Part shown: positions 1 to 64,000 of the stretch, one piece after another
How the letters are laid out: each line of letters opens with the position of its first letter
Position numbering within the stretch: position 1 is the stretch's first letter
Source of the DNA: an uncultured Verrucomicrobiae bacterium
Lineage (GTDB): Bacteria; Verrucomicrobiota; Verrucomicrobiia; Chthoniobacterales; JAFAMB01
DNA length: 64,000 nt
Reading direction: 5' to 3'
Assembly: GCA_963748055.1 (NCBI GenBank)
Contig: CAVVII010000010.1
Span: 18,820 to 82,819, forward strand
The notes under the pieces: model-generated
The model's database searches: none
What the model saw: the letters and a program-made list of their open reading frames with translations, nothing else
What the model was told of the DNA's origin: nothing
Made by a program: the position numbers and the translations under genes

Positions 1-702
1 TCACGATGCCGACGCATCGCCCGGAAGCTGAACTAGCGTTCACGATGCCGACGCATCGCCCGGAAGCCGACTGGCATTCACCATGCCGACGCACCGCCCG
101 GAAGCTGAATTGGCGTTCACCATGCCGACGCATCGCCCGGAAGCCGAATTGGCGTTCACGATGCCGACGCATCGCCCGGAAGCTGACTTGGCGTTCACGA
201 TGCCGACGCATCGCCCGGAAGCTGACTGGCGTTCACGATGCCGACGCATCGCCCGGAAGCCGAACTGGCATTCACGATGCCGACGCACCGCCCGGAAGCT
301 GAACTAGCGTTCACCATGCCGACGCATCGCCCGGAAGCCGAACTGGCGTTCACGATGCCGACGCATCGCCCGGAAGCTGAACTAGCGTTCACGATGCCGA
401 CGCATCGCCCGGAAGCCGAACTTGCGATTCACATGCCGACGCACCGCCCGGAAGCTGAACTGGCGTTCACCATGCCGACGCACCGCCCGGAAGCTGAACT
501 GGCGTTCACCATGCCGACGCATCACCCGGAAGCTGAACTGGCATTCACCATGCCGACGCATCGCCCGGAAGCTGAACTGGCGTTCACCATGCCGACGCAT
601 CGCCCGGAAGCCGAATTGGCGTTCACGATGCCGACGCACCGCCCGGACGCTGAACTGGCGTTCACGATGCCGACGCATCGCCCGGAAGCTGGGTTAGCGT
701 AG
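1..702 (+). repeat. 39-bp tandem repeat, about 18 copies, encoding (FTMPTHRPEAELA)n; probably the 3' end of a CDS truncated by the window start, stop TAG at 700-702
   Basis: Unit TTCACGATGCCGACGCATCGCCCGGAAGCTGAACTGGCG repeats from 1 to about 699. Recurrent substitutions (ACG/ACC, CAT/CAC, GCT/GCC, CTG/CTA/TTG, GCG/GCA) are synonymous in this frame. Single-base indels shift the frame in a few copies. Confidence 0.85.
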
Positions 703-760
703 TTGCGAGCCCTTCAGCTCCGTTTCAACTTTAAGGAGATTTGTTTTGCACAGAGACGAA

Positions 761-1270
761 TCACATGTCGGCAGTGCTGGAGTGAGAAGCGACAACCTTC
801 CAGCCGTCGTCAAACTTTTGGAGGTTCATGGTGGTGTTCCCCACCACCTTTTGCTTGGAAGTTGGGAAAGAGATCGACCACCAAGTGAGGGCGAGGGCGA
901 GATCCGGCTTCAGCAGCTTAACTTGAATGCGTTTGGGTTCGATGAACCCCATCGAACTACGGTCCGGATAACCATTCAAGTACGAGTCGTGGAGTTGTTG
1001 CCAGCCGTTAAACTGCTCGGAATCCACGAGAACCAGGAGTTCAGGTGATTTCCAGTAGACCTCCATATGTCCCTCAATGTCGTGTGCGTTCCAGCGATCG
1101 AGCATGTTGAGCAGGACCTCGTAAACGCGTTGTGCATCGGACTTTAGAGCGCTTTGATTCGAGCCGAGGGAGTCGAATAACCAGCCCTTGTGCTCTTGTG
1201 CCATTACCACCGGCAGCCAGGAACACAGCAGGAGAATTGGCACGATTCGTCTGTAGCTTGGGCAGCGCAT
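761..1270 (-). CDS. Secreted NTF2/SnoaL-like (DUF4440/YybH-type) protein
   Basis: Signal-peptide-like N-terminus. WNAHDIEGHMEVYWKSPEL and GWKVVASHSS motifs are typical of NTF2-like folds. Confidence 0.7.
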   Translation of the reverse strand: MRCPSYRRIVPILLLCSWLPVVMAQEHKGWLFDSLGSNQSALKSDAQRVYEVLLNMLDRWNAHDIEGHMEVYWKSPELLVLVDSEQFNGWQQLHDSYLNGYPDRSSMGFIEPKRIQVKLLKPDLALALTWWSISFPTSKQKVVGNTTMNLQKFDDGWKVVASHSSTADM

Positions 1271-1648
1271 TCCTTAATGCATGCTTCATACCTTTTCTGA
1301 TAGATTTAGCCACTAATATATTTTCGAATTAATCCGGTATTTCTAATGGATCAAGTCTGGGGCGTTTGGTAAGGTGGCGCCTATCTGGCAAATCATTCCT
1401 GCTCCCCGATATTCTATGACTATTTTTGGATCTGATTTTGGCGAAAAGTGGCCCGGCTCTTTGAAGGCGCTACGTCTATCCGAAGAAGATTCGAACCCGT
1501 CCCGCACCAGTTTTACGCTGGCGGACACAGGAACGAGATTGGCACCAAAATCACACTGGTGCGGAAACTCGCCGCTGCGACTGCCCTGTGATTTTCGTGG
1601 GTTAGAGCAGAGGTGACGTTGAACGGCGGGAATGTTAAGATTTCTTGA

Positions 1649-3624
1649 ATGACCTCTTTGCAGTTCGAAAAAAGCCAAACGCTCAAGGGATTTCGTGGTG
1701 TCCCACTCCGTCCCGAAGATCGTGACGCACCGATAGCGATCTGTTTGTTCGTGCGAATAGATCCGGCCGAATTTCCCCCTTTCATCCTCTTGAGGGAAAC
1801 GGTGGACGCGTCGGTTTACCTCGGCTGCCTTGTCGACCGATCTGGCCATCCAAAAGCGTGGATCGAGATTTGGGTCCAAAATGTGGACCGGGTTGCCTTC
1901 AGCTTCAGCGCGCAACTTGGGTCTTTGACCAATGCGCTTTTAGATCGCCGATGGTCCGACCGAGTGTCCATGTTACGCACTCTGAAGCGGACCGCTATCA
2001 TCGAGACTGGGTTCGAGTTTGACCATCCGGCGCCTGCCCTGATCGATGGGAGAGAGGGGTTGTTTGTTCATCCGGTCGAACCCGAAACGCAACGCCCATT
2101 CTCGCTCTGCACCGATGAACATGCCCTCGAGTCAGCGGGGCTGCCTCCGTATGCTTCGTCCCTCCATCGATACCTATGGAATGGGCCGGGGGTTCAAAAA
2201 CCAGTCTTTCTAGCAGTCACCAGCGGGGCTCAGCTACCGGCCGGCGTTAAGCAGGTCACCGAATTTTTCAAAGAATTTCATCCCTTCAACCCCGGAGGAG
2301 GCCTGTTGCTCGTGCGGCCGTTGGCACCCCTGATGCTGACGGAATTCGCCGATATACTCGGAGGCGATTCCTGGCCGGGCTTTCAATGTGGCCGGGAGTC
2401 GGTTCGTCTGGGGGGAGCGTATGCTGAGCTCGAGGACTCCGAGGCCGTATTTCAGCGAGGCGCGCATCTTTTCAGCGGGCGGGCTGGAAAAGGGGGACGA
2501 TTGCTCGAGGTGTTTCACCTGAAGCTGAACCTGATTCTTCAGGCGCTCGAAGAAACGCGGGCTGCGATTCAATTCTTGCAAATGCCGTTGCTCGGCCTTG
2601 GAAGCGAAAGCTTTCGCGTGCAGCTCTTCGAGATAGGAACCGGATTGCCCTTGTTCTGGAGCGCGCAAGTTGACCTGGCCGAGTCGATTTCTGCATTGGC
2701 GTTATCGGTAGGGGGAGCGAAGCGCGCTATTTTATTCCGCCGGTGTTACCCGGACCTTCGATTTATCGACCGCAGACGCGTAGCCTCCTGGAGCGCGGGT
2801 CGGCCAATGTGCGCATCCGGAAGATATTACCTCCTACGCCGGAAGGGACGAGTATCGAAGCGACGGTGGCAACCGATGAGCGGTTGAATTTAGCGGCCAG
2901 CGACCTGATCCATGTGCGCTTGGCACTGTCGGTTGGACGAGTGGATCTCTTCGGACGCGTGGACGAATCGGAGGCATTGGCGAAGGGAGAAACTCGTTTT
3001 CGAACGATCCCGCAAATATTATCAGGATCGGTTCTAAGCGCCCTCAAACAGGCGGAGGGTGCCCCGATCTCGAATTCAGGCTTTGAAGTTTTGCCGCTCT
3101 TAACATCGCCCTGCGACATGTACGCCGTTGCTGTGCTCGCCATCCGAATTCTCCTGGTCGACGATGAGAACACGCTGGCGGTAGCTTTAGATGAGATGTT
3201 GAGTCTCGCACGACAAGTAGCAACCGAACACGATACGAACATTGTCCTCGGAGAGCGGCTGCGGAGGATTGTCGCGCACGATCGCCGGTGGGGCATATCG
3301 CTTGGCCCTCAGAGGTTAGTGCGAGATGCTCTCGCCCGGGAAGCGGCAGCCCGTATCCTGCCAGCCGAATTGTGGTGGGAAACGCTTGGCGTAATCATTC
3401 GGCTTTTCCCCGGGATCGGGCCCGATAGTTTCTGCCGCGACTTCGGTGACGCGCCTTCCTCGGCTCTGGACCGTATTTTTGAAGACGCGATCGCCAAAAT
3501 CAATCTCCTGCTTTTGCGATCGCGCAGTCTGGTTGTAGCCGATTGGAACCAGAATCTCGAAATTCATGACGCAATTTACGAGGTGATCGCCAAGCATCAC
3601 GGCGGGCTGGCCAAAAGGAACTAG
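1649..3624 (+). CDS. Large hypothetical protein (one gene split by a frameshift near 2720-2750), possibly a degenerate kinase-like fold
   Basis: Overlapping ORFs 1649..2887 and 2743..3624 read as one continuous protein. PCDMYAVAVLAIRILL resembles kinase subdomain IX. Confidence 0.6.
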
Positions 3625-3669
3625 CCTGCATCGCTCACAAATCCTTAGAGATTTGTGATCGATGCAGGC
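3624..3669. terminator. Long hairpin directly after the stop codon, between convergent genes
   Basis: GCCTGCATCGCTCACAAATC-loop-GATTTGTGATCGATGCAGGC, a near-perfect 20-bp inverted repeat. Confidence 0.55.
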
Positions 3670-3768
3670 TCAGGCAGCAGAATTCCCCGGCTACGCCGGA
3701 AAATTCGACTGCTTTTTAGAGAGAATAGTTATGCAACAGTTTGTCTCAATTCATTTATCTTAAAGCAG

Positions 3769-3803
3769 GCTCTTAAACAGACGCGCAGCGTCTGTTTAAG
3801 AGC
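3769..3803. repeat. Perfect 16-bp-stem palindrome
   Basis: GCTCTTAAACAGACGC-GCA-GCGTCTGTTTAAGAGC. Confidence 0.8.
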
Positions 3804-3806
3804 TTC

Positions 3807-3859
3807 CTAGCCCGCAATGAGCTCATCGCTTCGACCTTTGCGTGATTTTTGCGGGCTAG
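3807..3859. repeat. About 53-bp CTAG-bounded palindromic repeat (family C); shorter copy at 3945..3982
   Basis: CTAGCCCGCAATGAGCTC...GCGTGATTTTTGCGGGCTAG; related copies at 31285..31335 (reverse) and 38096..38149. Confidence 0.7.
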
Positions 3860-3978
3860 TGTCCGGTCCCCGAAATAGCAGGCATAGTATTTCTGGGTCT
3901 GGGACAGGACACTGGTTTGGCTTGGTCAAAACCCCCAGAGTTTGCTAGCCCGCTTTGGCGGCCGCGTGATTTTGCGGG

Positions 3979-4836
3979 CTAGGGACGAACCGCCCAGACC
4001 TCGACAACGCGGTTCTTGGAGAACTCGCGTTTGTCAAACAGATTAGAGCCCCCCATTGGAATCGGATACATGAGATTCGCAACGCCGCTCTTGTCGCGAA
4101 GGACGTCAAGGACCGTTTGGGCACGACGACGCGAGAGCTCGATATTATTCTGGTCATTTCCCTGCAGATCCGCATAGCCGAGAATCACCAGAATCAGCGT
4201 CGGGTCTTCCAACCGTTTCTGCACCTTCGGATCAGCCACCTGCGCAACCACATTCTCTACGTCCTGAGGCCGGAGGGTGGAATTTGCGGAATCGAACTTG
4301 ATGAGCACAATCCGACCCATCCCCTTCGCTTTGTCGATGATTGAATAGGCTCGTTCCTTTTGCGCCTGAGTCGCGGTGGGTTGAATTTCAATTCGCTTGA
4401 TAATCTCTCTTTTTACCTCGTCGAATTCGGCTCCGGTCAGGTCGAGATTTTCCGGGCTACCGGCCGCTTCGGGTGTCGTGGCCTGACTTGGCGTAGGGAC
4501 CGGGGTTGGCGCTGGGGTCGGCGTGGGCGTGGGCGTTGGTGCAGCGGTCGGCACCGGCGTCGGCGTCGGAGTCGGCGACAACTCGACGACCTGGGTCACC
4601 GGCTTTCGCGAACTCGATAGAGTCCATAGGATGGCGGCGATGGCCAGGATGAGGACCGTTGCGACACCGATGGAAAGAACCAGTACCGGGGATATGGTCC
4701 GCTTTGGGCCGACTGATTCAAGCGGTGAGCCACATTCAGGACACCGAAAATCCTTGGTAACGACAACAATCTTTTCGTTTCGGTATGCTAATTTACAACC
4801 TGAGTAGTTTGTACACTTGCCGATGCGTTGTGCCAT
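3979..4836 (-). CDS. Zn-ribbon / TM / Pro-Thr linker / OmpA-like peptidoglycan-binding protein
   Basis: CTNYSGC...CPECG, then a hydrophobic helix and (PT)n linker, then FDSANSTL, GYADLQG..NIELSRRRA and NRVVEV, which are OmpA_C motifs. Confidence 0.85.
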   Translation of the reverse strand: MAQRIGKCTNYSGCKLAYRNEKIVVVTKDFRCPECGSPLESVGPKRTISPVLVLSIGVATVLILAIAAILWTLSSSRKPVTQVVELSPTPTPTPVPTAAPTPTPTPTPAPTPVPTPSQATTPEAAGSPENLDLTGAEFDEVKREIIKRIEIQPTATQAQKERAYSIIDKAKGMGRIVLIKFDSANSTLRPQDVENVVAQVADPKVQKRLEDPTLILVILGYADLQGNDQNNIELSRRRAQTVLDVLRDKSGVANLMYPIPMGGSNLFDKREFSKNRVVEVWAVRP

Positions 4837-4935
4837 AACAAGACCAACGACTGATATAGCCCGAACGGTGCAGGGTCAATCGTCGAGACCAAAAAAGCTC
4901 GCGTTCAACGATGGCCCCAAGTACCGTCCGGTAGA

Positions 4936-5289
4936 ATGAAGCGGGGAGCCCAGCTCAGGATCGATGAAAAAATAGATGGCCAGGATCGAATTCTCAGTTT
5001 TCAGGGTTCCGCAGACATCCTTTCCATCCCGGTCGTGCAGGAGCTGCTTTCGCGATATAGCAAGGAAGACATACGATTGCTCTTGATCGATCTTTCGGGA
5101 ACCGATTTCATCAACAGTCCCGTATGGGCTGTGATCACGCTTTTCGCACGAAAGCGTCACAATGAAGTCCGCGTCGCGATTGTTGGGATGTCGAAGAGGA
5201 TCAAGGGCTCTTTTGAGATGATGGGGCTGCAGAACGAGCTTCAGGCGTTTGCCGACATAGAATCGGCCCGACAAGAGCTTTTGGAATGA
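4936..5289 (+). CDS. STAS-domain anti-sigma-factor antagonist (RsbV/SpoIIAA-like)
   Basis: 117 aa; LLIDLSGTDFINS and FEMMGL follow the STAS pattern. Confidence 0.8.
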   Translation: MKRGAQLRIDEKIDGQDRILSFQGSADILSIPVVQELLSRYSKEDIRLLLIDLSGTDFINSPVWAVITLFARKRHNEVRVAIVGMSKRIKGSFEMMGLQNELQAFADIESARQELLE

Positions 5290-5319
5290 AACCGGGCATT
5301 CTCTATTGCCGGGCGAAGG

Positions 5320-6066
5320 ATGATTACGACCAAGATCAGTTATTTCCGGCTCGTTGTTGAACTTCTCGAGTCGACCATTAGAACTTTGTTCCGCCCGTCC
5401 TCGGTGACATTCGAAAATGTCCTTGTTCAGATACGCTCGATCGGAGTGGGGGCGATCCCTGCGGCGAGCCTGATCGCTTTGACGGCAGGATTTGTACTGG
5501 CCCTGGTGCTGCAACTTCAACTCAGCCAGATCGGGAAGGTGGAAATTGTCCCAAGTTTGCTCTGGGTCATCCTGACCGAACAAGTGGTGCCTGTCGGCGT
5601 AGCACTGATCTTTGCCGGCCGAAGTGTTTCCGCCGTGACAGCGGAACTTGGAGCAATGCAGGTCTCCGAAGAGGTCAAAGCTCTTTTTACGATGGGAATC
5701 GATGTGGTCCCCTATCTCCTCGTGCCGCGCTTTCTGGGGTTTCAGATCATGCTGCCGATTGTGACATTAGTCGGCATCTACGCGGCCCTGACCGGAGGTT
5801 GGCTGCTCTGTGGCGTGGTCATGAAAATGAGTATTGCCGATTACATCTATTATGTATTCAACGGAGCGACTTTCTGGAGCGTCCTTATCGCGTTGACGAA
5901 GAGCGCGCTGTTCGCATTCCTGGTGGCAACCATCGCCTTTTACAAGGGCCTCAATGTTCGGAACGGTTCGCGGGAAATAAGTGAAGCGACGACACAGTCC
6001 GTGGTCGGCGCGGTAATTATAGTGACGATTGCTAATGCTGTTGTAACCTCTTTTCAACTGGCCTGA
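5320..6066 (+). CDS. mlaE: MlaE-family ABC permease
   Basis: AGRSVSAVTAELGAMQVSEEVKALFTMGIDVVPYLLVPR signature; multiple TM helices. Confidence 0.9.
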   Translation: MITTKISYFRLVVELLESTIRTLFRPSSVTFENVLVQIRSIGVGAIPAASLIALTAGFVLALVLQLQLSQIGKVEIVPSLLWVILTEQVVPVGVALIFAGRSVSAVTAELGAMQVSEEVKALFTMGIDVVPYLLVPRFLGFQIMLPIVTLVGIYAALTGGWLLCGVVMKMSIADYIYYVFNGATFWSVLIALTKSALFAFLVATIAFYKGLNVRNGSREISEATTQSVVGAVIIVTIANAVVTSFQLA

Positions 6067-6068
6067 TT

Positions 6069-6905
6069 ATGGATCATGCGGTTACCGGAGTTGAGGAAAA
6101 GAACGTGGATGCCCTGGTTTCGGAGACCGTAGCGCCGATCCTCGAAGTGGTCGATGTCACCATCACTTTCCCAAATGGAAGGACCGTCCTGAACGGGATT
6201 AGCTTCAAGGTGTATCCAGAGGAGACGTTCGTTATACTTGGGGGCAGCGGGTGTGGGAAAAGTACGCTTTTAAACATTCTGATCGGGGTCCTGGAACCAA
6301 CATCCGGAAAGGTGCTCATCTTCGGGAACGATCTTCATAAGCTGAATGGAACAAAGCTGAAGGCGATGCATGTCCGGTGCGGTATGCTTTTCCAATCCGG
6401 CGCCTTGATAGAGTCGCTTTCGCTGATCGGGAATATCCATCTGCCGCTGCGCGAACATTATCGCCGCGTAGATCCTGCCGTTCTGTTAGAAACTGCTCGC
6501 CTCAAGCTTCGAATGGTCGGCCTTGAAGATCACGGATCGAAGCGACCTTCAGGAATCAGCGGCGGCATGAAAAAACGTGTCGCGTTGGCACGAGCTTTGG
6601 CGCTGGATCCGGATTTGGTCTTTGCGGATGAACCGACGTCCGGTCTCGATCCTGTGAGCACTCAGGAAATCGACGAGATGTTTATCCGGCTGACGAGGCG
6701 AATCGGCGCTGCCGCGGTGGTCGTAACACATGATATCGCCAGCTTCTTCCGGATCGCACACCGGGCGATCATGCTGGGAGGCGAGCGAGACGGCGCTCTA
6801 CAGGGCCGCGTTATTATGCAAGGCAGGCCGGACGAGTTTCGCACCTCGGACGACCCGGTCGTAAGAAGGTTTCTCGATCCGGGAAAAAACTCGACACAGC
6901 CATGA
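6069..6905 (+). CDS. mlaF: MlaF-family ABC ATPase
   Basis: Walker A GGSGCGKS, ISGGMKKRVALARA, DEPTSGLDP, VTHD. Confidence 0.92.
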   Translation: MDHAVTGVEEKNVDALVSETVAPILEVVDVTITFPNGRTVLNGISFKVYPEETFVILGGSGCGKSTLLNILIGVLEPTSGKVLIFGNDLHKLNGTKLKAMHVRCGMLFQSGALIESLSLIGNIHLPLREHYRRVDPAVLLETARLKLRMVGLEDHGSKRPSGISGGMKKRVALARALALDPDLVFADEPTSGLDPVSTQEIDEMFIRLTRRIGAAAVVVTHDIASFFRIAHRAIMLGGERDGALQGRVIMQGRPDEFRTSDDPVVRRFLDPGKNSTQP

Positions 6906-7921
6906 GCGAAGGCGATCAAAGAAAACATCGGGTTGGATTGATCATTGGCGCAGCGATCGTTTTGCTTTTGTTTGCCGGACTTTACTTCGGCGTTGAGGAG
7001 AATCCCTTTCGGAAGCCCTTTCTGACTTTCTCAATCCGGTTCGACGATGTCGCAGGAATCCACGAACGATCAAGAGTCACGTTTCTTGGAATTCCGACCG
7101 GGTACGTGAAGCGATTGGAGTACGCTCCCGGGAGCGGAGAATCCGCGGTCAAGGTCGAGGTGGTGGTCAATCGGAAGTTAAACATTCCGGCCGGGGTCAG
7201 GGCCTACCTGGAACCCACGTTGCTTGGCGATGCGTCGATCTCGTTGAGGCTGCCTCCCGCCGCCGATGGAGATTCCGGGGCGGTCAACGAACCTGGCGGC
7301 GGTAAGAGGCTTGCCGAGGGCGCCGAAATTGTCGGCCTGCGCTCGACGAAACTTGAAGCGGTGATGCCCGGTTTCGATGAAACGATGACAAAAGTTGAGA
7401 AGTATGGCGAGTTGGCAGGCCAACGGTTGTCGAGTATCGGTGATGTGATTGATCGCGGAGTCGGCGCTCTAAACAGCCTGTTTGTAGATAAGAGCGCCAA
7501 CGGCCAGACGAAGATCGACCAGCTTATTGGAAGCTTGCAGGAAGTGATTAACGGGCCGGAAGGGCAGAAGGATCAGTCGATTAGAGGTCAGCTCGAAATA
7601 ATCGTGAGCAATTTGATGGCGAGCAGCGACAGCATCCGAAAATTGGCCGACGTGCAGGGCAAGGAGCAGGGCAGCATCGGAGAGGTTTTACGAGTGTTCG
7701 AAGAAACCGCCAGGCTGTTGAGCGAAGACGCTGAAATCGCACAAAAACTGATCGGCAAAATGGGTCATACGAGCGATGCGGTCACGCGAGCGAGCGAGCA
7801 AGTAAACAACCTTGCCCTGATAACCACACAAGCAGTTCAGGAGTTCCATAGTCGGCCCTTTCATTATCTCACCACAACCAGAGAATCGCCCGCCCGCCCC
7901 CGCCCGCGTCGCAGCCCTTAA
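6902..7921 (+). CDS. mlaD: MCE/MlaD-family protein with helical C-terminal extension
   Basis: N-terminal TM, FDDVAGIHERSRVTFLGIPTGYV and TLLGDASISL MCE motifs; overlaps the mlaF stop. Confidence 0.85.
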   Translation: MSEGDQRKHRVGLIIGAAIVLLLFAGLYFGVEENPFRKPFLTFSIRFDDVAGIHERSRVTFLGIPTGYVKRLEYAPGSGESAVKVEVVVNRKLNIPAGVRAYLEPTLLGDASISLRLPPAADGDSGAVNEPGGGKRLAEGAEIVGLRSTKLEAVMPGFDETMTKVEKYGELAGQRLSSIGDVIDRGVGALNSLFVDKSANGQTKIDQLIGSLQEVINGPEGQKDQSIRGQLEIIVSNLMASSDSIRKLADVQGKEQGSIGEVLRVFEETARLLSEDAEIAQKLIGKMGHTSDAVTRASEQVNNLALITTQAVQEFHSRPFHYLTTTRESPARPRPRRSP

Positions 7922-7975
7922 ATTCATGCCTTTACGGCTGCAAGCCGAAAAACCCAGGTTTTCTCGCGAAATAGT

Positions 7976-9658
7976 ATGGATGAGGATTTCCAGAGGAAAG
8001 AACTGGCTTATCGATGCCTCATCGATGCTGCCCGGTCTTTGAGTGGCGCTGCGGGCGTGGACGAGCTCGTGGGACAGATTTTGTCTTCTTCGCGAGATGT
8101 GATGCAGTGCCGTGCGTGTTCGGTGTCGTTGCCCGATTCTGAGAGCGGGGATTTGATCATTCGGGGTACACAACTGGAGTTAAAGGGCCATATCCTTCGA
8201 GTGCCGGCTGGAAAGGGGATTTCTGGGCGCGTTTTCAAAACGCGACAACGCGAGAACACGGCCAATGCTCAAATTGATTCCGATCATTATCTTGGAATTG
8301 GACTGGAGACGAAGACGCCGGCCCAGGCCATGCTGACGATACCCTTGCTGGACGGGGACGTTTGCCACGGTGTTATGCAGGCTTTGAATCCGACGGGTCG
8401 TGATCGTTTTGACGCGTTTGATGAAGAGGTCTTTCTCGCATTCGGTTCGCTGATTGCGACCACACTGACTCGCATGCAGACGCAGGAGGTGGCAAAACAG
8501 AAGGAAATCGAAGATGCCTACCGGCAGGCCGAGCTATCGATCGCGCGGCGGGCGCAATTCTCTTTCATGCCGGCTCCGAGTTTTGAGAGCGGGGCACTAA
8601 AGATCAGGGTGTTTCAGGAACAGGCTGCCGACGTGGGAGGGGATTTTTACGCATATTATGAACTTGCCGACGAATGCTTGCTGGTAGTGGTTGGGGACGC
8701 GAGCGGCAAGGGAATTCCCGCCGCGCTGGAGTCGGCTCGGGTGTGTACCCTGATTTCCCTGACGGCGCCATCCTGTAAGGCAGGCCGGCTGTCAGAATGG
8801 CTCGCCGACCTCAATAATGTGATTCAAGCGACCGCTGAGCGAGCTTCGAGCCTGACAACGCTGGCCGTGTTATTCGTTGATAAGAAACACAGCCGGGTGT
8901 TCGCTTCCAGTTTTGGCCAGTCTCGGCCGCGCTACTTATCAGTTACAAACACGTGGCAGGAACTGGCTTGCCCGGTTCATCCCCCCTTGGGCGTTTTCAC
9001 AGCTCAAACCTTCGCCGTGGCCTGTGTTCCGCTCGGCGTTGGTCGGCAATGGCTGTTACTGACGGACGGCTTTGTCGAAGCGTCCGACGCTGGAGGGGCG
9101 CAGTTCGGGGAAAGCGCTCTGGCCGAAGCTTTGTCCACCAGCGCATGCGAGCAGACGGATCCTTTACGAGTACTGGAAGATTGTTGGCGGAAATTCAGCA
9201 AGCGGGGAGCAGATCGAGACGATGCAACGGCGCTGCTGATCACTAATTCTTCCTCTTGGCCTCCTTCAAACTGTGCTTGTGAGATTTGCCCGGACAATAT
9301 CCCGGATCTGCGATTATTCTGCGAGCAATGGGCGGAATTTGCCGGTTTGGCCGAGGTCGATGCCTACCAGGTCGTCCTGGCATTTGATGAGATACTGACC
9401 AACGTCTACAAGCACGCTTATCAATCCAGGCCAGGCCCCGTTCGATGTGAGGCCAGGCTTGATTTGACCTCTCTCAGATTTGTCATCACGCACTGGGGCG
9501 TCGGATTGAGCTCGGATTCGAATATTCCACGATGGCCGGACGATTCAAGGCTCGGCGGATACGGGTTGCCGTTCGTCCGCCGGGTCTTCGATGAGGCGGC
9601 ACACGAAAGCCATGAAGGTCGCTCGACCGTAAGTCTGACTCTGCGTATTATTCGCTAA
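7976..9658 (+). CDS. GAF + PP2C (SpoIIE/RsbU) phosphatase + RsbW-like HATPase fusion
   Basis: GAF region (GKGISGRVF, GVMQALN); PP2C motifs GGDFY, GDASGKG, LTDG, DDAT; C-terminal DEILTNVYKHAY N-box and GGYGL. Confidence 0.88.
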   Translation: MDEDFQRKELAYRCLIDAARSLSGAAGVDELVGQILSSSRDVMQCRACSVSLPDSESGDLIIRGTQLELKGHILRVPAGKGISGRVFKTRQRENTANAQIDSDHYLGIGLETKTPAQAMLTIPLLDGDVCHGVMQALNPTGRDRFDAFDEEVFLAFGSLIATTLTRMQTQEVAKQKEIEDAYRQAELSIARRAQFSFMPAPSFESGALKIRVFQEQAADVGGDFYAYYELADECLLVVVGDASGKGIPAALESARVCTLISLTAPSCKAGRLSEWLADLNNVIQATAERASSLTTLAVLFVDKKHSRVFASSFGQSRPRYLSVTNTWQELACPVHPPLGVFTAQTFAVACVPLGVGRQWLLLTDGFVEASDAGGAQFGESALAEALSTSACEQTDPLRVLEDCWRKFSKRGADRDDATALLITNSSSWPPSNCACEICPDNIPDLRLFCEQWAEFAGLAEVDAYQVVLAFDEILTNVYKHAYQSRPGPVRCEARLDLTSLRFVITHWGVGLSSDSNIPRWPDDSRLGGYGLPFVRRVFDEAAHESHEGRSTVSLTLRIIR

Positions 9659-9662
9659 AGCC

Positions 9663-9744
9663 CGAGTAAGTAATGCGTCCCGCTTTACCTCTTCGTCCGA
9701 TTTCTATGTAACGGAGGAGTAAGGCGAGGCGCTTTACTTACTCG
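9663..9744. repeat. REP-like inverted doublet (family A)
   Basis: GTAAGTAATGCGTCCCGCTTTACCTCTTCG...CGGAGGAGTAAGGCGAGGCGCTTTACTTAC; related copies at 53303..53391 and 60974..61074. Confidence 0.75.
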
Positions 9745-9906
9745 CCGGGCATCGTGTTGCCATAGGGGTTGTCCGAACTGCATTACCGCAGCGGCTAAGC
9801 GCCGCGTCTCGACGAGCACGATTGTGGTTGCGGTTCCGGTGCGCTATTTAGTCTGCTGGCTGTGGTTTCTATTTTCGAAATCAGAATAAATGACGATTTA
9901 GTAAGA

Positions 9907-12900
9907 ATGGCCGACGCTGAACGCTACCAGCATTACGAAGTCTTGCGGCGAGAAGACGGAAGCTTGTGGGAGCTGGGCAGGGGTGCTATGGGCATCACCT
10001 ACAAAGCCTTCGACACCAGTTTGCGCTGTCCGGTTGCGCTCAAGGTGATCAACAACTCCTACCTTAACAGCGAGGTCGCTCGCCAACGGTTCTTGCGCGA
10101 GGCGCGCGCAGCCGCCTCGCTCCGGCACCAAAACGTTGCTTCTGTCTTCCACCTTGGAACCGATCACGACAGCTATTTCTATGCGATGGAATTCATCGAC
10201 GGCGAAACCCTCGACGCTTGCATCAAGCGAAAAGGGCTGCTCGATCCGGCGGAAGCCTTGGGGATTGTGCTTCAGGTATCGCGAGCTTTGGCGGCAGCTG
10301 ACAAGGAGAGGCTTGTCCATCGGGATCTGAAGCCTTCGAACCTCATGCTGGTGGAGGAAGATGACGAGAAGGTGGTTAAAGTCATCGATTTCGGATTGGC
10401 GAAGAGCACGCAAAGAGGAGGCGATTCCTCGGGCACGTTGACGGTCGGAGGAGGGTTCGTCGGGACGCCTCATTTTGCGAGCCCTGAACAGCTCGAAGAG
10501 AGGGAGATAGATATTCGTTCGGACATCTATTCTCTTGGAGCCACGCTTTACTACATGCTCGCCGGTCGACCGCCCTATGCCGGATCGGTCGCGCAGATCA
10601 TGAGTCAGCATTTGTACAAGCCGATTCCGCGGGAACCGCTGGACAGTCTTCCGCCCTGTGTCGTGGATCTCATCCAACGAATGATGGAAAAGGATCCTGC
10701 GAAAAGACCTCAGCATCCGGCTGATCTGCGGCGCGAGATTCTTCCTTGTCTCGGACGGCTCCAAGGTGGAGTAACTGGCGGCAGTTCGGCCGCTGCGGTC
10801 GCGAACGCTGGGGAGCAAGCGGACACCTTAGCAACACTTGACCTTTCGAGTGCCGGATCTGGCGCAGCTGGTTCCGGCACTCTTCTCGCGCAACGATACA
10901 GGATCATTTCTGATCTGGGGGATGTGCCACACGGCCGACGGTTCCTTGCCTACGACCTCAGAAGGGCTCGTCCGGTGTCGGTGCTATTGCTTAGTCTTGA
11001 ATTCGTTTCCGACAGCAAGAGATACACGGCGCTTGAGCAGGAGATAGAACGATTGCATCGAACGCCCAATCCACTTTTGCGCCAGGTCTATTCGCTCGAA
11101 AGCGCCGCCCAGCAGAATATCCTGGTGGAGGAACACGTTATTGGTCCTTCACTGTTAGAGGTCTTGCGCGCCCGAAGTTTCTTGAGTCCGCCTGAGACCT
11201 GGCTCCTGCTCAATCTTTTGGCGCCGATAGCTGACCATGCGCAGTCCAATGAACTCAAGCAGGTCGATATCACTCTTTCCGGCGTGCAACTGATTTCGCC
11301 AAGGCTGACGGAGACCTGGGCTGAATCCGATATACTTCGCCAACCGCTGACGCGATGGGATCAGCTTGGTGTTAAGGTTGCGGCGGTCGACTTCTCCCTG
11401 TCTGCTTCCGATCCAACGAACTGGGTCGGAGCCGCGACATTGACGCAAATGGTCTCGGGAGGTGGAGCGCGAGCCAGCTACCTTCGCGCATTGAGCTTAT
11501 TGGTGTACGAGCTGTTGGGTGGACCGCGGAACGGTTTTGAATCAACAGGGCGGTACAGCCCGGTTTCCAGCCTTTCTGCGCAAGGGAATGTCTTTCTACG
11601 CCGAGGGCTGATTGATGATTTTCGGTCGGCTACCGAAATGGCGCTTCAACTTGGCGGCGAGATTGTTGCCAGAAATATTGACCCTGTCACGACCATGCCG
11701 GTGCCCGCGAGCTCGCCGGGCTGGACTTCGGTGAACTTGCCGTCCGGGGCTGCCATTCCGCCATCCGTGCCTGTTTCGCAGATCGAATCTGCCGGCCAAC
11801 CGCCGGTCGCAACTTCGTCGAACCGGGAGAAAACAAGACCTTCGGCGACGAAACTCCTCCCCTTTCTTTTTCTCGTAGCTGCCATTGGATTGGGGGGATA
11901 TATCGTTTATTTATTTTTTTTCATGGTGCCGGGCGCAAGGAAGGGCAGGCGAACAACCGTCCGTGAGAACCTTTTGACTCAATCAAGTACTCCGGCTGCG
12001 GGCGGGACCAGTACAACGCCAAGCCGAATGGCGTTGGCAAGCCCGGGTGCAAAGGCCAGTACGTCGGCAAACAGAGCGGCGTTGCCGGGCCCGAGCGCGG
12101 AAGCAAGAGCCACGCCTGACCGAGCCGTTTTCGGGAACCCGAGCGTGGAGGCCAGGGCCACGTCAAACCGAGCCACGTTGTCCAGTCCGAGCGCGGAGGC
12201 CAGAGCGACGCCAAACCGAGAGGCGCGCACCAATCCAAGCGTAGCAGCCAGCACCACGCCAAGCCGGGCGGACCTGGCGGGCCCGAGCGCAGAAGTTAGT
12301 GCCACACCAAGCCCTGCAGTGATAGCCATCCCAAGAGCAGAAGTCAGCGCGACACCGAGCCGACTGGTGCGAGCAGTCCAAGCGCAGAAATCAGCGCGAC
12401 GCCGAGCCGACTGGTGCAGAGCAGCCCAAGAGCAGAAATCAGCGCGACGCCGAGCCGAGTGGTGCAAAGCAGTCCAAGCGTAGAAATCAGCGCGACACCG
12501 AGCCGAGTGACGCAGAGCAGCGAGGAAGCCAGCGCGACACCGAGCCGAATGGTGCAGAGCCAGTCCAAGCGTAGAAATCAGCGCGACACCGAGCCGAGCG
12601 GCGCAGAGCGGCGAGGAAGCCAGCGCGACACCGAGCCGAGTGGCGCAGAGCAGCGAGGAAGCCAGCGCGACACCGAGCCGAGTGGCGCAGCAGCCAGCGA
12701 GGAGGCCAGCGCGACACCGAGCCGAGCGGCGCAGAGCAGCCCAAGCGTAGAAATCAGCGCGACACCGAGCCGAGTGGCGCTAGAGCAGCGAGGAAGCCAG
12801 CGCGACACCAAGCCGAGCGGTACAAACCAGTCCAAGCGTGGAAACCAGCGCGACGCCGAACGGAGCGGCGCAGAGCAGCCCAAGTGTAGAGGCCAGCACG

Positions 12901-14002
12901 ACGCCGAGCCGGGCGGCCCAAAACCGGGCAAGCGTCGACGCGGGTGTCTTGCCAGACCAAACGGCGCTCGTAAGCCCGAGCCCAGAGGTCGGCGCTTTGG
13001 CGAAACTGGAGCCGCTCGCGACACCAGACGGTCGAATGGCCAGTTTTCAGAGCCAGTCGACGAGACACTCGTCCGCCCCTGACGACTACCCGGAAAGACT
13101 CGCGGCGGCTCAGCGACTCATTGACTTCAATGATTGGCCGGGCGCTTTAAAGGCCCACCTTGAGCTCATCGAACGATATCCGGACAGACCTGCTGCGAGC
13201 CGCAGTCTGGAGAATTATTTGACCGACTGGAGTTCGAACGAACGCCGCCTCGACCCAGAATCCTTCGACTCAAATGAAACCCGATTTGGTCCGAGCAGCG
13301 GAGGACGGCGTTCTTCAAGCGATGCTTATTGTCGCGCGTTCCAGTCAAGAAACGGATCGAGCAACCGCCCTGCGGTGGTTCCAAGCGGCCGCTTCAAAAG
13401 GGAGCGTCGAAGGCATGAAAAAGGCCGGTGACTTAATCTATTCCAATCATCAGAGGCCTGACGACGATGCAAAGGCGCTTGGCTACTTTCGTGCAGGCGG
13501 CAAGTACCGGAGATCCTGACGCAGAGTACCTTGTTGGCGAATGTTATTTTTTTGGCAAAGGTACGACTCCTGACGTCGATAAGGCGATTCAGTTTTTGCA
13601 GCTGGCGGCGGATCGGCGCTACCCCAAGGCGATGGATTTATTGGGTACATGCTATCGGAAACAACGAAACTTTGAGCAGGCTCGTCGGTTCTATGAAGAG
13701 GGGGCGGCGGCAGGGTACGCTTTATCCTACTATAACCTGGGGTACATTTATCATGAATGGAGAAGGCGTCACCCGCAATCCCAAGAAAGCCGAGGAACTG
13801 TTCAGGCAGAGCGCCGAGCTGTTCAAACAAAATGCTGAGAGGGGTCGAACTGATCCCCATGTTTTACTATGCGAACTGGTTGGAGCGGGGGATTGGCGTG
13901 CCGAAAGATCCAAAGGCTGCTTCGGAATGGTTTCGCCGAGCCGCGCGTGGAGGGTATCCGCCGGCGCTCGATTGGTGCAAACGAAACGACGTAGTTCCAT
14001 AG
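9907..14002 (+). CDS. Membrane Ser/Thr kinase: kinase + pseudokinase + TM + 16-aa Ser/Thr/Pro repeats + Sel1 repeats (frameshifted)
   Basis: LGRGAMG, VALK, HRDLKPSN, DFG, GTPHFASPE; second degenerate kinase lobe; TM FLFLVAAIGLGGYIVYLFFF; Sel1 pieces in ORFs 13274, 13467 and 13757. ATG at 9907 aligns with the paralog start. Confidence 0.85.
12030..12930 (+). repeat. About 48-bp degenerate tandem repeats in the kinase stalk (PSxEx(S/R)ATPSR...)
   Basis: Recurring AGCGCGACACCGAGCCGA units. Confidence 0.75.
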
Positions 14003-14081
14003 GCTGCGTTTAAGCTGTCCTGCTATCCTGCGTGGAGCAGGGAACTGGAGCGGTAGGAGGGACGCACTCACGCTGGTCCGC

Positions 14082-15774
14082 TCAGCGCGACCGAGTCAGG
14101 TTAGCGTGAACGCCTTCGAAGGTAGCTGCACATTTCGGCGCGTCCGGCTTTCCGCTCTGAAAACAGGGGCTGGAGCAGTAGGGCCTGACGACCAGCATTC
14201 CTTCCCGCGCCAGCGACTCAAGCCCTTCATGGACACGGCGTTCCAGGATCACTGCAACTTCGGCCTTGGTTCTCGACCGCACGCCGTTCTCAAGAACCTC
14301 GCCGCGTCCGGATCGGACGTATTCGATCAGGTCGCGTGTGAGCATTTCCCGGTCGCGTGTCCCATCCAGCAGTTGAACAAGCCGGCGGCTCAGCGGGTCC
14401 GGAAACCTCATGGATAGGTGAAGCTGGTTAGTGGCAAACTCGCCGCGCTCCAACAGAAATCGCGCCAATCCGCTCACCGACGGGCGTTCACTGACCACGT
14501 TAGTGACTTCGTGAGGGAAAATCTGCAATTGCAGAAAACCGGCTCGGTAAGCTTTCGTCAGGGCCTCGGCAAGGATCTCCGTCTCGATCGATGTCGGCGT
14601 GACCAACTGCTTCGGCGTCGAGTGCCGCTCGCGCGTTCGCGAGAAGAGCTTTCAAACGAAACTGCGGCGGGCCAGTGGGACCAGAGGGACTTTAACGCTG
14701 CGCAGATCAAGGGATCCGCCGTTTCCAATTCTGCTCCTTTCGTCCTCCGGAACAGGGTGGTTTTGCTGCTCTGGATCTCCGCTCGTCTTCCTTTGGGACC
14801 GCATCGCAGGATGCGTAAAGCTTCAGGAACCCGTTCAACCAGCAGATCCGGAGCAATCTCCAATTCTTTATGACAAAGCAGAGTCTCGCGGAAGGCGGAA
14901 CCGCGAACGAAATCCTTGTATTGTTCCCGCACAGCCTCCGGTGCTCCTTCGAGTTCCTTCATCCTTTGCATGACTTGCGGAGTAAATTGTCCCGGCTGTA
15001 AGTCGTTCGCACGAGCTTCTCCGACGAACTGCAGACCGTGACGCCCGGCGTCAGAAAGGAATTCGTGGACATAGAAGGGTTGATTGATCTCGCTCAAATC
15101 ATCATGGAAAAAAGCTTCGTCTACGTATTTGAGGGTTCGCTCATATTGCGCCCGAATTGCCGCAACGTAATAGTCGGGCTTTGGCGTAGATTCCGCCAGG
15201 AACTTCAGAAGCCCGCGCGCCTGTCCCACCTTTTCCATCGGATCCTCGAAACCCGCCGTGTGGAAACGCATCATGCCCGGACGAGATCGCGCAAGTGGTT
15301 TCCAGGATAAGCGTTGTAACTGATGTATGCGACACCCTGCGGGTTGAGCATTTCCCGACAAATTGCCAAAATGCGCTCCCGCACAGGCTGCGGAACCCAG
15401 GAATACAGCCCGTGGGCGATGATAAAGTCGAATCGCCCAAATCGCTCGGACGATGCCTCGCAGACGTCCATCGAATGAAGGGTGATATTCTCCAGACCGA
15501 GCTCCTTCACGCAAGATTGGCCGGAAAGCGATCGGACGTTGCGCAAGGTCAAGACCGACAAACTCGCTTGCAGGTAGCTGGAAAGCCATTCCGATGAGGT
15601 TGCTGCCCGCGCCGCAACCCAGTTCCAGCACACGACACCGGTTTATCGGGCGCCGGCTGCATTCCACGGAGAAAAGCGACGGTCGCAAGCCGGTTCGGGT
15701 GGGTCTGCGGAAACGACCGCCGCCGGATACAAAACTTCATCGTACACATTGAGAGCGCCTCCGGCAGTCTTCAT
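14082..15774 (-). CDS. Class I SAM methyltransferase with methyltransferase regulatory domain, PKMT-like architecture (frameshifted)
   Basis: Joined frames read MKTAGGALNVYDEVLYP..FPQTHPNRLAT..RVLELGCGAGSNL..FDFIIAHGLYSWV..YISYNAYPG..HDDLSEINQPFY..FRETLLC..LDGTRDRE. GGAG precedes the ATG at 15774. The 3' end is uncertain. Confidence 0.8.
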
Positions 15775-15855
15775 ACTCCGTTAGGGTGTGGATAGCGAAA
15801 TAGCACTCGACAAGCCAAAAGAGATCCTGTCTGCTGGACCGATATCGTCGCATCC

Positions 15856-16896
15856 ATGATTGTCGCAGAAGAGCTGCTGAAGCCGATTTCCGATGAAGCG
15901 CCCTGTGGGGAGGATTTGTCTTATGATCCGGGTCTGCAGGAACTGGAGACCCTTGCTCGCGGCAAACCGGAGACACAGTTTTCGGCCGCGGAGCCGCCGA
16001 ATTGGAAAGAATTGCGGGCTCGATGTTTGGAGCTGTTCGCTCGATCGAAGGATTTGCGTGTCGCGATGACGCTCGCGGTGGCTTCTCTGGAGCTTGATGG
16101 TCTACCCGGTTTTCTGGAGAGCTTGTCGGTGATAAAAGGGTTGCTTGAAAGATTCTGGCCCACCGTCTACCCACAACTTGATCCGGCGGACGACAATGAT
16201 CCGCTGCAGCGGATGAATATCGTCGCCTCGATGGCGATGCCGGTCGGTACGTATGGCGATTCGTTTCGGATACTTGAACGCCTTCGTGCGATTCCGCTTG
16301 TGCGACTCCGTGCAACTGGGACGGTACAGCCTGGCCGACATCATTCGGGCCGAAACTGGAGCGCCGTCGACGGACGACAAACCAGAAGTTAAAATGGCCC
16401 AGATCGATGCGGCTTTCCGCGACTCAAAGCAGGACGAGCTGGGTCGAGAAATTTCGGATTTTAAGTGATTGCGTCAAGCTGGTGCAAGGGATTGACGAAT
16501 CGGTTACGCTCGACCGTTGGCGCCTGCGAACGCGCCTGACCTGACACCTCTTTCAGGCGAACTAACGGCGATGCTGAGTCGGATTGCTCCATACGTCAAG
16601 AAAGGCGGTGGCTGCAAGCTGTCGAAGGGGATGCTGCGCCAGGAGCGGCGGACCAGGGAAGTGCCGGTCAATCCGCCCTTTCGACCGAAGGAGAAATTCG
16701 CTCTCGAGAGGATGTTTTGAATCTGCTCCAGAAGATCTGCCAGTACTATGAACGAAACGAGCCGTCCAGCCCGGTACCGCTGATGCTGAAACGTGCTGCT
16801 CGGCTGGCGGAGATGGATTTCATGCAGATCATTAACGATTTGTCGCCGGACGCAATCCCTCAGATTCGCATTGTCACGGGTGAAAAAGAGGAATGA
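15856..16896 (+). CDS. tssA: T6SS TssA (ImpA N-terminal domain), frameshifted
   Basis: LLKPISDEAPCGEDLSYDP, SKDLRVA; C-terminal YYERNEPSSPVPLMLKRA..MDFMQII. Confidence 0.9.
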
Positions 16897-17181
16897 CCGC
16901 TGCCGAATGCGCGGCCACACAATGCAATTGACAAATTGACGAGAATTTTGACGAGATGGCTAAACGGAAGTCCAGGAAGGCCGATAAAAGAATGGTGGAC
17001 AGATGCGGGAACACGTTTCCAGGCTGATTCAGTCTGTCGGGATAGTCCCTTCATGTGACTTCGAAAACAATAGGAAATGGCAGAATCGCTCTCACGGGTC
17101 TTTCGCATGCTTGAGCTCGAGTACGAAGAGCCTTTGAACGTCCGCTATTCTGCTGCCTGCACAACTCAATGATTCACGTTT

Positions 17182-17706
17182 ATGGCAAAAGCTAGCAGCC
17201 AGAAATTTATTGCTCGAAATCGGGCGCCGCGCGTTCAAATCGAATATGACGTGGAGGTTTACGGGTCGCAGAAAAAAATCGAACTGCCCTTTATCATGGG
17301 TGTCATGGCGGATCTTTCCGGCAAACCGGTCGACCCGCTCGCGCCGGTGGCTGATCGAAAGTTTCTTGAGATTGATATCGACAATTTCGATGATCGATTG
17401 AAGGCGACCAAGCCCCGGGTGGCTTTTAGAGTACCAAATACTTTGACCGGGGAGGGGAATCTGAGTGTCGATCTGACTTTCGAAAACATGGATGACTTCT
17501 CCCCGGGTGCAGTTGCGCGTAAAGTTGAATCTCTTAACAAGTTGCTCACCGCTCGGAATCAACTTTCTAACCTGATCACTTACATGGATGGCAAAGTCGG
17601 CGCGGAAGAGGTGGTCAAAAAACTTCTCGCTGATCCTGCTCTATTAACAGCACTCGCTTCGGCGCCGAATCCGGAAGGCGAGAAGGAGGCGGAGAGCGCA
17701 ACTTAG
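17182..17706 (+). CDS. tssB: T6SS contractile sheath small subunit
   Basis: RAPRVQIEYDVE, ELPFIMGVMADLSG, DDFSPGAVA. Confidence 0.97.
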   Translation: MAKASSQKFIARNRAPRVQIEYDVEVYGSQKKIELPFIMGVMADLSGKPVDPLAPVADRKFLEIDIDNFDDRLKATKPRVAFRVPNTLTGEGNLSVDLTFENMDDFSPGAVARKVESLNKLLTARNQLSNLITYMDGKVGAEEVVKKLLADPALLTALASAPNPEGEKEAESAT

Positions 17707-17718
17707 GCGTAACGATTT

Positions 17719-19221
17719 ATGGCTCAAGAGAATCCCCAAACCCAGACGGAGCTAGCGGCCGGTGCAACAACATTCGAGCCTACCGAGTTCGAGGCCCTGC
17801 TTAACAAAGAATTCAGGCCGAAGACCGACCAGGCCAAGAGCGCGGTTCAGGAGGCTGTCAAGACGCTCGCCCAGCAGGCGCTGGGCGCCGCTTCTTTAAT
17901 CTCAGACGACGTTCTTCTCACCATCCAATCTCTGGTCGGTGAACTGGATCGCAAGCTTGCCGAACAAGTCAACCTGATCATTCACCACGAGGAATTCAGG
18001 AAACTGGAAGGGACTTGGCGCGGGCTTTACCATCTCGTGAGTAATACCGAGACGGATGAAATGTTGAAGATACGGGTGATGAACGTGTCGAAGCAGGAGC
18101 TCGGGAAGACGCTGAAAAAATACAAGGGAGTCGCTTGGGATCAAAGTCCAATCTTCAAGCGGATTTACGAGGACGAATACGGTTCGCCCGGCGGCCAGCC
18201 CTATGGCTGCCTGATCGGTGATTACTATTTCGACCATAGCGCGCCCGACGTCGAATTACTGGCCGGAATGGCGCAGATTGCCGCTGCTGCTCATGCTCCT
18301 TTCATTTCGGGCGCTGCGCCGACGGTCATGAACATGGACACTTGGCGTGAGCTCAGTGATCCGCGTGACTTGACCAAGATTTTTCAGACGCCCGAGTACG
18401 CACCATGGCGATCCCTCCGCGATTCAGAAGACTCGAGGTATCTCGGTCTGGCAATGCCACGGTTTCTCTCCCGCATACCCTACGGCGCGAAGACATCCCC
18501 GGTCGAAGATTTCGCCTTTGAAGAGGATGTGGAAGGCGCCGACCACAACAAATATGTCTGGTCGAACTCTGCGTATGCCATGGGAACGAACATCACTCGA
18601 GCCTTCAAGCTCTGGGGCTGGTGCGCGCAGATTCGCGGAACCGAAAGCGGCGGAATGCTGGAAGGCCTGCCGGTGCACACTTTCCCGACCGACGACGGAG
18701 GCGTGGACATGAAATGTCCAACGGAGATTGCTATTACCGATCGGCGTGAGGCGGAGTTGGCTAAAAACGGCTTTATGCCGCTGTCGCACTACAAGAATAC
18801 CGATTATGCCGTATTTATCGGCGCTCAATCGCTTCAGAAGCCGGCTGTCTATTACGATCCGGACGCGACGGCCAACGCAAACCTGGCGGCAAGGCTGCCG
18901 TACTTGTTTGCCACCTGCCGCTTCGCGCACTATCTCAAGTGTATGGTGCGCGACAAGATCGGGTCATTCAAGGAGCGTTCCGATATGGAACGCTGGCTGA
19001 ACGATTGGATTCGGAATTTCTGTGTTGACGGCAGCACAGCTTCCGAAAGTCAAAAAGCCAAGCGTCCCTTGGCTGATGCTTCGGTCGAGGTCACAGAGGT
19101 GGAGGGTAACCCCGGATACTACAATTCCAAATTCTTTTTACGGCCGCACTATCAGCTTGAGGGTCTGACCGTCTCTCTCCGTCTGGTGTCGAAACTTCCT
19201 TCGGCCAAAGGCGGCAAATAA
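17719..19221 (+). CDS. tssC: T6SS contractile sheath large subunit
   Basis: LEGTWRGL, KCPTEIAITDRREAEL, RFAHYLK, LRPHYQLE. Confidence 0.98.
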   Translation: MAQENPQTQTELAAGATTFEPTEFEALLNKEFRPKTDQAKSAVQEAVKTLAQQALGAASLISDDVLLTIQSLVGELDRKLAEQVNLIIHHEEFRKLEGTWRGLYHLVSNTETDEMLKIRVMNVSKQELGKTLKKYKGVAWDQSPIFKRIYEDEYGSPGGQPYGCLIGDYYFDHSAPDVELLAGMAQIAAAAHAPFISGAAPTVMNMDTWRELSDPRDLTKIFQTPEYAPWRSLRDSEDSRYLGLAMPRFLSRIPYGAKTSPVEDFAFEEDVEGADHNKYVWSNSAYAMGTNITRAFKLWGWCAQIRGTESGGMLEGLPVHTFPTDDGGVDMKCPTEIAITDRREAELAKNGFMPLSHYKNTDYAVFIGAQSLQKPAVYYDPDATANANLAARLPYLFATCRFAHYLKCMVRDKIGSFKERSDMERWLNDWIRNFCVDGSTASESQKAKRPLADASVEVTEVEGNPGYYNSKFFLRPHYQLEGLTVSLRLVSKLPSAKGGK

Positions 19222-19367
19222 TTCATTCGGACAAAGTTAGTCGTTGGCAAATTGTCTCCCGCTTCTCGACCGTTTCCGCTGTCGCGCCGCAGCGGACTCG
19301 CTGCAGGTCGGGGGCTAACCGGTCACTAAAACAAGGGCGCTAAAACACGAAAGGATAAAATTACATT

Positions 19368-19850
19368 ATGGCAGTAGACATGTTCATCAAGATTGCAACG
19401 GTTGATGGGGAGTCTAAGGACTCTAAGCATAAGAAGGATATCGACGTTCTGGCCTGGTCTTGGGGCATGAGCAATAGCGGGTCCGCTCACACCGGCGGTG
19501 GCGCCGGAGCCGGCAAAGTCAATGTCCAGGACCTGAGCTTCACAAAATGGGTCGATAGCTCGACGCCAAAGCTTTTACTGGCTTGCTGCGACGGGAAGCA
19601 CTTCGACGATGCGACCCTCGTCGTGCGTAAGGCGGGCGAGAAGCCGGTCGAATACATCAAGATTAAACTGGAAGAGGTTCTCATTACCTCGATTTCGACG
19701 GGAGGATCCGGTGGCGAGGATCGTCTAACGGAAAACGTGACGCTCAACTTTTCAAAAGTTAGCCTGGACTATGTTCCGCAGGATGATAAAGGCGCGGCAG
19801 GGACGGCGATTCCAATGACTTGGGATATCGCGGCGAACGAGAACAAATGA
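19368..19850 (+). CDS. hcp: T6SS tube protein Hcp
   Basis: GESKDSKHKKDIDVLAWSWG, DLSFTKWVDSSTP; AAGGA ribosome-binding site upstream. Confidence 0.97.
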   Translation: MAVDMFIKIATVDGESKDSKHKKDIDVLAWSWGMSNSGSAHTGGGAGAGKVNVQDLSFTKWVDSSTPKLLLACCDGKHFDDATLVVRKAGEKPVEYIKIKLEEVLITSISTGGSGGEDRLTENVTLNFSKVSLDYVPQDDKGAAGTAIPMTWDIAANENK

Positions 19851-19877
19851 CAGTTATTGACTGCCTCTAAACTTAGC

Positions 19878-19911
19878 CCGGTGAATTCTTGCCAGGTTCA
19901 TCCGGTCTTTT
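19878..19911 (+). terminator. Possible intrinsic terminator after hcp
   Basis: CCGGTGAA...TTCATCCGG imperfect stem followed by TCTTTT. Confidence 0.3.
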
Positions 19912-20131
19912 GCCGGCAGAATTGAGTTTCGGCCATAGCGTCGGCGCCGCCTAAGGAGAAGGATGGACGCTCAGGTGGGGTTGGGCTTCGCCGATCGCTT
20001 GGACGTTGTGAATACATCCTATTAAGTCCTCGGTAAGATTCCTCGTCAATTTACACGAGCTGTTTCTTTTTGCGTTGTGCTCATCGCGTTTGGCCGGGAA
20101 TGTTGTCGGGATTGCTGATGTTTAAAATCTG

Positions 20132-20936
20132 ATGATAGCGGAGCAGCTTCTCAAAGATGGCCGGCCGGAAGAGGCATTGAAAGATCTTCAGAAGGCCGTT
20201 CGGGATGATCCTGCGAACCCAAACCGCGCGTTTTCCTGTTCCAGCTGTTGAGCGTGCTGGGTGATTGGAAACGGGCTGACACCCAGCTTCAGGTGCTTGT
20301 CCGAGATGGATTCGGATAGCATGATGCTATCCCGGATTTTTGAACCTATTCTAGTTTGCGAAGCGATTCGAACGGACGTATTTGCCGGCAAACGAACGCC
20401 GATTATTTTCGGTGAGCCGCCCGAGTGGGTTGGATCTCTGGTGCAGGCGATGGAGCTGTTCGGCAAGGGTGAGTACAGGGCCGGTATCGAACTGCGTGAC
20501 AAAGCGTTCGACGCGGCACCGATGACCGGGGGCAAGATCAACGGCGAAGTCTTCGAGTGGATTGCCGACTGCGGACGAACGGCTGGGTCCCGTCCTCGAG
20601 GTGATTCTTGAAGGCCGTTACTATTGGATCCCTTTTTGTCGCATCCGCCAGGTTTTTATCGAACCCGTTACCGACCTCAGGGATTTAGTATGGGCGCCGG
20701 CACAGTTCGTGTGGGAGAACGGTGGTGAAGCCGCCGGCCACATTCCTGCTCGGTACGCCGGGACGGAGCGTTCCGAGGATGGTAATTTGAAGTTGGCTCG
20801 AAAGACCGAGTGGCTCAACAAGGCCGGGGTAAATATCGGCCTTGGCCAAAGGATTCTTGCGACAGATGTCGGCGAATATCCATTGTTGGAGGTTAGAACA
20901 CTTGAGTTTACCGTTCCTGAGACATCGGCGCCGTAA
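20132..20936 (+). CDS. tagJ: T6SS accessory TagJ (ImpE/SciE), frameshifted
   Basis: MIAEQLLKDGRPEEAL..DERLGPVLE..YYWIPF..DLRDLVWAPA..IPARY..GLGQR. Confidence 0.9.
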
Positions 20937-20947
20937 CTTTCGCTCCA

Positions 20948-21451
20948 ATGGCCGAAGGAATCACTCCGCTCGAGAGACTACAGCCTTGTTTGCTCGATCG
21001 TCTCACGGACGAGGAACCGGGAAACCGCGAGGAGAGCCGCAACCAGCGGATCATTTCTCTCCAACGTTATAAGGCCGGAGTGCTTCGAGATCTGGAGTGG
21101 CTTTTCAATTCGATCGGTCATTACCCGGACGAAGTGGTAGGCGAAGTTACATTTGCTGATTACGAAGACGCCTTTCGCTCCGTCATCAACTTCGGAATTC
21201 GCCAACTGTACGGGCGTCTCGCACCGGATATTGAAGAAATCGAGAAACAACTGTTTGACGCACTTATCACGTTTGAACCGCGGATCAATCGCCATACCCT
21301 GAAGGTGAGTGTGAAGATCGAACGGAACCTCCTTTCGATCGAACTGACGGGCGAACTTTGGGTCAACCCATTGCCGGAAAAGCTTTTCATCAAGACTGTG
21401 CTCGATCTCGAGTCAAGCGCCTGCAGCACGAAGGAAGGCAGCCATGGATGA
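20948..21451 (+). CDS. tssE: T6SS baseplate TssE (gp25-like)
   Basis: QPCLLDRLTD, VLRDLEWLFN, SVINFGI, FEPRI. Confidence 0.95.
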   Translation: MAEGITPLERLQPCLLDRLTDEEPGNREESRNQRIISLQRYKAGVLRDLEWLFNSIGHYPDEVVGEVTFADYEDAFRSVINFGIRQLYGRLAPDIEEIEKQLFDALITFEPRINRHTLKVSVKIERNLLSIELTGELWVNPLPEKLFIKTVLDLESSACSTKEGSHG

Positions 21452-23311
21452 ACGGTTGTTGGGTTATTACAATAGCGAGTTGCGCCATGTCCGGGAGATG
21501 GCAGGGGAGTTCGCTCGCGAATTTCCCAAGATCGCCGGTCGACTGGCTCTTGACCGCGATGCAAAGGATATTTGCCCGGATCCGTACGTCGAGCGATTGC
21601 TCGAGGGGTTCGCCTTTTTAGCCGCTCGGGTCCATCTGAAACTGGACGCGGAATTTCCGCGTTTCACTCAGACCTTGCTCGAAACGGTTTATCCCCATTA
21701 CCTGAGCCCGGTTCCTTCGATCGGAATTGCGCGTTTCGAACCTGACCCACGAGACCCGGGACCCGAGGAAGGGTTTTTGCTTGAGCGGGGTACCGCGCTA
21801 CGGAGTCAGAGCGATGAGACCCCCTGTCAGTTCAGAACGGCTCACGAAGTCCGGCTATGGCCCCTGAAAATCGTCGATTCGCGCTACTATACTCGCACGA
21901 TCGTTGAGCTTGGTCTTCCCAGCTCACTCGAGGCAAAGGCGGCTTTGTCAATCCGGCTGCAAACAGCCGGCGAAAAAAAGCTCAAGGAGCTGAAGCTCGA
22001 CCGCCTGCCGTTCTTTATTCGCGGCGCCGATGAGATCCCGATTTGGGTCTACGAGCAGATTTTTGCCCGCGGAACTCATGTCATTCTGCAATCCCCTAAA
22101 GGACCGGGATCACTTTCAGTGAGATTCTGCCTGCCTCGACCATCCAGCGTATCGGATTTCGCGAGAGCGAGGCGCTTTTGCCGCGAAGTCCGCGCAGCTT
22201 CGAGGGTTACCGGTTGCTGAAAGAGTATTTCGCTTGTCCGCAGCGTTTTCTTTTCTTTGAGCTTACCGGGCTCGCTTCTGCGATTCAACGATGCGAAGGC
22301 GATCGATTGGAGGTAATCATTGCCCTGCGCGCTGCCGAGCCAAAGCTCGACAACCGGATCGACGCGAATACTTTCGCCCTCTTTTGCACGCCGGTGATCA
22401 ATCTTTTTCCTAAGAGGCTGGACCCGATTTTGATTTCAGACCGGTTCAGCGAATTTCATATCGTGCCGGAACGGACCCGGCCAATCGATTTTGAAGTCTA
22501 CGAGATCCAGAACGTTGTCGGCATCCTGGCCAAAGTAAATGAAGAACAGCGGTTTGAGCCGTTTTACCTGGCGCGCGATAGCGACGGCCGGTCAGGTGCC
22601 TATTACACGGTCAATCGGGTGCCCAGGGTATTGACAGCGAAGGAAAAGAAATTTGGTGCCGTGTCATCCTATGCAGGCAGCGAAGTTTTCATCTCGCTCG
22701 TCGATGCCAGGACTGCACCCTACAAACGACAACTGAGCCAACTCAGCATCACTGCACTCTGTACAAATCGCCACTTGCCTATACAATTGCCAATCTCGGT
22801 CGGTGAAAGCGACCTCGAGACGGAACTCTACTCTCCGATCGCTGCCATCCGCTGGGTCGCAGTCCCAACGGTTCCGATTGCTTCTACGGCCGAGGGTGAC
22901 CCTTCATGGAGAATCATCAGCCATTTGTCTTTGAACTATCTTTCCTTACTCGATTCAAAGGATGGTGAGGGCGCCGTCGCGTTGCGCGATTTGCTGAAGC
23001 TTTACATCAACCCGAACGACGTTTTCACGCTGCGCCAGGTCGATGGTATTCGTTCGGTGGTATCGACGCCGATCGTCCGACGCGTGAGCGGCGCCGGACC
23101 GCTTACTTTTGCGCGCGGGCTGGAGGTCCGGGTAACCATGGACGAGGAAGCATTTGAAGGCTCCGGGATCTTTATCCTCGGAGCGGTTCTGGCACAGTTT
23201 TTTGCGCGCTATGTCTCGCTTAATTCCTTTACCGAGACCGTAATTGTCTCACAACGACGCGGGGAGATCATGCGATGGCCGAGTCTGATCGGCAGACGTC
23301 AGATAGCTTAG
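21444..23311 (+). CDS. tssF: T6SS baseplate TssF (frameshift near 22100-22180)
   Basis: YYNSELRHVREMAGEFA, DPYVERLLEGFAFL, WRIISHLSLNYLSL, YVSLNSFT. Confidence 0.95.
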
Positions 23312-24390
23312 CCGCAGAAATGGTGTTGCGGCCGTACGAGTTCAATTTCTTCCTGGCTGTACGGAGACTGGAGAGCGAGTACTTAGCGAGGCCACGGGTC
23401 GGATCGTCGATCCGGCTTGAGGAAGATTTCTTGCGGTTCTGCCAGATTCCGTCCCTCGCTTTTGCTCCTTCGAGTATTGAAAGCATCGAGCGAGTGGGAG
23501 CACTGATTCGGATGTATGTCAACTTCCTTGGCATGTTCGGGCCCAATGGGCCCTTACCGCAGCAGTTGACCGATTTCGCGCGCGACCGCCTGAGAAACGC
23601 TCATGATCCGACGCTCGTTCGGTTCATGGACATTTTCCATCATCGAATGCTCTCTTTCTTTTACCGTGCATGGGCTAACAATCAGAAGAGCGTCGATTTC
23701 GATCGCATCGACGATGCTCGCTATGCCGATTATTTCGGGAGCTTTTTTGGCATCGGCGTTGCTCCATTACAGGATCGGGACACGGTACCGGATTGGTCAA
23801 AGATTTTTTTCGCGGGCCGCATGTCGGCGCAGACGCGTAATGCCGAAGGTCTGGAAGCTGTCTCGCGGATTTTTTTGGTATTCCCACTGAAATCCGGGAG
23901 TTCGAAGGGTATTGGATGAAGATACCAACCGAAAACCGGTGCCGATTGGGAGAATCGGCGGAAACGGGGAGTCTAGGGATTAACGCCGTGGCCGGAGAAC
24001 GAAAGTACGAGGTGCAACTAAAATTCCGAATTCGCATGGGTCCGATGGATTTGGACGACTTGCGTCGCATGGTGCCGATCGGCCACAGCTTCAAACGTTT
24101 GAAAGATTGGGTTCTGAACTATATGAACCAGGAACTATATTGGGATCTTCAATGCGTCGTCAAGGCCGCACGCCGTGCCGACCATTTCTCTAGGTCAGGG
24201 GGCGTTGCTAGGCTGGACGACCTGGCTGAAAAGCAAGCCTTTCACACGTGATGCAGACGACCCAATTTTCGATCCGGACACCTATCTAAAACGAGACATT
24301 AAGCTTCCTCCCGATAACCGGAGGACCGAACGTGTCAAAGGGACTTACCATTTTACATTGATCGCATTGCGGAAACTGAATACATGGTAG
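23275..24390 (+). CDS. tssG: T6SS baseplate TssG (frameshifted; 3' end uncertain)
   Basis: FNFFLAVRRLE, GMFGPNGPLP, DIFHHRMLSFFYRAW, LGWTTWL. Confidence 0.92.
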
Positions 24391-24484
24391 GTGTCAGTGT
24401 CGATTTCGTTCCTGGCGCCCAAACTTCAATCGGTGTGACACTCGAGTCCAACCGTGAAAACATCCCAATTCACGACTATAACGA

Positions 24485-27183
24485 ATGGCTGAAATCAAAA
24501 GAGCGATCCTTTTCGGAAAACTAAATCCGATGGCTTACAAGGCCGTCGAGAGCGCGACCATTTTCTGCAAAATGCGCGGTAATCCGTACGTCGAACTGGT
24601 GCACTGGCTTTTCCAATTGGTTCAGCTTGCTGACTCGGATTTGCACAGAATTCTCAGGCACTTCAGTGTGAATTCCTCCCGGCTCGCAACCGATCTCACC
24701 ACCGCACTCGACAAACTGCCGCGCGGCGCGACCTCGATATCCGACTTTTCGCCGCACCTTGAGGAAGCCGTTGAAAGGGGTTGGGTCATTGGGTCGCTCC
24801 TGTTCGGGGAGAACCGTGTCCGCACCGGTCACGTGGTTGTCGCCCTGCTGAAGACGCCAAGCCTCCGCAACGTTTTTCTCAATCTGTCGAAGGAATTCTC
24901 GAATATTAAGTTGGAAATACTCACCGATACCTTCGCTCAAATCACCGCCGGTTCTCCCGAAGAATCGCTTGGTGCGGCGGACCAGACCGGCGCGGGTGGG
25001 GCCGCTCCAGGAGAGACCAGTGGGGCCATGTCTCCTGCGGCGATGGGTAAACAAGAAGCGCTCGGCCGATTTTCGGTCGATCTTACGGAGAAAGCCAGAA
25101 AGGGAGAGATCGATCCGATCCTGGGCCGCGACGAAGAGATTCGGCAGATCGTTGATATTCTGATGCGCCGCCGGCAAAATAATCCGATCCTTACCGGCGA
25201 AGCGGGAGTCGGTAAAACCGCCGTTGTGGAAGGATTTGCACAGAGAATAGCGGCCGGCGATGTTCCGCCGGCTCTCAAAGAGGTCAGTTTGCGAACTCTG
25301 GACCTTGGTTTACTTCAGGCCGGGGCAAGCATGAAAGGGGAATTCGAGAATCGGTTGCGCCAGGTGATTGACGAGGTTCAAGCATCACCGAAACCGATCA
25401 TCCTGTTTATCGACGAGGCGCACACTCTGATCGGAGCTGGAGGGGCGGCGGGACAGGGAGACGCCGCGAATCTGCTCAAACCGGCTCTTGCCCGGGGCAC
25501 TCTGCGCACTATCGCGGCCACGACATGGGCGGAGTACAAAAAATACTTTGAAAAGGATCCTGCGCTGACTCGCCGTTTCCAGGTGATCAAGGTGGATGAG
25601 CCAAGCGAAGACAAGGCGGTTCTGATGATCCGGGGCCTCGCTCCCGTTCTGGAAAAGCATCACAAGGTGAACCTGCTGGACGAGGCGCTCGAGGCGGCCG
25701 CTCGTTTGTCGCATCGTTACATCCCCTCCCGGCAATTACCGGACAAAGCGGTAAGCCTGATCGATACTGCCTGCGCCCGGGTCGCAATCAGCCAGCATGC
25801 GACTCCCCCGGCTCTCGAGGATTGCCAGCACAGCATTTCAGCGCTCGAAAGCGAACTGGCGATCATCGAACGGGAATCCGCGATCGGAGTTGACCACAAG
25901 CAGCGCAAGACCGACATCGAAGGCAATCTGGCCTCTGGAAAAGACCGCCTCGCAAAGCTTGAAGCGGCTTACAAAAAGGAGAAGGAGGTGGTCGACGAGA
26001 TTCTTGAACTTCGCCGGAAATTGCGTCCCGACGGCGCGGCTGCTACGGCGAAGAACGGTGAGGCTAAGCCGGAAGAGGTCAAAGTGGAAGACCGCGAGAC
26101 TGTTGCTTGCGAAACTGGGAGAATTGGAAAAGGAGCTCGCCACGATTCAGGGAGAGGACCCGCTCATTCATCCTAGCGTGGACGAGCAGGCGGTGGCTTC
26201 GGTGGTGGCGGATTGGACCGGAATCCCCGTGGGTCGAATGGTGAAGAATGAGATTCAAGCGGTGTTGACTTTGGCGGATAGTCTCGAGAAACGCGTGATC
26301 GGCCAGCGACACGGTCTGGAAGCCATTGCCAAAGCGAATTCAAACATCGCGTGCCGGCCTCGATAATCCCGGCAAGCCGATTGGCGTTTTCCTGTTGGCT
26401 GGTCCCAGCGGCGTTGGAAAAACCGAGACGGCTCTGGCTCTTTCCGAAACGCTCTACGGCGGTGAGAGCAACATCATCACGATCAACATGAGCGAATTTC
26501 AGGAGGCGCACACTGTCTCGACGTTAAAGGGGGCTCCGCCCGGTTACGTTGGGTACGGAGAAGGCGGGATCCTGACGGAAGCCGTGCGCCGGCGTCCTTA
26601 CAGTGTCGTCTTGCTCGATGAAGTCGAAAAAGCGCACCCTGACGTTCACGAGATTTTTTTCCAGGTGTTCGACAAGGGCATGATGGAAGATGGCGAAGGA
26701 AGACTGATCGATTTTAAGAACACCATCATCTTGCTCACAACCAATGTCGGAAGTGACTTGATCATGAACATGTGCAAGGAGCCGGAGATGATGCCGTCTC
26801 CCGAAGGCGTTGCCAAAGCGCTTCGTCAGCCGTTGCTGAAGGTGTTTCCGGCCGCCCTGCTCGGTCGGTTGGTGGTCATTCCCTATTATCCATTAAGCGA
26901 CGCAATGTTAACGTCGATTATCCGACTCCAGCTCAGCCGCATCCAAAAGAGAGTTGGCGCAAATCAGCAAATTTCTTTTAGCTATGATGATGCAGTCGTC
27001 GACCTTATCGCCAGTCGCTGCACCGAACTTGAGAGCGGCGGCCGCATGGTGGATGCGATTCTTACCCAGACCCTCCTGCCCGAAATCAGTCGCGAGCTTC
27101 TCACGCGCTTGATGGAAGGCGGTCTCACCGAGAAAGTGGAGGTCACGGTTAAGGACGCGGCGTTCCACTATACTTACACGTAG
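24485..27183 (+). CDS. tssH: T6SS AAA+ ATPase ClpV/TssH (frameshifted)
   Basis: RGNPYVELVHW N-terminus, GEAGVGKT, GPSGVGKT, ESGGRMVDAIL. Confidence 0.95.
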
Positions 27184-27263
27184 TACCTGTTCCGCCACGG
27201 CGAGGTAGTGGGTAGTGGAAGGCATGAAAGCCGGAAAAATCTTTATCTCCTAAGACAAACCCT

Positions 27264-29531
27264 ATGGCGAAATTTTCTCAGGCCAACCGGCTTTTGCAGG
27301 TCACGACACCGCTCGGGGAGAACGATCTCCTGGTTACCGCATTTAACGGGTACGAGCAGATCAGCAATTTATTTACTTTCGAACTGGCTTTGATCGCTGA
27401 AAACTCGACTCCGGTCGATTTTAGCAAGCTCGTTGGAAACCAAATAACGCTCAAGGTTGCCACTCTCGGTGAGGGTGAGGAAAATGGCTGGCGGTATGTC
27501 AATGGCATCTGTTCCAATTTTTCAGAGGGGGACCGGACCGAAAGATTTACCAGCTACTTCGCAGAGGTCGTCCCCAAGGTTTGGCTCCTGACCCGCCGGG
27601 CGCGCAGCAGGATTTTTCAGCAAAAGTCTGTGCCGGACATACTCAAAGCCGTCTTCGACGGATTCGACTGCGATTATCAACTGCGCGCCGACTATCAATA
27701 CCGGGAATACTGTGTTCAATACCGCGAGACGGACTTCAATTTTGCCAGCAGGTTGATGGAGGAGGAAGGGATCTTCTACTATTTCAAACATTCCGACGGC
27801 GGCCACAAAATGGTCATCGCGGACACTCTGCAGTCCCATGAGACTGTCCCGGGCCGTCCAAATGCCAGATACGATGTCGTCAAGGGAGGCCCTCAGATAG
27901 GGGATCAGATTTTCACCTGGCAAAAAACCCAGGCCTTGCGTGCGTCAAAGTACACGCTCTGGGATCATTCGTTTGAGCAACCTAAGCAAAATCTTGAAGC
28001 AAAGGAGAACATCGTTGACTCGATCTCGGTCGGAACGGTATCCCACAAGTTAAAAACCCAGGCCAACGAACCCCTCGAAATTTACGACTTTCCCGGCGGG
28101 TACGCTGTCCGTTTTGACGGCGTTTCTCCGAGTGGTGGCGACCAGCCTGCCCGATTACAGAAGATCTTTGATGACAACAAGCGCACGGTCAAACTTCGAA
28201 TGCAGGCTGAGGCTCTGCCGTCGATAACGATTACGGGCAGTTCCGGGTGCAGCAATTTTGTTGCCGGCCATAAATTCACCTTGAAGCGCCATTTTGACGG
28301 CGAGGGCGACTACGTGCTGGTCTCGGTGAATCACCAGTCGTTCATGTCGAATGAGTTCGTTTCCGGAGCAGCGGTGAGCGGTCTTTACTACTCGAATTCC
28401 TTTACCTGTATACCGCTCAGCCTGCCTTACCGACCTCCGAATCGCGCACAGAAGCCCTTCATCGCCGGTGTCCAGAACGCTCTGGTTACTGGTCCAAGTG
28501 GAAAAGAGGTCTTCACCGATAAATTTGGCCGGATCAAAGTGCAGTTCTATTGGGATCGCGAAGGGAAGAGCGACGAGAACAGCTCGTGTTGGATTCGTGT
28601 TGCGCAATCGTTCGCGGGAAAGCGGTGGGGCGGTTCTTTTTGGCCGCGCCTTGGCCAGGAAGTTCTGGTTGCCTTTGTAGAGGGGAATCCGGATGAACCC
28701 GTTATCGTGGGTAGTGTCTATAATGCTGAGCAGACACCACCCTACCTTGGCGACGGGCTGGACTCAAAGCACAAGAACGATCCAAACGTCAGCGGCGTTA
28801 AATCGAATACCACCCTAGGGGGCTCCGGATTCAACGAGTTCCGTTTCGACGATACGAAAGACAAAGAGCAAATATTTTTGCACGCCGAACGGAATTTGGA
28901 AATGACGACGAAAAACGATTCGCTCGCGCGAACATGCGGGAGTCGTCATGAGATTATCGGCCAGGAAAAAGACGGATCGAAGTCCGGAAACCAGATCGAG
29001 ATGGTCTATCACGACAAGCAAATCAAGGTGGACCACGACCACGTTGAACAGGTGGGCAACAGCATGCAACTCTTGGTCGGCGGTGTCGACAGCGGAACCG
29101 GTAACCAGGATATCGTGATCAACGGGGAAAAGAAGGAATCGGTCGGAAAAGACGATCATTTACATGTCATTGGAAACCGCAAGGAGAAGATCGACGGAGG
29201 CCAGTCGCTGACGGTGGGCGGTGACCAACAAGAAAAAATAGGGATGAAACATGCCTTGGATGCAGGGAGGAAATCCATCTCAAGGCCGGAATGACAGCGG
29301 TTATCGAAGCCGGTGTTCAGCTCACGCTCAAAGTGGGTGGTAACTTTATCGATATCAACCCGGCCGGCATCTCAATTCAAGGGACATTGGTAATGATCAA
29401 CAGCGGGGGAGCGGCTGGTTCCGGCAGCGGAAGCAGTCCGCAAGCGCCGCAGGATCCCGCCAAGGCGAATCCCACCAAACCCGACCGAAGCCGATGATTC
29501 CAAATCGGGCCAAAAGTCTGCACGATCCTAA
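27264..29531 (+). CDS. vgrG: T6SS spike VgrG, no evolved C-terminal toxin (frameshifted near the end)
   Basis: QYRETDFNFASRLMEEEGIFY, DKFGRIKVQF, SCWIRVAQ, PRLGQEVLV; continues in ORF 29291. Confidence 0.95.
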
Positions 29532-29557
29532 CAAAGACAAATTATCAGGAGTGAACT

Positions 29558-29855
29558 ATGCCTCCAGCCGCAAGAATAGGTGACATGCACGTTTGTCCGA
29601 TGGTCACCCCGGGCGTGCCTCCGGTCCCGCATGTCGGTGGCCCTATTTTACCGCCAGGCTGTCCGACGGTGCTGATCGGCGGCATGCCCGCCGCACGTGC
29701 AACTGACATGTGTGTGTGTGTCGGCCCTCCGGATAGCATCGCCATGGGCTCGCCCACGGTTTTGATCGGTTACATGATGGCGGCCCGGATGGGCGATCCA
29801 ACCGTGCACGGAGGCATGATCGCGCATCGGTTGCCCCACGGTATTGATCGGGTAG
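29558..29855 (+). CDS. PAAR-domain spike tip protein (frameshift near 29822)
   Basis: PAARIGD, PAARATD, AARMGD; the corrected C-terminus GCPTVLIG* ends at 29855. Confidence 0.93.
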
Positions 29856-29885
29856 CGTACGGGACACGAGGGTCGCAGGACACAA

Positions 29886-30167
29886 GGGGTCGTATCTAAA
29901 AACATAAATAATCAACTCCTCTTTCACGCGAGCTAAGCTAAGGATTGGTCTTGCGGAGGGGCGACCCGGCTTTGACACCTCTCTCGTCGCATCGCTATCC
30001 TCCAAGGCCCGACGCTCATCGAGTAAACCAGCATCACAGAAACGCGTTCCTGCCAGGAGCGTAATCCTCAATTGGCGCGCTGCAGAACTCGCTTGTAGGC
30101 ATGGGATCGATCTTTCGCACGCAGGTCGTGAATGGGTCTCGTTATTTAAATTTTTAGATACGACCCC
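29886..30167. mobile_element. 282-bp element bounded by perfect 17-bp inverted repeats (family B, REPIN/MITE-like)
   Basis: GGGGTCGTATCTAAAAA at 29886-29902 and TTTTTAGATACGACCCC at 30151-30167. Confidence 0.75.
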
Positions 30168-30210
30168 AAACACTGCGTAGACTTGCCGTACACGACTGCG
30201 TTTCCCGCGC

Positions 30211-30325
30211 ATGTGGCGCGGGATTCTTCCCGAACGCTTTGGCGCAAGAGTGCACACCTACGTGCTGATGCCCAATCACTATCATCTGCAGATAGAAACT
30301 CGACGGCTGAACCTGAGCGACCTTA
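30211..30325 (+). pseudogene. Remnant of an HUH/Y1 (RAYT/IS200-like) transposase
   Basis: Translates LPERFGARVHTYVLMPNHYHLQIETRRLNLS, including the MPNHxH HUH motif; the rest of the gene is missing. Confidence 0.8.
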
Positions 30326-30349
30326 AAGTTTTGGGTGACTTTGAAGAGA

Positions 30350-31090
30350 TTAGAATACCGCTGCGAGTCTGACGAGGAATGGTCGAAGATTTTTTGGGCA
30401 TCGTGAGCGCCACTCGGCGAGGTGCTGAGCAAGCGACTTGTTAGCATTGGGGGAACCGCCGTTCAGGAATGCCAATGTTTCCCAACTGTGTGGTTCGGCT
30501 TCAAACAGGGGCAGGAGTTGGATGGCGATAATCGTGTTCCGGTCGCGGAGGTCGGAGTTTTGTCGCAAGGCGGACTGATTTGAGCGGAACCAAACCGGGA
30601 ACGATGTTCCAGCGGGAAGATGATGTTCCGGCAGCGCGAGCCGCCGTTCCACATATGCATTTAGCCACGGCGCGTAAGTCCGCCAGGCAGGAAAGGGAGG
30701 AGAGGTCTGCCACTCGCGACTCATCGCTCGCAAAGCGAACAAGGAGGCCGTTTCGCAAAGGCTTTCTTCCAACCAGAGATTGGCGTTGCGGTGAACGACG
30801 TATCATTTTCCGCTGATGGTTGCTGTAGTTGGCCAGCGCGTGGCAGAACTCGTGAGCAAACTGAAAGCTGTATTGCGCCCAGTAAGTATCCTGAGTTGCC
30901 AGTCCAATAGCGATGTGACCGGATGGATTAAGCTCAAAGTTGATTTGCGGATGATCGCTCCGGTGGTAGACGTCGATGCCGTTGAGTTGCGTCCTCGGGC
31001 AATACCGCCAAAGTTGAAAGCCGGCAGACTGCAACACGGCCGTGATATCAGCTGGGCCAGCCTTTCCAAATCCATCCGTTTGCACACGGA
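30350..31090 (-). CDS. Putative zincin-like metallopeptidase-fold protein (frameshifted; start uncertain)
   Basis: FAHEFCHAL (HExxH) with downstream EESLCE in the adjoining frame. Confidence 0.6.
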
Positions 31091-31284
31091 TATCGAGGGG
31101 ATTTCGAGTCGAGATTGGTGTGACTGTCCGCTGCTCGTATCGAGTTGCCCGCGAGGAGGCTGAGCGCTCCGATTAGGGCCACTTTAATGAGTGTGGTCAT
31201 GGCGAGGAATTCAAGAAGTCAAAGAGCGTGCACGTCTAAACTCTGAACCAACACCCGACGCCAGACATGTGAAGGGAGGGAACG

Positions 31285-31335
31285 CAGCCCGCAAAATTAC
31301 GTCGCTGGTCGAAGCAGGAGCTCATTGTGGGCTTA
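31285..31335 (-). repeat. Family C palindromic repeat copy
   Basis: Reverse complement reads TAAGCCCACAATGAGCTCCTGCTTCGACC...ATTTTGCGGGCTG, matching 3807..3859. Confidence 0.65.
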
Positions 31336-31404
31336 CATACACGACGCGTGCGGCGCCCGCCGCTTTGAGTGCACCGAGCGTCCGTCCGCTGGCAATGTTT
31401 CCGC

Positions 31405-34400
31405 TTAAAATGTCATTCGAAAGCCTGCGGACACGTTGTTGGATTGGTAGTTCGTGCGGAGGAGTTCACCATCGTAGTAGGCATAGATAGACATGCGTTC
31501 GTTCAATAGAACGGCCGCACCAGCACCGATGAGCATACTGTCACGGCCAACCTGCGGACTGTTAACGGTAAAGCTGTTGCCTGACCCACTCGCGAAGCTG
31601 GAAACAATCGAGTAGGCTTGATCCCCGAATTCGTGCTGCCAGGCGAGGTTGATCTCCGGTTTGATGATAACGTGACCCACTTTCCAATCGTAAGACGCTT
31701 TCATCCCGATTGCCGTGCGCTCGGAATCCGCGTTCTGATCATCGAATTTCAGCGGCGCAAGCGAGCCGCTTTCGGTAAAGCCACTGAAGCCGACGTAGGT
31801 ATATTGGAAATTCGCCGTCGGACCAACGCTCAGGCCGCCCATTTTCCAGTCGTAGCCGGCGGCGATGAGAACGTTGACGTCACCGCCGGTGGTGCTTCCG
31901 TTGGCGGTGCCGAGGAGCGCAGTCCGGTGCGAGTCGTATCCGCTAAAGCCCCCGGTTACGGCGGCGTCTGCATAGAATCCGCCGGTGAACGCCGTGGCGT
32001 AAAGCCCGAGTTTCCCGCCATTGACTTGAAGGTCGCCGCCGTTGGCGATATTGGCACCTGTGTGGGCGTAGCCGGCGGTCAAGCCAACCGCGAAATTCGA
32101 GGAAATGCGATAATCGACGCCGAGGGTTATCCCTCCGGTTTGGAGGTCATAACCGGCCGCATTGCCGGTGCTGTCGACATTTGTGAACTCGCCGATGCCC
32201 GTGACCCAAACACCCCAGCGGTTCTCCGGCGTTGGCGTCATCACGGACGGGCCACTCTTACCGTCGGGCCCGGTTACACCGGCAAGGCCGCCGATGACGT
32301 TCGGCGCGCTGCCGTTCAACGTGAAGCCTGCCGAGCTGAAGCCGTTGCTCCCCGCGCGAATGTCCTCCATGCGCCGCTTCAGATTGGCGGTCTGCACATT
32401 TGCGAGTGAGACGCCGATGTTAAAGATCGATGCCAGCGCTTCGGGTGAGATCAGCGCAAAGTCGCCGCAGAGTTCGTTGAGCGGCTGCTCGTTAAGGAAG
32501 GTGATCAGCGTCGCCGCACGCGGGTCGCCGGCAATGCTGTCCAGCGCCTGGGCTACTGCAACGGTATTCGGTGTGCAGGCAGCCCTGGACGAAAGAGCCC
32601 TGCGTCCCTTCGAGCAGCGACGGCATCTGGAAGATTAATGATTTGCGCTTTCACAACGGTACCGGTGGCGAACTCATCCTGGACCGTGCCGAAAGTCCCG
32701 CTTATCCCGCCGTTCGCGGTAAGAAACGTGATCTGGTCGCCGACATGGAGCTTGAAACCATCCACGCCGAGAAGCTGGAGCGTGCCGCCGAGGGTGACAT
32801 GGCCATTCACGGCCAGCAGGTCGTGCTGGTTCAGAGCAAGACCTCGCGATTTCGATGCGCAACGTGCCGGCCGCGTTCTGAGTGTAATTGCCACTGACCG
32901 TCAGCGTTCCCGGAGAGTCGCCTGGACTCACGATTCCACTGTTCACAAGGCCGCCGCCGATTGAACCGTGTCCGCCAAGCAGCGCACCCGCATTGACCAC
33001 CGTCTGAGCGCTGGCAATCGAACCATCCACGATCAGACTTCCGGCATTTACCGTCGTCGCGCCGGTGTAGGTGTTATCCCGAACGAGCACGGTTGTTCCG
33101 GTCCCATTTTGTTGAACGCTGCCCGTGCCGCTGATCACTCCGTCAAAGGTGAGAACGTTGCTCCGATCGAAGGCCAGGATTCCGTTGTTGGTGACATCCC
33201 CGGCAATGCTCCCGGTCGTGCCGCCGTTACCGAGTTGAAGTGTTCCTGCATTGATGGTCGTCCCTCCGCTGTAGGTGTTATCCCGAACGAGCACGGTTGT
33301 TCCGGTCCCATTCTGTTGAACGCTGCCCGTGCCGCTGATCACTCCGCCAAAGGTGAGAACGTTGCTCCGATCGAAGGCCAGGATTCCGTTGTTGGTGACA
33401 TCCCCGGCAATGCTCCCGGTCGTGCCGCCGTTACCGAGTTGAAGCGTTCCTGCATTGATGGTCGTCCCTCCACTGTAGGTGTTATCCCGAACGAGCACGG
33501 TTGTTCCGGTCCCATTCTGTTGAACGCTGCCCGTGCCGCTGATCACTCCGTCAAAGGTGAGAACGTTGCTCCGATCGAAGGCCAGGATTCCGTTGTTGGT
33601 GACATCCCCGGCAATGCTCCCGGTCGTGCCGCCGTTACCGAGCTGAAGCGTTCCTGCATTGATAGTGGTTCCGCCGCTGTAGGTGTTAGTCCCGAACGAG
33701 CACAGCGTTCCGGTCCCATTCTTTGACAGCTGCCGGTGCCGCTGATCACTCCGCCAAAGGTGAGAACGTCGCTCCGATCGAAGGCCAGGATTCCGTTGTT
33801 GGTGACATCCCCGGCAATGTTCCCGTCGTGCCGCCGTTACCGAGCTGAAGCGTTCCTGCATTGATGGTCGTCCCGCCAGCGTAGGTGTTATCCTGAACAG
33901 CACGTGTTCCGGTCCCATTCTGTTGAACGCTGCCCGTGCCACTGATCACTCCGGCAAAGGTGAGAACGTCGCTCCGATCGAAGGCCAAAATCCCGTTGTC
34001 GGTGACATCCCCGGCGATGCTTCCGGTCGTGCCGCCAGCGCCGAGCTGGAGCATTCCTGCGTTGATCGTGGTCGCTCCCGGTGTAAGTGTTCGTGCCAGT
34101 CAGCACCAGCGTGCCGGTGCCGACTTTGTTCAAGGCCAGAACGTTTGTCCCGTCCTGCAGCGTCCCGCTAAAAGTGGTGCTGGTGTTATTACCGCCCACG
34201 GTCAAGGTATTGGCGGGGAGCGCCGCCGTCACCGCGGCATTCGTGGGGCTCGTGGGCACTTCGGAGGTAGCGCTGTTTTGCACCACCCCCGAGCCGCTCA
34301 AAGAGCCCACCGCGTTGTCAAAGCCGCCCAAATCCAGCACGGCGCCAGTATTGACGGTAAAAGCCGAGGCCGGGCTGAAAGCGCCCGCCGAGCCGGCCAG

Positions 34401-35369
34401 CAGCACGCCCGCGTTCACCGTGGTCGCCCCGGTATAGGTATTGTTGCCGGTCAAAGTCAGTACGCCGATTCCGTCCTTGATAAGCTGTCCAGAACCGGAA
34501 ACCGAGGCGCTCAGCGTTGCTGTGTCGGTAAAATTAAATTTGATCACGCCGTCGTTCGACAATTGCAGGGGCACGAAATGGCGAAAATGCCGGCCAGCCC
34601 ACCGACACCGATGTCGATCTCGCCACTCGTGCCGATGGTCACGGTCTCCGCGCCTTCAAAACTAGCCTGGTCGGCGATGACAACCCGGCCTTGAGACGCT
34701 AACCCGACACTCAGCGCGCCGTTCTCAATCCAGGTCGAAGAGATTGGGCCCTCTCCATTGAAGAAACCAGTGATGGTAACCAGGCTCTCTCCCGTCGCGC
34801 CGGGAATCCGGCCAACTCCGGACCCAGTCGTGGTTAACGTTGCACCGTTCTCGACCAGGACAGAGCCTTGCACAACCTCCAGAGAAACCGGCGCGAGGCG
34901 GCCAAGGCAACTGCTGCAGCTCCCGGAGTACCATGCCGGTTGTGTCCTAACGCGAGCGTACGCAAATGTCGGTACTCCATCGATGGCTCCATTAACGACT
35001 ACCTGGCCGGAACCAAACGGCGTTATCGCTCCGGGGTCGTCGCGTTCAAATTCCCGCCAATGATAAGCTGTTTTGCGACCGCGTTCCTGGAATCGACATC
35101 GACGGCCCGAATATTGGCTGACTGAGCGCCCGGCGGGGCGACGTTGACACTCGCGGTTTGCTGGGCCGTTGGCGGAGGAGTACTGATGACTGCCTGGGCT
35201 CCAATTTCCCACTGTAAACCAATTGTTGTTGCCGGGGCTACTACCATTCCAAGTCAAATCCTGGGCATGAGCAGGTCATGACTCCGAAAGCAAGGCAAAT
35301 GAATGCAGCTCCCGCACAGAAGATTGGAAAATGGCGTGGGCTCAGGCGCAAGCGGGGGTGGGTGTGCAT
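31405..35369 (-). CDS. Autotransporter with passenger-associated beta-strand repeats and a C-terminal beta-barrel (multiple frameshifts)
   Basis: Signal peptide ..AHAQDLTWNG, repeated GTGTxVLxxxNTYxGxTTINAGTL, barrel ending SAGFRMTF. Confidence 0.9.
33060..34100 (-). repeat. About five near-identical 204-bp (68-aa) tandem repeats in the autotransporter passenger
   Basis: GTGTTATCCCGAACGAGCAC recurs at 33071, 33275 and about 33479. Confidence 0.9.
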
Positions 35370-35884
35370 GGCCAAGAATTTACCAGTTTCACGTACTCAA
35401 GTGAATAACACTTTTGGATTATTTTTGTCGGCGCGGGCGGGCCGGGAGACTGGGAAACCATCAGGAAAAAACAAATGAATTCTATGTTACATCGTATCGT
35501 GCAAATGCCGCATTCCTGAGGCTTTCCGTTACTTCATGTCCGCTGACCTATCAAAAACATCGACCGCTTCTGCTCAAACTGATACTGGGATAGGATTTGG
35601 TTTCTTTGAGATCCAGAGCAGAACCCCCAAGGAATTGATGAGTCTCCATTCTTCGAGCGAGAGGCAAAACCGGTTCTGAGGTGCCGCAAACAAAAGGTTC
35701 GCGCAAGGTGCCGGGCAAAACCGACTTACACTGTTCGAAATCCCTCCGGACCTCAGCGCGAAAGCCTTTCTTTAGACTCGTTAGCGAAACGAATACGGCC
35801 GGTTTTCGCAGAAATGCTAAAACGAGAAAATTTTCCGTTTTGCGTTCTGCTGCTGTTAGCGGCCTTGTCTTTGGTTTCCCGCCT

Positions 35885-37760
35885 ATGGCTGATGTGGCAC
35901 TGACGTCGAAATCCAAAGCGCCGCTATTTACAGAAGGCGGCCTCAAAGCGCTGATTGGCAGTATCCTTGTCTACTGGGGGATATACGCCTTAATAGCGCC
36001 GGTCACCAATTCGGACTCCCATGTTTATGACCTTGCCCGATTGAGCGTGGTTGAGCGCGCCGGCTTCTGGCAGGCGTCAGCCTGGAATTCGATCCGCCAG
36101 GTCATCTTTCCGTGGACGTTCGATGCTATTCACTATCCATTTCTCAAGGCAGGATGGGGATTCGCCCTTCCCAGTTTTCTCGCCTTCCTCGGTCTGCTGA
36201 TTATTATCTTTGAGCTGATTGCTCCGAAGTTAGGACCCAAGGCAGGACTTTGGTCAATCTTGACGCTGCTGGCAATGCCAACCCTGATGCTTCAGGCCAC
36301 GACCACTAAAAACGATCTCGTCATCGCTTTTGGCGTGGGCTGCTGGCTCTATTCAATCTTTCGGTTCCAGCGAAAGCAGAATCGCTTTTTCCTTTTCACC
36401 GCGGCTCTCAGCTTAGCGTTTACGATAGGTTGTAAGACCTCGGCCCTTCCGATTTGCGCAATATTGACGCTCGTAACCGGCTGGCTTCTTCGCAGACAGC
36501 TCCGAAGCGTTTTCTGGTTTGCGCTTTTCTTCGCCCCACTGCTGCTGCTTTTCGGGAGCATCGAGACCTATCTGCTGAGCTGGCGAATCTACCGGGACCC
36601 GATGGGTCCCTCACAATTCGTGTACGGCCATGCCAATCAGGATGGTCTCCGCGGAGCGACCGCTAATTTCATTCGATATTACGTGGCAAACATTTCCACC
36701 GGGATTGACGGGGTTGATTGTCGTTCGGGTTTTCCAGCTTTTCTTCGAAGAACAGTGTCGAATGCTGCTGGCCGGCATTGGCCTGAGCGATGCGGGTTGC
36801 CGAAAAGATTTCAGCGACTCGAACATGCCATTCCTGAAGGACGGTTCTGACTCAGGATCTGATTTCGGTCTCGTCGGATGTCTGGCGCTCTTCGTCGGCT
36901 CGTGCGTGGTCTTGAGACCAAGTTTTAAGAGTCCAGCCTGGGTCTTAAGTGCTGCGGGATTTGCGCTACTGGTACTTACCTCTTTTACCGTCGCCTGGAT
37001 GCCATGGAATGCCCGTTTCCTTTGTTTAAGTTTTATACTTTTTGGTGTGAGCCTTGCGACGTTAGTCTTTGAGCCGCCGAATGACCGATTCCGCCTGCAG
37101 TTGATCCTGGGATTAATTATCATTTGGTCAGCGATCTCACTACCTTTGCATTGTGGGCAGCGAAGACCGTTTGATTTCTGGAATGCTCTCTTTGCCCGCA
37201 CGGACTTGAGCTTTAAGCAAAAGCCGGAAATTAAGCAGGTTTACGAAGACGTTTTAAACCTTCAAATCAGTAACCCGGGCACGTGGTTTCTCGTTGCCGG
37301 CGAAAATTCGTGGACGTTGCCATTCCTCGCTCGACCAGGAATGAATTGGCAACTGACTCCTCGATGGGACCAGCTTCTAAAGGCGCGGAAAGCTCTGACC
37401 GAACCGAACGATGCTTTCGCTCTTGTTCTGAATACTCCACTTCCGCAGGAAATACCTTTCGAGATAGTAAAGGCTTACCCATCCTCGACCTTCATTGTCA
37501 GGATCCCGGCAGACACTACACAACCCACCTTAACCGGACAGGACTTTAGTTGGAAAGCTCTCCCCGGTCAGAGCTGGTGCCTGGAGATTAAGGGTTGCTT
37601 GTCGGTCGGGAAACAGCTATCTGCAAAGGAGCGCTCCACTGCCAGAATCGAATTCCATGAAAAGTCGAATTATCAAGTTCGCCGCATTCGCCGCTTGCAT
37701 TGCCCTCGGGACGTCGTTGGCGCTCGGATGGGGAGAGCACACGAACATCCGTACTCTTGA
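35885..37760 (+). CDS. Polytopic membrane glycosyltransferase-like protein (ArnT/PMT, GT-C type), frameshifted; 3' end uncertain
   Basis: APVTNSDSHVYDLAR loop, QATTTKNDL, many TM helices, WMPWNARF. Confidence 0.7.
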
Positions 37761-38073
37761 GACGCAGACCATGTTCATCCGGCATAAGGCGACGGAATAT
37801 CAACGCCGCGTCGCCGAGCGCAACGCGAAGGCATTTTTCAGCCAGTTGACACCGGCGAAAAAGATGGAGCTTAAGAAAAAGAATATCCGTGCTGTCCTTA
37901 TTCCGACCGTTCGAAGCCGCGAAACATCGCCCAAGGCTAAGGAGGTCAGGATGCGGTACTCTCTCGAGGGAGAATCCTTGATCGATGATTATACTTACGA
38001 GTTCGAAAAGCCGCTCCAAGCCGGAACCATTGCCAAGGCCGAGGGCCTCGATCCGGAATACGTTGGCCAGTAA
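37657..38073 (+). CDS. Small secreted hypothetical protein
   Basis: Signal-peptide-like MKSRIIKFAAFAACIALGTSLA; 138 aa. Confidence 0.65.
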   Translation: MKSRIIKFAAFAACIALGTSLALGWGEHTNIRTLETQTMFIRHKATEYQRRVAERNAKAFFSQLTPAKKMELKKKNIRAVLIPTVRSRETSPKAKEVRMRYSLEGESLIDDYTYEFEKPLQAGTIAKAEGLDPEYVGQ

Positions 38074-38095
38074 TACAGGCTTCCTTTCTAACTCG

Positions 38096-38149
38096 CTAAC
38101 TCGCAATGAGCTAGTGGATTCGATCGCCGCGTTGATTCGCGAGGATTAG
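38096..38149. repeat. Degenerate family C repeat between convergent genes
   Basis: CTAACTCGCAATGAGCT...TTCGA...GCGTTGATTCGCGAGGATTAG. Confidence 0.5.
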
Positions 38150-41100
38150 TGTTCCTCATCGGCTTTTGTCTCAGCAACGGGTACATTATTCTCTTTGCAC
38201 CATTTGATTGCTGACGGAAGGCCTACACTGGCGGCCCGGCTGATCAATTTTTCCGCTTCACTGCGGCGGCCCGGCTTCTTCTCAAGCATGAGACCATAAA
38301 AGAACATGCTGAGCGCATTTCCATGGTCTGTGCCTGCCTTATAGCGTTTCTCTGCTTCTTCTTCGCTCTTTTCAAGACCGCCCCAGCCCTCTTGATAGTA
38401 TTTCCCGAGGCGGGCCGCAGCATTCCAATCGTCCTTTTCAGCACGTTCCCAGCAATTTCTGGCGCGTCGATCCAGCTCATTTGCCTGCGCCTCCAGTTTC
38501 TTCTGGATTTGGGGATTCGCGCCCGCTCCGGCTTCCGTTCGTTTGAGGTCCGCTTTGTATTGAAGAATTCTACCCGCTAACGTCAGTGCCGGAATTACGT
38601 TTTGGTCAGCCAGCGGCATGATGATCTCTTCGGCTTTCTGAATATCTTGTTTGGTTCCCTTACCACTCAGGTAGCAATCTCCTATGTAGGCACCTGCTTC
38701 AAGATTGCGGTTTGGAGAATTATAAGCCTGGTTAAGCCATCCAAACCCTTCAACATCGTCGCTCGGCGTCCCTTTTCTCAGGTAGAGGCGACCAACTTTC
38801 ATCATTGCATATGAATCCCCTAGCTTTGTAGCGCGAAGGAACAAGTTTAACGCTTCGTTTCCACTTTCGTTTTCGGCTAGCCATAGAATGGCGGGAAGAA
38901 TATCGAGATTGGCAGCGTCCTTGACGCTACTCTTGTAATAGAAATCGAATTCATCCTTGGTAATCGGAGTCTCTCTCTTTCGGAGCCGGTCAATGGCGGC
39001 CCCAAGTTCCTTAGTATATTCTCCAGAGCCTGGCGCAAATTGCGCAAGTCGTACATAGGCGGCTAAATATTGGGGAGAACCTTCATCATATTTCTTAATC
39101 TCCCTCAGTAAGGCCGCGGTCGAGCCCGGCTTGAGTTGCAAACGAACCTCGGGAGCCATGCCTTTGCGCACCTGAATCTCTTGTTTGACCGGCTCGTACT
39201 CATCCAGGCTGGCGGTCACCTGATGGGTTCCAAAGGGAACATGAGTGAAAGTGTTCGGGGGCGTTTGTGGGGGCTTTCCGTCGAGCAGGACAGTGGCGCC
39301 GGGCGGATCACTCAGAATCGAGAGGGCGGCAATTTCCTGAGTTGGTTTCAGCTGCAAATGGATTTGGGGTGCCATCCCCCGCCGAACGTCAATATCTTGC
39401 TTGAGGGGTTCATAGTTATCCAGGGTTGCGGTAATCTGATGAGTGCCAAAAGGAACATGCGTGAAGGTGTTTAAGGGCGCCTCCGACGGCTTGCCATCGA
39501 GTAAAACGCTGGCGCCGTCCGGATCGCTTTGAATTGACAAGGCGGCCATTTCTTGAGTTGGTTTCAGCTGCAGACGGATTTGTGGAGTCATCCCTCGCCG
39601 AACGTCAATATCTTGCTTGATCGGTTCATAGCCATCCAGCGTTGCTGAAAGCTGGTGAGTGCCAAAAGGAACGTGGGTAAAAGTGTTTGAACCCGCCCGC
39701 GGGGGCTTGCCATCGAGCAAAATAGTAGCGCCGTCCGGTTCACCTTGGATGGACAGGGCGGCGATTTCCTGAATCGGTTTCAACTGTAAGCGGATTTGAG
39801 GGGTCATTCCTCGACGAACCTCAAGATCCTGCCTAAGAGGTTCATAATCATCCAGGGTAGCGGTCAGCTGATGAGTGCCGAAAGGCACGTGAGTAAAGGT
39901 GTTTGGTGGCGCTTGCGGGGGCTTGCCGTTGAGCAAAATGGTGGCGCCGTCCGGGTCACTTTGAATGGTCAGGGCGGCGATTTCTTGAGTCGGCTTCATT
40001 TGCAACCGGACTTGTGGCGTCATCCCTCGGCGGACCTCAATATCCTGCTTGAGCGGCTCATAGTTATCCAGGGTTGCGGTTAGCTGATGAGTGCCAAAAG
40101 GCACATGCGTAAAGGTGTTTGACGGACCTTGGGGGGCCTTGCCGTCCATGAGGATCCGGGCGCCGGGCGGCTCGCTTTGCACGGACAGGGCGGCGATATC
40201 CTGGCTCGGCTTCAACTGCAAATGGATTTGTGGAGTCATCCCCCGACGAACCTCGATGTCCTGATTGACCGGTTCATAGTTATCCAGGGTTGCGGTCAGC
40301 TGATGAGTGCCAAAGGGCACGTGAGTAAAGGTGTTTGAGGGTGCCTGCGGCGGCTTGCCGTCCAGTAGGATTGAGGCACCGGGGGGATCGCTTTGAATCG
40401 ACAAGGCGGCGATATCCTGACGCGGCTTCAGCTGGATACTTATTTGTGGAGTCATCCCCTCATGAACCTGAATATCTTGCTTGACCGGTTCATAGTTATC
40501 CAGGGTCGCAGTCAGCTGATGGGTCCCGAAAGGGATATGTGTGAATTTATTTGGCGGCGCCTGAGGAGGCTTGCCGTCCAATAGAATCGAGGCTCCGGGC
40601 GGTTCAATATGAACAGAGAGTGCATCGATTTCATGACTCTGCAAAGACCAATAGACTAGGAAAGCCCCGATGCCGAGGGCAGCGATCAGACCGAACGCGA
40701 GGATCAGAGGCCAGGACCGTACCGCAGATTTGGGTTTGCTTGGAACATCAGCCGGCGCTCTCGACGGCGTCCGGGGAAGCGGTTCTGGGAATCCGCGCTG
40801 GGTGCTTTCGTGGCGTTGCGGGGGCGGCGTATTGGCGCCGACTGCGTCCGCCAGCTGTCCGACTAATTCAGCTGCGGACGGGCATTCATCGACTAAAGCA
40901 CGCCGCAACACTGCGTTTCCTTCTTGTGTCAACGCGGCGATCGGCGTGTATTGACCCGTCGACTCCACTCTGGTTCGCGGCCCTCCAAGCAATTCGTAGG
41001 CGAGCAAGCTTAGCGAGCGCACACAACTTCCGCGCGGTCCGCTGCCGACGGGGCCCTGGATCCGGGTCGCCGAGCCCGCCCACGTAGCGGTGTCGGAGGG

Positions 41101-42582
41101 TAAGAAAGAAAAGTCGATGCCGTCAATTTTCGCCGCCAGAGGCTCCCAGGCGGTGAGCGGGCGCTGCAAAAGATCGGTTTGGCTGCCGCTCCCGGTCGAG
41201 GATGCCCGATACGCCAAATGAATCCCCAGCAATGTCAGGTCAACATGCTGAAGACGGTGGGCGCTCGCATGATCGGCAACGGGTGCCAGAAGGCTGAGTA
41301 ACCGTACGACTTCCGGCGCGCTTAGCACGCTTCGCGCCCGCAGCACGTCCAATAAGCTCGGTCCGACAAAATATTCCTCCACGAGGAAGCTATAGTCGGC
41401 GACAGTTTCTAACGAGTAGACCTCTCGCAGCATCGGGTGCGGCGCCTGGCGTAGCTGTTGCACCGTTTCCTCCAGACTGGCGAGACGAGCGCCGTCGGAC
41501 AAAAACTCCTGGCTTAAAACCAGCAGGCTGACTCGACGACCGCGCCGAAGGTCGTCCGCCAGAAATTTCCGCCCTTGCGGCGATTCAACAAATTCTTCGA
41601 CGAGTTTGTAGGTTTCGGCTAGAACCGCTCCGATGACCAAGGGTTGCCCGGGTGACGAGCTAAGATCGACTGTCTCGAAAGCGCTGGCTGGCTCGCCGGA
41701 ATTACTTCCGCCCCGACCGGATGAGGCGCGTATCTCTTCGAGACAGGCCAGGATAGCCTTCTGCAAATCTTGCGGAGTTTGAGGCCGATTTTTGCGATCC
41801 TTCTCCATCATTTGCTGAAGCAAAGAGACGACGCACCGGGGCAAGTTTGCCAAAGGCGCCATCGGGAGGGGCTTGTATAGCTGTTGGCTCATCACCTGGG
41901 CGACGGACCCGGTGAATGGCGATTGGCCGGTCAGCACGAAATAGAGAGTAGCTCCAAGCGAGTAAATATCCGAGCGGACATCCACTTCGCCTTCCTCCAC
42001 CTGTTCAGGGCTGGCGAAATGAGGAGTGCCGACAAACCCCCCCATGGTGAGCGCGCCAGAATCTTCGCCGGCATCCTTTGGGACCTTTGCTAGTCCGAAG
42101 TCGATGACTTTAACGATCGATTCACCTTCTTGGTCCACTAGCATCAAGTTGGTCGGTTTCAGGTCGCGATGAACTAACTGCTGCTTGGCAGCGACCGCTA
42201 AGGCGCGAGCCACTTGGAGCGCAATATTCAGCGCATCGACAGTAGCTAAGGGGCCTTTACGCTTGACACTAGCCTCGACGGTTTCGCCGTCGATGAACTC
42301 CATGACGTAAAAATAGTTGTCCTGTTCGGTGCCAAGATTGAAGACGGATGCGACATTGGAATGCCGTAGGGCGGCAGCGGCGCGCGCCTCGCGCAGAAAG
42401 CGTTGTCGCGCGGTGTCGCTTTCGAGATAAGCCGAATTAATGACCTTCAGGGCGACCGTAAAACGCAGGTTGGTGTCGTAAGCCTTATAGGTGATCCCCA
42501 TCGCACCTCGACCCAATTCCCAGAGGCTGCCATCCTCCCGGCGGAGTATCTCGTACTGGTGATAGCGCTCGGCCGTCGGCAT
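38146..42582 (-). CDS. Membrane Ser/Thr kinase: kinase + pseudokinase + TM + 7 PEGA repeats + Sel1-like C-terminus
   Basis: MPTAERY start at 42582; LGRGAMG, HRDLKPTN, DFG, GTPHFASPE; seven 72-aa repeats SDPxGAxILLDGK..GTHQLTATLDxYEP; Sel1-like helices. Confidence 0.92.
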   Translation of the reverse strand: MPTAERYHQYEILRREDGSLWELGRGAMGITYKAYDTNLRFTVALKVINSAYLESDTARQRFLREARAAAALRHSNVASVFNLGTEQDNYFYVMEFIDGETVEASVKRKGPLATVDALNIALQVARALAVAAKQQLVHRDLKPTNLMLVDQEGESIVKVIDFGLAKVPKDAGEDSGALTMGGFVGTPHFASPEQVEEGEVDVRSDIYSLGATLYFVLTGQSPFTGSVAQVMSQQLYKPLPMAPLANLPRCVVSLLQQMMEKDRKNRPQTPQDLQKAILACLEEIRASSGRGGSNSGEPASAFETVDLSSSPGQPLVIGAVLAETYKLVEEFVESPQGRKFLADDLRRGRRVSLLVLSQEFLSDGARLASLEETVQQLRQAPHPMLREVYSLETVADYSFLVEEYFVGPSLLDVLRARSVLSAPEVVRLLSLLAPVADHASAHRLQHVDLTLLGIHLAYRASSTGSGSQTDLLQRPLTAWEPLAAKIDGIDFSFLPSDTATWAGSATRIQGPVGSGPRGSCVRSLSLLAYELLGGPRTRVESTGQYTPIAALTQEGNAVLRRALVDECPSAAELVGQLADAVGANTPPPQRHESTQRGFPEPLPRTPSRAPADVPSKPKSAVRSWPLILAFGLIAALGIGAFLVYWSLQSHEIDALSVHIEPPGASILLDGKPPQAPPNKFTHIPFGTHQLTATLDNYEPVKQDIQVHEGMTPQISIQLKPRQDIAALSIQSDPPGASILLDGKPPQAPSNTFTHVPFGTHQLTATLDNYEPVNQDIEVRRGMTPQIHLQLKPSQDIAALSVQSEPPGARILMDGKAPQGPSNTFTHVPFGTHQLTATLDNYEPLKQDIEVRRGMTPQVRLQMKPTQEIAALTIQSDPDGATILLNGKPPQAPPNTFTHVPFGTHQLTATLDDYEPLRQDLEVRRGMTPQIRLQLKPIQEIAALSIQGEPDGATILLDGKPPRAGSNTFTHVPFGTHQLSATLDGYEPIKQDIDVRRGMTPQIRLQLKPTQEMAALSIQSDPDGASVLLDGKPSEAPLNTFTHVPFGTHQITATLDNYEPLKQDIDVRRGMAPQIHLQLKPTQEIAALSILSDPPGATVLLDGKPPQTPPNTFTHVPFGTHQVTASLDEYEPVKQEIQVRKGMAPEVRLQLKPGSTAALLREIKKYDEGSPQYLAAYVRLAQFAPGSGEYTKELGAAIDRLRKRETPITKDEFDFYYKSSVKDAANLDILPAILWLAENESGNEALNLFLRATKLGDSYAMMKVGRLYLRKGTPSDDVEGFGWLNQAYNSPNRNLEAGAYIGDCYLSGKGTKQDIQKAEEIIMPLADQNVIPALTLAGRILQYKADLKRTEAGAGANPQIQKKLEAQANELDRRARNCWERAEKDDWNAAARLGKYYQEGWGGLEKSEEEAEKRYKAGTDHGNALSMFFYGLMLEKKPGRRSEAEKLISRAASVGLPSAIKWCKENNVPVAETKADEEH
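39125..40625 (-). repeat. Seven 216-bp PEGA-coding tandem repeats
   Basis: The 72-aa unit is visible in the translation. Confidence 0.9.
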
Positions 42583-42670
42583 TGCAGGTAGGACAATAAA
42601 CAGAAGAAGCGGACGAGTACAACCAATCATCGGTCCCGTCGAGATAACCCCAAGTGCCGCCCGCGCGACA

Positions 42671-42763
42671 GGAGTCGTATCTAAAAATATAAATATTGAT
42701 AACTCCAACCGGACGGCAAGGTCACAAAACGCTTTCAATTATTATATTTTTAGATACGACCCC
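42671..42763. repeat. 93-bp family B inverted-repeat element
   Basis: GGAGTCGTATCTAAAAATATAA...TTATATTTTTAGATACGACCCC; same ends as 29886..30167. Confidence 0.8.
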
Positions 42764-42855
42764 AAAGGGTGACGGGGGATGGCGGGGGAGAAATTGCGGC
42801 GGAACGGCTCGACAGGGGGGAGGGGGGCATATAGTTACTGGCAGCCTGGAGAGGT

Positions 42856-44313
42856 ATGGAAATCCTGGTCGAATCTGCCCAAACGATCGCGCGATTCCTG
42901 AGGGATCAGGATTATACCGAAGAACGCTTGAGCCAATTGGGAGTGGAGGAATGGCCGTTGAACGGTTTTGCGGGTCAGCCGACGTCCAACTGGCTCGCGA
43001 TCGGGGACCGTCGGCTTGAATTGCTGGTCTGTGCCTTTTGCCTGGGCGAGGCGGTGGAAATAAGCCAGGCGGAGAAACTCATCCCCGTCGAGATCTTGCG
43101 TGAGATTCTAAAGAGCGGACTGATGGTGCGGGACGGGGAGAGGTTGCGACCGGTTTGCCGGCTGTCGCATTTTGGCGAGCTGATTATCGCGTGTGACTTC
43201 CGACGGAGGGCCGAAACCGGCGCCGCGGAGGATCTGGTTCTCGGTGTTAATTCGACGGCGCGGCTGCTGGCCAGGTGCGGCATTTTCCGTCCTGGAAATA
43301 ACGTGCTGGATCTTGGCACCGGTTGTGGCACGCTCGCGCTGGTCGCGGCTCCCTTCGCCGCATCCGTTGTCGGCACTGATGTCAACCGGCGGGCGTTGAG
43401 TTTTGCGCGATTCAATGCGGCTTTGAACGGGTTAGGCAACGTCTCGTTTAAGCATGGTGACCGTTTCGAACCGGTGGCGGGACGTCGGTTTGACTTGATC
43501 ATTTCGAACCCGCCGTTCTTTCTGGCGCCAGTCTCGGGCTTGCTCTATTGCGAAAACAGCATGGAGCTGGACGGATTCGTGGAATCGCTGGCGCGAGGCG
43601 CACCGCAGTTTTTGGAGGAGGGCGGTGTGTTTCAGATGCTGTGCGAATGGGTGGAGTTCGTAGGCCAAGCCTGGGAGGATCGCATCAGGCCGTGGTTTGC
43701 ACAGTCTGATTGCGACGTTCATCTATGGCGGGGTTATGAACTCAGCCCCATGGAATACGCACGCAAGCGCGCGCAGGAGCAAGTCCAACTGTATCCGGAG
43801 ACTGCGGTGGCTTCATTTTCGAAGCGGATATCCTATCTGACGCACCGTCACGTGAAGACTATCTTCGGCGGCTTGATCACCATGCGGCGCCGCTCCGAAC
43901 GAAATTGGTTTTGGGTGGAAGAGATGCAAAAACGGCCGGCCGGCCCGATCGGCGATGGTCTACTGGAGCGGTTTGCCACCCTGGATAGATTGGAATCGAA
44001 CGATGAACAAGCTTTGTTAGCTGCGTGTCCGGGATTGGCCGCGCATGTGCGCCTGGTGACTGAAGCCGTGCAAAGGGACTGCACCTGGGTTGTCGAACGA
44101 AGCTATCTCGAGCGCACGGACGATCTGCCGGCGAAGCTGGGATTGGATTCCGTCGTGGCGAGCCTTGGTGCGCAATTGGACGGAACGCAGACTGTTGAAG
44201 CGTTGTTAAAGAAGTTGGCACTGGAGCAGAAAGCCCCGGTCGAGTTGGTGATTGCGGAAGGTCTGCGGGTGATCAAGCGGCTTGGAGCCGCCGGGCTGAT
44301 TCGGCTTGAATAG
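42856..44313 (+). CDS. Class I SAM methyltransferase (MTS/HemK-like, NPPF motif)
   Basis: VLDLGTGCG, GTDVNRRA, FDLIISNPPF. Confidence 0.88.
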   Translation: MEILVESAQTIARFLRDQDYTEERLSQLGVEEWPLNGFAGQPTSNWLAIGDRRLELLVCAFCLGEAVEISQAEKLIPVEILREILKSGLMVRDGERLRPVCRLSHFGELIIACDFRRRAETGAAEDLVLGVNSTARLLARCGIFRPGNNVLDLGTGCGTLALVAAPFAASVVGTDVNRRALSFARFNAALNGLGNVSFKHGDRFEPVAGRRFDLIISNPPFFLAPVSGLLYCENSMELDGFVESLARGAPQFLEEGGVFQMLCEWVEFVGQAWEDRIRPWFAQSDCDVHLWRGYELSPMEYARKRAQEQVQLYPETAVASFSKRISYLTHRHVKTIFGGLITMRRRSERNWFWVEEMQKRPAGPIGDGLLERFATLDRLESNDEQALLAACPGLAAHVRLVTEAVQRDCTWVVERSYLERTDDLPAKLGLDSVVASLGAQLDGTQTVEALLKKLALEQKAPVELVIAEGLRVIKRLGAAGLIRLE

Positions 44314-44328
44314 AGAAACTTCGCGAGC

Positions 44329-45111
44329 TTAAATCGACTGGGGGATCAGCTGCGAGATGCGTTGCTTGAATGGGTCGGGCATCTGTCGAACGGCCTCGAC
44401 ATCGATCAATTCGATGAATGCGTTGATGCCTGACAACTCGGTTGCGGCGGCTATGAGCGGCCCAGGGGGGAGAAAGGTAGGAATTTGTGATTGGATGACA
44501 ACCACAGGGAGGCCATTCAGGCTTGGATGCGGTTGCGTGTTAACATCGTAGCGAAGCTCAGTTAGAATCGAGATCAAGCCGCCACTCCGTGAAAGCAGCG
44601 CCTGGATCACCAGGGCATTCACCACAAACTGCCGCAGTTGATCGATTCCGCGGCGATCTTGTCTGCGGGCAAACGACTGAACGGCTTGAGAAACGGAATA
44701 GCCTGGTCCGTAAACTAATATCCAGCGAGTGGGTGAAGTAATCAGGATCGAACGCTTGCCGGATTCGACAGCAATCTCCTGAGTATATTCCCAGCGATGC
44801 AAATCGAGCTTTACGCCAATATCCGCGAGCCAGTCCGTCTCGAATTCCTTTGCAAAATCAAACGGCTTGCCGGGGAGACGGCGATAGTTTTCCTGTATTT
44901 CAGTCAGTGCCTTGTCGGCACCGGGCACATCGAATTTTGAGCCGGCGAGTTTCCCAAGAAGGCGCTCTGGCAGGAGGAGAGAACGCAGGGTGTCCAGATA
45001 TCCCAGGAGTTGTTTCTCAAGAAAATCCGACACCGCCTGGGTGCTTTTCCGTGCTGCGGCCAGTTGTTCGAAAGAAAGTTTTTTAGTCGGCGCTGCAGTC
45101 GTCTCCGCCAT
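44329..45111 (-). CDS. Hypothetical protein downstream of the tssKLM arm
   Basis: Clean 260-aa ORF, co-oriented with tagF/tssM. Confidence 0.75.
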   Translation of the reverse strand: MAETTAAPTKKLSFEQLAAARKSTQAVSDFLEKQLLGYLDTLRSLLLPERLLGKLAGSKFDVPGADKALTEIQENYRRLPGKPFDFAKEFETDWLADIGVKLDLHRWEYTQEIAVESGKRSILITSPTRWILVYGPGYSVSQAVQSFARRQDRRGIDQLRQFVVNALVIQALLSRSGGLISILTELRYDVNTQPHPSLNGLPVVVIQSQIPTFLPPGPLIAAATELSGINAFIELIDVEAVRQMPDPFKQRISQLIPQSI

Positions 45112-45404
45112 GTGTTCGGGCTCTAAATAAGCCAGTCTGTTGAGCCTATCTGCGAAAGGCGCAACTTTCCAAGGAAAATGTTAGGGAGTTTGAACCCTCA
45201 ACCCCGCGATGAGCTCCCTTTCTTGGGCTGCTCCGTGTTTTCTTGCCGGGTACGCCCAAGAACGAGCGTTGTGACTGGTAGGCGATTTGGTTCAGAGCGA
45301 TAGTCAAAGACCGAGGACGATTTTAGGAACAAGAGACGGGAAGCGATTACGAAAGGTCGAGGCGTTAGGGTTAGGCCAAGGTAAGGTCGCTGAACAAGGA
45401 TCGC

Positions 45405-46361
45405 TTACCTTTTAAACAGGCCCGACCACCATGAGCGAGGATGCTTGACAGAGTCGACGGTTTCATGCCTGAAGGTTTGCAGGTATTCTTTGGCCTCAGC
45501 TTCTAACTTGCGTAACTGCGCTTTCTCGATCCCGATCCAGGTGGCCGGCAGCGCAACTTCGTTAGCCCTTAGACAAAAGAAATCACTGGCTATCGGCTCG
45601 CCGACTATCAGGTCGATCCAACGCTTTCCGTTCGCCGCGATGATTACGTAAGGAAGACTAGAGTCAGAGTGCCTTGCCAGAAAGCCAGACCAGAAGCTAA
45701 GATTTTCCTTCACTTGCGAGGAAATCGTCATCAGCCGAAAATGTGCCCGTCCGCTTCTGCCAGTTTCCGTCGAGGCGCGTGTCCGCTGGCTTTTCAGACC
45801 TGCGGAGAGAGTGATTAAGTCCGGTAGAATTGAGTTCTCTCCCGGATCGCTGATCTCCGAAAAAGGGTTGCCGGTAGAGGAAGGGAAGAACGCGCCGTTC
45901 AATTCACGGTAGGTTTGATTGAATGAATCACGGATTCTCTCCTGGGTCTTTCCTTCTCGGCACTGGATGCCGAGCTGCTCGATTGGCGCCAGTAAAAGAC
46001 CGATTGCTCTGAGACCGTCAAAGCCTGCCTGAGCGCAAATGACCAATGGGAACCGAGTGCGTCCTTTGCGATCCGCCGAAGCCCAGATTGCTCCGATGAT
46101 AGCTTGCTTATCGCGAACCCAGACAAATCGATGGTTGAACTCGATTGCTTGACCGGACTTTTCTATTTGATCCCAGGCACCCGAAGCAAGCTGAGTGGCG
46201 ATTCCCTCCGAATAGAGGAGCTGTTTCGTCAGAACCAGGGTTTCTGTTGCCAACCCGACGTCGTCGATATGATCATCCCACGCGGGATGTTTGCCGAACC
46301 CCGCCACATGGATCCTGCCGCTCAACGGATCCCGCAAGAAAACTTTGAGAAATCGGCTCAT
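45405..46361 (-). CDS. tagF: TagF-like T6SS accessory protein
   Basis: [12 protein letters not shown] and [12 protein letters not shown] resemble TagF motifs; overlaps the tssM stop. Confidence 0.65.
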
Positions 46362-49300
46362 GGCCCGCCAAATTCCCGAAGGCCCAAACTGTCGATGGTG
46401 GGCCAGGCGTCCAAGGCCGGAAGTGGCGTCTCAAAGGCAGCCTGGACCCACACCGCTGTAGGCTCGCCCGGCCTGAGCGAGACTCGCCAAACCTGCCCGA
46501 CGTCGACCGGTTTACCTCCAAAGCGACCCAGCATGCGCAGCGCAGACCAGTTTTCGCCGCAGTCGACGGCTTGAGACGCACCACCCGTCGGGGTGTGGAA
46601 AACGATAAAATGAAAGGCGCTGTCGATAGGGGATTTTCCGAGGAGCATGTCCGCAGGCGCATCCACTGGCACAACGCCGCTTCCGCCTTTGTAAACTTTC
46701 GATTTTCCACCGGCCACCAGCATAACCCCGTTCCAGTTCCGAGGGTTGTAAGGAAGTATCGGTTCCGGGGTCGGTGGCGGCGCGTCTCCGGTGAACAGCT
46801 GACTGATGATCGATCGGCGGGGCGGGGGAGGAAGTGGGGTCGGGGTGGCCATCGGGGCGAGATCGGGGCCCGACAACTGGCGCTGCGCCTGCCCGTTGAG
46901 CAGGGTAATCGTGACCGCGGAGACCGAGCCGTCCGGCTTAAGGATCGTGTCGCACAATGCGGCTAGCGGGATAAGCCCCTTCGCCATGTCCGTCAATGCC
47001 TGCCGTGCTTGCACCGGCATCTTTGCAAACGTGTCCGATTGCAAGTCCCGGCGAATCGCATTCAACAAGACCTTCACCTGCCGAATCTGATCTACACCGA
47101 TCGTCTGGTTATCGGGTCCCGGGGGCCAAAGGAGCGGGAAGCGAACGCGAGCGCGCAGTTGAGCCTTCACCTGCTTGAAATAGTTCGTCAGGAAAGCTTC
47201 GCGTTGGATCTCCTCCGTGCGACGAAGCAGGTACTTGCAAGTTGTTAGAAAAGGTTCTTTGAGTTTACCCTGATAGTCCTCGATCTTCGCGTTCAATAGC
47301 CCCAGAGCATTTGTCAGCAGCTCAAATGGCTTCCAGGTCTGACCAATTAAATTCATCTTCTCCGAGTAATTAAATTGCGGAGCCCCGGCGCGGCACTGTT
47401 GATAGAAATTCCAACGAGCAAGATAGCTGGCTTTTTGATCTGCTACGGGCACTAAGACGGCGTCATCGAGGGCTTTGAACTCTTCCAACTGCGGCGCGCC
47501 GATCGCACCCTCAATTTGAGTCTTCATTTGTTGTGAAATATCCGCCAGCTTCACTTTGATCTCCCGAAGAAGGGCGTATTTGGGATCATCTTGCGGAATT
47601 GTCTCCAGGACTTTCGCCACTCCTTTTGCGTTGGGATCCGGGGTTGGGATGACCTTTTCTATTTCGGCCTGAATCGCCGCGATTTGTCCGAAGCGAGATT
47701 CATTTCCGCCGGTCAACTTCTGGTAGGCTGAAAAGAGGGTCTCCGGGCCATCTTCGAATACTCCGGCTCGCCGTAGAGCCGCGAGCTTTTCCTCCAGCGC
47801 AATTTTGGCCGCGTTCAGCTTGTCGAACATAATGGCGACCTCCCGGTCACTTGTGAGGGGATCATCCTTTATACTGGCTTTGGCGGAGAGTTCGGTCTCG
47901 ATCACCTGGTATTGCCGGGCGAGGCCCGCCAGTTCGACCAGCAGTTGAAGATTGGCCGCCCGGCTCTTGATGCGTTCCCTTGCAGCGGCGATCAGGTGGT
48001 CCAAGCCGACCCTGATCGGGGTATTCTCGGCCAGACTCGATCCGCCACCCGCCCAACTCGGTGGCCATTTCCCACGGCCATCGCGATTCTCGGTGTAGGT
48101 CCAATTCATGATCTCCATCAGACGTGGTTCATTGGGCCTGTCGGCGACGTACTCCAACAAAGGAGCGAGGAAACTGGCCCCTGGCGTACCCTCGCCCGGT
48201 TGGCCCAAGTACCGTCGAATTGCTATTTCCACGCGAACCAGGGCAGCCAGCGCTTTCGCCTCCAGCGCGCCCACGAGCTCCGCGGAGCGGGGATCCGGCT
48301 TCCGATTGGCCGGCAGTACCGGATTGGGCTCGCTCATCTTCTGGCGCGTTGCGTCGAGAAGCGGCTTGACTACGCTGTCTTCGAAAAGGATTCGTTGGGC
48401 GTGCTGCCGTTCCTGGTCCGGATTGGTGCCAGTCTGAGCGAACAATCCAAAGACCCAGGGAATGTTCAGCGGTCTGGCGGTGAGTTCTCGCAGCGCCCCG
48501 TGGAAATCGCCGATCGAAAGCTTCTCGTAGCGAAAATCGGCGCGCGTCTCCGCTGTGAGACCGGGACCGACCGGCTCATCTCCGCGATAGCGAAAAAGAG
48601 TTGTACCGGCCGGATCAGGAGCGACGATCGGCTGCCAAGTCTTTCCTCTCCAGCCTTCCCTGGCGCGCGCCCAGAATCCACTTTGTTCGACGACACTTTC
48701 CTGGAGCGAGCGGTAACCCAAAAGGCCGAACGTCAGCAAAGCCAGCAATCCAAGCACGCCTGCACCAAAAAGCGCCAACTTGCGGTAGAGCAGAAGCCGA
48801 TCCGTGTTCGTCGCCCGCGTCACCAAGCCGTCTTCCCGGAACACCTTGTCGAGGAACAGATCCCGTAAGAAATAAGAGTGATCTCGTTCCCACGCGCGGC
48901 CGGCCGGCAACTGGTCGACTGGCAAATCCATGACCGCCGCGAGTTCCTCGTCGAGCGCCGAACCCTCGCGCATGGACGAAGTAAAGTAGATGCCGCGCAG
49001 AAACAACGGTCGCGAAGTCCATTCTCCAGCAACGAAAATTGTTTCCAAATATCGGCGCAGCCGCGGCGTGAGCGCGGTCAAACTTTGCGGAAAATCGTAA
49101 AGACGATCGACCTCGTCGGCGCGTCGGCCGTCAGACTGGTTCGCAACCGGGTCGAGCAACAGCGCGAGTCTCCTTCGGCGCAGACGCTGGGCAACGGATC
49201 GTAGATGTTCCTCCAGAAGTTCAGGGCGAAACGGGGCGTCCAGCGGCGCCGGATTGGACCATCCAAGCATTTGCTGCTGAGCGCGTGGATCGTCCAAACC

Positions 49301-50107
49301 TTCGAAGAACTCACGGAAGCCGTTGATGAGGTCACATTTGGTTAGCAAGACAAAAACCGGAAAACGCACATCCAGCTCGCGTTGGATGGCTTCGAGCTGA
49401 CGCGCGATTTTAGCGGCCTTGCGCTCCATTTCTTCAGGAGCGTCTTCGACCAGACTTTCGACTGGGATCGTCAGCAGGAGGCCATTTACGGGACAGTTAA
49501 AACGATGCTTTTTGAGAAGCCCAAGGAACTCTCGCCATTCACTCGTCGTTCCCGGTTCCACTTCTTCAAAAATCAATCGCCCGGCGGTATCCAGGATGAC
49601 CGCATAATTCGTGAACCACCAGTTCATGTTGATGGTTCCGCCGACTCCTTGAAATTCATCCTGCAGACCAGGAGGAAAGCCGGCCTGCGAATGGCGGATT
49701 GCCTCGGTCTTTCCCGACCCGGGCTCTCCGACGATCACGTACCAGGGTAATCCGTAGAAATCCTTGCCTGCGGACTCGAATTTCTCGATTCCCTTGGCGA
49801 AATTACGGCGCAGATCCTCCAGCCTCCCGCGCGCTGCGGTGTCGGTAATCCCGCGATTGGCGGCGCTGGTTGCTATTTCACCCCGGAGTTCCGCTGCCTT
49901 GCGCCTGCGTACCCAGAAAACGAGTAGAAGGTATAAGCCCAGGATGAGCGCAACGAACAGAATCCCCAGCGCGACGATGATGGCTACTTGAACTCCGAAA
50001 AAGGCTGCTGCGCCGACAATGGTTGTGGCCAGCAAAATAAGAATAATTGCCTTTACCCAAGTGGAGAGGCTCGCAAATGCCTTGAAAAGATAGGCTAGTT
50101 CTTTCAC
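46358..50107 (-). CDS. tssM: T6SS membrane complex TssM/IcmF with divergent C-terminus
   Basis: Two N-terminal TMs, [47 protein letters not shown], third TM. Confidence 0.92.
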
Positions 50108-50129
50108 ACCGTGGTCAGGATCAAAGCGT

Positions 50130-50828
50130 TCACTTTGAGATCTCCTGCGAGCCGATCGCGGACAGAGAGTCAGTCAACGAGATCGACGCCGCATGGAACA
50201 GATAGGCCTCGACCGTCACAACGACCAGGCAAAGCCCGATGAATACGATCGCGATCCCGCCGAGTCTTGAAGCAGGCGCCTGCACCAGATCTCGAGTATC
50301 AACGTTCAGGTACGCTTCGGGACAAATCCTCGCCGTTTTGTCCATCTCCATGGCGGTCCGTATTCGTTGGCTAATGTCCAACATCTTTCCGCGCAGATAC
50401 TCGGGTTGGCCGGCGTACCAGCCCATAAATCCAAGCCCGATGCACGTATAGTAGACTGGAAGGCGCAGGCTCGCTTCATCGCTCGGGTCGTTCAGCGTTT
50501 CGTCCAGCTGGTCAAAAAACTTTTCGTCGCCGGCTAACTCTTTCTGATCATAGGCCAGCCGGTTCTTATTCCAGGTTGCCGCGACGGCCAGGTCGCTCTC
50601 TGAAATCATTGAATCCACGAAAAAAATCAGCGGGAGTTCCAGCTTCTGCCACTGCACTCTCAACGCAGGATCGCTATCGGCTGTCTTGCGCAACTCCGCA
50701 AAAATCCCCTCGATCTGCAACCGCAACTGATCGTAACTGTAAGCGGCGGCACCTCCGCCTTTGCGTCCCAGGCGGTTGAGCAGGCACACCTTGGTGAATA
50801 GCGGCTCACAGAGTTCAAGAGGCGTCAT
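50130..50828 (-). CDS. tssL: T6SS TssL/DotU (no OmpA domain)
   Basis: [29 protein letters not shown]-terminal TM. Confidence 0.88.
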
Positions 50829-50831
50829 AGA

Positions 50832-52193
50832 CTATGTTTCCGATTTTGGGAGCGGCATGTAGAGCGTCAAATCGTAATCCGCCGACTCATTTCCGGTCCA
50901 ACGGACGACGGCAGATTTCTCGCTCTGTATCTGTTGCCAGCTGCGGGCGCTCTCACCACGAAGCAGGCGAAAATAATAAAGGTTTGACTGTGCGGGGAGT
51001 TCGAGCGGCGGAAACCGTTCCTCCTTCAGGATGACGCCGCGGATGGCGCGGCCGGACATGCTCTCCGGCATAAGCTTGAATCGGTCGGCATCTTCAACGA
51101 GCTGCGCGAGTGAGCGTGGGTCTTCTTTGGTTCTGATCCCCAAAAAGTAGTCGCTCGGTCGAAGAAAATGCTCGTCTGTAAGGGTGGCTTTAAACAGTCC
51201 GTTTGCCTTAATGAATTGAACCTTGAGAAAGCTCGGAGCGACGCTTCCTCTCAGCAATTCGCGGATCTTCGCGGCCAGCTCGCTGAAACAGGGATATGGA
51301 TTGTCGTGTTGATAGGGGGCGCAATCGTAGAGATCCCTGTCCGGATGAAGCGCAGCGAGCTCCCCTAGAATTTCCCGCAGCTCCAGGTAAATGTCGAACG
51401 GAGCCAGGTTGGGAGTCTCAACGAGGGCCTCCAGTCGAGCACCAAAGCGATTCAGGGTCCGCAGGCGCATCACTTGCTCGAATTGAATGCCCCGCATGGT
51501 GTCGATGCTGAACCCTCCGCGCGTGATTTGCAGGACGAGTTCCTGACGACTTCCCAAGACCTGGCTGCTTAAGTCGCGAACCAGTTCGCGGAGCGTCGCG
51601 GACCCGTTCAGGACGAAGCACGGTCCAACAAACTCAGGATCGCGCTTTGGCAGGCCAACCTCCTCGCCTGCGGCTCTGGTTACCCTTAACAAAGGTATTA
51701 CTTCCAGGTCCGACCGGTCCTCAATATCCAAAAGCAACCTTGCATTGACTCTCCTCTGGAGCACGGTTTTGACGTTCTCGCCCGTGTTCTCATCAGGCAC
51801 TTCCGCCTCGGCAATACGATAAAGAATCTTAGCTCGGGGGTCGACCGTCTGGCCCGGGTTGACGCAATTGGCGCGGGCGCTGAACCAGAGAGGCACCCCG
51901 AGATAGACGACGAACCGGCCGCGCGATTCAAATGCCTGTTTGATATCCATCGCGGGCAATTCTGCATCCTGGGGGTAAAGCACTTCTTGTCCGCTCGGCA
52001 TAATGGCATGGAGCCGGTCAAACCGGAGACGCATATTCTCAAGATCATCATTGGAGAGTCGTGCATCGACTACGCCGTATGGATAAGCCCAGTTGAAGCG
52101 GCGCTCGGCGGACGCGCTTTCGTTAAGGCTTCGCTGGATACGCTGCAAATGATGCGGCAGCAAAAACAATCCTTCATGCCAATGTACTTGCAT
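50832..52193 (-). CDS. tssK: T6SS TssK
   Basis: VHWHEGLFLLPHHLQ, YQHDN, FPPLELP. Confidence 0.93.
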   Translation of the reverse strand: MQVHWHEGLFLLPHHLQRIQRSLNESASAERRFNWAYPYGVVDARLSNDDLENMRLRFDRLHAIMPSGQEVLYPQDAELPAMDIKQAFESRGRFVVYLGVPLWFSARANCVNPGQTVDPRAKILYRIAEAEVPDENTGENVKTVLQRRVNARLLLDIEDRSDLEVIPLLRVTRAAGEEVGLPKRDPEFVGPCFVLNGSATLRELVRDLSSQVLGSRQELVLQITRGGFSIDTMRGIQFEQVMRLRTLNRFGARLEALVETPNLAPFDIYLELREILGELAALHPDRDLYDCAPYQHDNPYPCFSELAAKIRELLRGSVAPSFLKVQFIKANGLFKATLTDEHFLRPSDYFLGIRTKEDPRSLAQLVEDADRFKLMPESMSGRAIRGVILKEERFPPLELPAQSNLYYFRLLRGESARSWQQIQSEKSAVVRWTGNESADYDLTLYMPLPKSET

Positions 52194-52229
52194 AAAATTT
52201 CAACTTCTCACCCGGGGATGCGGCATCAA

Positions 52230-53186
52230 CTAACGCCCCCGGATTTCCGACCTCGATATCAACTCCTCGGTATAGGCCACAATTCCATCGACGATCTGCG
52301 TTTCTACAGCTTGACCGCTCAGTTCGGCAGCTAATTCGACATAACGGCGCCAGCATTTTTGCTCAACGTTGGCAATGAATCCAGGAGACTTCGATTCCAC
52401 GGCGGCCCGAATCTTCTCCGGCGCGAATCTCTCAAGGTGTTTGCGTGCGAAAATTTCTCCCGCCGGGCCAATGGCGGAGAGCAGTCCGGCGGTAATTTGC
52501 CGCGTTTTGTCGAGCATCTGTGTAATCTGGAGGGTGGCTACCTCGCGGTCACCGGCAAGATAGCGGCCGACGATCCGGCGTGGGTTATCGCTGGCCTGAT
52601 CCCGGCGCACGCTCGATTTCGGGGCGATATTCTTCCAGACATTCCAAATCAGGTGGTCAAGTGTAATGATTAGTTCGAGCAACGCCGTGAAGAGTCTCGT
52701 CAGTCGCTCCTCGTCCAGAGGGTCATTGGGTGTCATCCCGAGTTTACCCAAAAGCTCCAACGGCAATTCGATGCCCTGGCTCGGCGCGACAAAGAGGCCG
52801 ACGGCTTGAAGTTTTTGCGCAAGCACGGCCTTCGCCTCGCGGGAAAGTTCAGGCAAGCGGGCCAACAATTCGTCTGCTACATCCTGGGCGCTTCGCTCCA
52901 CTTCTTTAACGGGCGGTGGTTTAAGATTCGGCGCGTCAATCCGTTCCGGGCCCGGGAAGCGTTCCATGAGCGCGGCGAGATACTCCGAGCGTCGGTTCTC
53001 CACGACATCTTTGATCGAGCGCTCGATTTCTTCCACGAGGTATTCGTGGCGCGCGTTGAGGGGATCGTCTGCGAAGCTGGTCTGAAGCATCCACAGGCGC
53101 GCAGCTACGTTCTGAGCCCAGGACCGGGCCTCTGGCACAGGTTGCATAGCGGCCAAAGGCTCAGGTCTTTCGGAAGTGCCAGGCAT
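52230..53186 (-). CDS. Hypothetical protein with a TagH/ImpI C-terminal-like segment but no evident FHA domain
   Basis: GLLSAI...LERFAPEKI...KCWRRY resembles the TagH C-terminal domain; first gene of the tssK operon. Confidence 0.55.
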   Translation of the reverse strand: MPGTSERPEPLAAMQPVPEARSWAQNVAARLWMLQTSFADDPLNARHEYLVEEIERSIKDVVENRRSEYLAALMERFPGPERIDAPNLKPPPVKEVERSAQDVADELLARLPELSREAKAVLAQKLQAVGLFVAPSQGIELPLELLGKLGMTPNDPLDEERLTRLFTALLELIITLDHLIWNVWKNIAPKSSVRRDQASDNPRRIVGRYLAGDREVATLQITQMLDKTRQITAGLLSAIGPAGEIFARKHLERFAPEKIRAAVESKSPGFIANVEQKCWRRYVELAAELSGQAVETQIVDGIVAYTEELISRSEIRGR

Positions 53187-53302
53187 GCTGCTTTATGAAC
53201 ACGAACTGAAATAGTACGTTGCGGGCGGTTCACAACGCAATCTAAAACAACAGGGGCGGCTGGAGAACGTGTCGGCGTAAAGCTGCTTTTCGCAAACTGA
53301 CG

Positions 53303-53391
53303 GTAGGAGAAGCGGGCTTACTCATTCCTTATTGGATCAAGGTTTACGGTTTTAGTACTTACCGAAGAGGTAAAGCGGGACGCATTACCTA
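53303..53391. repeat. Family A REP doublet interrupted by the intron
   Basis: GTAGGAGAAGCGGGCTTACTC...CGAAGAGGTAAAGCGGGACGCATTACCTA, completed by C at 54031 after the intron. Confidence 0.7.
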
Positions 53392-54030
53392 GTGTGCCCG
53401 ACATGGGTCCAATGTAGTGAAATGAAAGGAAATGATCGGAAGCAGTGAAAGCAACCGTAGCGAAAAGCAAGGCCCAGGGCCGCGAGGCCCTGAGATGAAA
53501 GAAGCAATAGGCAAACGAACGATCGTAGGAACACGAACGGGCAGAGAGGCCGCTTGCGGGCGAAGAGTATGCTAGGAACATGCGAAATCCAACCGCCACC
53601 GAAAGACGCAAGAGGTAGAGCCAGACGACACGGGTCGGAAAGAGTGGACACCTTACTCGGGGAGATCTGTGGGGTGAGAGCCCTGGAGAAGTCAGCAGAG
53701 GCCGTAGTAGTGAAGAGACGCGGTGAAAGGGGGAAGGAGCGAAGGGCCAAAGAACCAAGAGAGCAGAGAAAGGCGAAACTGGCGAATAGAGAAGCCGAAC
53801 AGGGACATGCGACACGGGAGGACGCAATAACTGCGAATCTCTATCGACCCGACGGAGAAGGGCTCGGTGGTGGAATTACTACAACCTGACCGAAAGGCAA
53901 TGGCCAAGGACTAAGCGCCTGGATCCGACTGAAGAAAGCGAGCTACAAGGTTCAACCGCCGGATGCGGAAAACCGCATGTCCGGTGGTGTGGGAGGGTCA
54001 CGGCGCGCAATCACTGTAACCCGACCCGAT
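53392..54030 (+). mobile_element. ORF-less group IIC intron (639 nt)
   Basis: 5' GTGTGCCCGACATGGGT; AAGTCAGCAGAGGCCGTAGTA; class C domain V CCGCCGGATGCGGAAAACCGCATGTCCGGTGG; domain VI ending ACCCGAT; no RT ORF. Confidence 0.88.
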
Positions 54031-54046
54031 CTAAAGCGGACGCTTC

Positions 54047-54364
54047 CTATCCATCCACCCAGACAGGAAACGTGTCACCGGCTTCAAATTGCAACCTCCG
54101 GGCGTACGTCAGCTCAAGCTTGCCGTCTTCGTATGCGCCCTTGACAGGCACGTTGTCCCGGAATCGGAGCTTGAGAAACGGCCCTCGAAATCGCGCTTCC
54201 TCGATATAGACGATCAATTGGTATCGTCCTTCCTTTTGCTCGTTTGAAACGACGGTTGCCGGGATCTGCCTCACAATTACCAGATCGGCTATAAAAAGCA
54301 GATTCGCAACTGCCGAGATGACGTGGTGGAGGTTCTTGACAAACGGAAATTCGCCCCCTAACAA
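54047..54364 (-). CDS. Small hypothetical protein (true start probably near 54273)
   Basis: ORF with plausible composition, RQIPATVVSN..FPVWVDG. Confidence 0.5.
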   Translation of the reverse strand: MLGGEFPFVKNLHHVISAVANLLFIADLVIVRQIPATVVSNEQKEGRYQLIVYIEEARFRGPFLKLRFRDNVPVKGAYEDGKLELTYARRLQFEAGDTFPVWVDG

Positions 54365-54399
54365 CGCTTTGAATTACTCCGATCCCCCCAGCCGATCGA

Positions 54400-56022
54400 A
54401 TGGAGACAAAAACGATGCAATCAGAATGGTGGCGTGGCGCAATTATCTATCAGATTTATCCACGAAGCTTCTTTGACACTAACCACGATGGAACCGGCGA
54501 CTTGCCTGGTATCAACCAGAAGCTCGACTACATCTCCAGTTTAGGAGTCGACGCGATCTGGATTTCACCATTTTTTAAGTCGCCGATGCGTGATTTCGGC
54601 TATGACGTGGCCGACTATCGCGCCGTGGATTCCATCTTTGGGACGAACTCAGATTTCGCTTCTCTGCTTTCTTCTGCGCATGAGCGTGGACTGAAGGTCA
54701 TCGTCGACATGGTTTTGGCTCACACCTCGGATCAGCACCTCTGGTTTAAGGAGAGTTGCGTGAACCGCACGAATCAAAAAGCGGACTGGTACGTCTGGAC
54801 CGACCCGAAACCCGATGGCACGCCTCCAAACAACTGGTCGTCGGTCTTTGGCGGCCCGGCCTGGCAATGGGAGTCGCGCCGCAGGCAGTTTTATCTTCAC
54901 CATTATCTACGGAGCCAGCCCAATTTGAACTGGCAAAACCCGGAAGTCCGCGCGGCCATGTTTGAAGAGGTTCGCTTCTGGCTGGACGCAGGTGTCGACG
55001 GATTGCGTCTCGATGCCATTACTACGCTCGCGCATGATCCAAAATTGAGAGATAACCCTGCGCGCAATCCGGTAGAGAGCGATTCAGGAAACAACCCGTT
55101 TAACTGGCAGGAACTTACCTACAGCCGCGACCAACCTCGCACTTTGGAGTCGCTCGAAGAACTCCGGACGCTGGTGAATCAATATCCCGATCGATACCTG
55201 ATCGGGGAGGTTGCCGACGTCGACATGATCAGCGTCAGTGCCAAATACACGCGTACCGGTAAGCATCTCCATAGTTGCTACAATTTTGAGCTCATGCAAT
55301 TGCCGTTCAATTCCTCTTCCCTGCGGGATGTCATAGAAAGGACCGAAGCGGTTCTCGGCACAGGGTGGGCGACCTGGGCGATGAGTAACCATGATAACAT
55401 TCGGGTTGTGACCCGCAGCGCGCGCTCTGCGGACCTCCAGGGAGACGAACCCGCCCTGGCCAAGTTGCTGCTCGCCGCACTGTTGTCGTTCAGGGGAGGG
55501 GCTTGCGTCTACCAGGGCGAAGAACTTGGCTTGACCGAGGCTGAGATCGATTTTGCCGATCTGCGCGATCCGTGGGGCATTGAATTCTGGCCCGATTTCA
55601 AGGGACGCGATGGATGCCGAACACCGATGCCATGGTCTTCCGAGTTGCCGAACGGAGGCTTCACTACTTCGAAGCCGTGGTTGCCCATTCCTAGAGAACA
55701 TTTAGCCCAGGCGGTCAATGAGCAGGAAAAAGATCCGCGGTCAGTCCTGCACACTTTCCGGAGGCTTTTGGCTTGGCGAAAGCAACATCCGGCTCTTGTG
55801 CGAGGCGAAATAGCCTTTGTCGAGTCCAGCGAGCAAGTGCTGGCATTTGAACGGTCGTCGAACGGTGACCGGGTCCTTTGCGTGTTCAATTTTTCAAATC
55901 GGGAAGCCGCGCAACCGATTTCAAGTCTTTGGCGTTCGGCCGAAGGCCACGGCTTTGATGCGATTTCCGGACAGGATCAAATCCTCCTGCCAGCCTTTGG
56001 CGTCTGGTTTGGAATCACGTAA
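54400..56022 (+). CDS. GH13 alpha-glucosidase
   Basis: WWRGAIIYQIYPRSF, DFGYDVADY, GVDGLRLDA, NHD, YQGEELG, GRDGCRTPMPW. Confidence 0.95.
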   Translation: METKTMQSEWWRGAIIYQIYPRSFFDTNHDGTGDLPGINQKLDYISSLGVDAIWISPFFKSPMRDFGYDVADYRAVDSIFGTNSDFASLLSSAHERGLKVIVDMVLAHTSDQHLWFKESCVNRTNQKADWYVWTDPKPDGTPPNNWSSVFGGPAWQWESRRRQFYLHHYLRSQPNLNWQNPEVRAAMFEEVRFWLDAGVDGLRLDAITTLAHDPKLRDNPARNPVESDSGNNPFNWQELTYSRDQPRTLESLEELRTLVNQYPDRYLIGEVADVDMISVSAKYTRTGKHLHSCYNFELMQLPFNSSSLRDVIERTEAVLGTGWATWAMSNHDNIRVVTRSARSADLQGDEPALAKLLLAALLSFRGGACVYQGEELGLTEAEIDFADLRDPWGIEFWPDFKGRDGCRTPMPWSSELPNGGFTTSKPWLPIPREHLAQAVNEQEKDPRSVLHTFRRLLAWRKQHPALVRGEIAFVESSEQVLAFERSSNGDRVLCVFNFSNREAAQPISSLWRSAEGHGFDAISGQDQILLPAFGVWFGIT

Positions 56023-56127
56023 GCAACTTCCGATCACGCCGGGCCGCGGAAACGTTCCTCACGTGATCATATTGGCTGCCACTAACGCCTGCGACTCCTC
56101 GGTGGTTGAAGTGACTGACTTATTGCA

Positions 56128-57291
56128 CTAGGTCGACACCCAGAGCCCGGAGCGGCTAGACTGGTCGATGGCCTCAAGGATCTCCTGGTTCCTTGCTCCA
56201 AAGGCAAAATCGGGGAAACACTTTTCGCCACGCCCGATAGCCTGAACGAGGTCATGCACTTCAAATACCTTGATGTCAAAATAGCCGAGGCCGCCCCCGG
56301 CAAAATCAAAGCCAAAGAAGGCCGCGTACTGCGGCACTTGTGAACCGCAAAAAATGGTCGTGAAGCCTCGATCGCGTTTCTCTTCCTTCATTCGAAAAAC
56401 CTGAAGCTCATTAAATCTTTCCCCGTCGTTTACGATTGTGCCTTCGGTGCCGGACACTTCCCAATACACCCCAAAGACCCGGCCCGCGCAGATCCGGGAT
56501 GCTTCAATAACACCAGCGGCTCCCGAGGAAAATTTGACCAAGGACTGGATCTGATCCTCATTTTCAACCGTGCGTTTTTTCGCATCTGCTGCGACCTTGC
56601 TGCCGTAGCCGGCATCGAAGTCCGGCACGGGACGTTCCTTGAAAATCGTCTGAGCTTGCGCCGACACGCCGGTCACGTCGCCCATGAGGAACTGAGCGAC
56701 GGAAACCGTATGCGCACCAAGATCCCCGAGAGCTCCTGTGCCCGCCAATTCTCTCGAACAGCGCCAAGACCACGGCAGTGACGCGTCATTAAAAAAGCCT
56801 TGGTCGAATCTCCCGCGAAAACGCACCGGTTCGCCGATTTCGCCCCGCTCGATGATTTGCTTGGCCACAAGCGCGGCCGGAGTTTTGATGTTGTTGAAAG
56901 CTACGAGCGTTTGAACACCCGACCTCTTGGCGGCGGCCGCCATTCGTTGCGCATCTTCGACCTTCACGGCCATCGGCTTTTCACAGTAGACATGTTTGCC
57001 GGCCTCGATGGCAGCCAGGGCCACATCAACGTGCAGATGGTTCGGAGTCGTGATGTCAACCACATGTATTTCCGGGTCTGCGACAAGGCATCGCCAATCG
57101 CCGTAAGCTTTTGCAAATCCAAGCTTCCGCCGGGCTTCTTCCGCGAGTGATTCGTTTTGATCTGCGATGGCGTACAACACCGGTGTGCAAGGCAGATTGC
57201 GATACAAGATACCGGCCCGGCGGTAAGCATCCGAATGAGCCTGTCCCATGAACCCAGAACCAATGAGTCCAATATTTAACGTGTTTGACAT
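56128..57291 (-). CDS. Gfo/Idh/MocA oxidoreductase
   Basis: IGSGFMG, CEKPMA, GALGDLGAH. Confidence 0.93.
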   Translation of the reverse strand: MSNTLNIGLIGSGFMGQAHSDAYRRAGILYRNLPCTPVLYAIADQNESLAEEARRKLGFAKAYGDWRCLVADPEIHVVDITTPNHLHVDVALAAIEAGKHVYCEKPMAVKVEDAQRMAAAAKRSGVQTLVAFNNIKTPAALVAKQIIERGEIGEPVRFRGRFDQGFFNDASLPWSWRCSRELAGTGALGDLGAHTVSVAQFLMGDVTGVSAQAQTIFKERPVPDFDAGYGSKVAADAKKRTVENEDQIQSLVKFSSGAAGVIEASRICAGRVFGVYWEVSGTEGTIVNDGERFNELQVFRMKEEKRDRGFTTIFCGSQVPQYAAFFGFDFAGGGLGYFDIKVFEVHDLVQAIGRGEKCFPDFAFGARNQEILEAIDQSSRSGLWVST

Positions 57292-57315
57292 TGTGTTAGC
57301 TTTCCCGGCTGCCGA

Positions 57316-58219
57316 TCAGAACAGGAGATTCCTGACGTACTGGTAGGCTTTCCCGGTGTACAACCGCGGCGCAGCTTTAGCCGGGTCTTGTTCCGCTTCG
57401 ACTACCACCCAGCCTATATACTCGGATGACCGAACAAATTTCCCGATGTGCGAGAAATCGACGTCGCCGTCGCCTGGAACGGTGAAGAGCCCTTCTCTGA
57501 CTGCTGAATTAAAAGAGACGTCATTTTTGCGTGCCCAGTCGAGGACATGGCGCCGCACGTCCTTAAGATGGATGTGAACCACGCGATCTCCAAAGCGCCG
57601 GAGGATTTCGCCGTAGTCCGCGCCGGCAGCGTAAGCGTGACCGGTATCCACAAGAAGCCCAACTTCTGGGCGTGTAGCCTCACAAAAAGCGGTTATTTCT
57701 TCAGCTTTCTCCACTAACATCTTTAAATGGTAGTGGTACGCCAGCTTGATGCCCCGTTCTTTCAGTCCAGACCGAGAATTCTCCAAGCTTGTCTGCGTAA
57801 GCCGGCAAATCGATGGACTTGAGACCAGCCTTTCGACTGAGGGGTTCGTCCCAAGGGGAATCGCCTTGCATCATCCCACACTCACCGTAGACGAGCACTT
57901 GGCAGCCGCATTCCTCCAACAACCGAACATGGTTCGCCGCAGCCTTCCACTCGTCTTTTACTGACCGCTCGGTAAGGTACCCCGAATGCCAACCGGTGAC
58001 CAATTGGAGCCCGTAGCCGGAGAGTTTCGGCAACAGTTCCCGGGCTTCCCTGGGAAATTTTCGCCCCAGTTCCACGCCGTCGTAGCCAATATCCGCCGCA
58101 TCCTTCAAGCAGACTTCCAAAGGAATATCTCCTCCTAGTTCCGGCAGCATATCGTTTGTCCAACTGAGAGGACTGACTCCCAAACGGATCCTTGCTCCGG
58201 AGCCTTCTGAAGTTGCCAT
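57316..58219 (-). CDS. iolE: myo-inosose-2 dehydratase (frameshift near 57770)
   Basis: SPLSWTNDMLPELGG, YHYH, DTGH, HIHLKDVR, FTVPGDG, VEAEQDP. Confidence 0.88.
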
Positions 58220-58228
58220 AGCGATTCC

Positions 58229-59224
58229 TCAACTGACAATCTTTACCGGTCGTCCGGTTTTCAGGGACTCGGTCGCCTTGTCGGCCATGAACTGGGCCTT
58301 TAGACCGTCCTGGAGCGAGGGGTTAGGTGCCGTCCCTTTGTCCACCGATTGCAGAAAAGAGTCCAATGCCTGGTAGTAACTCGCTTCGATGCGCTCGAAC
58401 CAACCGGGATGCAGCCCGTCTTCGACTACGGTTTTTCCCTTGTAAAGAGCCATGCCTCTGTAGCTTTGCCGCCGAGACTCCGCCAGACCTTCCGATCCGA
58501 AAACTTCGATTCTCTCGTCGTATCCGTAGGCGGCGCGACGCGAACTATCAATCTGGCAAAGGGCTCCCGAAGCCATTCGCAATGAAACAATCGAGGTGTC
58601 GACATCGCCGGCTTCACCAATGGCTGCGCTTACGAGCGCACCTCCAATGGCATAGATCTCCACGGGTTCATCGTTCGTCAGCCAACGCAACAAATCAAAA
58701 AAATGGATCGTCTGATCGCGCATCTGGCCGCCGGAGACCTTCACATACTCAATTGTGGGAGGCTGAGGGCCGCGGCTCGTGAGTTGAACGATCTCGATCT
58801 TCCCCACTTCACCCTTCTCGACCGCCTGTTTCACGGCCGCGTGACTTGCATCGAAGCGCCGATTGAAGCCAAGCATCACGGGGACGCCTGTTTCCCGAAC
58901 CGCCCTCACCGCTTTCACCGCTTCCTGGTAATCGAGACCGATCGGTTTCTCGCAATAAATGGCCTTTCCTGCTCTAGCCGCGCGCATCAGGTATTCGACG
59001 TGGGTGTTGGTCGGTGTGGCGATCACCACGGCTTCGATGTTCTTGTCATCGAATATGTCCGCTATATCGGCTACTGCCTGTGCCCCGGTGGCGGCTGCCG
59101 TTTTTTTGGCAAATTCAAAGTTTGCATCATTGACCGCCACCAACTCCATTCCGGGGTGGCGGGCGACGTTCCTGGCATGGACAGACCCGATAAAACCCGT
59201 CCCGATCACGGCTGTTTTTAGCAT
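58229..59224 (-). CDS. iolG: Inositol 2-dehydrogenase
   Basis: MLKTAVIGTGFIG, CEKPI, GFNRRFD, YGYDERIEVFG; adjacent to iolE. Confidence 0.8.
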   Translation of the reverse strand: MLKTAVIGTGFIGSVHARNVARHPGMELVAVNDANFEFAKKTAAATGAQAVADIADIFDDKNIEAVVIATPTNTHVEYLMRAARAGKAIYCEKPIGLDYQEAVKAVRAVRETGVPVMLGFNRRFDASHAAVKQAVEKGEVGKIEIVQLTSRGPQPPTIEYVKVSGGQMRDQTIHFFDLLRWLTNDEPVEIYAIGGALVSAAIGEAGDVDTSIVSLRMASGALCQIDSSRRAAYGYDERIEVFGSEGLAESRRQSYRGMALYKGKTVVEDGLHPGWFERIEASYYQALDSFLQSVDKGTAPNPSLQDGLKAQFMADKATESLKTGRPVKIVS

Positions 59225-59243
59225 GTTTATTCCTCTTGGTTCA

Positions 59244-60413
59244 TCACATGCTCCCGACAGCGGTCCAGGCGCCTCCAGCCGCGAAAGAGCGCATGGCAGA
59301 TTCCACAAATGCTACTCCGCAAACTCCGTCGTGGGCGTCCGGAAAACCGAGCTCTGCTTTTGCGTACGCCCTGCCTTCTGACTTCGCCAAAATAGCTTCT
59401 GCCACCTCAGTATAGAGGTTTGCAAACGACTCAAAGAAACCTTCAGGATGCCCCAACCCCACGCGTGTCCAGCGACTGGCTTCGGGCGAAAGCCAATCCG
59501 CTCCTTGGGCCAATATCTGAGGTGGACCGTCGATCGGACAATACCGCAAGTGGCAAGGATCCTCGTGATGCCAGGACAAACTACCTCGATCCCCATAGAC
59601 CCGAATCCGCAGCCCATGTTCGTTGCCAATCGCCGCCATCGACGCCCAGAGTGTTCCGCGCGCCCCGTTGGAAAATCGGAGCAGAACATTTGCGTTATCC
59701 TTGATTGCTCTGCCCGCCACGATCTGGCTCATTTCTGCCGCCACTTCCGTGACTTCAAGGTCGGTCACAAATCGCGCAAGCTGATGCGCGTGCGTTCCCA
59801 AGTCGAATAGCACGCTCGAATCGCCTGAAAGAACGGGGTCGGTTCTCCATGCAGCTTGTGGGTGCCCTTGTTTCTCCAGCAGTTTCGCCGCCCAACCCGA
59901 AGCGTGTTCGGCCTGCACCACGCATACTTTACCAAGATCACCATTGCGGACCATTCGCGCCGCATGGCGAACCATCGCGTAGCCGGAATAGTTGTGCGTG
60001 AGGCAAAGAATCAACTGTTTCTCGTCCGCCAGGCGTTTCAGTTCTTTCGCTTCCGCCAAAGCCAGGCAAAGCGGTTTATCACAAATGACGTGGATACCCG
60101 ATTCCAGGAATTTCTTCGCGATCTCATAGTGGCTGTCGGTCCGCGTAACAATGACAACGGCATCGATTCTGTCCTGCTCCCGCTTGGATTCGACTTCCGC
60201 CATGATCCCGAAATCCGGGTAAATTCGGTCTTGATCGATTCGTAGCTTTCGAGCCGCGGAGAGCGACTTCTCGCGGTCCCTCGAAAACACACCGGCGACC
60301 AGGCCGTATTTATCATCAAGACGCATCGCTGTGCGATGGGTTTCGGCGATCCCCGCGCCCGGTCCGCCCCCAACCATCCCTACCCTGATTCTTCGCTGTT
60401 CTTCTGTCACCAT
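59244..60413 (-). CDS. Gfo/Idh/MocA oxidoreductase
   Basis: GMVGGG, CDKPL, DLGTHA, GHPEGFFESFANLY. Confidence 0.92.
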   Translation of the reverse strand: MVTEEQRRIRVGMVGGGPGAGIAETHRTAMRLDDKYGLVAGVFSRDREKSLSAARKLRIDQDRIYPDFGIMAEVESKREQDRIDAVVIVTRTDSHYEIAKKFLESGIHVICDKPLCLALAEAKELKRLADEKQLILCLTHNYSGYAMVRHAARMVRNGDLGKVCVVQAEHASGWAAKLLEKQGHPQAAWRTDPVLSGDSSVLFDLGTHAHQLARFVTDLEVTEVAAEMSQIVAGRAIKDNANVLLRFSNGARGTLWASMAAIGNEHGLRIRVYGDRGSLSWHHEDPCHLRYCPIDGPPQILAQGADWLSPEASRWTRVGLGHPEGFFESFANLYTEVAEAILAKSEGRAYAKAELGFPDAHDGVCGVAFVESAMRSFAAGGAWTAVGSM

Positions 60414-60479
60414 AAGTCTTGGATTAAGCTCCGCGGTAGTTTGCTAACTTGATTCATCAGTCAGGCGTCTAACAATTGT

Positions 60480-60837
60480 TCAGGTTACGGGAAGCCCGTA
60501 GTCGCTCGCTTCGTCAATCATGGTGCGCTTTAGCAAATCAATCGATCTCCGCATTCCTTCCATCCGCGAAAGAACGATATCCTCGTGCTCAATCGAGAGC
60601 CAACCGTAGGGCAACAACTTGTCGTTCCATTGCCAACTAAGAATTTCGCCATTTTCCAGAGGCCACGCGCAGGTAACCCAATTGGGCCTTGAATCCTGCG
60701 CTCCTCCGGCAGGCAAACCGGACATCAGGACAATTGTGTCCACGCCCAACAGCTCGGCGATCTGGACGGTCTCGTATTCGTGCAGCATTCGGAAAGGAAA
60801 GGTGACCCAGACTATCGGATACGGCGCACAGTTTCAT
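60480..60837 (-). pseudogene. Internally deleted sugar-phosphate isomerase/epimerase (IolH-like)
   Basis: N-terminus MKLCAVSDSLGHLSF, middle MSGLPAG..PNWV..WQW and C-terminus WLSIEHED are joined within only about 360 bp. Confidence 0.75.
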
Positions 60838-60973
60838 TTCGGGGGGATCCAGAGAACGGATTTGGAATTGGTCGGTTGGGGGTGTTCCTGTTGTACAAAT
60901 TGTGGCTGTTTTAGTCAAATTGTGTTTAAGGAGGCAGGAACAGGAGACAGAATTCAGAAGTCAGGAGGGCGCA

Positions 60974-61074
60974 GTGAGTGCGCGTCTCGCTTTACCTCTT
61001 CGCCGACTCCTACGCAAAACACTCAAAACTGGAGTGACACGGGATCACCTTGCGGAGGAGGTAAAGCGAGACGC
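60974..61074. repeat. Family A REP doublet
   Basis: GCGTCTCGCTTTACCTCTTCGC...GCGGAGGAGGTAAAGCGAGACGC. Confidence 0.7.
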
Positions 61075-61300
61075 AGGCGAGAGGGCGGCAGACGGAGGAG
61101 CAATGGAGTGGTGGAGTAGTGGCCGGGACGCGGTTGATTCGCTGAGCATGTCCGATGCTCGTCTCGGGTCAGTGCTTTCGATGGGTGGCGCTTACCTAGC
61201 GCCGCCGAGCCCTCCCGACGCCTGATTTCTTGATTTCCGTATTCTGCTTTCGACTTTCGTCATTTTCGGCTGAAACTGCAGCTTAAGCCCTTCGAATTTT

Positions 61301-62768
61301 ATGACGAGATTTTCTTTGCAAGATCGCGGATCTTTTTCGCTGCCAGGCCTATATTGGCGGGCATTGGTGTGATGCCGACAACGGCGCGACGTTGGAAGTC
61401 AACAATCCCGCTACCGGGGAGATTTTGGGTACCGTACCCATGATGGGCGCCGAAGAAACTCGGCGCGCGATCGACGCGGCAAAGAACGCCTGGGGCGAAT
61501 GGCGTCGCAAGCCTGCCAAAGAGCGAAGCGTTCTTCTGCGCAAGTGGCATGAATTGATGTTGGCTAACATCGAGGATCTGGGGAAACTGATGACAGCTGA
61601 GCAAGGTAAACCGCTGGCCGAAGCAAAAGGCGAAGTCGCCTACGCCGCCTCCTTTATTGAGTGGTTCGCCGAGGAAGCCAAACGCGTCTACGGAGACACA
61701 ATTCCTTCGCCTTGGAATGATCGTCGGCTGGTGGTGATCAAGGAGCCCATCGGAGTCTGTGCCGCCCTCACACCTTGGAATTTTCCGGCCGCCATGATCA
61801 CACGGAAAGCCGGACCGGCTTTGGCGGCGGGTTGCACCATGGTGGCAAAGCCCGCTAGCTCTACCCCGTTTTCGGCCTTGGCCCTGGCGGCATTGGCAGA
61901 GCGCGCGGGTATTCCAGCCGGGGTCTTTAGCGTGTTAACAGGCAGCTCGAAAGAGATCGGCGGAGAAATGACCTCTAATCCGGACGTGCGTAAAGTGACG
62001 TTTACGGGCTCGACCGAGGTGGGTCGCCTGCTGATGAAACAGAGCGCCAGCACAATCAAGAAGCTTTCGCTGGAGTTGGGTGGTAATGCGCCATTTATCG
62101 TTTTCGACGATGCGGATCTGGATGCCGCGGTCGAAGGGGCGATTATTTCCAAATACCGCAATGCCGGTCAAACCTGCGTTTGCGCCAACCGTCTCTATGT
62201 CCAGGCAGGCGTTTATGATGCTTTCGCCGAGAAACTCGTCGCCGCGGTCAAAAAACTCAAGGTCGGCAACGGCTTCGAGCCAGGAGTTCTCCAGGGTCCT
62301 TTGATTGACCAGGCCGCAGTGGAGAAAGTCGAGGAACATATTCAAGACGCCGTTTCGCAGGGTGCACGCGTGTTGCTGGGCGGAAATCGGCATGCTCTTG
62401 GTCAAACCTTCTTTGAACCGACCGTCCTGGCGGGTGTTACTCCCCAAATGAAGGTCGCTCGAGAAGAAACTTTCGGTCCCTTGGCTCCCTTATTCAGCTT
62501 CGAGACCGACGAGCAAGCTATTCAATTGGCCAATGATACCGAATTTGGTCTCGCGAGCTACTTCTACAGTCGCGATATCGGCCGTATTTGGAGAGCAGCC
62601 GAGGGGCTGGAAACTGGAATGGTCGGTATTAACACCGGCCTCATCTCAAACGAGGTTGCACCGTTTGGCGGCGTCAAACAATCCGGACTCGGCCGTGAAG
62701 GTTCCCACTATGGCATCGAGGAATACGTGGAAGTGAAATACCTCTGTTTCGGCGGGCTTAACAACTAG
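61301..62768 (+). CDS. gabD: NAD(P)-dependent succinate-semialdehyde dehydrogenase (5' frameshift)
   Basis: TPWNFP, FTGSTEVG, LELGGNAP, NAGQTCVC, EETFGP. Confidence 0.93.
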
Positions 62769-62789
62769 TCAAACCGGATCAGGTAGAGT

Positions 62790-63830
62790 ATGGAAATCGA
62801 TAGCCAGTTCCCAACCAAACTCGATGCTGTTTCCGACGCGCCGGAGCCACTCCGGAGTGCATTGGTGGAGAGTTTTCCAGCCAGGACGAACCAGTCCGCA
62901 TACTGGTGCATGCTCCGGCTTTTCCAACGGGGGATGAAAAATCGCCGGCGACCGTGCTTGCGCTGACGAACAATGGTTGGCTCGTGGCTTCGGAAACCGA
63001 ACAGGGTGGCGCCACCGTAGAAAAGTCCGACTTCAGCGACACCCTGTTTCTTGAACTGGCGTCTGTTCTCCTTTTGGGTCAGCTCAGGATTGCCTTTGCC
63101 GCGGCAGGACAGGTCGCACTCCGTAACGATCAAGTTCGAGTCAGTCTGGGACGAGTTTTACCGTGAGGCAATCGATCTGATGCTCGCGGGTATCGATCCG
63201 GCACGCACTGGCCGTAGCCGAGAGGGATCGGAACGAGGCTTCGATGTTCGAGGCGTGGCCGATGAAATTCCGGAATGAGGCCCGGCGTTATCGGCCCAAA
63301 GGGCAGCGGTTGCTGGCCGCTACGCAGTGGCCGGCTATTTTCGCCGGATCTCGGGCGGCAACTTGCTCCCGCCGGCGCACTGTTGATCACCGAGCGCGAG
63401 TTGGTGCTGATTTCGGAGGGTAAAGAATCGTCGACAGAACCCGCTCCGGAAGACTCTTCTGGAGAGGAACCGGAGGGAAGGGCGCTTGATCAGGAAGCCC
63501 CGCCTGCGTCCGAGCCGCCCGAGAGAAGTGACTCCTACCGGGACCTCTTTGGTTTTGGATGTAGAAAAGGCAGAGATCGATCCCCGTCAGACTCCCCGGA
63601 GACGTTTACGAATTTGCGGAGATCGTCACCTTTGTCCCTCGCGTTCGGCTGGCAGACTTTCAGGTGAGCCGTCGGGAACGAAATGGCGTGCTTGCTCTCC
63701 ACTTCCGTGCGGCAAACGGGGGAGAAAAACTGGAGATCATCTTTCCCCGATGAAGAGAAGTCGTATCGAAGGCGATGGATCAGGGTTGCTCCCAGGGCTC
63801 GCGAACCAGATATACGGAAAGTCCATTCTG
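62790..63830 (+). CDS. Hypothetical protein (multiply frameshifted; end uncertain)
   Basis: Chained ORF pieces starting MEIDSQFPTKLD, continuing through ORFs 62906, 63051 and 63275. Confidence 0.5.
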
Positions 63831-64000
63831 ATGCAGATCTTCCACCGTTGGGAACTCGCTTCCGTCGAAGTGGATCGTAGCCGACCTGGCTGCGAACGTA
63901 TCCCCGCCTGGAAAGACTCTCCCAAATTCGCTGCTAATTCTCGAAAGGAACTTCCCGGAAGTAACCTTTTTCCGTTCGTTGCCGTTTAAGATTTCGGCTT

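Follow-up and report, generated by a model that had tools for sequence, protein, structure and literature searches.

A 639-nt group II intron without an ORF occupies positions 53392-54030 (+) of the window, the whole 64,000-nucleotide stretch of DNA analysed here, and starts immediately after a short REP-like hairpin. This element is very probably a non-autonomous class C retroelement of soil Verrucomicrobiae (Chthoniobacterales-like), for which REP-like hairpins are the main landing sites. The term REP is used here for repeats that are REP-like by form and copy number. The features of the locus are collected in Table 1.

Table 1. Coordinates of the intron, its target site and neighbouring features in the window
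Feature	Position	Strand	Basis or remark
ORF-less group IIC intron	53392..54030	+	Rfam matches; exact skip in two DNA runs; 8 further matches in own genome
Domain I core (RF02001)	53476..53651	+	68.4 bits; EBS1/IBS1 covariation across copies
EBS1 loop CTAGGAA	53572-53578	+	TAGG at 53573-53576
Domain IV remnant without ORF	53768..53950	+	maturase-region relic (WWNY...) at 53866-53927
Domains V and VI	53954..54030	+	RF00029, 44.6 bits; alignment with relatives
First base of 3' exon, C, presumed IBS3	54031..54031	+	C in 21/21 copies with a 3' junction
REP-like target hairpin, end of 5' exon	53363..53391	+	0 mismatches to GTAARGCGRGACGCNTTACYTA; kept in intron-free contigs
Uninterrupted REP-like copy for comparison	9665..9695	-	sequence match to restored site
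318-aa ORF, no Pfam family	52230-53186	-	precedes tssK, tssL, tssM
tssK	50832-52193	-	neighbouring gene
tssL/DotU	50130-50828	-	neighbouring gene
tssM/IcmF	46358-50107	-	neighbouring gene

The intron and its target hairpin

Scanned against Rfam at gathering thresholds, the whole 64-kb window yielded only two matches, both within the intron: RF02001 (group-II-D1D4-3; E 1.6e-11, gathering threshold 32) and RF00029 (DV/DVI; gathering threshold 40). The intron begins with GTGTG at 53392 and ends with ...CCCGAT at 54030, as read from the sequence, and these termini satisfy the group II consensus (5' GUGYG and 3' AY). DV was likewise read from the letters at approximately 53956-53987, with a CGC triad, and a bulged A in DVI at 54024 is the putative branch point. 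Inside the intron, no sense-strand ORF exceeds 111 aa, the ORFs being judged by length alone. Domain IV keeps one relic of an IEP (intron nt 475-536), which shares 81% identity over 62-67 nt with nt 1509-1575 of a full-length relative, in the maturase region of its ORF; no other significant remnant was found in comparison with that relative. An earlier note had proposed an ORF-less group IIC intron in a REP hairpin, with short possible IEP remnants in domain IV, and had named an Rfam scan as a check: the matches, the boundaries and the hairpin two nucleotides before the site bear out the identification, and the remnants come down to this single relic.

The target hairpin has the form GGTAAAGCG-GGA-CGCATTACC-TA, in which 53369-53377 pair with 53381-53389 around the loop GGA (53378-53380), and folds as DNA with -7.0 kcal/mol (z -3.15 versus shuffles). 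IBS1, CCTA, lies at 53388-53391, and the intron starts 2 nt past the 9-bp stem, between CTA and C, in agreement with the earlier placement within CTAC: the stem ends at 53389. Removing the intron in silico joins 53362-53391 to 54031-54032 and gives CCGAAGAGGTAAAGCGGGACGCATTACCTACT, which is one base (C for T) apart from the reverse complement of 9665-9695; joining by script thus reproduced the single mismatch that had been claimed. The copy at 9665-9695 has a convergent partner on the + strand at ~9712-9742. No terminator-like site or T-run was found at 53363-53391, where the tail reads CCTACTAAAG.

Repeats of this form are abundant in the genus. The pattern GTAARGCGRGACGCNTTACYTA matches 49 times in the window's own genome (G000), where the target hairpin is the match at C10:72189-72210, and 30, 138 and 141 times in three of the other genomes searched (G005, G006 and G013) and once in a fifth genome of the genus, while reversed-pattern controls gave 0 matches. 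By nhmmer, 53 REP-like matches were found in G000 at E<=1e-3, 16 of them with an inverted neighbour within 200 nt; all repeat counts rest on nhmmer and IUPAC patterns. A strict hairpin regular expression (28 matches vs 5 in the reversed control) was too narrow and was dropped. The tails of exact-pattern REPs vary between genomes, with 24 CTTA vs 5 CCTA in G000, 105 CTTA vs 11 CCTA in G006, and 58 CCTA vs 12 CTTA in G013. The head reads GTAGG in the window copy and in most G013 copies, and GTAAG in most copies of G000 and G006. The earlier label of a GTAG-type REP therefore fits the window's own copy but not the host's REPs at large, which are mostly CTTAC (GTAAG).

An intron-free allele of the locus exists, because in each of two metagenome studies a contig passes directly from 53391 to 54031 ('skips 639, GT..AT'). 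The contig in run X1 (study P1) has a shorter side of 60 nt, and the one in run X5 (study P2) is 305 nt long, with 134 + 171 nt around the joint; the flanks differ from the window by 0-1 letters. Both runs were classed as DNA by an automatic guess. The best run matched 0.34 of the stretch's sampled words, and the listed sample labels were soil and freshwater. Four RNA runs each matched <=0.06 of the sampled words; in one of them (X17), the contigs cover related introns only, without the 53391/54031 joint.

The intron lies 206 nt from the start of the 318-aa ORF at 53186, the first of the minus-strand genes that include tssKLM, which matches the distance of about 200 bp upstream of the operon given before. 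It is antisense to both adjoining genes; thus, the T6SS transcript does not carry it as an intron, and it need not splice for the host.

Relatives, target choice and spread

The window's own genome holds nine matches to the intron, and matches occur in 13 of the 61 genomes searched (own included) and in 8 of 18 within the genus. The relatives include three full-length introns of 1888-1889 nt in G006, a congeneric Verrucomicrobiae MAG. They carry a 413-aa ORF, intact in two copies and frameshifted in one, whose protein has RVT_1 and GIIM only, without an endonuclease domain, scores 392 bits on TIGR04416, and has the GsI-IIC RT as its best solved match (E 3e-117). The window intron is 90% identical to this full-length form over nt 1-376 and 97.5% over the last 80 nt; the RT of this relative supports placing the window element in class C (IIC). 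Shorter members differ in what they have lost: the derivatives in G005 and G013 (705-722 nt) keep nt 1-577, those in G000 (626-639 nt) have a different domain IV, and one in G017, another of the genomes searched, measures 294 nt. The differing internal deletions show that ORF-less derivatives have originated more than once.

The earlier note had advised aligning the 5' exons of other copies and of a full-length relative and checking the EBS1/IBS1 pairing. Of the 24 family members whose 5' junction is present, 19 follow the hairpin form seen at the window site, all three full-length introns included. These 5' exons have an 8-9-bp stem and a GGA or AGA loop (once GGGA), 1-3 nt before the insertion site. 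The final bases are xCTA or CTTA in each of the 24 5' exons, and C opens the 3' exon wherever its junction is present. At the window site, EBS1 and IBS1 form a 4-nt pairing (CCUA/UAGG), and the two elements covary across the family: EBS1 reads UAGG with a CCTA exon tail, and the three G006 copies with a CTTA tail have UAAG. The alignment thus favours the proposal that this intron lineage uses REPs as landing sites.

Movement of the ORF-less copies is indicated by their similarity. Nine copies in G013 are 99.7-100% identical, three in G000 are 99.5-99.8% identical, and two in G005 are 100% identical. For most pairs, the flanks are ~50% alike beyond the short repeat; in a few G013 pairs, they are 63-80% alike over 250 nt. 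Near-identical copies at unrelated loci show that these elements have moved while carrying no ORF themselves, for which RT would have to be supplied in trans. In the G000 assembly, the search for a cognate RT returned fragments and a 38-aa N-terminus that an IS240/IS6-type element cuts, but nothing intact, and the G013 assembly yielded no RT at all; the two are incomplete MAGs (75% and 83%). Supply in trans is thus putative in G013.

These observations are consistent with a mechanism in which the family recognises a short DNA stem-loop with a 4-nt tail. The tail would pair with EBS1 of domain I (CCUA with UAGG) and be followed by C, the intron would reverse-splice 2-3 nt past the stem, and an RT supplied in trans would copy the inserted intron into DNA. 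Since stem-loops with the right tail are mostly REP-like repeats in this genus, REPs would be the main landing sites. The sister genome contains full-length members with an RT gene, and the ORF-less derivatives have themselves multiplied.

Competing explanations and the state of the window copy

The target pattern could also reflect ordinary IIC behaviour, in which any stable hairpin with an IBS1 suffices and REPs are taken merely as the most numerous sites. Of the six G000 copies that have a 5' junction, only two lie in REP-like hairpins; the C21 copy and the three recent ones of 626 nt come after different hairpins ending in CCTA, which indicates that the requirement is a hairpin plus a 4-nt tail. 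Related RT-encoding introns of other Verrucomicrobiota, Proteobacteria and Firmicutes are found after terminators or unrelated GC hairpins, at a distance of 3-5 nt, so hairpin homing is generic to the class and the use of REPs may be opportunistic. Occupancy is also low, with 3 of 58 exact CCTA sites filled in G013. Set against this, the 19 copies behind the common hairpin form (9/9 in G013) fall in two repeat families that cover an estimated ~0.1% of the genome, and EBS1 fits the dominant REP tail in both G006 and G013. On balance, an absence of REP specialisation seems rather unlikely. It differs from our main reading in degree, with the same mechanism, and the evidence supports REPs as the commonest carriers of the hairpin and its 4-nt tail. 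A bolder version of REP specialisation can be put forward only speculatively and is, in our judgement, doubtful: a IIC lineage would have adopted the REP-like family as a homing niche and retuned EBS1 to the host's dominant tail (UAAG where 105/116 exact-pattern REPs end in CTTA, UAGG where 58/70 end in CCTA), and SINE-like ORF-less derivatives would have burst into many identical copies in RT-free genomes. If so, such bursts would imply an RT that entered from outside the chromosome, with a plasmid, phage or different cell as its source, or that was lost right after the burst.

Other alternatives concern the window copy itself, which could be an inert fossil or a dead-on-arrival recombinant, with only its relatives active; we consider this slightly favoured. 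The copy is the sole member of its subtype, shares 85% identity with the remaining full copies of G000, and scores 16-18 bits lower on RF02001 than its relatives (68 vs 84-87 bits). In an RNAalifold-predicted structure that is dominated by one lineage, with a DI-DIII alignment that excludes G057, 14 of the 18 pairs changed relative to the nearest relative are broken, against 1/8, 2/13 and 11/41 in three other lineages and 2/5 (G006) and 8/13 (G013) in two further ones. The ribozyme ends and DV/DVI had been described as intact, which is true of both splice-site ends and DV, as it is of the EBS1 loop; the DVI stem, however, contains one C.A mismatch as well as a G.U pair at positions that pair fully in the relatives. 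With so many half-compensated helices, the copy may be, and on the predicted fold probably is, splicing-impaired. Simple decay in place was rejected as the cause of the broken helices, because almost no differences are private to this copy (~2): of the 31 differences that separate it from its nearest relative, 24-25 match the state of the other G000 lineage, and outgroup comparison marks 14 of 25 as shared-derived. We infer from this distribution that the window copy is a mosaic of the two intron lineages of G000. The intron-free allele, with its near-identical flanks, implies recent gain or loss and is ill suited to a long decay in place. Its contigs could in turn record the precise loss of an intron that had filled the site ancestrally, for instance through recombination with the cDNA of spliced RNA. 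The old or mosaic look of the copy would suit such a loss, and the joined contigs are silent on the direction of change; yet the intron is antisense to its neighbours, no spliceable sense transcript is evident, and such elements are lost precisely less often than they are gained, all of which makes this explanation improbable. A host function of the insertion, such as altered tssKLM expression, is highly improbable: its position close to the operon and the natural filled/empty polymorphism speak for it, but a promoter scan found no promoter-like site in 53100-54450, the other copies lie at unrelated loci, and nothing ties the element to the T6SS.

Relation to known introns and repeats

IIC introns home to terminator and attC hairpins, and REP-like landing sites extend this habit. 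Dispersed REP-like repeats would be a third class of structured landing site for IIC introns. The family resembles the IIC introns GsI-IIC of Geobacillus stearothermophilus, B.h.I1, O.i.I1 and E.r. IIC in its small ribozyme, its 4-bp EBS1/IBS1 pairing, its insertion a few nucleotides past a DNA stem-loop and, in the full-length relative, its En-less RT/maturase. It differs from them in using REP-like dispersed repeats without a T-run instead of intrinsic terminators, and most of its copies lack an ORF. Hairpin targeting by IIC introns is described in two papers (PMC4424553, PMC12584367). Group IIC-attC introns such as S.ma.I2 offer a close parallel, as a IIC sub-lineage specialised on a repeated, structured, non-terminator hairpin (PMC4424553). 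Their target is the integron attC site, whereas the target here is a chromosomal REP-like repeat; both kinds of site lack a terminator stem plus T-run.

The Trichodesmium dnaN and Thermosynechococcus introns are likewise deletion derivatives that rely on the RT/maturase of a full-length relative; to our knowledge, these ORF-less introns are not IIC. They reside in housekeeping genes, whereas the multi-copy IIC derivatives described here are intergenic, and, unlike in those cases, no cognate IEP was found in two assemblies (G000 and G013). Group II introns that lack an ORF are characterised in PMC4424553 as rare among bacteria and, in nearly every case, found alongside a related IEP, and the Trichodesmium case appears in PMC12584367. 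A literature search, with most subscription journals outside its scope, found no REP-specialised IIC lineage and no non-autonomous ORF-less IIC family.

An association between a group II intron and REPs is on record for Pseudomonas putida KT2440, where a table in PMC1525189 gives 2 of 9 copies; at 22%, it is weak beside the 19 of 24 seen here, and the passage concerned reports no covariation of EBS1 with the tail of the kind observed in this family. ISPpu9, ISPpu10, ISPsy8 and IS1397 also take REPs as insertion targets, but they use transposases. The repeats themselves are similar to REP/REPIN/RAYT systems in being short GC-rich palindromes with a GTAG/GTAA head, present in tens to ~140 copies and often in inverted pairs. 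They differ in copy number, which is below that in Pseudomonas, and in the RAYT, for which no gene was confirmed: among five Y1_Tnp matches, the highest score on a RAYT model is 46.5 bits, where the cut-off is 80, another match is IS200-type, and no REP was seen flanking any of them.

The family connects REPs with retroelements, both of them selfish or semi-selfish DNA, in a phylum that has been little studied. It offers a natural series that starts with a full-length intron and leads to several ORF-less forms of independent origin, an EBS1/IBS1 switch of one base between species and a wild filled/empty polymorphism, which together make trans-mobilisation of ORF-less bacterial introns directly testable. 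Since every insertion separates the head of a REP from the hairpin, individual REPs may also be disabled by the introns.

The window intron and its target hairpin

Only two Rfam matches pass the gathering thresholds in the whole 64 kb, and both lie inside the intron stretch, covering domains DI-DIV and DV/DVI (see table). The 639-nt element contains no long sense-strand ORF (maximum 111 aa), and its junctions read CGAAGAGGTAAAGCGGGACGCATTACCTA at the end of the 5' exon, GTGTGCCCGAC ... ACCCGACCCGAT in the intron and CTAAAGCGG in the 3' exon, with boundaries at 53391/53392 and 54030/54031. Rejoining the flanks yields a 32-mer that, apart from a single base, equals the reverse complement of the uninterrupted REP at 9665–9695, which, together with a convergent partner ~20 nt away, forms a REPIN-like doublet (9665–9742). 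Folded as DNA, the end of the 5' exon gives a 9-bp stem with one A.A mismatch and a GGA loop (−7.0 kcal/mol, z −3.15), and the intron begins 2 nt past this stem, between the CTA and the C of a CTAC tetramer. The earlier note's observation of an ORF-less group II intron in a REP hairpin, its point of insertion and the REP restored upon excision are thus confirmed, and its interpretation is supported with the refinements described below. The note had also seen only short remnants of the intron-encoded protein (IEP) in domain IV; this narrows to a single piece, 53866–53927 (intron nt 475–536), 81% identical to maturase-region nt 1509–1575 of a full-length relative, and no other significant piece was found.

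Coordinates of the window intron, its neighbours and its relatives
Feature	Position	Strand	Remarks
Window intron	53392–54030	+	neighbours all on −
Rfam group-II-D1D4-3	53476–53651		68.4 bits, E 1.6e-11
Rfam Intron_gpII, domains V/VI	53954–54030		44.6 bits
105-aa ORF	54047–54364	−	no Pfam family; ends 17 nt from intron 3' end
318-aa ORF	52230–53186	−	no Pfam family; starts 206 nt from intron 5' end; directly upstream of tssK
tssK, tssL (DotU), tssM (IcmF)	after 318-aa ORF	−	
C21 copy, 5' part	G000:C21:16442–17861 (L005:1501–2920)		nt 1–376 93% identical to window copy
G006, three full-length copies			1888–1889 nt; 413-aa ORF intact in two, frameshifted in one
G005, three ORF-less copies			711–722 nt
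G013, nine ORF-less copies	e.g. L019:1501–2205, L044–L049		704–705 nt
G017 mini-intron	L021:1501–1794 (G017:C32)		294 nt; ~220 nt of domain I and last 71 nt kept

The distance to the 318-aa ORF that precedes tssK agrees with the placement given earlier, about 200 bp upstream of the tssKLM operon start. With the neighbouring genes all on the opposite strand, the element is antisense to local transcription, which rules it out as an intron of the type VI secretion message. No promoter-like site was found in 53100–54450.

Contigs from four public runs were aligned to window 53150–54300. In one contig each from runs X1 (study P1) and X5 (study P2), position 53391 is joined straight to 54031 ('skips 639, GT..AT'); the X5 contig (305 nt) matches the window with no difference over its left 134 nt and one over its right 171 nt. 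Provided that X1 and X5 are DNA, as which they were classed by an automated guess, an intron-free allele of the same locus exists in nature. The hairpin would then be part of the target rather than of the element, and the near-identical flanks would make the insertion, or its loss, recent relative to flank divergence. The same runs contain contigs of full-length relatives, whose loose ends at 53762 and 53866 continue into IEP coding sequence. Another X5 contig (window 53375–54032, 'goes back 658') runs from the intron 3' end plus C through a REP tail into the intron 5' end, and would fit tandem introns with a single short REP unit between them, at another locus or in another organism. A 672-nt X1 contig (depth 30) follows 53150–53267 without difference and diverges beyond 53267, which suggests that a related strain carries a structural variant of this intergenic region, upstream of the REP.

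Landing sites and exon recognition across the genus

Relatives of the window intron were matched in 13 of 61 genomes searched, its own genome (G000) included, and in 8 of 18 within the genus. In 19 of the 24 copies with a readable 5' junction, the intron begins 1–3 nt past an 8–9-bp stem whose loop is GGA or AGA, or in one case GGGA. These comprise two copies in G000, three in G005, all three full-length copies in G006, nine in G013 and one in G017, all of the same genus, and one in G057, which belongs to another family; the other five, on G000 contigs C3, C26 (C26a), C24 and C21 and in G043, follow other hairpins. The exon tail is xCTA or CTTA in 24/24 5' exons, and C is the first base of all 21 readable 3' exons. 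The hairpin of the window copy has no T-run after it and escapes a terminator scan; with the 19 junctions behind hairpins of this form, this favours REP-like hairpins over ordinary terminators as landing sites.

Multi-copy status was counted and shown for two hairpin patterns only; the hairpins of G005, G017 and G057 resemble them in form. The pattern GTAARGCGRGACGCNTTACYTA, with up to two mismatches, occurs 49 times in G000, 30 in G005, 138 in G006, 141 in G013 and once in G017, and its reversed form gave no match in any of the five. A second hairpin type occurs 21 times in G013 and hosts six of the nine intron copies there. By nhmmer, G000 holds 53 repeats at E ≤ 1e-3, 16 with an inverted and four with a direct neighbour within 200 nt. 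Since no RAYT was confirmed (best candidate 46.5 bits, cut-off 80), we call the repeats REP-like.

The domain I hairpin loop at 53572–53578 reads CUAGGAA. The EBS1 loop is UAGG in every copy with a CCTA exon end and UAAG in the three G006 copies with a CTTA end; EBS1 and IBS1 covary cleanly, in the 4-bp manner characteristic of IIC introns. Among exact-pattern repeats, CCTA/CTTA tails number 11/105 in G006, where the intron has UAAG, and 58/12 in G013, where it has UAGG, so that the intron tracks the host repeats, whereas no tracking is seen in G000 (5/24) or G005 (0/16), both with UAGG introns. As two genomes fit and two do not, adaptation of EBS1 to the dominant host tail is no more than a hint. 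The mostly CTTA tails of G000, set against its UAGG introns, may explain why recent copies there lie behind non-REP hairpins.

IIC introns are defined by hairpin homing that uses a short EBS1; their known targets are intrinsic terminators, joined by attC sites in the case of one sub-lineage (PMC4424553, PMC12584367). The window intron shares this habit but uses a hairpin lacking a T-run. Several IS elements are known to target REPs, and in one published table the group II intron of P. putida KT2440 is REP-associated in two of nine copies (PMC1525189). A literature search, with key older papers outside its reach, found descriptions of neither a REP-centred IIC lineage nor multi-copy ORF-less IIC families. 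While the underlying mechanism is ordinary, the new features are a REP-like landing niche shared across the genus, the switch of EBS1 and tail by one base, the repeated origin and bursts of ORF-less copies and, if the runs are DNA, the filled/empty polymorphism in the wild.

ORF loss, spread and the supply of reverse transcriptase

A full-length, RT-encoding relative was found in G006. Its 413-aa protein carries RVT_1 and GIIM domains only, scores 392 bits against TIGR04416 and has the GsI-IIC RT as its best solved relative (E 3e-117, residues 4–394). The G005 and G013 forms consist of full-length nt 1–577 plus the last 119–141 nt, a single internal deletion, whereas domain IV is of another kind in the G000 forms, where the window copy shares it with the 626-nt copies at ~82–85% identity; the ORF was therefore lost at least twice. 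The G017 mini-intron follows the hairpin GGTCACGC-GGGA-GCGTGAGCC plus TA.

G000 is a 4.38-Mb MAG (32 contigs, 75% complete) with nine matches, the window copy included, four of them fragments. Three copies of 626–627 nt (C3, C26 and C24) are 85% identical to the window copy and 99.5–99.8% to one another, at unrelated loci. The C21 copy, the only cognate RT-type copy in G000, continues into the first 38 residues of the RT ORF, where a transposase gene of IS240/IS6 type (249 aa, PF13610) interrupts it; no 3' end was found on its contig. Contigs C2, C3, C18–C20, C22, C25, C27, C28 and C31 have 57–59% G+C against 54–55% elsewhere in the bin (estimated contamination 4.8%); as one 626-nt copy lies on C3, part of this intron set may stem from a second organism or replicon.

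The earlier note proposed a non-autonomous lineage moved in trans. In its favour, the nine G013 copies (40 contigs, 83% complete) are 99.7–100% identical, yet their flanks beyond the short repeat are ~50% alike for most pairs (63–80% over 250 nt for a few). Near-identical copies with unlike flanks also occur among the three 626-nt copies of G000 and two of the three in G005; these elements have therefore transposed as ORF-less units. Against it, no intact cognate RT was found in G000, where there are fragments only, or in G013, where there are none and Pfam RVT_1 has zero matches, although absence does not follow at 75% and 83% completeness. A review describes ORF-less introns as a rarity among bacteria, with a related IEP almost always present alongside them (PMC4424553). 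The RVT_1 search of G000 returned only one truncated RT, of another lineage (G000:C11:504514–505047, L010; 235-aa RT/GIIM frame near the contig end), with its own domain V match (L010:1824–1918, 41.7 bits) and not matched by the window intron's DNA. A different group II intron IEP, 34% identical to the cognate one, is present about ten times in G005, together with fragments of the cognate one; one copy of this different IEP (G005:C22:153132–155589, L017) is found ~700 nt from an ORF-less family copy and on the other strand.

Condition of the window copy

The claim of intact ribozyme ends and DV/DVI held for both splice-site ends and DV, which are in order, as is the EBS1 loop, but not for DVI, where one C.A mismatch and one G.U pair stand at places perfectly paired in relatives. 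In DI-DIII, judged on an RNAalifold consensus predicted with the window copy left out, 31 positions separate the window copy from C21, its closest relative; they change 18 pairs, 14 of which are broken. Changed pairs are kept in 7/8, 11/13 and 30/41 cases in three other lineages, and in 3/5 in G006 and 5/13 in G013. The Rfam DI score is 16–18 bits below that of C21 and the 626-nt copies.

Private decay would account for broken helices, but it is ruled out by the nature of the differences from C21: ~2 are unique, and 24–25 match the state of the 626-nt lineage. Eight outgroup introns agree with C21 at 14 of 25 sites, so that the states common to the window copy and the 626-nt lineage there are derived. 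Clustering of the differences is moderate (27 runs, where 37 ± 3.7 would be expected; P ~0.005). The window copy thus resembles a recombinant between two intron lineages, its helices half-compensated on the predicted structure, and we lean slightly towards its being impaired in splicing. Such a state fits poorly with a very recent insertion, unless the chimera formed in the course of inserting or shortly beforehand.
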